Of a DNA stretch of 35,423 nucleotides, positions 1 through 35,423 are shown one piece after another. This DNA comes from an uncultured archaeon (GTDB taxonomy: Archaea > Asgardarchaeota > Heimdallarchaeia > Heimdallarchaeales > Heimdallarchaeaceae). The number at the start of each line of letters is the position of its first letter. The stretch's first letter is position 1. The DNA is taken from contig CAZHRF010000034.1 of the NCBI GenBank assembly GCA_964534625.1, positions 1 to 35,423 of the forward strand, written 5' to 3'. Both the position numbers and the translations under genes were made by a program. The notes beneath the pieces were generated by a model, which was not told the origin of the DNA, did not search any database, and saw nothing but the letters and a program-made list of their open reading frames with translations.

Positions 1-380
1 AAAAAAAACAGATATAACATTTTTTGATAATAAGGTGTACGTAATTTAGTACATATGTTCCCAATTAATATTCTCATAATATTTTATAAATATTTTGTTA
101 TAAAACTAAAAATATTATTTTTTATTATAAACTATTCCAATAGAAATAATGGGGTCTCTAGCATATTTTGTTGTTCATCGAGAAAGATCAGTTGTGTATA
201 AAAATGTAGAAAGTAACGAATTTCATCTATCATTTATTTAAAATATACGTTGTTGATTATCACGTTTTTAAATGAAATCCTGTTTAGCTCCTGTTTACTG
301 TGTCTGCTATATATGTATAAAACCTAAAGATATGTGTAGGTAGTCTGGGCTATTTTTGTAACTAGCATCATTTTTACATT

Positions 381-415
381 ATCTTACCACAAAAAAAATA
401 ATTATGTGGTAAGAT
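381..415. repeat. 11-bp perfect inverted repeat (possible operator or terminator hairpin)
   Basis: ATCTTACCACA (381-391) and TGTGGTAAGAT (405-415), 13-nt spacer, T-run shortly after. Confidence 0.6.
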
Positions 416-906
416 GGTATTTTTTCCTAAATTGCGTTTTTAATTATGTAACAAAATAAAACGTTCGCATCAATTATTTTTTAAGAAAACCCCTATAATA
501 TATCATGTATTTTAAACTGATAGAAAGAGTATACATACTGATACAGGAACCATAAAAACATTAAGTAAAATAAAAAATACTGGAGTTTTTATAGGTAAGA
601 AGTGTATTAGTATAGGTCATTATTTAGTATAAACTGGAAAAAAATGAAGGATCAAGGTGTTAATGCAGATATATAATCAAAAATTGAATTCCAATAAAAC
701 CCAAAATACACTTACTAACAAGGCTGTAGAAATAACCGGATTTAATTGGAACTGGATATCATTAAAAAAGATATTTATCTATAAAATGAATAATAAAAGT
801 AGTAGATTTGTTTATAAAATGGGACAAAAATGTGTAATAAATGATATACAACAATACAGAGTTTCATTGATTTGTGATTTATCTACGTATATTATAGGTA
901 ATTAAT

Positions 907-1797
907 ATGAGTAACAGTAAGTTAATTCCTGAAAGACCTGTAAAATACTTTAAAGGAAAAATCAGTTTTTTCAGAATTTATAACTGGGGTATCATAGGAA
1001 CATTAGAAGCAGAAAAAAAGAATGTTCGATTTAAAATTATTAATACTGAAAAACTTGAAAAATATATGATGATAGGTTTAGACTTGGTTATACGAGATGG
1101 GTATTGTATAATTAAAGAAGGGAATTTGATCGTTATGGACGGAAAATATGGAAAAGCCGAATTAAAGATAGATTATAACTATTTTAGCTATTCACAAGAA
1201 AAGATAATTGAAACAGGATACATTTCCGATCTAAAGAAAAAAGAAAATAAAACAGTATTAATCTTCAAAAGTTTTAACCCCGTACAACAAGAAAATAGAT
1301 ATTTTGAAATATTTGATCAAAATCTAGTTAATTATACTAAACCTCGAGATATTATTAGAATAACCTATTCAAAAGTGGGTACTGAAAAAGTTCAAAAAAT
1401 TGAAAAATTTCCATCGCAACATTTTTTGTATCAGTTATTAATAATTAATCAAGGCGAAACGTCTAATACAAATAAAATACAACTTCTATTTCATCAAAAA
1501 AATGTAATACTTGAAACTTGGTATGAAAAGTTTAAACATTTAATAATAACTTATGGATGCAAAATTTCTGAAATAGAACTGATTAAGCTAAAAGATATAT
1601 TGTATAATAAATTTTATTGGGATCCGTGTTGTTTGGAATTTTACTTACTTTTTGAAGACGATAAAGTGGATAATTACTTTATGAATATGTATCAATATGT
1701 CAAAGAACAATTTATGGAAGGAAATTTCAAAAATATACCCATTAGTGATTTGTTATTAACTATAAAATATAATTATCCTAAGATTAAAAAAATATAA
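907..1797 (+). CDS. hypothetical protein, 296 aa
   Basis: Long ATG-started ORF in AT-rich DNA; no motif recognised. Confidence 0.65.
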   Translation: MSNSKLIPERPVKYFKGKISFFRIYNWGIIGTLEAEKKNVRFKIINTEKLEKYMMIGLDLVIRDGYCIIKEGNLIVMDGKYGKAELKIDYNYFSYSQEKIIETGYISDLKKKENKTVLIFKSFNPVQQENRYFEIFDQNLVNYTKPRDIIRITYSKVGTEKVQKIEKFPSQHFLYQLLIINQGETSNTNKIQLLFHQKNVILETWYEKFKHLIITYGCKISEIELIKLKDILYNKFYWDPCCLEFYLLFEDDKVDNYFMNMYQYVKEQFMEGNFKNIPISDLLLTIKYNYPKIKKI

Positions 1798-1889
1798 GTA
1801 AATCTTTTTTAAAACTATAAACAGATAAATATAGTTCATAAAAACAAAAAGAGATTAAGATAACATTAAGATTAAAAGGCATTAAAATA

Positions 1890-2204
1890 TTATCTCTGTC
1901 TCATTGCAATTTCAATATGAACATCTTCTGGAACATGTATTCTCATTAATAACCTCATACTTTTTTCTTCTGCATCCATATCAATGATACGTTTATGAAG
2001 TTTCATTTCAAGATGGTCATAAGTTGCAGTTCCATTACCACAAGGAGATTTTCTTACTGGTATTACTATTCGCCTTGAAGGTAAAGGAATAGGTCCTTTT
2101 ATCCTAACACCAGTCCTTTCTGCAATTTTTTGTATTTGGTCACATAATTTTTGTAATGAAGCGGGATTATTACCAATCAGCCTAATTCTAGCTCTTTGTA
2201 ACAT
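1890..2204 (-). CDS. rps10: 30S ribosomal protein S10 (uS10)
   Basis: RARIRL...GPIPLP...RKSPCGNGTATYDHLEMKLHKRIID, typical archaeal uS10. Confidence 0.98.
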   Translation of the reverse strand: MLQRARIRLIGNNPASLQKLCDQIQKIAERTGVRIKGPIPLPSRRIVIPVRKSPCGNGTATYDHLEMKLHKRIIDMDAEEKSMRLLMRIHVPEDVHIEIAMRQR

Positions 2205-2281
2205 GAATACACCTTTTTGTAAAAGAAAAAGAAAAGGTTTTAAAAATCATTCGTTGTTGGTTCAAAAAACAATAATTGTAA

Positions 2282-2671
2282 CTATTGTCTATCGAATAAT
2301 TTTTCTAAACGATCCACTCTCTGTTCTAATAATTCGATACGCTCCATTATTTTATCAAATTTCTCAGAGAAATCATCAGAAGTACTAGTTTCAATTTTTT
2401 TAGCAGAAGAAGTTGCTTCAACCTCTTGAAGAAGAATTCTAGCTTGATTTGTGATATCTTTTGTAATCTGTTCAACAATAAAGTCGTTTAAATATAAACT
2501 TACTTCAGATAAAACAGTGTTAATATTATCGCGAATTCCACGTTCACTAAGATCTTTGACAACAGCTTGTGCTTCAACAATATTATCAAGTTTTATTTGA
2601 ATTAACCATTGACCTTTAATACTGGCCAAGGCACAAATGTAACGTGTTCCAGGAATTTTAGTTTCATACAT
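2282..2671 (-). CDS. hypothetical protein with C-terminal coiled coil
   Basis: 129 aa; GAGGT SD-like site upstream; heptad-like C-terminus IMERIELLEQRVDRLEKLF. Confidence 0.8.
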   Translation of the reverse strand: MYETKIPGTRYICALASIKGQWLIQIKLDNIVEAQAVVKDLSERGIRDNINTVLSEVSLYLNDFIVEQITKDITNQARILLQEVEATSSAKKIETSTSDDFSEKFDKIMERIELLEQRVDRLEKLFDRQ

Positions 2672-2925
2672 TTTTTATACCTCAATTAGTTAATATGAAC
2701 CATTCATAATAGATTTTGTCATGTACACATATTCACTATAAATTTAAAACATTACCGGAAGAAAACTTATTTTTATAACGAGTGATTCTTAAGAAGAATC
2801 AATATTTGATTCGTTAGTATATACTTAAGGCATTTGGAATTAATGCTAACAATTATAGCTTGCGTAATATCTAACTTTATATATTGGATGTTGTAACTGT
2901 ATATTACAGAATAAAGTGATTTTAT

Positions 2926-3378
2926 ATGGCTAAAGAAGTAACTATCAAACTACCTGATGGAACAGTAATTCAGATTCCATCTGGGGATACTGAAAGTTTG
3001 AAAACAGCTTTAGCTTTTGCAACCGGGAGAACATTGGACAACTTAAGTGAATCGACCACACAACCTGAACAAAAAATAACGTCTATGCGAGATCTTATTT
3101 CCGCTTCAAAAATTGAAAGAATATCTAGTATGATTAGAAATCATTATCCAAAGACCGACTGGTTTACATCAAATGAAGTGTGTGAATTGTATGAGATTGT
3201 ATTTAAAGAAGGTATAAAAATGAGTACAGTAAGTACATATCTTGCAAGACTAGCAGATGAAGACTTATTAAATAGGAAAGGAAATATATCCCAGAGATTA
3301 TATTCAGTAACGGATGATATAATTGAATTATATGCTAGTTTAAAAATATTTGAAATTCCATCTGAATTGCTTGGTTAA
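2926..3378 (+). CDS. winged-helix DNA-binding protein (putative regulator)
   Basis: WFTSNEVCELYE...IKMSTVSTYLARLADEDLLNRKG resembles a wHTH recognition helix plus wing. Confidence 0.75.
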   Translation: MAKEVTIKLPDGTVIQIPSGDTESLKTALAFATGRTLDNLSESTTQPEQKITSMRDLISASKIERISSMIRNHYPKTDWFTSNEVCELYEIVFKEGIKMSTVSTYLARLADEDLLNRKGNISQRLYSVTDDIIELYASLKIFEIPSELLG

Positions 3379-3404
3379 TGTTTTTATTGAACTCAAGTTA
3401 GTAT

Positions 3405-5384
3405 TTATTTCCACAACATTTTGTATATTTTTCTACCTAGGTTTTCGTGAATGATTGTTACAATGGGGCAATATTCAAAACATCTATGACAATGTGAGCA
3501 TTTTTCTTTGTCTATAATTAGTTGATTTTCCTTTTTGTCTATTATTATTGCTTGAGTTGGGCAGCTTTCAACACATAAACCACAAGAAGTACATTCCATA
3601 GATCTAAATACTGTAATTAAGAATGTAATGAGAATATTAGTAATCCTTGATTGATCAACAGTAGTATTTATTTCTATTTTGAAAGTTCCAGATATATGAA
3701 TAGTTATGATGTAATCATGTGTTTTAAATGTCAAGTGGTGATTGGTTAATTCCTGTATCTCTTGAATTTTTTCTATAATTGTAAGAGATGATTTAATTTT
3801 TGTTAAATCTAGTACTTTTGATAATTCTCCTGTTATAATTCTCTTTTCATTTTTTTCTTTTATAAACTGTAAAGATATCAAATCAAATTTTTTCTTAAGG
3901 AGTTTTTCTTTTTCTTCTTTTGATAAAGGTACAACATTCAAAATTTTTTTTGGAACATCTTTAAATCGCCATAATCCTTTTTCCCAATAAAAATTGGGAA
4001 AGTAGTTCTCTTTTCCCCATTCTTTTACTTTATTTTTTAATTTTATATAATATTTAGGATGATTGTTCTTTAACAACTCTAAATGAGCTATATCTGATGA
4101 AGGACATAACCAGCATCCTATTCTTTCATAACCTCTATCGTATAATTCTAAATAAGGCAAGTTTTTCCAGTATATATATAACCATATCATATAGGCGTTC
4201 CAATCTTGAATTGGTGATGCATTAATTTGTTCTGGAATATAAGGATTGGTCCAAATATCTTTTGATGCTCTTATATATGATTCATATCTTCGTTGTCCAA
4301 CAAAACTCAAACACTTTCCTTCATCTGAATATAATTTAGTTATTATTTTTTTAATTGGAGCTAGTTTGGCTAATTTGCAACAATATCGATAATCTCTTCC
4401 TGGAGGACCAAATTTATCGAATGATCTCCAAAATATTTCTGGTGAGACTTTTTCCATTATCAACTGTTTTTCCATACCTAACTTATTTATAGATGTTTTT
4501 ACATGTTTGACTGTTTCTGGAAACTCAAGACCTGTATCAACAAAAACAATTGGGAATTTGATGTTTGGAAAAGCTTGTTTCACTAAAAATAAAGTTACTA
4601 GGCTGTCTTTACCACCGCTATAGCTGACAAAAAAAGGTAAATCTATTTCAGAAACCGTGTTTCTAATGTAACTAATTGCTTTTGCTTCTAAATCCTCAAG
4701 TAAATCAACATTTGCTTTTATAATTTCATCCCAACTGTTTTTTGTATATTTAGGGGGAGTCTTCAATGTAACTGATTGATAATTTTTTGCATAAACACCT
4801 TTATTTTTTTTCTTTCTTATTATATCATCTTTTCGTGCAATTCCCCCTGCAATAACTTCTTTTTTTGTATTTAAAATAACTATATAATCTCCCTTTTTTA
4901 TTGTTTCATCTGCATCTAATATACCTGGAATTAAAACATTAGCTCCCTCTTGGATTTTCTTTCCTCCTATTTTATCCACCTTTACCCATTTTCTTGAGAT
5001 ATTTTTGTTCTCTAACATCTTCAAGCCATATTCATTTAATTTGATTATCCATTTATCTTGTTTCAAATCATATCTTTTTGTTCCTATACTATTACCAAAA
5101 TATATGATTTCATCCATTCTATCTTCTGATCCAACATTGTTAATTAGAATTATATCATCAAGAAAAATAAACTTTCTAACACCAAAATTATTGAAGACTA
5201 ATTTTTGGATTTCTTTGATATCATAGGGAGTTGCGGGTCGAGCATCATATGGGGGAGTTATTCGCATTTTTTCTGTAAATTTACCACAAATAGGACATTT
5301 TGTAACTTTTATTAATGGGATTGAACAATCGTAGCAAAAGAAAAATAGATTGGGCCCTAACCAGGGTATTTTTCCACTAGGCAT
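3405..5384 (-). CDS. PAPS-reductase-family protein with N-terminal Zn ribbon, PUA domain and C-terminal 2x[4Fe-4S] domain
   Basis: CYDC...CPIC; PUA-like GANVLIPGILDADETIKKGD; PP-loop SYSGGKDS; RYCC and RIGCWLCP; CTSCGLCVESCP and CSHCHRCFEYCP. Confidence 0.9.
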   Translation of the reverse strand: MPSGKIPWLGPNLFFFCYDCSIPLIKVTKCPICGKFTEKMRITPPYDARPATPYDIKEIQKLVFNNFGVRKFIFLDDIILINNVGSEDRMDEIIYFGNSIGTKRYDLKQDKWIIKLNEYGLKMLENKNISRKWVKVDKIGGKKIQEGANVLIPGILDADETIKKGDYIVILNTKKEVIAGGIARKDDIIRKKKNKGVYAKNYQSVTLKTPPKYTKNSWDEIIKANVDLLEDLEAKAISYIRNTVSEIDLPFFVSYSGGKDSLVTLFLVKQAFPNIKFPIVFVDTGLEFPETVKHVKTSINKLGMEKQLIMEKVSPEIFWRSFDKFGPPGRDYRYCCKLAKLAPIKKIITKLYSDEGKCLSFVGQRRYESYIRASKDIWTNPYIPEQINASPIQDWNAYMIWLYIYWKNLPYLELYDRGYERIGCWLCPSSDIAHLELLKNNHPKYYIKLKNKVKEWGKENYFPNFYWEKGLWRFKDVPKKILNVVPLSKEEKEKLLKKKFDLISLQFIKEKNEKRIITGELSKVLDLTKIKSSLTIIEKIQEIQELTNHHLTFKTHDYIITIHISGTFKIEINTTVDQSRITNILITFLITVFRSMECTSCGLCVESCPTQAIIIDKKENQLIIDKEKCSHCHRCFEYCPIVTIIHENLGRKIYKMLWK

Positions 5385-5405
5385 AGTTATACCTTTATAT
5401 TCTTT

Positions 5406-6440
5406 TTATGTTTCCCTAAGTAATCTCATAAGAATTCGTGGTATTTGCTTGTAATGAGTTACCTCAGCATATTTTCCTCTTCCTAGTCTTGCAAGGTCCT
5501 TACATACACGTTTTCCCCACGCATGCTTTGAAGGCAAAGCAATCACGTGTAATTTTGGAAACCTTTTTAAGAAAGGTCGGGGATCTCCTCCTCTGTTAAA
5601 TGCACCGTCAGTCACTAAGACGCCAAATTTATTTCTCTTCTTTATTTTTTCTATTTCAATTCCTCCGTATTTCAAAGCTTCACTAATATTAGTATATCCC
5701 GCACTGTCACTTTCTAAAATTCGATTTACAAGTTCTTCTGCTCTAATTTTTTCATTTATGTGTTTTATTATTCTTGCTTTTGTATTAAATAGTATAACAC
5801 TAAAATTGTCTTTTGAAAGGTTATACGCTAAAATAGACACAGTTAATGCCGCTGTAGTGAAACGTTCCCCAAAAAGTGAACCTGATGTATCAAACATTAA
5901 AACCGCTGTTTTTAATCTATCTTTCCTTTCGATGCTAACTATATCTTCTTTTTTTAATGTTCTACTCCTATTTTGAAGATATCTCTCCAATGTCTCTTCA
6001 ATGTCAAAGTCATCTAAACCCGGTTGATATTCTGTATGTTCTAATATTTCTCCTCTTAATCCTTGTCCCGTCATACCAAAAGCAGTTGATAAAATGACTT
6101 GTCTTGCTAATCGTCGAAATACTGGTTTTGTTTTTTCATCTAAAGCGGATCTTAGTAAGAAAAATAATTCTGGTGCTGCACTATCACCTTTAGATGCTCT
6201 TCGAGATAAAAGAGTATATCCCTCTTTTGAACTTAATACTTCTGCAACAGCAAATTTGTTTGAAAGTGCAAGTCCTTGTATAGCTGGCATATTATCTACA
6301 TCAACAGCTAGTTCTGTTTGCTTCTTTATTTCATAATAGTTCATACCCTCGGAGAGGTTTGCATAAAATGAGGATTTCCTTTTTCCAGACACTATTTCAG
6401 CTTCAAGCAATTTGTCTTTATTCATCCGACCTCTGAACAC
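5406..6440 (-). CDS. von Willebrand factor A (VWA) domain protein, MoxR partner; possibly made as a -1 frameshift fusion with the upstream ATPase
   Basis: MIDAS DTSGS, GYTNISEAL, VTDG; the frame stays open upstream to 6506, overlapping the MoxR stop. Confidence 0.9.
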   Translation of the reverse strand: MFRGRMNKDKLLEAEIVSGKRKSSFYANLSEGMNYYEIKKQTELAVDVDNMPAIQGLALSNKFAVAEVLSSKEGYTLLSRRASKGDSAAPELFFLLRSALDEKTKPVFRRLARQVILSTAFGMTGQGLRGEILEHTEYQPGLDDFDIEETLERYLQNRSRTLKKEDIVSIERKDRLKTAVLMFDTSGSLFGERFTTAALTVSILAYNLSKDNFSVILFNTKARIIKHINEKIRAEELVNRILESDSAGYTNISEALKYGGIEIEKIKKRNKFGVLVTDGAFNRGGDPRPFLKRFPKLHVIALPSKHAWGKRVCKDLARLGRGKYAEVTHYKQIPRILMRLLRET

Positions 6441-6487
6441 ATAAGGTTTTTTGAACTCTGAATCAAATTGCTCACCTCTCCAGTCTT

Positions 6488-6497
6488 CTAGAAAAAA
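6488..6497 (-). other. candidate -1 ribosomal slippery site U_UUU_UUC followed by UAG
   Basis: Minus strand GAT TTT TTC TAG; the -1 frame CTA GAA GAC TGG... joins the VWA ORF (6491-6440 = 51 nt = 17 codons, no stop). Confidence 0.65.
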
Positions 6498-7384
6498 TCC
6501 GTATCTTCAAGCACCTTTGTAACAATTTCTTGAATAATATCTTCGACTTGATTTTCGACTCCATCTTCTAATTCTATTTTAGTTGCTAAAGCCATAATTG
6601 CACTATCAATCCACGATTGAATATCATTCACATCAAGGAACTGAATAATTGATGCTTGATCTATAGCACCTCGAATAGATGAACCTCTACGCAAATCGGG
6701 CCAATCTCTGGTAGCACGAACAATTTTTACTGCCATACTAATCATTTTTTCATCCTTAATTCCTGTTCTTACCTTAACGATGTTTTCCTCTTCTTCTTGA
6801 GGTTGGTAATCTAAACGAATCCAAACAAATCTATCCCTTAATGCTTCACTTAATGGTGTAGTTGCAATTAATTCTGCGGGGTTCATCGCACTTATGATAA
6901 AGAAACCGTCATTAGCTATAACTTCACCTAATTTTGGTATAATAATTGTACCTTCATCCATAGCTCCAAGTAAAACATTTTGTGTTCCTTCTGGCATTCT
7001 ATTTAGCTCATTTAAGAATAATATTGAACCTTGTTGCATTGATTTTGTTAAAGGTCCTGTAAAGAATGATTCCCATGTATATCCTTTGTCTATTACTAAA
7101 GGTGGATCAAAATGCCCTACTAATTTAGCAGCACTATACCTTTCGTCTCCATCTACTCTCTCTATTTCTTGTGAGAAGTACTTTGCAATTCCATTAGCTA
7201 AGGTTGTTTTACCAACACCTACGTCACCCTCGAGTAAAATATGTCTTCCTGCTAATTTGGCTGCCAAACATTTTCTTAACTCTGTTTTTCTTCCAACGAT
7301 GTTATATTTTTGTTGAATATCCTCTATCATTTCATTAATTGATTTATCTTCTTGTGTCAAACTTTTTGCAGGCATTATTTTCAC
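6488..7384 (-). CDS. MoxR-family AAA+ ATPase
   Basis: HILLEGDVGVGKT Walker A, LFLNELNR Walker B variant, SAMNP sensor, LSEALRDRF, GSSIRG. Confidence 0.93.
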   Translation of the reverse strand: MKIMPAKSLTQEDKSINEMIEDIQQKYNIVGRKTELRKCLAAKLAGRHILLEGDVGVGKTTLANGIAKYFSQEIERVDGDERYSAAKLVGHFDPPLVIDKGYTWESFFTGPLTKSMQQGSILFLNELNRMPEGTQNVLLGAMDEGTIIIPKLGEVIANDGFFIISAMNPAELIATTPLSEALRDRFVWIRLDYQPQEEEENIVKVRTGIKDEKMISMAVKIVRATRDWPDLRRGSSIRGAIDQASIIQFLDVNDIQSWIDSAIMALATKIELEDGVENQVEDIIQEIVTKVLEDTDFF

Positions 7385-7703
7385 CTAATTCTTACTTTCT
7401 CTTAAATAATAAATTATATCTTTACTGTATAAATACTTTCAGATAATTCAAATAAGATAATATAATCTTGAACAACCTTTGTTAGATGTTTTATAATCTT
7501 TTAGATATTTGATAAGTGTAAAAAATACAACTCATTTGATGCATTCAGTGTGTTTTGTGTTCATAAAAGGAACAGTGTTAGAGGTCAATAAAATTCTAAA
7601 ATGCCATTAAATAGTACTCGTAAATAGTGAAATATCTTAAGTAATGTGTGAAAATATTATATGGTATGCATTTTTGTAATATTTTAGTGATACCTTCTTT
7701 TTT

Positions 7704-8312
7704 TTATAACTCATGGTTTTGTGCAATAAGATATGCTGCCCTTATGTTATTTGTCCTAAATCTCTCCTTTAGTTCTTTTGATTGACTTTTTGTTGAACTA
7801 GTTTCATCTACTATAAAAACATCAATTTTAGAGTGAAATGCTTTTTGTAATTCACTTAATATTTTATCCCTCACCTTTTCGCTTCCTGAGCCTATTTTTA
7901 TAATAAATTTTTCTGTTTTAATATTTAGAAACCCCTCAACTATTTTTTTCATTAGTTCATTTATAGAGTAAACATCACTGCTATGTAATAAAATTTCATC
8001 TGCTAAAGTAACGAAACCTATTGTTTTACCTGGATCTATTCCTACTATGACTTTTTTAAAACAATCTCTCTTTTTATATAGCAATTCTATATTTGAAATC
8101 AAGTACATTCTATTAAATGAGATTGGAATAAATATAGATTCATGCATAATATTATCTTTTTCTTCATTTGTAGTAATGACTATATCTGTTTTGTATGGAA
8201 TAGGTTGGTTGTTTAGTTGCCTGATAATGTTTATTCCTGCTCTATTTTTCAATTTATCAGCTATTATATAGGAAAATCTAAAATCTGAGGATGCAATAGT
8301 AACATTAATCAT
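7704..8312 (-). CDS. RNase H-fold (YqgF/RuvC-like) domain protein, divergent from polC
   Basis: VIVGIDPGKTIG, IKIGSGS, IVDETSST, AAYLIA motifs. Confidence 0.75.
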   Translation of the reverse strand: MINVTIASSDFRFSYIIADKLKNRAGINIIRQLNNQPIPYKTDIVITTNEEKDNIMHESIFIPISFNRMYLISNIELLYKKRDCFKKVIVGIDPGKTIGFVTLADEILLHSSDVYSINELMKKIVEGFLNIKTEKFIIKIGSGSEKVRDKILSELQKAFHSKIDVFIVDETSSTKSQSKELKERFRTNNIRAAYLIAQNHEL

Positions 8313-8391
8313 AGGTGAACCAATTTATACCTTAAAATAAATATATCTTATCATTAAGACTTTGGTGATTATTATTACTCGTAATGAAAAA

Positions 8392-11300
8392 ATGTCTGTT
8401 GTCATTAAAGATTATTTCAGTAGTATTAGTGAGGAAATAAACGACATATATAAAATTGCTGAAAAAGCGCGAAAACAGGGTTTAGATCCCGTTTTAACTG
8501 TAGAAATTCCTATTGCAAAAGATATAGCTGATAGAGTTGAAGGTCTAATTGGTCCTCCTGGAGTGGGCGAACGAATTCGTTTTTGGGAAATGAAAGGATA
8601 TTCAAGAGAGGAGGTGGCATTTAAAATTGCTGAAGAAATTAGTAAAGGAAAACTAGTTGATGGAGGAATGGAAGAATTGGCTGGACAAGCAATTAGAAGT
8701 GCTTTGGCCATAATAACCGAAAGTATAACAGCAGCTCCATTAGAAGGCATAGCCAAAGTCAAAATCAGAAAAAATTTCGATAATAGTCAATATCTTGCGG
8801 TATACTATGCGGGCCCTATTAGATCTGCGGGTGGAACAGCAGCAGGTATGAGTGTATTGATTGCAGATTATGTTCGTAGAACAATGGATTTAGACAGATA
8901 TATGCCAACAGACCGGGAGATTGAACGCTATATTGAAGAAATAAATCTGTATAATCGTGTCATGAATTTACAATTACCAACAACCAAAGAAGAATTAAGG
9001 TTTGCAGCTGGAAATTTAACAGTAGAGATAACTGGAGAACCAACAAATTCAGAAGAAGTATCAGGAAATAGAGATCTAAAAAGAGTTGAAACAAATAGAA
9101 TTCGTGGTGGTGCTTGTTTAGTATTTAATGATGGCTTAGTAGGTAGAGCAAAAAAAATCCACAAAAGGGTTTTAAAACACAACTTAAGGGGATGGGGATG
9201 GTTAAAAGAATTAATAAAGATTCACGAAACCGTTGCCATTCAAGATATTTCAGAGTCTGACAAGATCGAACCAGAAAAGAATACATCATATATAAAACCA
9301 GATACTGGGTATATTCAAGATGTAATAGCGGGCAGACCTGTTTTTGCTCATCCTTCGGTAAAAGGGGGTTTCCGATTAAGATATGGTAGATCACGTGCAA
9401 CTGGTTTAGCCGGTTTAGGAATTCATCCTGCATTAATGGGTTTAACTTACGACTTCCTAGCTTGTGGAACCCACATTCGAACTGAAAGACCGGGAAAGGG
9501 ATCAATTGTCATGCCCGTGGATTCAATTCATCCACCAATTGTGCGATTAAAGAATGGTGATGTAATTAAGGTAGAAAGTTATGAACAAGCTTGTAAAATT
9601 CGAGACAATGTAGACAGTATTTTGTTTGTTGGAGATATGCTGTTTGGTGTTGGTGAGTATAATCAGAATAATTATAATCTTGTTCCGTCTGGATATTGTG
9701 AGGAATGGTGGGTTCAAGAATTAGAAGAACGGGTATTTGACTTATCTGATGACTTAAAACAAAGTTTATTTGATAAACTTGGGAATAAATTAAATAAATT
9801 CATCATAAAACCGTTTGATATTTTCCCAGACGGAAAAGAATCAATTGTTTTAGCACGTATTCTGAATATTCCCATTCATCCAAAATATACATATCATTGG
9901 AATGATATTTCTATTAACGAGTTAATTAAATTACGTGATTATTTCAGTAACCATTATAGTGAAACTGCTATTAAAAACCATTCATTCCCATATTCTAAAG
10001 ATATAAAAGAGATTTTAGAAAAATTATATGTACCACATACTATAAGAAAAAAATCAATAAAATTGAATGAACATTTTGATTCATTAATTGTTTCAATGGC
10101 TATTGGTGATAAAAATGATATTAAAGTTGAGAATTATAACTCGACACTCGAGTTAGTTAATAAGTTAAGTAAAACAATTATTCGTGATAAGTGTCCTGTC
10201 TATACTGGAGCTAGGATGGGAAGACCAGAGAAAGCTAAAGCAAGACGTATGCGACCACCTGTTCATCTCTTATTCCCCATTGAAGGGTCTGGTGGTCGTT
10301 TAAGAGATTTAAACCAATCTAGTAAAAAAGACAATGTTAAAGTAGAATTATTTCAAACAAAATGTCCAAAATGTGGAAAAAAGGTGCATGGTTGTTTTTG
10401 TTCTGAATGTCAAATACCCACGAAAGAATTGTATTTTTGCAAGTGGTGTAAAGTTGAAGTCTCTGGAGAACTATGTCCCAATTGTAATCGTAAATCAGTT
10501 CAATACCTAAAAATAAGTTTTCCAATGAAGACCGAGATTGAAAAAGCAAGAAAAAAAATAGGTGGTCTTCTGCCTAATAAAATAAAAGCTGTAAAAAAAC
10601 TAATGAATGAAAAGAAGATACCTGAATTAATAGAAAAAGGGATTTTGAGAGCAAAATATGATGTTTATGTTTATAGAGACGGAACAGCAAGATTTGATGC
10701 CACTGATGCTGCTTTAACGCATTTTAAACCAGAAGAAATAGACGCATCAATTCACCAGTTGAAACAATTGGGTTATTTCGTTGATATACATGGAAAACCT
10801 TTACTAAAAGAGGATCAAATGTTAGAATTAAAACCTCAAGATATTATTATAAATAGTAATGGTGGCATATATCTAAAAAAAGTCGCTAATTATATTGATG
10901 ATCTGTTAGAAGGTGTATATGGATTACCACGTTTTTATAATGCACAAACTGTTCATGATTTGATAGGGCACATTGTGATTGGATTGGCTCCTCATACCTC
11001 TGCTGGAATAGCTGGGAGGTTAATAGGATTTACAAAAGCCAAGGTGATTTTTGCTCATCCTTACTGGCACGCAGCAAAGCGGCGTAATTGTTTAAGTGGA
11101 GAGGAGAAAATAAAAATATGGGATACAGAGAAAAAACAATTATTTACTAAAGCGTTAGGTGATATTGTAAATGATATTCTAAAAAAAGGGACGAATGCAA
11201 AAATTGTAGATGAGTATGGAACTTTAGAAATTGAAAATATATATTCACACTGGAGAACCATTAGTATAGATCCTGATACTCATGAAGTAATATTTCAACC

Positions 11301-12615
11301 GATCAAAAGTTGGATAAAAGGAAAAAGTAAGGATTGGATTACTATCTTAACAAAGACGGGACAAAAGATTAAGATGACCCCCAGTCATAATATGCTTGTC
11401 TGGGATCTGGATATTAACGAACTAGTCAAAAGAAAAGCTTGGCAATTAAAGAAACATGATAAAATTCCGATTATATCGAATATTGGTGTTTATGACAAAA
11501 AAATGACATCTAAAACAAATATTCTAAGAGATTTTGATCTAGAATTTTTACCTTATTCAGGAGTTGTAAATCAAAAGAAGAAAACTAATGCAAAATCTAT
11601 TTTGAAAGCTGGTTATTATAGAAAAAAGAAAATAAGTGTTCCAGATGGGTCATCTTTCATGCCTAAAAAAAAGGAAACAATCATCTTTGATGAAGTAGTT
11701 AAAATTGATTTTGTGGAAGATTTTGCTGATTCATATTGTCTTGAAGTTGATACGATAAAGGAAATGTCATTATACCATAATTTTTCTCTAACAACAGTGT
11801 TAACAATGAATTGTGATGGTGATGAAGATTCCATAATTTTGGCACTTGACGCATTTCTGAATTTTTCCAAATCTTTTTTACCCTCTATGCGTGGAGGTAT
11901 GATGGACGCTCCACTTGTTCTTGTGTCTACCCTTAATCCTTATGAAGTTGATGATGAATCTCATAATGTTGACACTAGTTTTTCTTATCCTCTTTCTTTC
12001 TACAATGCTTCATTAAAACGTGAATCTCCCAAGAATGTTCTTCCTTTGATTGATATTGTCAGTAATCGTTTAAATACTGAAAGTGCATATGAAGGATTTG
12101 GCTATTCTCATGAAACATCTATGTTATTTCAAGGTCCTTCAAGTACTGATTATAAAAAATTGAATACCATGCATGAAAAAGTTGATGTACAATTAAAAAT
12201 TGCAAAAAAAATAGCTTCAGTCAATGCCGATGATGTTGCTTCAAGAGTAATTGTTAATCATTTCATCCCTGATTTAATAGGGAATTTAAGAAGATACGCA
12301 GGACAAAAGATACGTTGTACAAATTGTAATACTACTTATCGCCGTATCCCTCTATCTGGGATTTGCCATACGTGCAAATCGGATAAATTAAATTTGACAG
12401 TATATGAGAAATCAGTAACTAAATATCTGTCTATGGTTGATGATATCGCTGAAAAATATAATCTGTCTGAATATCTCTTAAATCGTATTTCTTTAATCAA
12501 GCATAATCTCTCTGTACTTTTTGGTAAATCTTCATTAGATCCAAATAATGATGAAATAGATATACCCGACAGTCAAGTAAATCTTGGTGATTTCTTTGTA
12601 TCTTCAAAAAAATAA
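8392..12615 (+). CDS. polC: DNA polymerase D large subunit DP2, intein-containing (ATG at 8392 preferred over TTG at 8362)
   Basis: AGPIRSAGGTA, GGFRLRYGRSR, GARMGRPEKA, HAAKRRN|CDGDED catalytic motif, C-terminal CTNC...CHTC Zn finger. Confidence 0.98.
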   Translation: MSVVIKDYFSSISEEINDIYKIAEKARKQGLDPVLTVEIPIAKDIADRVEGLIGPPGVGERIRFWEMKGYSREEVAFKIAEEISKGKLVDGGMEELAGQAIRSALAIITESITAAPLEGIAKVKIRKNFDNSQYLAVYYAGPIRSAGGTAAGMSVLIADYVRRTMDLDRYMPTDREIERYIEEINLYNRVMNLQLPTTKEELRFAAGNLTVEITGEPTNSEEVSGNRDLKRVETNRIRGGACLVFNDGLVGRAKKIHKRVLKHNLRGWGWLKELIKIHETVAIQDISESDKIEPEKNTSYIKPDTGYIQDVIAGRPVFAHPSVKGGFRLRYGRSRATGLAGLGIHPALMGLTYDFLACGTHIRTERPGKGSIVMPVDSIHPPIVRLKNGDVIKVESYEQACKIRDNVDSILFVGDMLFGVGEYNQNNYNLVPSGYCEEWWVQELEERVFDLSDDLKQSLFDKLGNKLNKFIIKPFDIFPDGKESIVLARILNIPIHPKYTYHWNDISINELIKLRDYFSNHYSETAIKNHSFPYSKDIKEILEKLYVPHTIRKKSIKLNEHFDSLIVSMAIGDKNDIKVENYNSTLELVNKLSKTIIRDKCPVYTGARMGRPEKAKARRMRPPVHLLFPIEGSGGRLRDLNQSSKKDNVKVELFQTKCPKCGKKVHGCFCSECQIPTKELYFCKWCKVEVSGELCPNCNRKSVQYLKISFPMKTEIEKARKKIGGLLPNKIKAVKKLMNEKKIPELIEKGILRAKYDVYVYRDGTARFDATDAALTHFKPEEIDASIHQLKQLGYFVDIHGKPLLKEDQMLELKPQDIIINSNGGIYLKKVANYIDDLLEGVYGLPRFYNAQTVHDLIGHIVIGLAPHTSAGIAGRLIGFTKAKVIFAHPYWHAAKRRNCLSGEEKIKIWDTEKKQLFTKALGDIVNDILKKGTNAKIVDEYGTLEIENIYSHWRTISIDPDTHEVIFQPIKSWIKGKSKDWITILTKTGQKIKMTPSHNMLVWDLDINELVKRKAWQLKKHDKIPIISNIGVYDKKMTSKTNILRDFDLEFLPYSGVVNQKKKTNAKSILKAGYYRKKKISVPDGSSFMPKKKETIIFDEVVKIDFVEDFADSYCLEVDTIKEMSLYHNFSLTTVLTMNCDGDEDSIILALDAFLNFSKSFLPSMRGGMMDAPLVLVSTLNPYEVDDESHNVDTSFSYPLSFYNASLKRESPKNVLPLIDIVSNRLNTESAYEGFGYSHETSMLFQGPSSTDYKKLNTMHEKVDVQLKIAKKIASVNADDVASRVIVNHFIPDLIGNLRRYAGQKIRCTNCNTTYRRIPLSGICHTCKSDKLNLTVYEKSVTKYLSMVDDIAEKYNLSEYLLNRISLIKHNLSVLFGKSSLDPNNDEIDIPDSQVNLGDFFVSSKK
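11089..11811 (+). mobile_element. mini-intein (241 aa) in DP2, no recognisable homing endonuclease
   Basis: Interrupts RRN|CDGDED; begins CLSGEEKI, block B TPSH, block F-like YCLEV, ends LTMN before the +1 Cys. Confidence 0.93.
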
Positions 12616-12669
12616 TTTTGAGTTAGCGAATAATTTTTAATTGTTTCATAATTTTTCATCTTGAGAGAA

Positions 12670-13395
12670 ATGATTGAAACTAAAGAATCTGTTTCACTTC
12701 GTACTATATTGAATTTAGAAGGAAGGAATAAACACATATACTCTCTTGTTTCTTTTTCAGTAGTACTACTATTGACCTTACTTATGTATCTTGTACCTGA
12801 TTATTATTTTTTAGAAAGAGTAACATATGATGTTGTTATGCAAACATTAAATTTGTATCAATTTGATGTACAATATGATGGTAGATATAATGAGTTCTTA
12901 GATCCTGATAGAAAGGATACTCCCTTAAATACTATTGTTGAATTTTTATCCACATTTTTAAATACACATGACGGTTCGCCTGTGATAAGATCTAACTGGA
13001 TAAAATCAGTTGATATCACAAATGGCCGATTTGCTATTGTACGTGCATGTACTGCAATGCAAGCTGGAGCTTTATTAATTGCTTTAATTGTTGTTACTCC
13101 CGCTAAAAACAAACAAAAAATGAAAGCTACTTCTTATTCATTAATAGCTTTAATTATTGGAAACTTTCTGAGAATTGCATTGATAATTGGTATGACTATC
13201 TTTCTAATGAAAAATTACGGATTAAGTTACTATTCTGCATGGATGTGGTCACATGATGTGTTAGGTAAACCGATAGGCTTTTTTGGAACAATTGGTTTTG
13301 CTTTGATTATTGAAAAACAAGGAGTACCCATTCTTAATACTGTAAGTCTTTGGATCGATTCACTACTTGATATTTTTTCATTCTCGAAAAAATGA
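12670..13395 (+). CDS. exosortase/archaeosortase-family membrane transpeptidase
   Basis: Several hydrophobic helices with IVRACTAM (Cys), GNFLRI (Arg), WSHDVLG (His) in family order. Confidence 0.8.
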   Translation: MIETKESVSLRTILNLEGRNKHIYSLVSFSVVLLLTLLMYLVPDYYFLERVTYDVVMQTLNLYQFDVQYDGRYNEFLDPDRKDTPLNTIVEFLSTFLNTHDGSPVIRSNWIKSVDITNGRFAIVRACTAMQAGALLIALIVVTPAKNKQKMKATSYSLIALIIGNFLRIALIIGMTIFLMKNYGLSYYSAWMWSHDVLGKPIGFFGTIGFALIIEKQGVPILNTVSLWIDSLLDIFSFSKK

Positions 13396-13406
13396 GCGGA
13401 AATAAA

Positions 13407-13688
13407 TTATCCACCATGTGATATTGGTATAATTTTGATATCTATATCTTCTTTAATAATCGTGTGAATCTTTTTTGTTGTTTTTAATTCAATTTTTTCC
13501 TTAAGAATAAGAAACTCATTTCTAATGTTGTTTTCATCCAAAATCAAATCTTGAACCTCTTTTTTATTACCTATTACGTATAAAATGGCATTCAATATTG
13601 ATGTGTTGTCACCTACCTTTCCTTCAATTATCTCTTCTTTTCCTACAATAGAAGGATGTAAGTGGATTTTTATTTTGTATTTGTTCAA
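13407..13688 (-). CDS. Urm1/MoaD/SAMP-like ubiquitin-fold protein
   Basis: 93 aa ending IKIIPISHGG. Confidence 0.85.
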   Translation of the reverse strand: MNKYKIKIHLHPSIVGKEEIIEGKVGDNTSILNAILYVIGNKKEVQDLILDENNIRNEFLILKEKIELKTTKKIHTIIKEDIDIKIIPISHGG

Positions 13689-13710
13689 AGTACCACTTAA
13701 TCATTATTGT

Positions 13711-14604
13711 CTAATCAATTTCTATTTCAAACATGGCAAGTAGGTCATTTATATCTTGAGCCATTTTTTCGTCTTCTTCACTTAATTCTGCCCCTTCTTC
13801 TGGTTTTAGAAATTCAATTGCTCTTACAATACCATTTTCACATATCATTCTTGGAACATGTGATCGGCTAAAGAAAACTCCTTCTGGTGGCTCATCAAGT
13901 TCTTCAAATGCCCCATCATATGTCTCTGTGAAAACTTTTTTACCTATTATAACAAGATCACGATAAAAACCTTTAGGAACACCTAAACCATTTAATATCT
14001 TGTATGATTCTTCTAACTCTTCTTTAGGCTTGATAATTTTTTCTTGTTTTTGTACTTTGAATCCAACATCAGTATCACTCATTTGACTTAATATTGAAGG
14101 TGTGGGCCTGTTTCCTGGAGCACCCATCTTTGCAATAGTGGGTGGTAATTGTGATGTTGCAACTTGTCCTGGTCTGCTTTTAAGATTAACATTATCGTCA
14201 TCATCATCATCAAGCACTGTTTCGTCAATTTCTGGTCTCCCCGTTTCAAATACATTTATTTGACTTTGCCTTTCTATTAACTTTTGTGCTTTTTCTCTCA
14301 CTTCTTCATTTAATAAATCTTCTTTGCCAATTTTTTGTAGTGCCAGAACAAAATCAATTGTTTCTTCACCTTGGTCACATGATTGAGGTACATAAGCAAA
14401 ACCATATTCAGCTTTCCTCAAATCTGATAAAGATCGACTGCCTATGAATTTTTTTCTGATGGGACACTTACTCCCTTTCCATAAAAACATTTTTTTGTCT
14501 TCTTCATCTACAATGATTAGAACTTTTTCACTTTCTAGAACTAATTCAGATTTTTCTGTTAATTCCCCATTATCTTCAACTTCTAGATATCTCATATTAT
14601 TCAC
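13711..14604 (-). CDS. gelsolin-domain protein (one gelsolin domain, acidic linker, unknown C-terminal domain)
   Basis: LESEKVLIIVDEEDKKMFLWKGSKCPIRKK...CDQGEETIDF matches a gelsolin repeat. Confidence 0.85.
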   Translation of the reverse strand: MNNMRYLEVEDNGELTEKSELVLESEKVLIIVDEEDKKMFLWKGSKCPIRKKFIGSRSLSDLRKAEYGFAYVPQSCDQGEETIDFVLALQKIGKEDLLNEEVREKAQKLIERQSQINVFETGRPEIDETVLDDDDDDNVNLKSRPGQVATSQLPPTIAKMGAPGNRPTPSILSQMSDTDVGFKVQKQEKIIKPKEELEESYKILNGLGVPKGFYRDLVIIGKKVFTETYDGAFEELDEPPEGVFFSRSHVPRMICENGIVRAIEFLKPEEGAELSEEDEKMAQDINDLLAMFEIEID

Positions 14605-14898
14605 TTTTTTAAGTTTATATATAATTTTACCTAAATAAGATTTGTTAAACTCTTTGTATTATATCGTATTAAACTTTCTCTTTCTTATATTAATTTGTTA
14701 TCACTGCTTTAAAGACTTGTTATATTGGCAGAATAATCACATTAATTGTTGTTGCTCAACAAGTTGTTCCAAAAGTGTAAAAATAGTATAAAGATATAAA
14801 ACCTAGCTGGTGACAGGATCACCTATCCCCGAGTTAGCTTTTTTTGATCACAAGAAAAGAAAAAAGATATAAAAAGAATGTAAAAGAGAGTTTTTCAT

Positions 14899-15204
14899 TT
14901 ATCCAAATAAGGCACCAAGGCCTAAATCGGCTTCTTCTTCCTCTTCTTCCTCTTCTTCCTCTTCTTCTTGAGTATCAGCTTGTGCTTGACCAGTAGCAGT
15001 GCTTGAACCTGTAACTGGAGCTACAGATGTGACTGCGGTTTTTAGTGCTTCTTCTATATCCACGTCTTGTAGAGCCGCTACAAGGGCTTTTACTCTAGAT
15101 TCATCAACATCTACATTAGCTGCTTTAAGAATATCAGTTATATTCTTTTCTGTGATTGTATTTCCACTTTCGTGTAAAATTAATGCTGCATATACATATT
15201 CCAT
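14899..15204 (-). CDS. rpl12: ribosomal stalk protein L12 (aP1)
   Basis: MEYVYAALILH...acidic run...GLGALFG. Confidence 0.98.
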   Translation of the reverse strand: MEYVYAALILHESGNTITEKNITDILKAANVDVDESRVKALVAALQDVDIEEALKTAVTSVAPVTGSSTATGQAQADTQEEEEEEEEEEEEADLGLGALFG

Positions 15205-15215
15205 TTTTTTTTCAC

Positions 15216-16244
15216 CTATCCAAATAGTGCCCCTAATCCGAGGTCTTCCTCTTCCTCCTCTTTTTCACTTTCTGGTTCTTGAACTGTGGTCTTGGGAGGA
15301 TTTTCAGAGGTTTTAGTGTTTTCCACAGTTATTTTATTTAGTCTATCAATAGTTTCTGAAGACAATGCTTCAGGATTAATTGATGAAACTTCTTTAGCTA
15401 TAGTCTGGGCCCCACCAATAATCTTTGATAAAATTATTGGTAATGATATACTGTTTATAATATTGCCATTTACAGCTAAGTTTAACGAATTACGTCTTGC
15501 ATTAGCAATTATTAGTGGTATACTTCTCTTTGTGAATATACCTGCATTAACTGCTAAGTTCATGCTTGAGGCTATAGCCCATTCAAGGGTCTGTCTATAT
15601 TGTTCATAATCTATTAGTAATTCTTTACCCATTATGATGCTACCACCATCAAGAGCAACAACAATATCTAAACCTGCTTCAAACGGGTCAATTTCCAATC
15701 TCCTTAATAGTGAAGCAACTGTGCCACTAACCTTTTCTCCTTCTTTTGTAACAACAGCTTTTTCAGCAATTTTAATTTGTCCACCTTCAATTCTAGTTTT
15801 CAATCCTATTGATTGTAGCTCTGATATAACTGGTCCTGGTGGAATACCGGTATTCATTGAAGGTATTTCAACATCATTGGGTGCGAGCTGTCCAGCTTTA
15901 GCTGGAGCAGGAACTTTATTGCTTGCCATGTAATTTGCAAGCTTGAAAGGATTTGTATCGGTTAGAAGAAATGCACAAGGACCCGAAATATATTCGCTCA
16001 TTTGTTCAATTCCTTGGATTTCGTCATTAACTTCATCAATAGCAATTTTCATCAAACTATTTTTTGCCATTAGTATTCGTGTTGATTCTTTTCGCAAATC
16101 TTTTCTCATCTGTTGTACGACACGAGCACCTATGTTATTTATTTTTACTAATCCTATTATTTTACTTGATAAAAGCTCTTTCTTTAATTTTTGAATAGTT
16201 TGTACCTTTTCTCTCGAATAATCTGTGCTACTCATAATAAACAC
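15216..16244 (-). CDS. rplP0: ribosomal protein P0 (uL10)
   Basis: MAKNSL, LTDTNPFKL, APAKAGQLAP, TGIPPGP, C-terminal EDLGLGALFG. Confidence 0.97.
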   Translation of the reverse strand: MFIMSSTDYSREKVQTIQKLKKELLSSKIIGLVKINNIGARVVQQMRKDLRKESTRILMAKNSLMKIAIDEVNDEIQGIEQMSEYISGPCAFLLTDTNPFKLANYMASNKVPAPAKAGQLAPNDVEIPSMNTGIPPGPVISELQSIGLKTRIEGGQIKIAEKAVVTKEGEKVSGTVASLLRRLEIDPFEAGLDIVVALDGGSIIMGKELLIDYEQYRQTLEWAIASSMNLAVNAGIFTKRSIPLIIANARRNSLNLAVNGNIINSISLPIILSKIIGGAQTIAKEVSSINPEALSSETIDRLNKITVENTKTSENPPKTTVQEPESEKEEEEEDLGLGALFG

Positions 16245-16886
16245 CTACTTAATCCTTGTTGGAGGGCTCATTGTCGTCTTCAAATAGATTGTTTTGATAT
16301 TATGCTCTCCTTTCTCTAATTTTCTTTCAACAGCATTTACTAATGATTGAACATTTTCAACTATTTCTTCAATTTCCATATTTTCAGTGCCAACACGAGC
16401 ATGAATAACTGGTGATTGTCTAAGACGCAACTTAACTTTATGCTTGAATTCATCTAATATTGGTTCAATTGGTGCTGTAGGGGGTATTGGAGTTGGCATT
16501 TTTCCTCTAGGACCAAGATAACGACCTAAATATTGACCCACTAATGGCATTAAAGGAGCACTAGCAACAAAGAAATCATAATGTTTGGCTAAATTCTTGG
16601 CAGCATTTGGATTATTTCCAAATGATTTAAGATCTTGCTTTGTTACAATTTTTTCCACTCCTACTGTCTCTGCTTCAACTAATTGGCTACCTTCAGCAAT
16701 CACACAAATTTTTATGTCTTTCTGAAATTCATGTGGTAAAACCACATCAATTTGGAATCGATTTGTTGGATCTTTTAGATTAACATCTCTTAGGTTAATT
16801 GCAATGTCAACCGATTCAGTGAACTTCCGTTCGGGAGCATTAGTAAGCATATCTTCAACTAATTCTTTTAGTTGTTTTCTATCCAT
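16245..16886 (-). CDS. rpl1: 50S ribosomal protein L1 (uL1)
   Basis: RKFTESVDIAINL, LGPRGKMP, YLKTTMSPP. Confidence 0.98.
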   Translation of the reverse strand: MDRKQLKELVEDMLTNAPERKFTESVDIAINLRDVNLKDPTNRFQIDVVLPHEFQKDIKICVIAEGSQLVEAETVGVEKIVTKQDLKSFGNNPNAAKNLAKHYDFFVASAPLMPLVGQYLGRYLGPRGKMPTPIPPTAPIEPILDEFKHKVKLRLRQSPVIHARVGTENMEIEEIVENVQSLVNAVERKLEKGEHNIKTIYLKTTMSPPTRIK

Positions 16887-16897
16887 AAGTATCTACC

Positions 16898-16953
16898 TCT
16901 ACCGCTTCCGTTACTTCCAATGAATGGCTATATAACGGTCTTGCGCGGTTAGA
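16898..16953 (-). promoter_or_regulatory. structured 5' leader of rpl1-rplP0-rpl12 (candidate ribosomal protein autoregulatory element)
   Basis: mRNA ACCGC-GCAAGA-CCGUUA-...-UAACGG-AA-GCGGU nested stems abutting the GAGGU SD of rpl1. Confidence 0.6.
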
Positions 16954-17221
16954 ATTCAAGTCTTCAGCAAATCTTACATTTTTAAACTTTATTACTTATG
17001 ACTAGTACTTCCAAAATAGTGGTGAGAGTGTATGATTCTTGTGATAGGACAGATTAAAGTTTTCTTTAGATGGATAGAACCCTTGATTTTTTTCTTAATT
17101 CGGAAGTATTATAACAACAAAAAGAATTATCTTCTATCTAAAAGTAATCACATGTTAACAATGCATGAAAGTCATAAACTATTTTCTATCTTAAAATATG
17201 TGATAAAAATTTAAATTGCTA

Positions 17222-18127
17222 TCAAGGCAAGATACGATTAACAATTTTTTCAGGAATGAATTCCTCTAAATCATTGTATTCTTGTCCTATTCCTATAAAT
17301 AATATGGGCTTTTTTGTTATATGAGTAACTGAAACTGCAGCTCCCCCTTTTACATCTGCATCCATCTTATTGATTATAGATGAATCAATTCCAACTTTCT
17401 TGTAAAACATCTTTGCTTGAGATACCAATGAATTTCCTGTTAATGCATCGCCCACAAATATTTTAATATCGGGCTCTGTAACGCGACATATTTTTTGTAG
17501 TTCCATCATTAGATTTTTGTTATTTTCCATTCTACCCGATGTATCTATTAAGACTGAATTTATGTTTTTAGACATTGCATGATTAATTGCATCAAAAGCG
17601 ACGGCTGCTGCATCTGATCCATATTTTTGTGCAATAACTTTAATTTCTAACTTTTTTCCATGTTCTTGAAGTTGCTGTATACTACCTGCTCGATATGTGT
17701 CTCCTGCTGCAAAAATTACTGAATAATTATGATCTTTGAGATATTTTCCAATTTTAGCAATTGATAGTGTTTTACCAACTCCATTAACGCCAAAAAACGC
17801 TATTACTAAGGGGATATTGCTTTTTTGTGCTTGTTCAATTTTTTCTAAGAGATTAAACCGTTTTGGTGGCGTTAAAATTTCAACTAACACTTCATGAAGG
17901 GCTTCTATTATTTTATCCTTAGGATTAGTAAATCTCTTGTGTTCAATATCTTCTAGTTTTGGTCGTAAATCTTTAATGATTTTTTCTGCTGTTATAATAG
18001 CTACCTCATTCTTTACTAATATGTTTTTAAGCTCTGCTGAGAATTTTTCGATATTTTTGTCAGATATATCCCTAATCGTTATTTTTTTTACAAAATTAGA
18101 AATACTTTTCTTGAGATCATTAAACAA
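17222..18127 (-). CDS. ftsY: signal recognition particle receptor FtsY
   Basis: GVNGVGKT, DTYRAG, DTSGRM, KMDADVKGG, GIGQEYNDL. Confidence 0.97.
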   Translation of the reverse strand: MFNDLKKSISNFVKKITIRDISDKNIEKFSAELKNILVKNEVAIITAEKIIKDLRPKLEDIEHKRFTNPKDKIIEALHEVLVEILTPPKRFNLLEKIEQAQKSNIPLVIAFFGVNGVGKTLSIAKIGKYLKDHNYSVIFAAGDTYRAGSIQQLQEHGKKLEIKVIAQKYGSDAAAVAFDAINHAMSKNINSVLIDTSGRMENNKNLMMELQKICRVTEPDIKIFVGDALTGNSLVSQAKMFYKKVGIDSSIINKMDADVKGGAAVSVTHITKKPILFIGIGQEYNDLEEFIPEKIVNRILP

Positions 18128-18142
18128 GAAAAAAACCTCTTT

Positions 18143-18577
18143 TTACGATATAGAGCGAACAACTCGATCTATTTCTTTTAAACGCTGAAGAACTTCGTTG
18201 TAACTTGATTTAATCTGGTTCATTTGTTTTTCCACTTCGGATTTTTTTGTTCTTATTCTTTCCATAGCATTAGAGATAGGTTGTTCCACATGTACTCCAG
18301 CCCCAATAAAACCAACAACGGTATCCGTTTTTTTTACTATTGCGCGAACAAAGTTTCCTCCACCAATTGGAACCAACAAATTATGATTTTCTTTACATTT
18401 TTTGAGTTCTTCCAAGGTATTTTCAGCTTCGTGAAGGTCGTGTTTAAAATCATTTAGAACTTCCATTTGTCTTTTATAATAAGAAGCCTCTTGTTCTAAC
18501 TGTTTTGATGCATAAATTAGATTGTTAAATTCATCCTGACTAATATTTCTTTGTGGATCTTGTGTCAATTTACTCAC
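18143..18577 (-). CDS. pfdA: prefoldin alpha subunit
   Basis: Coiled coil, LVPIGGGNFVRA...IGAGVHVEQ, coiled coil; sits between rplX and ftsY. Confidence 0.95.
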   Translation of the reverse strand: MSKLTQDPQRNISQDEFNNLIYASKQLEQEASYYKRQMEVLNDFKHDLHEAENTLEELKKCKENHNLLVPIGGGNFVRAIVKKTDTVVGFIGAGVHVEQPISNAMERIRTKKSEVEKQMNQIKSSYNEVLQRLKEIDRVVRSIS

Positions 18578-18843
18578 TTTTTAATTGGAAATTCTAGATT
18601 CTCTTCTGTTGTAAATGTTTTTATTACCATGTCATTTATTTCTTCAGCATCTTTAATCTCTTTTATGTTTTCTGGTTTAATTGTTATTAAACCTCGTTTT
18701 ACATGGTGTTTGCTACCTATCTCGGAAAGAACTTTTTCAATAGCATCCTCTATATTTATTGCTCGTATATATTTACCAAATTTGATTTTTCTTTTTCTTT
18801 TTTGGAATGTTCCTTTAATGTGGAAGACTTTTACCGTTTTCAC
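18574..18843 (-). CDS. rplX: 50S ribosomal protein LX (eL20/L18Ae)
   Basis: AIEKVLSEIGSKHHVKRGLITI motif and synteny. Confidence 0.93.
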   Translation of the reverse strand: MKTVKVFHIKGTFQKRKRKIKFGKYIRAINIEDAIEKVLSEIGSKHHVKRGLITIKPENIKEIKDAEEINDMVIKTFTTEENLEFPIKK

Positions 18844-18940
18844 TTAACTCACCTTTATTATACTTTTATTGCCTTTATGAAAAGACTTTTCATTTTTTTT
18901 TTGAATTTTTCGATTTAACATGAATTTTTCTGAAATATTT

Positions 18941-19615
18941 TTATATAGATAGTAAAATTTCAAAAACTCTCATCGATTCTGGTCCAGTTGTATCTGAACC
19001 TATGACTGTACCATAGGTGTTCCCGAGTAATCCCGTCTTTGGATATGGTACTCCTCTGTTTACTGTACATAGATCAATATTTACTTTAAAACGAGATTTA
19101 ATCTCACTAATTTCTTCTTCTGATAGGAGCGGATGAACAAGGCATCCTTTATTTGTACACAGAACCATTGTTCCAACTAATGGGGAACCGAGTAGTTCTC
19201 CTGTAATTATTTCAATATCTAATTGATCTTTTATTTCTGATTTTACCTCTTTTTCAAAGAGACTACTTATAATTGCTCCATTGTCATTGATGGCTATCAA
19301 ATTACCTAAAGCGGTATATTTTGTGTCTAATTCTATCATTTCTACATTTTCTGGTAAGAATTCTTTAATGATATTATATTCTTTTATAGAAATATTTGGA
19401 GGCACAAAAAGTGAACTCGAATTACCAGTTGCCATTGTACCAATTAGTACAGTATTGGCAATAGATGTTTGAAGGATTGGCACCTCTAGTGTTTTTTCAA
19501 TATTCTCTAATGTACTTTCTTTTACACCATGAGGGACAATAGTATATTTGTCAGTAGTTAAACCAAATAATCCTATACTTGAATTACCTAAAATATTTGC
19601 TTTAGACATATCCAT
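18941..19615 (-). CDS. eif6: translation initiation factor 6 (aIF6)
   Basis: TALGNLIAINDNGA, NKGCLVHP, TVNRG, GSDTTGPE. Confidence 0.97.
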   Translation of the reverse strand: MDMSKANILGNSSIGLFGLTTDKYTIVPHGVKESTLENIEKTLEVPILQTSIANTVLIGTMATGNSSSLFVPPNISIKEYNIIKEFLPENVEMIELDTKYTALGNLIAINDNGAIISSLFEKEVKSEIKDQLDIEIITGELLGSPLVGTMVLCTNKGCLVHPLLSEEEISEIKSRFKVNIDLCTVNRGVPYPKTGLLGNTYGTVIGSDTTGPESMRVFEILLSI

Positions 19616-19649
19616 GGTTTATCTACCTTAAAAATTGATAAAAGAAAAA

Positions 19650-20084
19650 TTAAGAGCTAGAACCTTCATTTGCTTCTACTGTGTCTGTTTCGGTATCAGC
19701 TGTAATATTCGGTTCTTCCTCTTCTTCTTCCTCTTCTTCTTCCTCTTCTTCAAGCTCACCAGGTACTTCAATACCTTTTAGTTCTGGTCTTGTCTCTATT
19801 TTAACTTTTTCGATTACTACATCAACTGTAGCGACTCTTACATCATCAAGTATTTCTACTAAAGCGGTCACATCAACCTTCCTAGGTGGATTTTCAATGC
19901 CTTTTTTCCACATGAATTCATTTAATTCTTGTGTTATAATTATATCTTCAGCTTTAGTATGTTTTTTCACAAACTCTTTCAAGAGTCTTATAGCTCTTGG
20001 AACGCGTTTGTACCTTGGAGAGGTATTTAACTTTGGGAAAAATGGAACTGTTAGTGCAATAGTTTCTCCAACATCTTCTGACAT
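19650..20084 (-). CDS. rpl31e: 50S ribosomal protein L31e with long acidic tail
   Basis: PRYKRVPRAIRLLKEF...LNEFMWKKGIENPPRKV. Confidence 0.95.
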   Translation of the reverse strand: MSEDVGETIALTVPFFPKLNTSPRYKRVPRAIRLLKEFVKKHTKAEDIIITQELNEFMWKKGIENPPRKVDVTALVEILDDVRVATVDVVIEKVKIETRPELKGIEVPGELEEEEEEEEEEEEEPNITADTETDTVEANEGSSS

Positions 20085-20114
20085 GATTTATCACTTCATA
20101 ATTTTCAATTAATT

Positions 20115-20270
20115 TTATTTCTTGATTCTGGTTCTTCTCCAATGTCGCCTCTTTGGATGAGTACGAACTTTTCTACCCGTTTTCATTACAATCCAACTGG
20201 GTACTGGAGCATTAGATTTTAATTTTTTTGCATATCGTAGCTTTTTAGCTAAATGTCTATTTCTTGCCAT
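20115..20270 (-). CDS. rpl39e: 50S ribosomal protein L39e (51 aa, absent from the ORF track)
   Basis: Translated by hand: [51 protein letters not shown]; ATG overlaps the upstream TAA (TAATG). Confidence 0.97.
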
Positions 20271-20608
20271 TATAATCGCCTAATATCTATTTTAGTTTCA
20301 TTTTTTTGACCTTGAATGTTTCGGAGAATTTGTTTAAGCTGTTGATCATTTAACTTATTTTTAATAGCTCCTTGTTGGAACAATTGTATTAATTTTAATT
20401 CAACCGACTCTGCAATTTGTGGACGAACTAATTTTATATTTGACAGTCGTTGCTTTGCTTCAATACTCAATATTTTTCGAAGAATTGCTTGTTTTTGTGC
20501 TTCAATAGTATTTTCTCTTTCTTCTTGTACATTTTGATTTTGTAATTCTGCAAGTTTTTTTTGTCTTATCTTTTCAAGCTCATCTTTGTCCATATTATTG
20601 CACCCCAT
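20270..20608 (-). CDS. PDCD5/TFAR19-family DNA-binding protein
   Basis: [14 protein letters not shown]...[18 protein letters not shown]; canonical position after rps19e. Confidence 0.93.
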
Positions 20609-20641
20609 TCAATAGATTTTAATAAATAGGATATACTAGTA

Positions 20642-21124
20642 TTAGTCAGCAATATATTTTTCTAACTGTGGTATATCACGAGCAATTTCAGTTGCAATTT
20701 TGTCAACCAAAGATTGCCCTTCTTGACTAATAACACGCCCAACAACAACTTTAGCTTTTTTACGGCTTATTTCTTTCTTTTCAACGTAATTTGCTTTTTC
20801 TAATTGTTGCAATATTGTTCTAATTACAGCTCCACTTCCTTTTGCAAAATGTACTGGTTTGACACCTCGGCGCTTTTTTCCACCGTACATAACACGAAGT
20901 CTAGAAACTCCAATGGGCCCTCTTAGATAGATCTTTCTTAGAATTGAAGCTGTTCTTATATACCACCAATTTTCTTGAATTGGTGATAACTCTTTGTGAA
21001 CACCAGTTTTTGCATATTGGCTCCATTCAGGAGCTTGAATATCTGGATTTTCTTCAAATTTCTCTGCTATTTTTTTAATTAATATCTCTGCTGGAACATC
21101 ATAAACTGTTGGCATAAATCTCAC
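20642..21124 (-). CDS. rps19e: 30S ribosomal protein S19e (start probably MPTVYDV)
   Basis: PEWSQYAKTG, WWYIRTASILRK, GSGAVIRTILQQLE. Confidence 0.98.
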   Translation of the reverse strand: MRFMPTVYDVPAEILIKKIAEKFEENPDIQAPEWSQYAKTGVHKELSPIQENWWYIRTASILRKIYLRGPIGVSRLRVMYGGKKRRGVKPVHFAKGSGAVIRTILQQLEKANYVEKKEISRKKAKVVVGRVISQEGQSLVDKIATEIARDIPQLEKYIAD

Positions 21125-21361
21125 TCGTTAAATGATTTTTTGTTAGAGTAGAAAGCTTAAACTGCCCTTTACGAGCTTTAACAGCAAGACTGCGTTTAAA
21201 AAGATTGCTTTGATAGAGTTACAATATTGGATAAAGTTATTGGATAAAACAAACAAATTAACGGCGAATCATTTAAATAAATTACCAAGAATAACAGAGG
21301 AGATAATAATTGGACAAACTTGTAGCGTAATTGTTTTATTGTATTAAAAAACACCTTTTGT

Positions 21362-21556
21362 ATGCTTAAAATAACAGAGATTAGAAACAGACTAATTCCA
21401 TCTAACTTGAATGATATATTTTTGTTATTTGGTATTATTTTAATAGGATTTTCTATAATTGTCACAATTATTCAGAAACATATTATAGCTAGTATAATAC
21501 TAATTATATGTGACTTATTGCTCTTGATAATATACTTTGGACATATCCTAGATTGA
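21362..21556 (+). CDS. small hypothetical membrane protein (2 TM)
   Basis: 64 aa with two hydrophobic stretches; stop abuts the convergent GTPase gene. Confidence 0.45.
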   Translation: MLKITEIRNRLIPSNLNDIFLLFGIILIGFSIIVTIIQKHIIASIILIICDLLLLIIYFGHILD

Positions 21557-21558
21557 TT

Positions 21559-22137
21559 TTAACCAAAACGTTTTATGACATATTCTGCTAGGATTTTAAA
21601 GGCTTTATCAATATTCAGTCCTGTTTTAGCTGATGTTTCAAGATAGAAGTTTTTAATTTCGTTTTTTTCTGTTTTTTTATTTAATTCATTTACGAATTCT
21701 TCTGTTTCTTTCAAAGTTATTTTTTTCTGCGCTTGTAAATCATACTTGTTTGCCAATACAATTACTGGAATAACCCCTCGACCGTTATGTGCATAAAGAT
21801 CCTCTAACCACGGAGTTAGGTTAAAGAAAGTATCCCTTCTAGTTAAATCAAAAACAGCTAAGGCACCAAAACATCCACGAAAAAACTTTGGTCTCACATT
21901 CTTAAAATGAGATTGGCCTGCTAAGTCCCAAATTTGAAATTTAATGATATAATCACCAATGTGCTTTGTTGTAACAGCGAAATCTGCACCTAATGTGGTT
22001 AAATGTTCTTTTTGAAAACCTTCCCCTAAGTATCTTTTACGAATAGATGTTTTTCCAACAGCAGGATCACCGATTAAAGCGAGTTTGAACATAAATTGTT
22101 TTTTATTTTTCTCATTGGATATCTTAGAATCATTCAT
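21559..22137 (-). CDS. Rab-like small GTPase
   Basis: G1 GDPAVGKT, TLGADF, G3 WDLAGQ, G4 NKYD, G5 ETSAK; no C-terminal Cys. Confidence 0.93.
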   Translation of the reverse strand: MNDSKISNEKNKKQFMFKLALIGDPAVGKTSIRKRYLGEGFQKEHLTTLGADFAVTTKHIGDYIIKFQIWDLAGQSHFKNVRPKFFRGCFGALAVFDLTRRDTFFNLTPWLEDLYAHNGRGVIPVIVLANKYDLQAQKKITLKETEEFVNELNKKTEKNEIKNFYLETSAKTGLNIDKAFKILAEYVIKRFG

Positions 22138-22191
22138 CTCTTTTCATAATAAAATAGTAGTATTAGATTTATAAGTCTAGCATTATGATAT

Positions 22192-22905
22192 TTATTGATA
22201 TTCCATTTTATGAATTATTATGTGTTCTTTAGCCCCTTTGCTCACTTCTTTAGCTTCGTCTATCGACAAGTGATATTTTGTTCCTTCATTTTTCTTTGTT
22301 CCTTCAATAATCACCAAATCGGCATTATTAATTATAGTTTTAAGTTGTTTGAAATATCCCGTATCACCAGTATAAATTATTCGTTCATTATCTTTTTCAA
22401 GACAATAACCTACAACTGGTGTTGTCGTCAATTCATCTGTCCCATATACTGATCCTCGATGTTGAACAGGGAACGCAGAAATATTTGTATGATTAATTCT
22501 GTTGATATTTGAGATGTCTAGTTTGTTTATACTATAGGAGATAGTTCCTGTGTAGATCTCATAAAAAGTTTTTATGAACCCATTGAATTCCGTTATATTG
22601 TTTGGGATTAATATATTAAGACTATCCTTTCTATTTATCATGCGATAAAAACACAAAAGTGAAAATAAACCACCTATATGATCAAAATGACCATGTGATA
22701 TTAAAAGAGTCTTGATATTTTTATATACTTTATTAGGTAGGGCAAGTAAATCCCGGACTGTACCATCCCCAACATCAATCAGTATTAAATCATTTGTTCC
22801 TTTCACTTTGACAAGTATTTGCGTTGCTACACCAGCAGACGAATAAAGAATTTTAACTGCAAACGAATTACCTTCCCAATTCCAATTAATTATATCGTTT
22901 TCCAT
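22192..22905 (-). CDS. metallo-beta-lactamase fold hydrolase (RNase Z-like)
   Basis: LIDVGDG, SHGHFDHIGG, YTGDTG, IEGT, YHLS. Confidence 0.88.
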   Translation of the reverse strand: MENDIINWNWEGNSFAVKILYSSAGVATQILVKVKGTNDLILIDVGDGTVRDLLALPNKVYKNIKTLLISHGHFDHIGGLFSLLCFYRMINRKDSLNILIPNNITEFNGFIKTFYEIYTGTISYSINKLDISNINRINHTNISAFPVQHRGSVYGTDELTTTPVVGYCLEKDNERIIYTGDTGYFKQLKTIINNADLVIIEGTKKNEGTKYHLSIDEAKEVSKGAKEHIIIHKMEYQ

Positions 22906-22986
22906 ACGAAAATTTAGCGATACTTTACATATTTGTTTCGAAAGTGAAATATTTTTATCTGTTAATCTGAACTTTATATATATAAA

Positions 22987-23997
22987 ATGTCATCCTTAAA
23001 GAAAAAATTCGTTGATTTTATATTAAAAACAGCAAAAACAAAAGAAAAAAGAGAAAAAAAGTTACAAGCTGTTTTCTGGTATAAACTGGCATACTTGATA
23101 TTGAAACATGAACATGATTTATTACTTAAAATATCTGGTCTTCAAATAAAACTTAATAATCATAAAAAAGCAATAAAATACCTTGAGTTATATCTTAAAA
23201 AACACCCCGAATCTGTAAAAGCACTACTTCTGCTTGGAATTTCGAAAAGGGAATTAGGAAAAATCGAGGAAGCAATAGCAATTCACAAGCAATGTTTAGA
23301 AAAAAATGATAAAGTACCTTGGGTTACATATTCATTAGGCTTAGACTATGAGAAAGAAGATAATACAGATATGGCAATTAAATATTATGATGATACGTTA
23401 AGAATAGATAAATCATTTTCTAAAGCATATTTTAGATTAGGCTATATATACATGAAAGAAGAAAAATGGGACTTAGCAATTAACATATTTTTAGATGGTT
23501 TGTCACTAGATGAGCAAAATGCAATGGCTTGGGTTAATTTGGCTTTTTGCTACATGAAAGTGGAGAATTTTGAAGCTGGAGAGAAAGTGTTAAAAGAAGT
23601 GAAAAAGAGAAATATGGATACTGTAGAAATAAAGTTGGCTTTGGGAATTTGTTATATAAATAAAAAAATGTATGAAAAAGCATTAGACCTCACAAATTCA
23701 TTGAATAAAGAAAAAGAAGCTGACGTAATTATGACAATTAAATTAAAAATTGCAGAGAAAAAAGGTCAATATGAAAAAATAGAAGAATTATTGAGTAAAA
23801 ATAATGTGAAAAAGAATAATGAAGAATATTGGTATTATAAAGCAATTGTTGAAGCTAATACAAACAGAGAAGAAAACGCAGTTGAATCACTAAGAAAAGC
23901 TATAAAAATTGACGAGAAATTAAGAAAAGAAGCCAAAACAGATCCAAATTTTAAACGATTAAGAGAAATACCTGCATTCAAAATATTGGTATACTAG
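22987..23997 (+). CDS. tetratricopeptide repeat protein
   Basis: Repeated units such as AYFRLGYIY, AWVNLAFCY, YWYYKA; ends AKTDPNFKRLR. Confidence 0.9.
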   Translation: MSSLKKKFVDFILKTAKTKEKREKKLQAVFWYKLAYLILKHEHDLLLKISGLQIKLNNHKKAIKYLELYLKKHPESVKALLLLGISKRELGKIEEAIAIHKQCLEKNDKVPWVTYSLGLDYEKEDNTDMAIKYYDDTLRIDKSFSKAYFRLGYIYMKEEKWDLAINIFLDGLSLDEQNAMAWVNLAFCYMKVENFEAGEKVLKEVKKRNMDTVEIKLALGICYINKKMYEKALDLTNSLNKEKEADVIMTIKLKIAEKKGQYEKIEELLSKNNVKKNNEEYWYYKAIVEANTNREENAVESLRKAIKIDEKLRKEAKTDPNFKRLREIPAFKILVY

Positions 23998-24090
23998 AAG
24001 TCACAAATAAAAAACCAGTAAAATAGTGAAGATAGAAAAATTTTTTATAGAGGAAATATGAGAAAAACATAGTAAAATCAAATAAATAAT

Positions 24091-24178
24091 GCGGAGATAG
24101 CAAAGGGGTTTATGCAGCGGTCTGCAAAAGGCATGCAGCTAACCGCGGACATGCGTTCAAATCGCATTCTCCGCTCCA
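24091..24178 (+). tRNA. tRNA-Cys(GCA) with 13-nt intron (24128-24140) at 37/38, CCA encoded
   Basis: Acceptor GCGGAGA/TCTCCGC, U73, anticodon stem GCGGT/ACCGC, T arm ATGCG-TTCAAAT-CGCAT; CTGC/GCAG central BHB helix. Confidence 0.92.
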
Positions 24179-24264
24179 TTTTTTATTGTATCAATTTTGA
24201 GATACCAAAAAGTCTTTACCGACAATTATTTTTACTTGCTTTCTATTTCATCTTAGAGTTGATC

Positions 24265-25155
24265 ATGACATTTGTAGTATTCGTTGGTGGCTTGTTAGAA
24301 CACCAATCTGGAAAAACTAGTATTGCAAAGATTTTGTTTTCATATTTTCGCAATAATCATTCCGAGTCCGTTTTACCTTTTAAACCATTGAGTGGGAATA
24401 ATATATATTATCACTATGAAAAATTGAAAGAAACATATTCTAACTCTAAACACTTTATCTCATTAGATGTGTATAATCTTATATCAAATTATAATTTATC
24501 TTTACCTGCTCCGATATTGAACCCTGTAAACAGATTAAATACTGAAGCCATTCCCTATTACTTTCATGTAAATCATTCCTTAAAGTCATATTATCTTTAT
24601 TATTCTATGAGTTCCATACTTTTACAACGATTCTCCTTTCCAGTTAATCAAATTAAAAATAACTTTAAATCAATTTATTTAGTAAACCAGATTACTTTTA
24701 ATGATAAAAAATTCTATAATCCAAAAGAAATTATCTTACAAATATTAGATGCAGGATCAGAAGTGAAGTATTACTCATCAGAACATGACTATTATGCTTT
24801 AAATTCAAAATACTATGCAGATGCCACTAATTCTTCATTTGAGTATAGCAAGAAACATTCAGATATTATGCTTATAGAAAGCTTCAACAATTCAGCACAT
24901 CCAGCTTGGTGTGTTCGCGATTCTCACTTAATATTACTTACAGGACCCGGTTCTCTTTTTGTTTATGAACCAGATAAATATTTCAGAGCTATTGATAGTT
25001 ATAGATCTTTGAATCGAACTAAACCTACTACCACTGAAGAGATTGTGAAAATGGTCAAACCCGATTATACATACTCCTTGCCTTGTGATCCTGAAACAAA
25101 AAAATCAGATGTTGAGAAAATAATGAGTGAACTTTATCCGATATTCTCTAAATAA
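24265..25155 (+). CDS. archaeal P-loop ATPase/GTPase (COG4028-like); start moved from 24112, which lies in the tRNA
   Basis: VGGLLEHQSGKTS, PFKPLSGNN, LNPV, LIESFNNSAHP. Confidence 0.8.
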   Translation: MTFVVFVGGLLEHQSGKTSIAKILFSYFRNNHSESVLPFKPLSGNNIYYHYEKLKETYSNSKHFISLDVYNLISNYNLSLPAPILNPVNRLNTEAIPYYFHVNHSLKSYYLYYSMSSILLQRFSFPVNQIKNNFKSIYLVNQITFNDKKFYNPKEIILQILDAGSEVKYYSSEHDYYALNSKYYADATNSSFEYSKKHSDIMLIESFNNSAHPAWCVRDSHLILLTGPGSLFVYEPDKYFRAIDSYRSLNRTKPTTTEEIVKMVKPDYTYSLPCDPETKKSDVEKIMSELYPIFSK

Positions 25156-25250
25156 AATGATATTTTTCATTAGTCACTTTTTTATTTAACTATAATTGCC
25201 GTGAGCGAAAAAAATTGTTGTGTTTATAAGCAAATCTCATATAAGAAAGA

Positions 25251-25670
25251 GTGATAGTGGGTGTATTTATGTCAACATATAGTGAAGAACTTGATTTGGG
25301 TAATGTTCAAGAAGCTTTAGTGGATGCTATTAATAGTTTACGTTTTAAGTCTCCTGGTGTAATGGATGTGGCAATTGTATCAATAGAAGGGCTCCCTATT
25401 ACCTCATATATCCTCGATGATATAGAAGGTATTCGTTTTAGTGCAATGACTGCAGCTATGTTGTCATTGGGTGAAAGAGCTGCAAATGAACTGAAAAAAG
25501 GTGATCTTAAGAAAATACTAATTGAAGGAGAACATGGATATATATTAACAGTTAGTGCAGGTGATGATGCAGTGTTAACAGTTAGTACAAATAATCAAGT
25601 TAAACTAGGTCTATTGTTTTTAGAACTGAACAATATGTCTAAAAAAGTAAGTAAAATTTTGGCAATGTGA
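25251..25670 (+). CDS. roadblock/LC7 (MglB-like) domain protein
   Basis: AIVSIEGLPI...SAMTAAMLSLGERAANEL...IEGEHGYI...KLGLLF. Confidence 0.93.
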   Translation: MIVGVFMSTYSEELDLGNVQEALVDAINSLRFKSPGVMDVAIVSIEGLPITSYILDDIEGIRFSAMTAAMLSLGERAANELKKGDLKKILIEGEHGYILTVSAGDDAVLTVSTNNQVKLGLLFLELNNMSKKVSKILAM

Positions 25671-25682
25671 TTTTTATACTTT

Positions 25683-26279
25683 TTATTGCGAAGATTTCGC
25701 GATTAGTACTGCTCGTTTAAGAACTTTAAATAAATCGCGTGCATTATTGTTTATTGTTTCTTCATTCAGAAAAATTGATAGAACTTTTTTATAAAAGTCT
25801 GTTTTTTCCATCTTTTTAGATTTTAGCACATTTATTTTTTCATATGTATCATTTGTTCTTTCAATCCAACGATGAACTTCTTCATCTCTATCATTTAAGA
25901 ATAATATAAATGGGATTTTTGCTTTACCTCCAGTCAAATATTTTTCTTCAAAAATATTTAAGACATCATCACGAGGTACAATTATGAGTTGGATTAGATC
26001 GTTATATTCACTAAATTTTTTTAGTAATGGCAGAATATGAAAACTATCAGAACACCAATTTTCTGCAATAATTACTATTCTAATTGGTATATTTAGATCT
26101 TGAATAAATTCTATTTCTTTTTCTGTAAGTCTAACCTTAGAATAAACTTCTTGGAACCGGTTTTGATTTTTCTTTGTTCTATTTATAAAGTCATTATAAG
26201 CCAAACCTTTTTGTAATAATTTACTGATTGACATAAATAAAAAGAAGAGAAGTAGATAAAAAATTTTATTGTTCAACAA
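25683..26279 (-). CDS. thioredoxin-fold protein with single-Cys WCSDS motif (start probably MSISKLL)
   Basis: IAENWCSDS, YLTGGKAKIP, WIER motifs. Confidence 0.85.
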   Translation of the reverse strand: MLNNKIFYLLLFFLFMSISKLLQKGLAYNDFINRTKKNQNRFQEVYSKVRLTEKEIEFIQDLNIPIRIVIIAENWCSDSFHILPLLKKFSEYNDLIQLIIVPRDDVLNIFEEKYLTGGKAKIPFILFLNDRDEEVHRWIERTNDTYEKINVLKSKKMEKTDFYKKVLSIFLNEETINNNARDLFKVLKRAVLIAKSSQ

Positions 26280-26335
26280 TTATTTGGTCGTATAGAAAAA
26301 ATGTCTCAAATACATCTTTAAAGTAAGGTGGTTAA

Positions 26336-28573
26336 TTGATCTGGTATGAATGGAAGAATATCCTTAAAGAACTTGCATTATTAAAAAAATCATTTACTAT
26401 TCATAATGATAAAAAAAAGCAGTTGGGTATTTACTACACTCCTGATTTTATAGTGGACTATATCGTTCATAAAACAATTAATTTTAGGTTACTTGGTATA
26501 TTAAAAAAACAAAGGTCTTTGTCACATCTTAGCTCTCTGGATGACGTTTTTGTAACTGATAATAAGAATATATTGCGTACTTTGATCGAAAAAATATTAC
26601 CGAGTCTAACAATTTGTGATATGGCCCTTGGTCAAGGGGCGTTTCTTATTGGGTGTTTTAGATATTTATATCAATTAAATTCTAAATGTGTTGAAAGGTT
26701 AGGAGCGCAATATGTAAAAGAAGTAGTTATTTCCAACAAAAAAATTAGTAATATAAAGAATGGTATAATATATAATATATTGAAAAATAATCTCTATGGT
26801 ATAGACCTTTGTGAAGAATCAGTTCAAATTGCACGTTTATTGTTATTTAAAGAAAGTTTCAAATTAACTTCTCTAACGAAATTATTTTTTCCTGATGTTA
26901 ATTTACTTTCTGGAAATAGCTTGATTGGTTTTAATCTAGAAAAAATCAAAACTGGAAATTGGTTAGAGGGAACAAGTATAACAGATTGGTGTTATCATCT
27001 TCATAATGTATTTGAGAAATGTGGTTTTGATATTATACTTGGAAACCCTCCTTATATCAACGTAAAAAAGATTCCAAAAGAAAAAAGGATTCTGTATAAG
27101 TCACAATACAAAACATACAATGCAAATGGTGATTTATCGAATATCTTTTGGGAACTCGGAATTACATTATTGAGAAATGAAGGCTTGTTAGGTTATATAA
27201 CCCCAAGATATTGGATCGAAGGTGCTGGGAGTGGAAATCTGAGATTATATCTCCTAAAAAACACTCAAATCCATGAATTAATTGATTTTCGAAGTAATAG
27301 AACAATATTTAATCCAACCGAAAAATCCCTAGGTATTGATACAATGGTAGGAATAGTCCAAAAGTCCAAGTCCGGCCCTTCGTCTTCTATAAAGGTATAT
27401 ATCTTGGAATCAGATGGTGGTCTCTCGAAATTAGATAAATCTGATTTTAAATTTTTTAAAATAAATCAAAGTGATTTAACAGAAAAAAAATGGATTCTTG
27501 ACAAACCAAATTTGATACATAAAATAAATCGATATGCCAAATACAAACTAGGTGATGATAAGAAAGACAAGTCGTTCAAAGGTATCTGTTATATAGGAAA
27601 AGGTTGTTCAACAGGTAATAATAGGATATTCAAATTAAAACAAATAACAGAAAACAAATATGTAGGAAAAGATCAGATAGAATTATTACTATCAAGAGAG
27701 GAAAAATTGGTTTTAAGAGAGCTAATTAAAAATAGTGATATCAAGCAGTATTTTTATTGTGAAACTCCATATTATTGGATTTTCTTGAAAGATAAAGACA
27801 TCAACAAATATCCAAGAATCAAAGATTATTTACTCAAATTCAAAGAAAGATTAGATCAAACTATGAATAAGTATAATTCTAATCATTATTATGACTATGC
27901 TGCCTATAGATCATTAAATCTTATTTTTAATAAAATAAAAATCATTGTACCATATCAAGCAAAAAGAAATAGATTTGCGCTTTTAGTGGATAAGGAAGAT
28001 ACTATCTATGAAACTGACGTTATCACATTAGTCATTAAGGAGAAGTACTTAAATGCAATAACATGGGAATATTTAACCTGCCTTCTTAATTCAGCTTTGA
28101 TTCATTATTATGTGAAATTTATGAATAAAAAAATCTTTAACTTATATGATTTTAGAACAAATCAGATTGCGAGTATTCCCATTGTTATTTGTCAAAAACA
28201 AGCCATATTTGAGAAATTATTTAAAATATTAAGTAACCGCTCTTTATCAAACATATCATATGAAAATAAAAAAATAAAGAAATTTATTGATGAAGTGGAT
28301 TTATTTGTAAATTGTCTAATTTTTCAGATATACTTGTATCCAGATTCTGATTGTATATTCTGTGAATATATCAAACCAAGTGATTTGAATATTTTAGTGG
28401 AAGGTATTAATGAAAAAGAATATGAAAAAACAATTTTTGAATGGAACAATTTTTATAATAAATCAAAAATACAACAGTTTCTTTCAAATATTTTAAATAA
28501 TGGAGAGGTTAAAGAAATCTTAGATAATTCTTATTTGGCACAAAACTTAGCCATATTATCTTTTTTATGTTAA
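26336..28573 (+). CDS. N6-adenine DNA methyltransferase (Eco57I/TaqI-like) with C-terminal target-recognition region
   Basis: GIYYTP, DMALGQGAF (motif I variant), LYGIDL, FDIILGNPPY, YLTCLLNS. Confidence 0.9.
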   Translation: MIWYEWKNILKELALLKKSFTIHNDKKKQLGIYYTPDFIVDYIVHKTINFRLLGILKKQRSLSHLSSLDDVFVTDNKNILRTLIEKILPSLTICDMALGQGAFLIGCFRYLYQLNSKCVERLGAQYVKEVVISNKKISNIKNGIIYNILKNNLYGIDLCEESVQIARLLLFKESFKLTSLTKLFFPDVNLLSGNSLIGFNLEKIKTGNWLEGTSITDWCYHLHNVFEKCGFDIILGNPPYINVKKIPKEKRILYKSQYKTYNANGDLSNIFWELGITLLRNEGLLGYITPRYWIEGAGSGNLRLYLLKNTQIHELIDFRSNRTIFNPTEKSLGIDTMVGIVQKSKSGPSSSIKVYILESDGGLSKLDKSDFKFFKINQSDLTEKKWILDKPNLIHKINRYAKYKLGDDKKDKSFKGICYIGKGCSTGNNRIFKLKQITENKYVGKDQIELLLSREEKLVLRELIKNSDIKQYFYCETPYYWIFLKDKDINKYPRIKDYLLKFKERLDQTMNKYNSNHYYDYAAYRSLNLIFNKIKIIVPYQAKRNRFALLVDKEDTIYETDVITLVIKEKYLNAITWEYLTCLLNSALIHYYVKFMNKKIFNLYDFRTNQIASIPIVICQKQAIFEKLFKILSNRSLSNISYENKKIKKFIDEVDLFVNCLIFQIYLYPDSDCIFCEYIKPSDLNILVEGINEKEYEKTIFEWNNFYNKSKIQQFLSNILNNGEVKEILDNSYLAQNLAILSFLC

Positions 28574-28613
28574 CCTGTCCAAAAAAGATATACGTTTATA
28601 TCTAAGTCACTTC

Positions 28614-28865
28614 CTATTCTTTGAAAAGTATAATCGTTTTCCCTCGTGTTTCTATTACCTTACTATTAGTTAATTTTGCAAGATTGTTGCCTATTGGTTC
28701 CACACTTTTGGAAGGTATAGATTTTAAACATTTAATCTTAATAGCACTATATTTAGTTAACAGAACTGAAACATCGGAAATGAGATTTTCAGATAGACCT
28801 CTTTTTCCAATACGAATGTGTGGTGTCCCATGACGAATTTTATTGATTAAATCTCTTTTATTCAT
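28614..28865 (-). CDS. YhbY/CRM RNA-binding protein
   Basis: IRIGKRGLSE, IKIKCLKS, ETRGKTIILF. Confidence 0.92.
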   Translation of the reverse strand: MNKRDLINKIRHGTPHIRIGKRGLSENLISDVSVLLTKYSAIKIKCLKSIPSKSVEPIGNNLAKLTNSKVIETRGKTIILFKE

Positions 28866-28874
28866 TTTTTCCCC

Positions 28875-29219
28875 TCAATAGTAAGGTATTCTTGATTTGG
28901 CTTTGCAATTATGGCATGTAATTATTATTGTCTTCTTTGACGCATTTAATCGAACATGACAATTATCCCCGGGATAAAGAAATGTTTTGCAGTTTTTGCA
29001 AAATCTATTTTTCCATTTCGAAGGAAATTTAGACCTTGTTTTCATCTGTATTTTTCTAGCTTGTAAGGCTTGTTTTGTTCGTAAGAACGCATCTGTTTCC
29101 GATTCAGCGCGTTTCAATATCTTACTTATACATGTTTGTATTTCTTTTTTTGATAATTTCGATGGTCTTCTACTAGTCTTCCTAATTTCGTTTTTCTTTC
29201 GCATATTTTTCCGTTCCAT
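28875..29219 (-). CDS. rnp4: RNase P protein component 4 (Rpp21)
   Basis: RFCKNCKTFLYPGDNCHVRL...TCHNCKAKSRIPY; adjacent to yhbY. Confidence 0.93.
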   Translation of the reverse strand: MERKNMRKKNEIRKTSRRPSKLSKKEIQTCISKILKRAESETDAFLRTKQALQARKIQMKTRSKFPSKWKNRFCKNCKTFLYPGDNCHVRLNASKKTIIITCHNCKAKSRIPYY

Positions 29220-29793
29220 TTAAATTATGCCATGAGATGAATTGTTTAATTACAAATTTGATACCCTTTTTTAAAGTTCATTATGAATGGGATTATAGAG
29301 AAGACTAACACAAGACAAGGAAGAATTATAAAAGACAAATCATATAGATGTTAATTGAACAGCTATAAAAAAGGATACTATCTGTAAGAAATATAAAACA
29401 CATCACTATTTATGCTAAATATTATTGCTCTATTGGATATTACATGGGGTAAGAGTTGACAGTTATTTCACTGATAAAATGGAACAGGCAAGTATAGACA
29501 AGTATTTTGATTCAGCTTGATACAAACCTCCAGATGGTTTTTTTACTCGAAGTAGAACGTATCCCTATGAACTTGTGAAAAGTTGTATTTTCCACAAATC
29601 GGACCCTTGGGGCGTGATCAGGGGGAAATAAGTATTACGTGGTGGGAGGATGATTAAGACCAAGTACAGGAGAATGGTAGGGAACTAGGCGTGAGATGGC
29701 CATGATAACGCTTTTGACAGAGGTAGAGGGTTTCTAACCAAAGGTGCACTTATGGACAAAATGTTACTTGAACATGAAATAACAGAATCACTA

Positions 29794-30948
29794 TTATTTT
29801 GTTGGGTTTGGAATATTATCAATTAATTCACGAATTTGATTGTCCGGAATTTTCTTTCCATAATTATATAAAGGTTTTTTTTCTTTGATTTTTTTGTTAT
29901 CTTTTTTAGTCTCTTCTTTTCTATTTATAAATTCTCCTTCTATGTTTAAAGTATTTGACAAATCATTTTTTTTGTTAAAAAGATTCGATGAATTAATTTC
30001 GGATGTTTGATTTTTGAAAAACTTCATTTCTGTATTTGCTTCTCCTTTTTTCAAGAGATTCTTATTGTCTCTGCAATTAGACTTTATGTTATCTACCATA
30101 AAATCTGTAGCTTTTTTGGAGGTTTTAATAGCCACATTATTCCCTAAATGATAATTTTTTTGTTTACGTGATATCAAGTGACCAAGATTAAGTTGTTCAA
30201 TGTAGTGTTCTTTTAGTCTATAAGTATTAGAAATACCAAACATAAAATTAAGTAAAGATGTTTTAATGTCCTTAAAGGAGTGAAACCTTAAAATACAAGA
30301 AATGTTGTTCTTATAGTATTTCATGTTTCTCTCAAATAGTTTTAAATCTCTTTTAATTTCTTCAATAGTGGCTGATCTAAAAGTAAGATTTAATTCATAA
30401 ACTCTTTTTTTTGACACATTATCAGAGACTAAAGAATTGATGGTTAGATAAGTGCTAATTTGATTTTGAATAACCTCCCGAATGAATTTCAAAAAACCAC
30501 TGTCGATTTTTGCTGTTGGTTTTATTGATATAAAACAGTAATAATTAGCACTTATCTTAAAAATTCTTTGATTTTCTGTTCCTTTTATTTGAGATTGATA
30601 TAACTGTTGCATATCAGACAAGTGTTGTGTTGTATCATATTTTAAGATAGTACTTTGAATGCTCTTTTGTAATAATGATTTTTTCTTAACCTTAAATTGA
30701 GCAACAGTAGTAAAAAGTGATTCTAATTTATTTTCATTAAACAAAAACAAACAAAGGATCTCATTACTATTGAGTTTTAATGAATAAGGTAAGTTGAAAG
30801 AATTTAAAAAATTCAATAGGGGGAATTCATCTAACTTGATATGTTCAATTATTTTATTTCTAATTTTATAACCCAAAATGCCAATACATTGATGTTTTGT
30901 ACGTATAATGGACAAATCATCAACATCAATAAAGTCTACCTTATGCAT
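29794..30948 (-). CDS. hypothetical protein downstream of ftsZ
   Basis: 384-aa ORF 57 nt after ftsZ on the same strand; K/N-rich low-complexity C-terminal third. Confidence 0.75.
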   Translation of the reverse strand: MHKVDFIDVDDLSIIRTKHQCIGILGYKIRNKIIEHIKLDEFPLLNFLNSFNLPYSLKLNSNEILCLFLFNENKLESLFTTVAQFKVKKKSLLQKSIQSTILKYDTTQHLSDMQQLYQSQIKGTENQRIFKISANYYCFISIKPTAKIDSGFLKFIREVIQNQISTYLTINSLVSDNVSKKRVYELNLTFRSATIEEIKRDLKLFERNMKYYKNNISCILRFHSFKDIKTSLLNFMFGISNTYRLKEHYIEQLNLGHLISRKQKNYHLGNNVAIKTSKKATDFMVDNIKSNCRDNKNLLKKGEANTEMKFFKNQTSEINSSNLFNKKNDLSNTLNIEGEFINRKEETKKDNKKIKEKKPLYNYGKKIPDNQIRELIDNIPNPTK

Positions 30949-31005
30949 GTTACCTACAAAATAATAACGTATGAACTATTAAAAAGCCCACAAAGAAAGA
31001 AAAAA

Positions 31006-32196
31006 TTAATCTTTCCAGAGCTCTTTTATTGACATTTCATCATCAGGTTTAAGTAGGAAATTTGATTGTACATCCGCAATCACAACAGAAACGGCTACTT
31101 CATCTTCAGCCATGTCTTCATCAATATTACATCCCCAAATAAACTCAGCTTTTGGATCAATTTGATCTGTTACCATTGTTGTTATATCTTCTACTTCAGC
31201 CATTGAAATATTGTGATTGGCTTTAATATTGACAAGTGCTCCACTTGATTTAGATATATCGACATCTATCAAGGGATTGGAAAGCGCATTGGCAATTGCT
31301 TGAATAGCTCGATCCTCTCCTTTCCCTCTTCCTATTCCAATGACAGCGGGACCACTTCGCCGCAGAATCTTTTTTGTGTCAGCTAGATCAACATTAACTT
31401 TAGAGGGTAAAACTATTAATTCAGTTAAACTAGTCAAAGCATTTATTAATATTTCATCTGCCATACCGAACGCATTCCAAATACTTGAATCTGGGGCATA
31501 TTGGAGTAGTTTTTCATTAGGAATGGTGATTATTGTATTTGAGTTTTCATTTAGTTTTTCTAAGCCAGCTAATGCAGTTTTCATTTTTGTTTGTCCCTCG
31601 GCCGCAAAAGGTAATATACATACACTGACAACAAGACACCCTTCTTCTTGAGCAAGTTTTGCTACAAAAGGGGCTGCGCCTGTCCCAGTACCTTTACCCA
31701 GCCCACAAGCAATAAAAACCAAATCGATACCACTAACAAGTTTTCTAATGTCTTGTTCATTTTCTTCTGCAGCGGCAAGCCCTATATTTGGATCATTACC
31801 TGCACCTGTACCACTTGTGAGTTCTCGACCAATTAGTAATTTTTTATCAGCTGATGTTCTTAATAAATGGCGTGCATCAGTATTAATGGCAACAGTAGTT
31901 GCCCCTAATATCCCTCCACGTTCCATAATATTGTTAATTGCATTACTACCCGCACCTCCAACTCCAATGCCCAAAATACGATTATTGCGTAAAATTTTTT
32001 TAATGTAGGAGTTAACGGAAGAACTGGAATAGTTGTCTTGATTATCGTTATCATTAGATTCGAGAAGTTTCTCTAATTGAGTATCGACTGAGTCACTATC
32101 AAAAGCTTCTGATTTCCAAGAAGGATCAACATGAGCCATAATGTGCGCAGTTTCTTCAATTTTGTCATCAATTTTACCTACAAAATGCTTTTTCAT
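31006..32196 (-). CDS. ftsZ: cell division GTPase FtsZ (start 32196 or 32139)
   Basis: GVGGAGSNA, AINTD, GTGAGNDP, GLGKGTGTGAAP, NVDLAD T7 loop, NPLIDVD. Confidence 0.96.
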   Translation of the reverse strand: MKKHFVGKIDDKIEETAHIMAHVDPSWKSEAFDSDSVDTQLEKLLESNDNDNQDNYSSSSVNSYIKKILRNNRILGIGVGGAGSNAINNIMERGGILGATTVAINTDARHLLRTSADKKLLIGRELTSGTGAGNDPNIGLAAAEENEQDIRKLVSGIDLVFIACGLGKGTGTGAAPFVAKLAQEEGCLVVSVCILPFAAEGQTKMKTALAGLEKLNENSNTIITIPNEKLLQYAPDSSIWNAFGMADEILINALTSLTELIVLPSKVNVDLADTKKILRRSGPAVIGIGRGKGEDRAIQAIANALSNPLIDVDISKSSGALVNIKANHNISMAEVEDITTMVTDQIDPKAEFIWGCNIDEDMAEDEVAVSVVIADVQSNFLLKPDDEMSIKELWKD

Positions 32197-32318
32197 AATT
32201 CTCAACGAACAAATATTAATGATAAATAACAATACAGATAAGACGGAGAAGACTCGTGGGTATTACAACTCGTATTTTCTTTTATATATGATTCGTTTTG
32301 ATTTGCTTTTTAAAAAAG

Positions 32319-32394
32319 TGGTGCACGCGCCGGAATTCGAATCCGGGTTACGACCGTGGCAGGGTCGAGTCATACCAAACTAGACCACGCGTGC
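32319..32394 (-). tRNA. tRNA-Gly(GCC), CCA encoded
   Basis: GCACGCG acceptor; anticodon arm CGACC-CTGCCAC-GGTCG; T loop TTCGAAT. Confidence 0.97.
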
Positions 32395-32406
32395 GGATTA
32401 TCTTCA

Positions 32407-32480
32407 TGGTGCGCCGACCGGGACTCGAACCCGGGTTTCCAGCTTGGAAGGCTGAAGTCCTACCACTAGACTATCGGCGC
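32407..32480 (-). tRNA. tRNA-Gly(TCC), CCA encoded
   Basis: GCGCCGA acceptor; anticodon arm TCAGC-CTTCCAA-GCTGG; T loop TTCGAGT. Confidence 0.97.
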
Positions 32481-32818
32481 AACATAAACTATTCTTCTTT
32501 GATATTTTGTCCTTTTTAATTCTTTCTCTAAATGCTTAATTTGACATAAAACCATATAAAATGTCTCTCTCCTTTATCTCCTTTATCCTTTAAATCGTAA
32601 TTTCTTGCTAGTTAATGATGATTGTTACCGATGATTCGTTCCTTTAAATTATGACATTCATTTACTATTTTGTTTCAATTTATTCTACTTTGTTACATTA
32701 CTCCTATTTATTCAAATCAAGTAACTTCTTGGTGGTTTTCGGTTTATAATAGATATATTTAATAAACGCCTTTTTGTTTTTGCTTTAAGTATTAATTTCA
32801 TTAGAGGAGAATATGTAA

Positions 32819-33319
32819 ATGAGTAGTAATGAAGTAACAGTTGATCTTCTCGTTGATGGTGGTCGTGCCACACCTGGTGGTTCTATGGGTCCTGCTCTTG
32901 GACCAACTGGTGTAAATCTCAAAGAAGTTGTTGATGAGATAAATAAAAAAACAAAGCCTTACGAAGGAATGAAAGTTCCAGTAAAAGTAACTGTAAATAA
33001 AAAGTCTCGTACATTTGAATTGAGTGTGGGGATACCTCCTGCTTCCGCCTTAGTATTGAAAGAAGCTGGTTTGACAAAAGCCTCCGGTGAACCCAACACA
33101 AATATTGTTGGTAATATAACTTTTGAACAAGCAATAAATGTTGCTAAAGCAAAGTGGGATGATTTAACCGCTGCGTCTCTTGGTACTGCTGTAAAAGAAA
33201 TTTTAGGCACGATGGTTTGTATGGGTATAACCTGTGACAGCAAAGACCCAAGAAAAGTTCAAAAACAGATTGATGAAGGATCTTATGATGATTTGCTGGA
33301 AAAACATGATAAAAATTAG
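32819..33319 (+). CDS. rpl11: 50S ribosomal protein L11 (uL11)
   Basis: GGRATPGGSMGPALGPTGV, GMKVPV, PPASAL, KEILGT. Confidence 0.98.
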   Translation: MSSNEVTVDLLVDGGRATPGGSMGPALGPTGVNLKEVVDEINKKTKPYEGMKVPVKVTVNKKSRTFELSVGIPPASALVLKEAGLTKASGEPNTNIVGNITFEQAINVAKAKWDDLTAASLGTAVKEILGTMVCMGITCDSKDPRKVQKQIDEGSYDDLLEKHDKN

Positions 33320-33365
33320 CTTCTTTATCCCAAAATATTTATTAACACACGATGAGGTTTAATTA

Positions 33366-33569
33366 ATGAGTACAACTATAGTAAAAATCCGTTCGTTCGT
33401 TACTCGGGCGAAAAGATTAATGAGACATGCTAAAAGACCAAGCGGTAGGGAACTATCTGTAACAGCAAAAATAACAAGTGTAGGAATACTGCTGATTGGT
33501 ACAATAGGTTATGTGTTAAATTTAATATTTAGTACATTAATTGATGCTATTAATAGAGCACGGAGATAA
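33366..33569 (+). CDS. secE: protein translocase subunit SecE/Sec61-gamma
   Basis: AKRPSGREL...GILLIGTIGYV, followed by spt5. Confidence 0.93.
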   Translation: MSTTIVKIRSFVTRAKRLMRHAKRPSGRELSVTAKITSVGILLIGTIGYVLNLIFSTLIDAINRARR

Positions 33570-33613
33570 ACTAACTAAATTTTAGTAAGACATTTACCAA
33601 ATAAGGGATATTT

Positions 33614-34102
33614 ATGCCAATATACGCTTTAAGAACCACAATAGGTCAGGAACAATCATTAAGCCGCTATCTTACAAAAAGAGCGGAAAGTCGGGATCAT
33701 CTAAATATTTATTCCATTCTTGTACCTGGAGCTATTAAGGGTTACATATTTGTGGAGGCTAACTCTATTGACGATGTGGAAGTGCTTGTAGAGGGTGTAA
33801 GACATGTTAGAAAAAGACCTCGTGCATCTAGAGATACTGAAGTACCAATAGACGAACTTGAACATTTCTGGACAGTAAGATCTATAAGTGAGCGGGTAAG
33901 TGTTCATGATATTGTTGAGATTATTGATGGTCCATTCAAAGGCTCAAAGGCTCGTGTGATGGATATTAGTAAAAAAGAAGAAGTTACAGTAGAGTTATTA
34001 AGTACAGATTTACAAATACCTATTACTATTGCTGGTTCTTCTGTTAGGGTAATTGAAAAAGCAGAACCCGAGGAAGAAGAAGAAGGAGAGTATCTCCTTT
34101 AA
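33614..34102 (+). CDS. spt5: transcription elongation factor Spt5 (NusG)
   Basis: IYALRTTIGQE, KGYIFVEA, KOW motif VEIIDGPFKGSKARV. Confidence 0.97.
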   Translation: MPIYALRTTIGQEQSLSRYLTKRAESRDHLNIYSILVPGAIKGYIFVEANSIDDVEVLVEGVRHVRKRPRASRDTEVPIDELEHFWTVRSISERVSVHDIVEIIDGPFKGSKARVMDISKKEEVTVELLSTDLQIPITIAGSSVRVIEKAEPEEEEEGEYLL

Positions 34103-34186
34103 CTTTTATTTATTAATTAAAATAGATCCTGTTTGATAAATTTTTAGTTCTTCCGTTCTATATCTTAAAATGAGATCTTATGTCGT

Positions 34187-35233
34187 TTATACAAAGTCTA
34201 GAAGATCTTGACGATTCTTTGCATGTTTTAATGGTCTTGCAGGAATACCCAAATTTTTTCTAATAATAGCTGCAAGATCTGAATCATATCCATATAAAGT
34301 ATAAACTTTTTTTGGTTTTGCTAATTTAGTGAATTGAATTAGTTCTTGCGATGTAGAATGCATTGAAAAAGCGAAAGCTTGATTGAATTTATAATAGGGA
34401 AATCTTGAGGATTGTCCAGTAACAATAGCTCTTTGTATTTTTGTTTTTGGCAAAAAACTAGGAACTCTTTTTTCTCCTCTGTGAAGAAATATTACGCTAT
34501 TTACAATCTGTTTTGTGTCTAATTCATGTAAATTATAGTTCTTCCAATTTATTTTTACATTATTTTTATTATAGACTTCATTGATTCTAGCTATTTTATT
34601 ACCACAATAAACATCAATAGATAGCATATCATTAAGAAATGCGGTAATTTCTTGAGCTGGTCCTAAAACACCTATATTTACAATAGGAATTTTATTTGTT
34701 TGGATTGTTTTCATAATCCATCTAATTATCTTCAGTTTAATTTCATTACGTGCTTCAAAAAACAAATTATTGCTGCCATATGTTGCTTCTATAATAAGTA
34801 TGTCAATATCTTTATTTTCCAAAGTTCTTGCTTTTGGAACAGTAAGCATCTCATCCGTACTTATATCTCCCGTGTAACATATCGTAGCATCATCAAAGTA
34901 AAATATAATTTGTGCAGCTCCTAAAACATGACCAGCTGGTACGAATTCAACTTCTATATCATTTATTTTTGTTTTTGAATTGTAAATAATCAAATTCGAA
35001 TTATTAGCTGTTTTTTTTGTTAGAGCTTCATAAAGATTTTTTGTAAGTTTTGTAGAAAAAACTTTGATGTCTTTATTTGGGAAGGCGATAGAATGATCTG
35101 TATGGGCATGCGTTATGAAAACACTATTTGCTTGCTTTGCAACATTAGTAGTGATGGGATCAGCAAGAAACATTATATCTTCTCTAAATCTACGAATAGA
35201 CACGCCCTTTTTATACTCAACAGTAAATTTCAT
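34187..35233 (-). CDS. beta-CASP metallo-beta-lactamase ribonuclease (start 35233 preferred)
   Basis: ITHAHTDH, AGHVLGAA, YTGD, IEATYG, FSMHS. Confidence 0.88.
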   Translation of the reverse strand: MKFTVEYKKGVSIRRFREDIMFLADPITTNVAKQANSVFITHAHTDHSIAFPNKDIKVFSTKLTKNLYEALTKKTANNSNLIIYNSKTKINDIEVEFVPAGHVLGAAQIIFYFDDATICYTGDISTDEMLTVPKARTLENKDIDILIIEATYGSNNLFFEARNEIKLKIIRWIMKTIQTNKIPIVNIGVLGPAQEITAFLNDMLSIDVYCGNKIARINEVYNKNNVKINWKNYNLHELDTKQIVNSVIFLHRGEKRVPSFLPKTKIQRAIVTGQSSRFPYYKFNQAFAFSMHSTSQELIQFTKLAKPKKVYTLYGYDSDLAAIIRKNLGIPARPLKHAKNRQDLLDFV

Positions 35234-35423
35234 TCTAATCGTCCTAAAATTGCATGCGTTTAAGATGCAAACATATGCGCCTATTCGTCTCAAAGTAATT
35301 GGGAATTATAATGTTTATGTTAATACATGAGTTTTTTTAGGCAGTTTTAGGAACTGTCCTAAAAATATAGCACTTCACCCAACTGGCAACGTGAAGAAGA
35401 GGAACATGATGTACCTGTAGCCA

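Follow-up and report, generated by a model that had tools for sequence, protein, structure and literature searches.

A MoxR-type AAA+ ATPase gene of Asgard archaea probably joined to its VWA partner by programmed -1 frameshifting

The window, a 35,423-nucleotide stretch of DNA from an uncultured archaeon of the Heimdallarchaeaceae (contig CAZHRF010000034.1 of assembly GCA_964534625.1), carries on its minus strand an ORF for a MoxR-type AAA+ ATPase that terminates on a run of Us just inside a second long ORF, which encodes a VWA domain in another frame. This arrangement raises the question of whether these ORFs are two adjacent genes or a single gene that is read in two frames. We favor the latter, with a probability of about 0.82: a recoded gene in which programmed -1 ribosomal frameshifting would yield the ATPase on its own as well as a fusion of ATPase and VWA domain. 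The features on which the argument turns are as follows.

7381..7386, minus strand: AGGTGA, a Shine-Dalgarno-like motif 5 nt before ATG 7375 that contains GTG 7384 (sequence, with its role inferred)
6488..7375, minus strand: MoxR-type AAA+ ATPase ORF, zero-frame product, 295 aa from ATG 7375 (Pfam, NCBIfam)
7205..7228, minus strand: Walker A motif GDVGVGKT; G50, G53, G55, K56 and T57 are invariant in the ATPase alignment
7007..7012, minus strand: Walker B motif with NE instead of DE; N122 and E123 are invariant in the ATPase alignment
6507..6509, minus strand: TGA that shuts the -1 frame upstream (sequence)
5406..6506, minus strand: -1 frame ORF with a helical middle domain and a C-terminal VWA domain (Pfam, structure model)
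6494..6500, minus strand: G_GAU_UUU, the phylum-wide register of the putative shift site, N_NNU_UUY (97 distinct -1 junctions)
6491..6497, minus strand: U_UUU_UUC, slippery heptamer of the form X_XXY_YYZ (U_UUU_UUN in 22/22 junctions of the window's family)
6488..6490, minus strand: UAG stop directly behind the putative shift site (sequence)
6426..6491, minus strand: -1 frame linker, L E D W R ... V F R G R, which would be translated only after the shift
6433..6483, minus strand: weak imperfect hairpin (MFE fold)
6440..6438, minus strand: GTG in the VWA frame (sequence)
6423..6425, minus strand: first in-frame AUG of the VWA frame, a possible internal start under a rival reading (sequence)
5877..5891, minus strand: MIDAS motif DTSGS (VWA alignment)

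The ATPase ORF ends GAA GAT ACG GAT TTT TTC TAG (minus strand, 6509-6488), and the VWA frame stands in a -1 relation to it with a 19-nt overlap. The -1 frame is open from 6506 to 5406, or 366 codons, and 17 of its codons (L E D W R ... K K P Y) run into GTG 6440. As the TGA at 6509-6507 closes this frame upstream, any shift must fall within the final 19 nt of this ORF, where two overlapping in-frame slippery heptamers, U_UUU_UUC and G_GAU_UUU, are found; slippage in either register would give one and the same junction peptide, ...EDTDFF-LEDWR. The heptamer, the 17-codon join, the closing TGA and the overlap of ~19 nt had all been claimed in a preliminary description of this locus, and each is borne out by the sequence, so that the slippery heptamer and the VWA-frame layout are confirmed as a real feature. 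Among 2033 stop-to-stop ORFs of 200 or more codons in this genome, four end in U_UUU_UUN, and 10 combine a slippery heptamer near the stop with a long -1 frame. Only three of these 10 have no start codon nearby, two of which are the genome's two MoxR-VWA pairs. In the second pair (L266:1-3500, 39% identity, junction at 976) the frames are likewise in -1 relation; its A_AAA_AAA precedes the stop by one codon, and there is no start nearby.

Both halves of the locus have the hallmarks of MoxR AAA+/VWA systems, namely an AAA_5/AAA_3 ATPase with Walker A and B motifs (Pfam scores of 76.7 bits for AAA_5 and 55.7 bits for AAA_3) and an adjacent VWA domain in the -1 frame (Pfam VWA, 36.1 bits) with an intact MIDAS, whose residues D200, S202, S204 and D294 are invariant and T266 nearly invariant in the VWA alignment. 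The variant Walker B signature NE recurs wherever the motif was matched, in 96 orthologs and in 117 natural fusions. Three more distant MoxR paralogs of this genome have DE at this position, as opposed to the NE of the clade, fused or split. The best NCBIfam matches of the ATPase are GvpN (70.7 bits) and MadB (69.7 bits), both far under their cut-offs; in tests for membership in the named subfamilies GvpN, MadB and CobS all scores lie below the curated cut-offs, and the ATPase-VWA combination is a MoxR/VWA clade without a name. NorQ and CbbQ are among the solved sequences nearest to the ATPase. A structure model of the -1 ORF (pLDDT 85) places a helical domain and then the VWA fold behind a stretch of about 19 residues that is predicted to be disordered (pLDDT <50 for linker residues 1-19), and its best fold matches are to NorD of the NorQD complexes. 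As to the start of translation, GTG 7384 lies inside the Shine-Dalgarno-like AGGTGA (7386-7381), which makes AUG 7375 the likelier start. The predicted products are accordingly more likely to be of 295 aa (short) and 656 aa (fusion) than of the ~298 and ~659 aa initially proposed.

The preliminary description had also proposed comparing orthologous junctions for phase and slippery site, and both turn out to be conserved well beyond the window's family. A phylum-wide search recovered the ATPase from 151 of 251 genomes. Within the class 48/54 loci are in -1 phase and 6/54 in +1, with frame 0 seen in none; across the phylum 17 Asgard families contribute 97 distinct -1 junctions, and 96 of these junctions have an in-frame N_NNU_UUY, although related genomes share ancestry, so that these loci do not count as independent trials. 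The stop follows 0-1 codons after the A-site UUY in 97/100 of the -1 loci. In the window's own family, G_GAU_UUU is present in 19/22 distinct junctions and U_UUU_UUN in 22/22. Across the phylum the variants of the site (G_GGU_UUU, A_AAU_UUU, C_CCU_UUU and U_UUU_UUA) remain slippery. Paralogs at ~40% identity, including one in this genome, are also in -1 phase, with A_AAA_AAA or A_AAA_AAY as their sites. A Promethearchaeum MAG (L246) shares the -1 layout, which extends to other archaea and to bacteria, where the site is often A_AAA_AAA or C_CCA_AAA and is accompanied by a GC-rich hairpin. The bacterial split homologs in -1 phase come from Spirochaetota, Actinomycetota and Deltaproteobacteria, and their A_AAA_AAA or C_CCA_AAA sites are mostly followed by such a hairpin.

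Three lineages are in +1 phase at UUU_UUU_CGN, with all four CGN codons observed: a family of the class with 6 genomes, a second family, and 2/7 genomes of the Njordarchaeum family. UUU_CGN is the known +1 motif of influenza PA-X and of the amalgaviruses (PMC5052127). The genes of the other 5/7 Njordarchaeum-family genomes are in-frame fusions of ~700 aa that keep UUU_UUU_CGN and have a +1 stop 2-10 codons later; CGN makes up 41% of the Arg codons in these genes. These fusions suggest a frameshift of reversed polarity, as in dnaX, in which the shifted product would be the short one. Mapped onto a tree of 85 ATPase domains, the +1 state requires 4 changes, the fused state 8.

If the frames are joined during translation, the stretch between the site and the VWA-frame AUG should behave as coding sequence, and linker-peptide conservation and naturally fused orthologs had both been put forward as things to look for. 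Every indel in this stretch is a multiple of 3, so that the linker changes length by whole codons. Over the last eight codons ahead of the AUG, variation in the -1 frame is about three times as high at third positions (2.71) as at first and second positions (0.90 and 1.05). A search for longer relatives yielded 197 proteins, those listed being about 540-710 aa long and nearly all of AAA+VWA type. The predicted 656-aa fusion aligns over residues 6-654, linker included, with collinear natural fusions of 647-655 aa at 46-48% identity. By these signs of indel length, third-position bias and alignment to fusions, the trans-frame linker evolves as protein. Most plain natural fusions have a linker without a slip site, and reverse slip sites are mostly absent from the plain fusions outside the Njordarchaeum family. 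A close short copy was not found in 4/5 genomes with plain in-frame fusions, which suggests either that the short form is not universally required or that these assemblies are incomplete; one genome with a plain fusion had a second, -1 copy.

These observations bear on a first alternative, that of two ordinary coupled genes in which the VWA protein is made only from AUG 6425 or GUG 6440 and no fusion is produced. In MoxR/VWA pairs such as NorQ/NorD each protein normally has a gene of its own (PMC13036017), the AUG is kept in all members of the window's family with a GAGG upstream of it, and the model is folded from just behind this Met onward, for which reason some free VWA protein may be made too. 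As a complete account, we regard this alternative as improbable, if slightly less so than the other two considered below: 12/54 orthologs have L, I, Y or F in place of the VWA-frame Met, 5 of the linkers are without any start codon, the codons ahead of the AUG show protein-like evolution, and the GAGG encodes a conserved Arg-Gly motif that is also present inside the natural fusions. It further leaves the fixed phase, the slippery site and the +1 switch to UUU_CGN unexplained.

One mark of programmed -1 frameshifting is a stimulatory structure 3' of the site at a spacing of 5-9 nt, and the preliminary description had pointed to an imperfect hairpin 7 nt downstream of the heptamer. This hairpin does appear in the MFE fold, with CUGGA (6483-6479) starting 7 nt past the heptamer and pairing with UUCAG (6437-6433), but it is weak (-13.9 kcal/mol, z -1.95, 8/200 shuffles as good; z -1.1 in a slightly longer window of folding) and is not conserved in the family: RNAalifold found no consensus stem 3' of the site among 19 members, and the mean z of the downstream fold is -0.63, against -2.41 in the Hodarchaeales-type family, which has a plain hairpin. 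We therefore reject it as a conserved stimulator in the window's family.

Other families have a clear hairpin or a kink-turn downstream. A kink-turn consensus, defined as GA exactly 8 nt after N_NNU_UUY, a C-stem, an RAU bulge and GA, is matched by 34/96 junctions from 10 other families as against 39/28695 control positions (0.14%), and 31/34 of these junctions are without a perfect U_UUU_UUN site. When pairing is not required, the first four C-stem positions nonetheless pair in 37, 36, 34 and 36 of 38 cases, with exchange between G-C and A-U. The bases of the kink-turn also encode acidic residues, so that selection on the protein may contribute to the consensus. The full consensus occurs in 0/22 junctions of the window's family; in the window the GA at +8 (6485-6484) is present and the 3'-side RAU-GA is absent, and by this comparison its kink-turn is degenerate. 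Three further observations concern such elements elsewhere. One genome of the same order has two close ortholog copies, both in -1 phase with A_AAU_UUU and the kink-turn consensus. In loci of Promethearchaeum type (L150-L152) the kink-turn-like GA stands at +11 instead of +8, and the outer stem is AAGGC/GCCUU. In a large Loki-type family AAUC GAU GA ... GA GAUU past the site may, by eye, be a kink-turn with a bulge in the 5' strand, or could instead reflect conservation of the protein (IDDFS).

Archaeal L7Ae binds kink-turns in mRNAs (PMC5539422), and genes of the L7Ae family are present. This raises the tentative possibility, which we consider doubtful at present, of an ancestral phylum-wide cassette, in which an imperfect heptamer was boosted by an L7Ae-bound kink-turn 8 nt downstream and the ratio of ATPase to fusion tracked free L7Ae. 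Different lineages would then have swapped this signal, for a perfect U-run with a plain hairpin or none (as in the window), for +1 shifting at UUU_CGN, or for an in-frame fusion shifting to the short form, while keeping the two products.

The same data are relevant to a second alternative, in which RNA polymerase slips on T6 and adds one U, so that standard translation gives the same fusion. T6-T8 runs are found in the window's family and in the Hodarchaeales-type loci (46/100 loci), the window's family is without a conserved downstream structure, and dnaX uses either route in different bacteria (PMC5009743). In the remaining 54/100 loci the T-run is of 5 or fewer and too short, which makes polymerase slippage unlikely in general, if less so for the T6 of the window; the described bacterial cases occur on runs of 9 (PMC5009743). 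Neither the retention of the shift sites in codon register, nor the constant distance at which other families have their kink-turn or hairpin, nor the CGN retained after the run in the +1 lineages would be expected from slippage of the polymerase, and we give this alternative a low probability, marginally below that of coupled genes.

An assembly error, or a recent pseudogene of a plain fusion gene, might be suspected from the homopolymer at the site and the in-frame fusions of relatives, but is refuted by the conservation of the same break in ~100 loci, including complete chromosomes; the motifs kept in both halves and the contigs of four runs, which are gap-free, also speak against it. The check for an assembly indel that had been called for thus revealed none in these contigs, among them one of a ~96% identical strain from a second, independent study that spans the junction without a gap; two of the contig matches (X1, X4) may be the window's own source, and contigs are blind to rare variants of the U-run. 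The DNA of the window occurs in microbial-mat metagenomes.

Conserved phase, site, coding linker and collinear natural fusions are established by comparison across genomes, and from them we infer that the shift is ribosomal. Under programmed -1 frameshifting one mRNA would give rise to two N-terminally identical proteins. Most ribosomes probably terminate at the UAG and release the 295-aa MoxR-type AAA+ subunit, while some would slip back one base on the U-run, at U_UUU_UUC and/or G_GAU_UUU, and go on to make a 656-aa protein of AAA+, linker, helical and VWA domains. The stop directly behind the site may help where structure is weak. G_GAU_UUU is the -1 site of pea enation mosaic virus, where the stop lies 3 nt behind and matters (PMC5009743). 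By analogy with NorQD, CobST and ChlID, the short subunits would assemble together with the long one as a ring, whose one tethered VWA/MIDAS domain would engage the pore and a client in the manner of the finger-in-pore arrangement of NorQD/CobST. A minority fusion might, as initially proposed, set the stoichiometry of the hexamer. A chaperone role on such a client would fit this picture.

The closest precedent is the frameshifted chlD, from which a short AAA+ and a long AAA+-VWA protein are made from one gene (PMC3711429; PMC9227772; PMC5009743); among published cases of AAA+/VWA recoding of this design we found only these chelatase genes. There too the shift lies at the end of the AAA+ domain, -1 is commoner than +1 and natural fusions exist. 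The present clade differs in its MoxR/GvpN-like AAA+ domain (AAA_5) with a Walker B NE, in having U-rich sites rather than A_AAA_AAR, and in the kink-turn consensus of many relatives. An identity as ChlD is rejected and a chelatase role is not supported: chelatase models score far below their cut-offs (BchD-ChlD, 20.4 bits vs 499.55; Cob-chelat-sub, 20.4 vs 779.45), the natural fusions reach 28-56 bits, and CobN/ChlH (PF02514) was not found in this genome, which is 90% complete, though some hosts of published frameshifted chlD genes are also without this chelatase large subunit ('stage 1').

Further comparisons place the locus among better-known systems. The MoxR/VWA pairs NorQ/NorD (PMC13036017), CbbQ/CbbO, CobS/CobT (bioRxiv 10.64898/2026.10.09.757910), CoxD/CoxE and RavA/ViaA likewise combine an AAA_5-type ATPase with a VWA/MIDAS partner, but as separate genes, whereas here recoding is predicted to tie the VWA domain covalently to the AAA+ domain. 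The dnaX tau/gamma system (PMC5009743) is also a component of an AAA+ ring that has long and short forms and is known in both polarities; it is an unrelated, bacterial protein with an A_AAA_AAG site accompanied by a Shine-Dalgarno sequence and a stem-loop. The UUU_CGN of PA-X and amalgaviruses (PMC5052127) and the G_GAU_UUU of pea enation mosaic virus (PMC5009743) are identical to the motifs found here, but are read by eukaryotic ribosomes, while the present genes are chromosomal and archaeal. Proven chromosomal frameshifting in archaea is limited to very few cases, one being the alpha-L-fucosidase gene fucA1 of Sulfolobus (PMC8211752), also a -1 shift; it is strain-restricted and repairs one enzyme, as opposed to the phylum-wide distribution here, where both products look functional. 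Searches of the open literature turned up neither a MoxR-VWA or Asgard frameshift nor a kink-turn described as a frameshift stimulator, though a chlD gene set of 2020 may partly overlap with the present genes, in its examples lacking a large subunit.

The layout persists in the majority of the Asgard families searched and is also present in other archaea and in some bacteria. It would thereby carry the plan of chlD, in which a single gene supplies AAA+ and AAA+-VWA, over to a MoxR clade. The natural variants of the signal, comprising -1 sites with a kink-turn, a plain hairpin or little structure, the +1 UUU_CGN and the in-frame fusion, offer material for testing how frame is shifted by the archaeal ribosomes closest to those of eukaryotes. 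Under this reading, current annotation wrongly splits genes of this type into two ORFs and assigns the VWA part a false start.

The surroundings of the locus name no client. Conservation of the PRK13795-type gene downstream, which follows the VWA ORF at all loci of the window's family, and of polC upstream does not go beyond that family, and a conserved client among the neighbors was rejected as no neighbor is conserved phylum-wide. Matches to an internal promoter or terminator are at chance level. The downstream gene (window 3405-5384), which encodes a PRK13795-like protein with PUA, PAPS-reductase and 4Fe-4S domains, begins 21 nt after the VWA stop, and the DNA polymerase D large subunit at window 8362-12615 contains an intein (PF14890 match). 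Elsewhere in this genome an ORF for a NosD/beta-helix protein (L265:349-1811) has A_AAA_AAG near its stop, followed by a -1 frame of 238 codons without a nearby start.

Follow-up and report, generated by a model that had tools for sequence, protein, structure and literature searches.

Feedback control of ribosomal proteins by mimicry of rRNA is a textbook mechanism, which in archaea has, to our knowledge, been shown experimentally only in Methanococcus. The operon concerned (MvaL1, in M. vannielii and M. jannaschii) has the composition L1-L10/P0-L12/P1, the same as the one described here. Its autoregulation by uL1 is established (PMC3616713; PMC10931766), and the site, of classical strand order, is reported at the beginning of the coding region or just within it; an earlier note on our sequence likewise placed it inside the rpl1 coding region. 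The Escherichia coli L1 operator precedes rplK in the L11 operon (rplK-rplA) and is established both genetically and biochemically (references in PMC10931766). What uL1 recognises is H77 and the base of H78, two helices perpendicular to each other, together with the strands J1-2 and J2-1 between them, J2-1 being shorter in mRNAs (PMC5689012). The conserved core is given as GGGAG (PMC5689012, PMC7732827), and it is from these two papers and PMC3616713 that we have drawn our definition of the uL1 motif: two helices with conserved closing pairs, connected by a short linker, (G/A)A preceding a G, and by a longer one that ends in a purine. Operators of this type are further characterised by a weaker binding of uL1 than that of rRNA and by repression of translation. 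An element in the 5' UTR of yeast RPL1B (Roy et al., 2020) binds Rpl1 and mediates a more than 10-fold repression; it functions with GGAAG, tolerates either GA or AA and is dead with GGUUG (PMC7732827). Another type of rRNA mimic is the bacterial L10 leader (RF00557), which copies the kink-turn Kt-42 in the leader of the stalk-protein operon.

We have analysed a window of 35,423 nt from a Heimdallarchaeota (Asgard) MAG of 3.37 Mb, belonging to a family that includes Ca. Heimdallarchaeum endolithica. Ahead of its rpl1-P0-P1 operon there is a leader that is a real, conserved cis-regulatory RNA, most likely, judging from its sequence and pairing, a permuted variant of the well-known uL1 operator type with uL1 as its candidate ligand.

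The rpl1 operon and its leader

The three genes of the operon lie on the minus strand. The first, rpl1 (uL1; 16245..16886, PF00687, E = 6e-57), starts with the ATG at 16886 and is followed by rplP0 (uL10/P0; 15216..16235, PF00466 plus PF17777, RL10P_insert), the ATG of which is 9 nt past the rpl1 stop, and by rpl12/P1 (14899..15204, PF00428), 11 nt past the P0 stop. Both downstream genes have their own AGGUG. The gene upstream of rpl1 is ftsY by Pfam, ending at 17222. The rpl11 gene is found on the opposite (plus) strand at 32819-33319, 16 kb from rpl1, and in its AT-rich leader, inside the window, there is no L1-type junction, i.e., no second L1 site, which places uL11 outside the rpl1 operator here. 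A BRE/TATA-like promoter element, AAAG-TTTAAAAA, can be read from the sequence at 16979..16990 (minus strand). In 19 of 21 family members compared TTAAAA precedes the structure described below by 31 nt, counted to its first base (that of P1a), and the 23 nt between them are unconserved. From the usual archaeal spacing between TATA and start, we infer that transcription begins approximately 0-3 nt ahead of the structure, within a few bases of P1a.

The minus strand from 16953 to 16895 reads UCUAACCGC-GCAAGA-CCGUUA-UAUAG-CCA-UUCAU-UGG-AAG-UAACGG-AA-GCGGUAGA-GGU, identical to the transcription given in the earlier note. The MFE fold of 16954-16897 (minus strand) has two stems with an asymmetric 6/2 loop between them, the outer stem entering the Shine-Dalgarno sequence. 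This is the architecture that the same note had drawn (two stems, a GCAAGA/AA loop and an outer stem overlapping the start of the Shine-Dalgarno), and comparative pairing agrees with it. With an energy of -19.7 kcal/mol and a z of -1.77 (10 of 200 shuffles were as stable), the single-sequence fold is only modestly unusual taken alone.

The outermost helix, P1a, is formed by UUCUA (16950..16954) and UAGAG (16897..16901), the latter overlapping the Shine-Dalgarno sequence. Its pairs (13-17/66-70 in alignment A1) are kept in 17-18 of ca. 20 sequences, with the inner pair changing from A-U to G-U, and it is confined to family f1, while the junction is found class-wide. Between P1a and P1b there is a bulged A (16949), at least 90% conserved, with an alternative pairing to U16901; RNAalifold pairs A16949 with U56 rather than bulging it. 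P1b, similar to the base of H78, pairs CCGC (16945..16948) with GCGG (16902..16905). The two strands covary, being CCGC/GCGG or CCAC/GUGG in a 10:13 split (with variants CUGC, UCAC, and UUGC), and the closing C-G is invariant. The long junction strand, GCAAGA (16939..16944), would be the equivalent of J2-1 (loop B). It varies from 5 to 7 nt among relatives (e.g., GUUGA, GUAGA, GAAAAA, GUAUUA, GUUAUUA), but its last A is invariant and its first G conserved to at least 90%. The inner, H77-like helix P2 is made by CCGUUA (16933..16938) and UAACGG (16908..16913), with compensatory changes in four pairs. Its first (C-G) and third (G-C) pairs are invariant, and the second, either C-G or U-A, yields the CUG/CAG present in the genome's own H77. 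The P2 apex (16914..16932), 19 nt long here and containing a small CCA-UUCAU-UGG hairpin, is hypervariable in both sequence and length (7-19 nt in f1, 60-70 nt in f2 and f7). The short junction strand, AA (16906..16907), is the putative equivalent of J1-2 and gives GGAAG with its flanks. Its second A is invariant, and the first base may be A, G, or U across families.

The Shine-Dalgarno region GAGGUAGAU (16891..16899), which matches the archaeal consensus GGAGGUGAUC, starts 2 nt past P1b. Its GAGGU begins within P1a, ahead of the AUG at 16886, and GAGGNUGAU is kept in f1. One relative, Heimdallarchaeota YT1_002, has an intact junction, but the region of P1a and the Shine-Dalgarno has changed to GUGGUAGUUGGAUGAU, leaving it without GAGG and without the P1a pairing.

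Conservation across the Heimdallarchaeia

We have retrieved the rpl1 upstream regions of 30 relatives and built a structure alignment with 23 Heimdallarchaeia leaders. In this alignment 95.5% of the cells are paired and 8 of the 15 pairs change on both sides. None of 500 shuffled alignments reached the observed pairing and compensation, and registers slid along the alignment were only 32-61% paired. Unconstrained RNAalifold predicted the same two helices with the 6/2 loop and found 8 of 11 pairs to be compensatory, so that the covariation by which the earlier note proposed to judge its structure is indeed present. The positions that are invariant in the junction are the closing C-G of P1b, the closing C-G of P2, the G-C third pair of P2, and the last A of each strand. 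Unpaired bases of the junction are among the most conserved positions, while the helices covary in sequence.

A covariance model was built from 22 of the sequences. In the source genome it has a single match, at 16895-16956 (E = 8e-11), the runner-up being at E = 2.6. Across the class Heimdallarchaeia it matches 32 of 83 genomes, once in each, and all 30 matches that were retrieved, six of them from genomes outside the training set, stop 7-9 nt short of the rpl1 ATG. By eye, the permuted junction was seen in families f1, f2, f3, f4, and most of f7, where 4 of 11 leaders have a degenerate 3' half. No permuted motif was found in the 20 rpl1 loci examined from other Asgard archaea (19 families), nor in the rpl1 leaders of f5 or in one truncated f6 locus. 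A relaxed descriptor of the junction gave obvious chance matches in AT-rich leaders (f5 and some f7), and the descriptor was relied on only where the helices were GC-rich and recurring. An Rfam search of 16700-17250, at the gathering threshold and at E <= 10, retrieved nothing relevant; in particular L10_leader (RF00557), the model that the earlier note had proposed to try, did not match, and this model is a bacterial one. We have found no description of this leader in the r-leader survey of Eckert and Weinberg, in the paper on Asgard r-protein clusters, or by targeted searches. The proposal of an undescribed archaeal r-leader has held: the element, which heads the rpl1-P0-P1 message, is conserved, kink-turn-like, similar to rRNA and absent from Rfam.

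The situation is different in families f5 (12 loci) and f6, where P0 does not follow rpl1. In f5, rpl1 and rpl11 are divergently arranged, with the P0-P1 pair 3-4 kb away on the other strand (L142-L153, L173-L184; the f6 locus is L171). The P0 leaders of f5 have a conserved segment, ACAGGAGUC...AAGAUUUAACUG (noted also as CAGGAGUC...AACUG), that can be drawn, weakly, as a classical-order junction, CAG-GA-GUCU..AGAU-UUAA-CUG. In this drawing 72.5% of the cells are paired, no covariation was detected and RNAalifold predicts no structure. The segment could be a relic operator that was left with the promoter as rpl1 moved, a site for regulation of the stalk operon by uL1 in trans, or a pointer to P0 as ligand. 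With its split operon and the loss of the motif from the rpl1 leader, f5 gives a starting point for understanding how operators of this kind come and go. A separate case is a locus of f8 (L187; 1.4 Mb genomes), where between -60 and -10 before rpl1 there is a GC-rich CCUUAAC..GUUAAGG with CUGC...GCAGGAGGG, possibly a leader structure of rpl1 that is unrelated to the one described here.

Likeness to the uL1 site on 23S rRNA

To compare the leaders with known uL1 sites, we have written all of them in the same strand order, i.e., 5' strand of the H77-like helix, J1-2, H78-like helix, J2-1, and 3' strand of the H77-like helix. Arranged in this way, the source leader reads UAACGG-AA-GCGG..CCGC-GCAAGA-CCGUUA, a g7 leader CAG-GA-GCAGG..CCUGC-GUAGA-CUG, an f2 leader CAG-AA-GCGG..CCGC-GAAAAA-CUG, and an f7 leader UGACAG-AA-GCG..CGC-GUAUUA-CUGUCA. 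The uL1 site on the genome's own 23S rRNA is GUCAG-GA-GAU..GUU-GAUCUUGAAAUA-CUGAC and that of E. coli GGUGG-GA-GGCU..AGCC-GACCUUGAAAUA-CCACC (we verified 2120-2178 on the rrlB sequence, in which G2112, G2116, and A2169 are at their literature positions). The 23S rRNA of L001 (G000:C1:19540-22912) is 3373 nt long vs. a model length of 2987, which indicates insertions or expansion segments. The E. coli rplK leader is GGG-GA-GCCUC..GAGGC-GUUAUUA-CCC, and the candidate rpl1 leaders of Methanothrix are CCGUAG-(G/A)A-GAC..GUC-G(N)AGA-CUACGG. The invariant positions of the Heimdallarchaeia leaders are those common to the E. coli rRNA, the E. coli operator, the genome's own rRNA and the Methanothrix leaders. 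The core GG(G/A)AG and the closing pairs are present (CGG-AA-GCGG / CCGC-GCAAGA-CCG), the source leader reading ACGGAAGCGG, which contains GGAAG, and the element is where a uL1 operator is expected, in the rpl1 leader beside the ribosome-binding site.

What departs from the classical sites is the connectivity. In rRNA and in all characterised operators it is the H77-like helix that is open, with both ends of the chain passing through it, and the H78-like one is closed. The Heimdallarchaeia leaders have their H77-like helix, P2, capped as a hairpin instead, and both ends of the chain pass through the H78-like P1b. This reversal was found in all motif-bearing Heimdallarchaeia leaders, which is why we call the element a variant rather than a plain member of the type. 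By the comparison of strands, it is most likely a circular permutation of the classical uL1 junction.

The comparison with E. coli is the closest in the details of the junction, GG-GA-G / C-GUUAUUA-CC, since f7 leaders have C-GUAUUA-CU or C-GUUAUUA-CC, and one of them, GC-GUUAUUA-CC, matches the operator. Both elements resemble H77/H78 of 23S rRNA and both are found in a 5' UTR beside the ribosome-binding site. However, the E. coli operator has a capped H78-like helix and an open H77-like one, the reverse of what we see, and it precedes rplK instead of rpl1-P0-P1. The Methanococcus site differs in having the classical order and a reported location at or within the start of the gene. In Methanothrix the junction is identical (GA or AA on one side; GUAGA, GCAGA, or GAAGA on the other) and located directly before the AGG of the Shine-Dalgarno, but in classical order. 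Several Methanothrix loci (L064, L079, L081, L103, L107) have a second classical-order junction within the rpl1 coding region, at ca. +54 to +113 (GCCAGG-AA-GUUC..GAGC-GUGGA-CCUGGC), which recalls the in-gene site of Methanococcus and the dual sites of Firmicutes. The core string GGAAG is common to the Heimdall leader and the yeast RPL1B element (PMC7732827), although the latter belongs to a eukaryotic cap-dependent mRNA.

Two further observations concern the strand order. In Ca. Heimdallarchaeum (L015, L016, L047) there is, between -79 and -37 before rpl1, a near-copy of the 3' half of the motif, AAUGG-AA-GUGGU. Were it to pair with the 5' half, the resulting junction would have the classical order, and the region thus reads short-long-short. 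This single observation could be the footprint of a permutation by duplication, although the near-copy is probably located ahead of the transcription start. In g7 (L026, L030, L170) a conserved UCUAC(G) is found ca. 20 nt upstream of the motif, complementary to the long strand CGUAGA, and it is possible that the two form an alternative hairpin excluding the operator fold, that is, a two-state leader.

Candidate ligands and mode of control

We consider it likely, from the arrangement of the leader and its resemblance to rRNA, that uL1 represses its own operon by occluding the Shine-Dalgarno sequence. The putative operator would occupy the 5' terminus of the rpl1-P0-P1 mRNA and would copy H77 (as P2), the GA linker (J1-2, the 3' AA), the base of H78 (P1b), and a shortened loop B (J2-1, the 5' GCAAGA), rpl1 being the presumed repressor gene as well as the first regulated cistron. 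When in excess over free 23S rRNA, uL1 would bind the leader junction and clamp P1b and P1a, the 3' strand of which enters the Shine-Dalgarno only 2 nt away. Placed ca. 21 nt from the AUG, inside the footprint of the 30S subunit, the protein would block 30S binding. In every family the Shine-Dalgarno adjoins or overlaps with the 3' strand of the H78-like helix (GCGG-UAGAGGU, GCAGGAGGUGA, GCGGAGGU). Binding of uL1 would therefore lend stability to the helix in which the Shine-Dalgarno is held; the distance from junction to AUG is 14-24 nt across families. P0 and P1 would follow either by coupling or by a lowered occupancy of the mRNA. The gaps of 9 and 11 nt and the AGGUG motifs of the two genes make coupling, as reported for Methanococcus, conceivable. 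As the connectivity is opposite to that of every characterised L1 operator, recognition by uL1 is here an extrapolation. Our tentative suggestion is that uL1 reads the local three-dimensional junction whatever its connectivity, and perhaps that its feedback through the 5' UTR is continuous from Asgard archaea to eukaryotes, a continuity to which the GGAAG core of yeast RPL1B might point.

The ligand preferred in the earlier note was P0. Alone or with P1, it would recognise in the leader a copy of Kt-42, the kink-turn from the base of the GTPase-associated centre, in parallel to the L10(L12)4 leader of bacteria. Bacterial uL10 does recognise a K-turn both in rRNA and in its own leader (PMC10931766). 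The strand topology of our leader (an outer C-stem and a bulge in the 5' strand) is moreover the native one of Kt-42, shared with the bacterial L10 leader, and so this reading needs no permutation argument. The likeness of AAGAC to Kt-42, also proposed in the earlier note, is real for the source genome, whose own Kt-42, CAGC-GAAGA-C(A)AUGAG...CUCAU-C-GA-GUUG, is close to CCGC-GCAAGA-C in the leader, but it does not extend to the relatives, which have GUUGAC, GUCGAC, GCUGAC, or GUAUUAC. The Kt-42 signature itself (GA-CA-helix / helix-C-GA-G) can be read in the 23S rRNA of E. coli and of this genome, but none of the leaders has it. They all show a Watson-Crick C-G at 3b-3n, directly past the junction, and a short strand that is mostly AA or UA. 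The bacterial leaders, with signature GACA/CGA and uL10(L12)4 as ligand, require canonical G.A/A.G pairs. A canonical kink-turn has a 3-nt bulge followed by tandem sheared G.A and A.G pairs (1b = G, 1n = A, 2b = A, 2n = G). Among the Heimdallarchaeia the G at 1b is kept by f1, g7, and g13; most f7 leaders and g10 have U there, g11 and one f4 leader have C, and f2 and g9 have A, a variability that is incompatible with a G.A/A.G K-turn. Position 2n may be A, G, or U across families, the bulge varies from 3 to 5 nt, and the source leader, with a 4-nt bulge and A.A at 2b.2n, is not a canonical K-turn. Neither does the leader have the make-up of a uL10/P0 leader that mimics Kt-42: no conserved element similar to H43/H44 was detected, the apex of P2 being hypervariable. 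In E. coli this type of junction is the L1 operator, and uL10 uses a different leader. In f5 the conserved junction-like sequence has stayed with P0 and not with rpl1, which would favour P0, but that element has no structural support. Altogether, we regard P0 as an improbable ligand.

L7Ae binds many simple K-turns, and the junctions of f1, g7, and g13 fit the outline of one (a C-stem, a bulge of 3-4 nt, GA, and a helix, with GA or AA opposite), so that the leader might be bound as a generic kink-turn, like the archaeal 5' UTRs under L7Ae feedback. The earlier note had named both L1 and L7Ae as alternatives to P0. L1 has turned out to be the best fit, by virtue of the permuted H77/H78 junction, but we consider L7Ae very unlikely, since the positions of the core sheared pairs (1b and 2n) are the least conserved of the junction and the motif is found once per genome, solely before rpl1. 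No such element was seen in the genome's own rpl7ae leader when it was checked for a K-turn. It could also be argued that no protein is involved, the leader being a hairpin that hides the Shine-Dalgarno or stabilises the 5' end (responding, e.g., to temperature or affecting decay), with a likeness to the uL1 site that is coincidental. P1a pairs with part of the Shine-Dalgarno, the structure is at the predicted 5' end, and the motif is small enough for relaxed pattern searches to match AT-rich leaders by chance. Nevertheless, a simple hairpin would hardly be expected to conserve its unpaired junction bases while the helices covary, nor to keep the same junction in distantly related families whose P2 inserts differ widely, and P1a is exclusive to f1 while the junction is class-wide. 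We therefore give little credit to a protein-independent role and favour repression by uL1.

If uL1 does act through this leader, feedback by rRNA mimicry would extend to the Asgard lineage nearest to eukaryotes. The leader would also be a natural rewiring, in which the same junction is built with the opposite connectivity, and as such a probe of what uL1 recognises. It would represent a rare and directly testable case of a riboregulator rebuilt by permutation. In addition, it provides a compact and specific RNA model with which to annotate the genomes of a class that currently has no Rfam entry for it.
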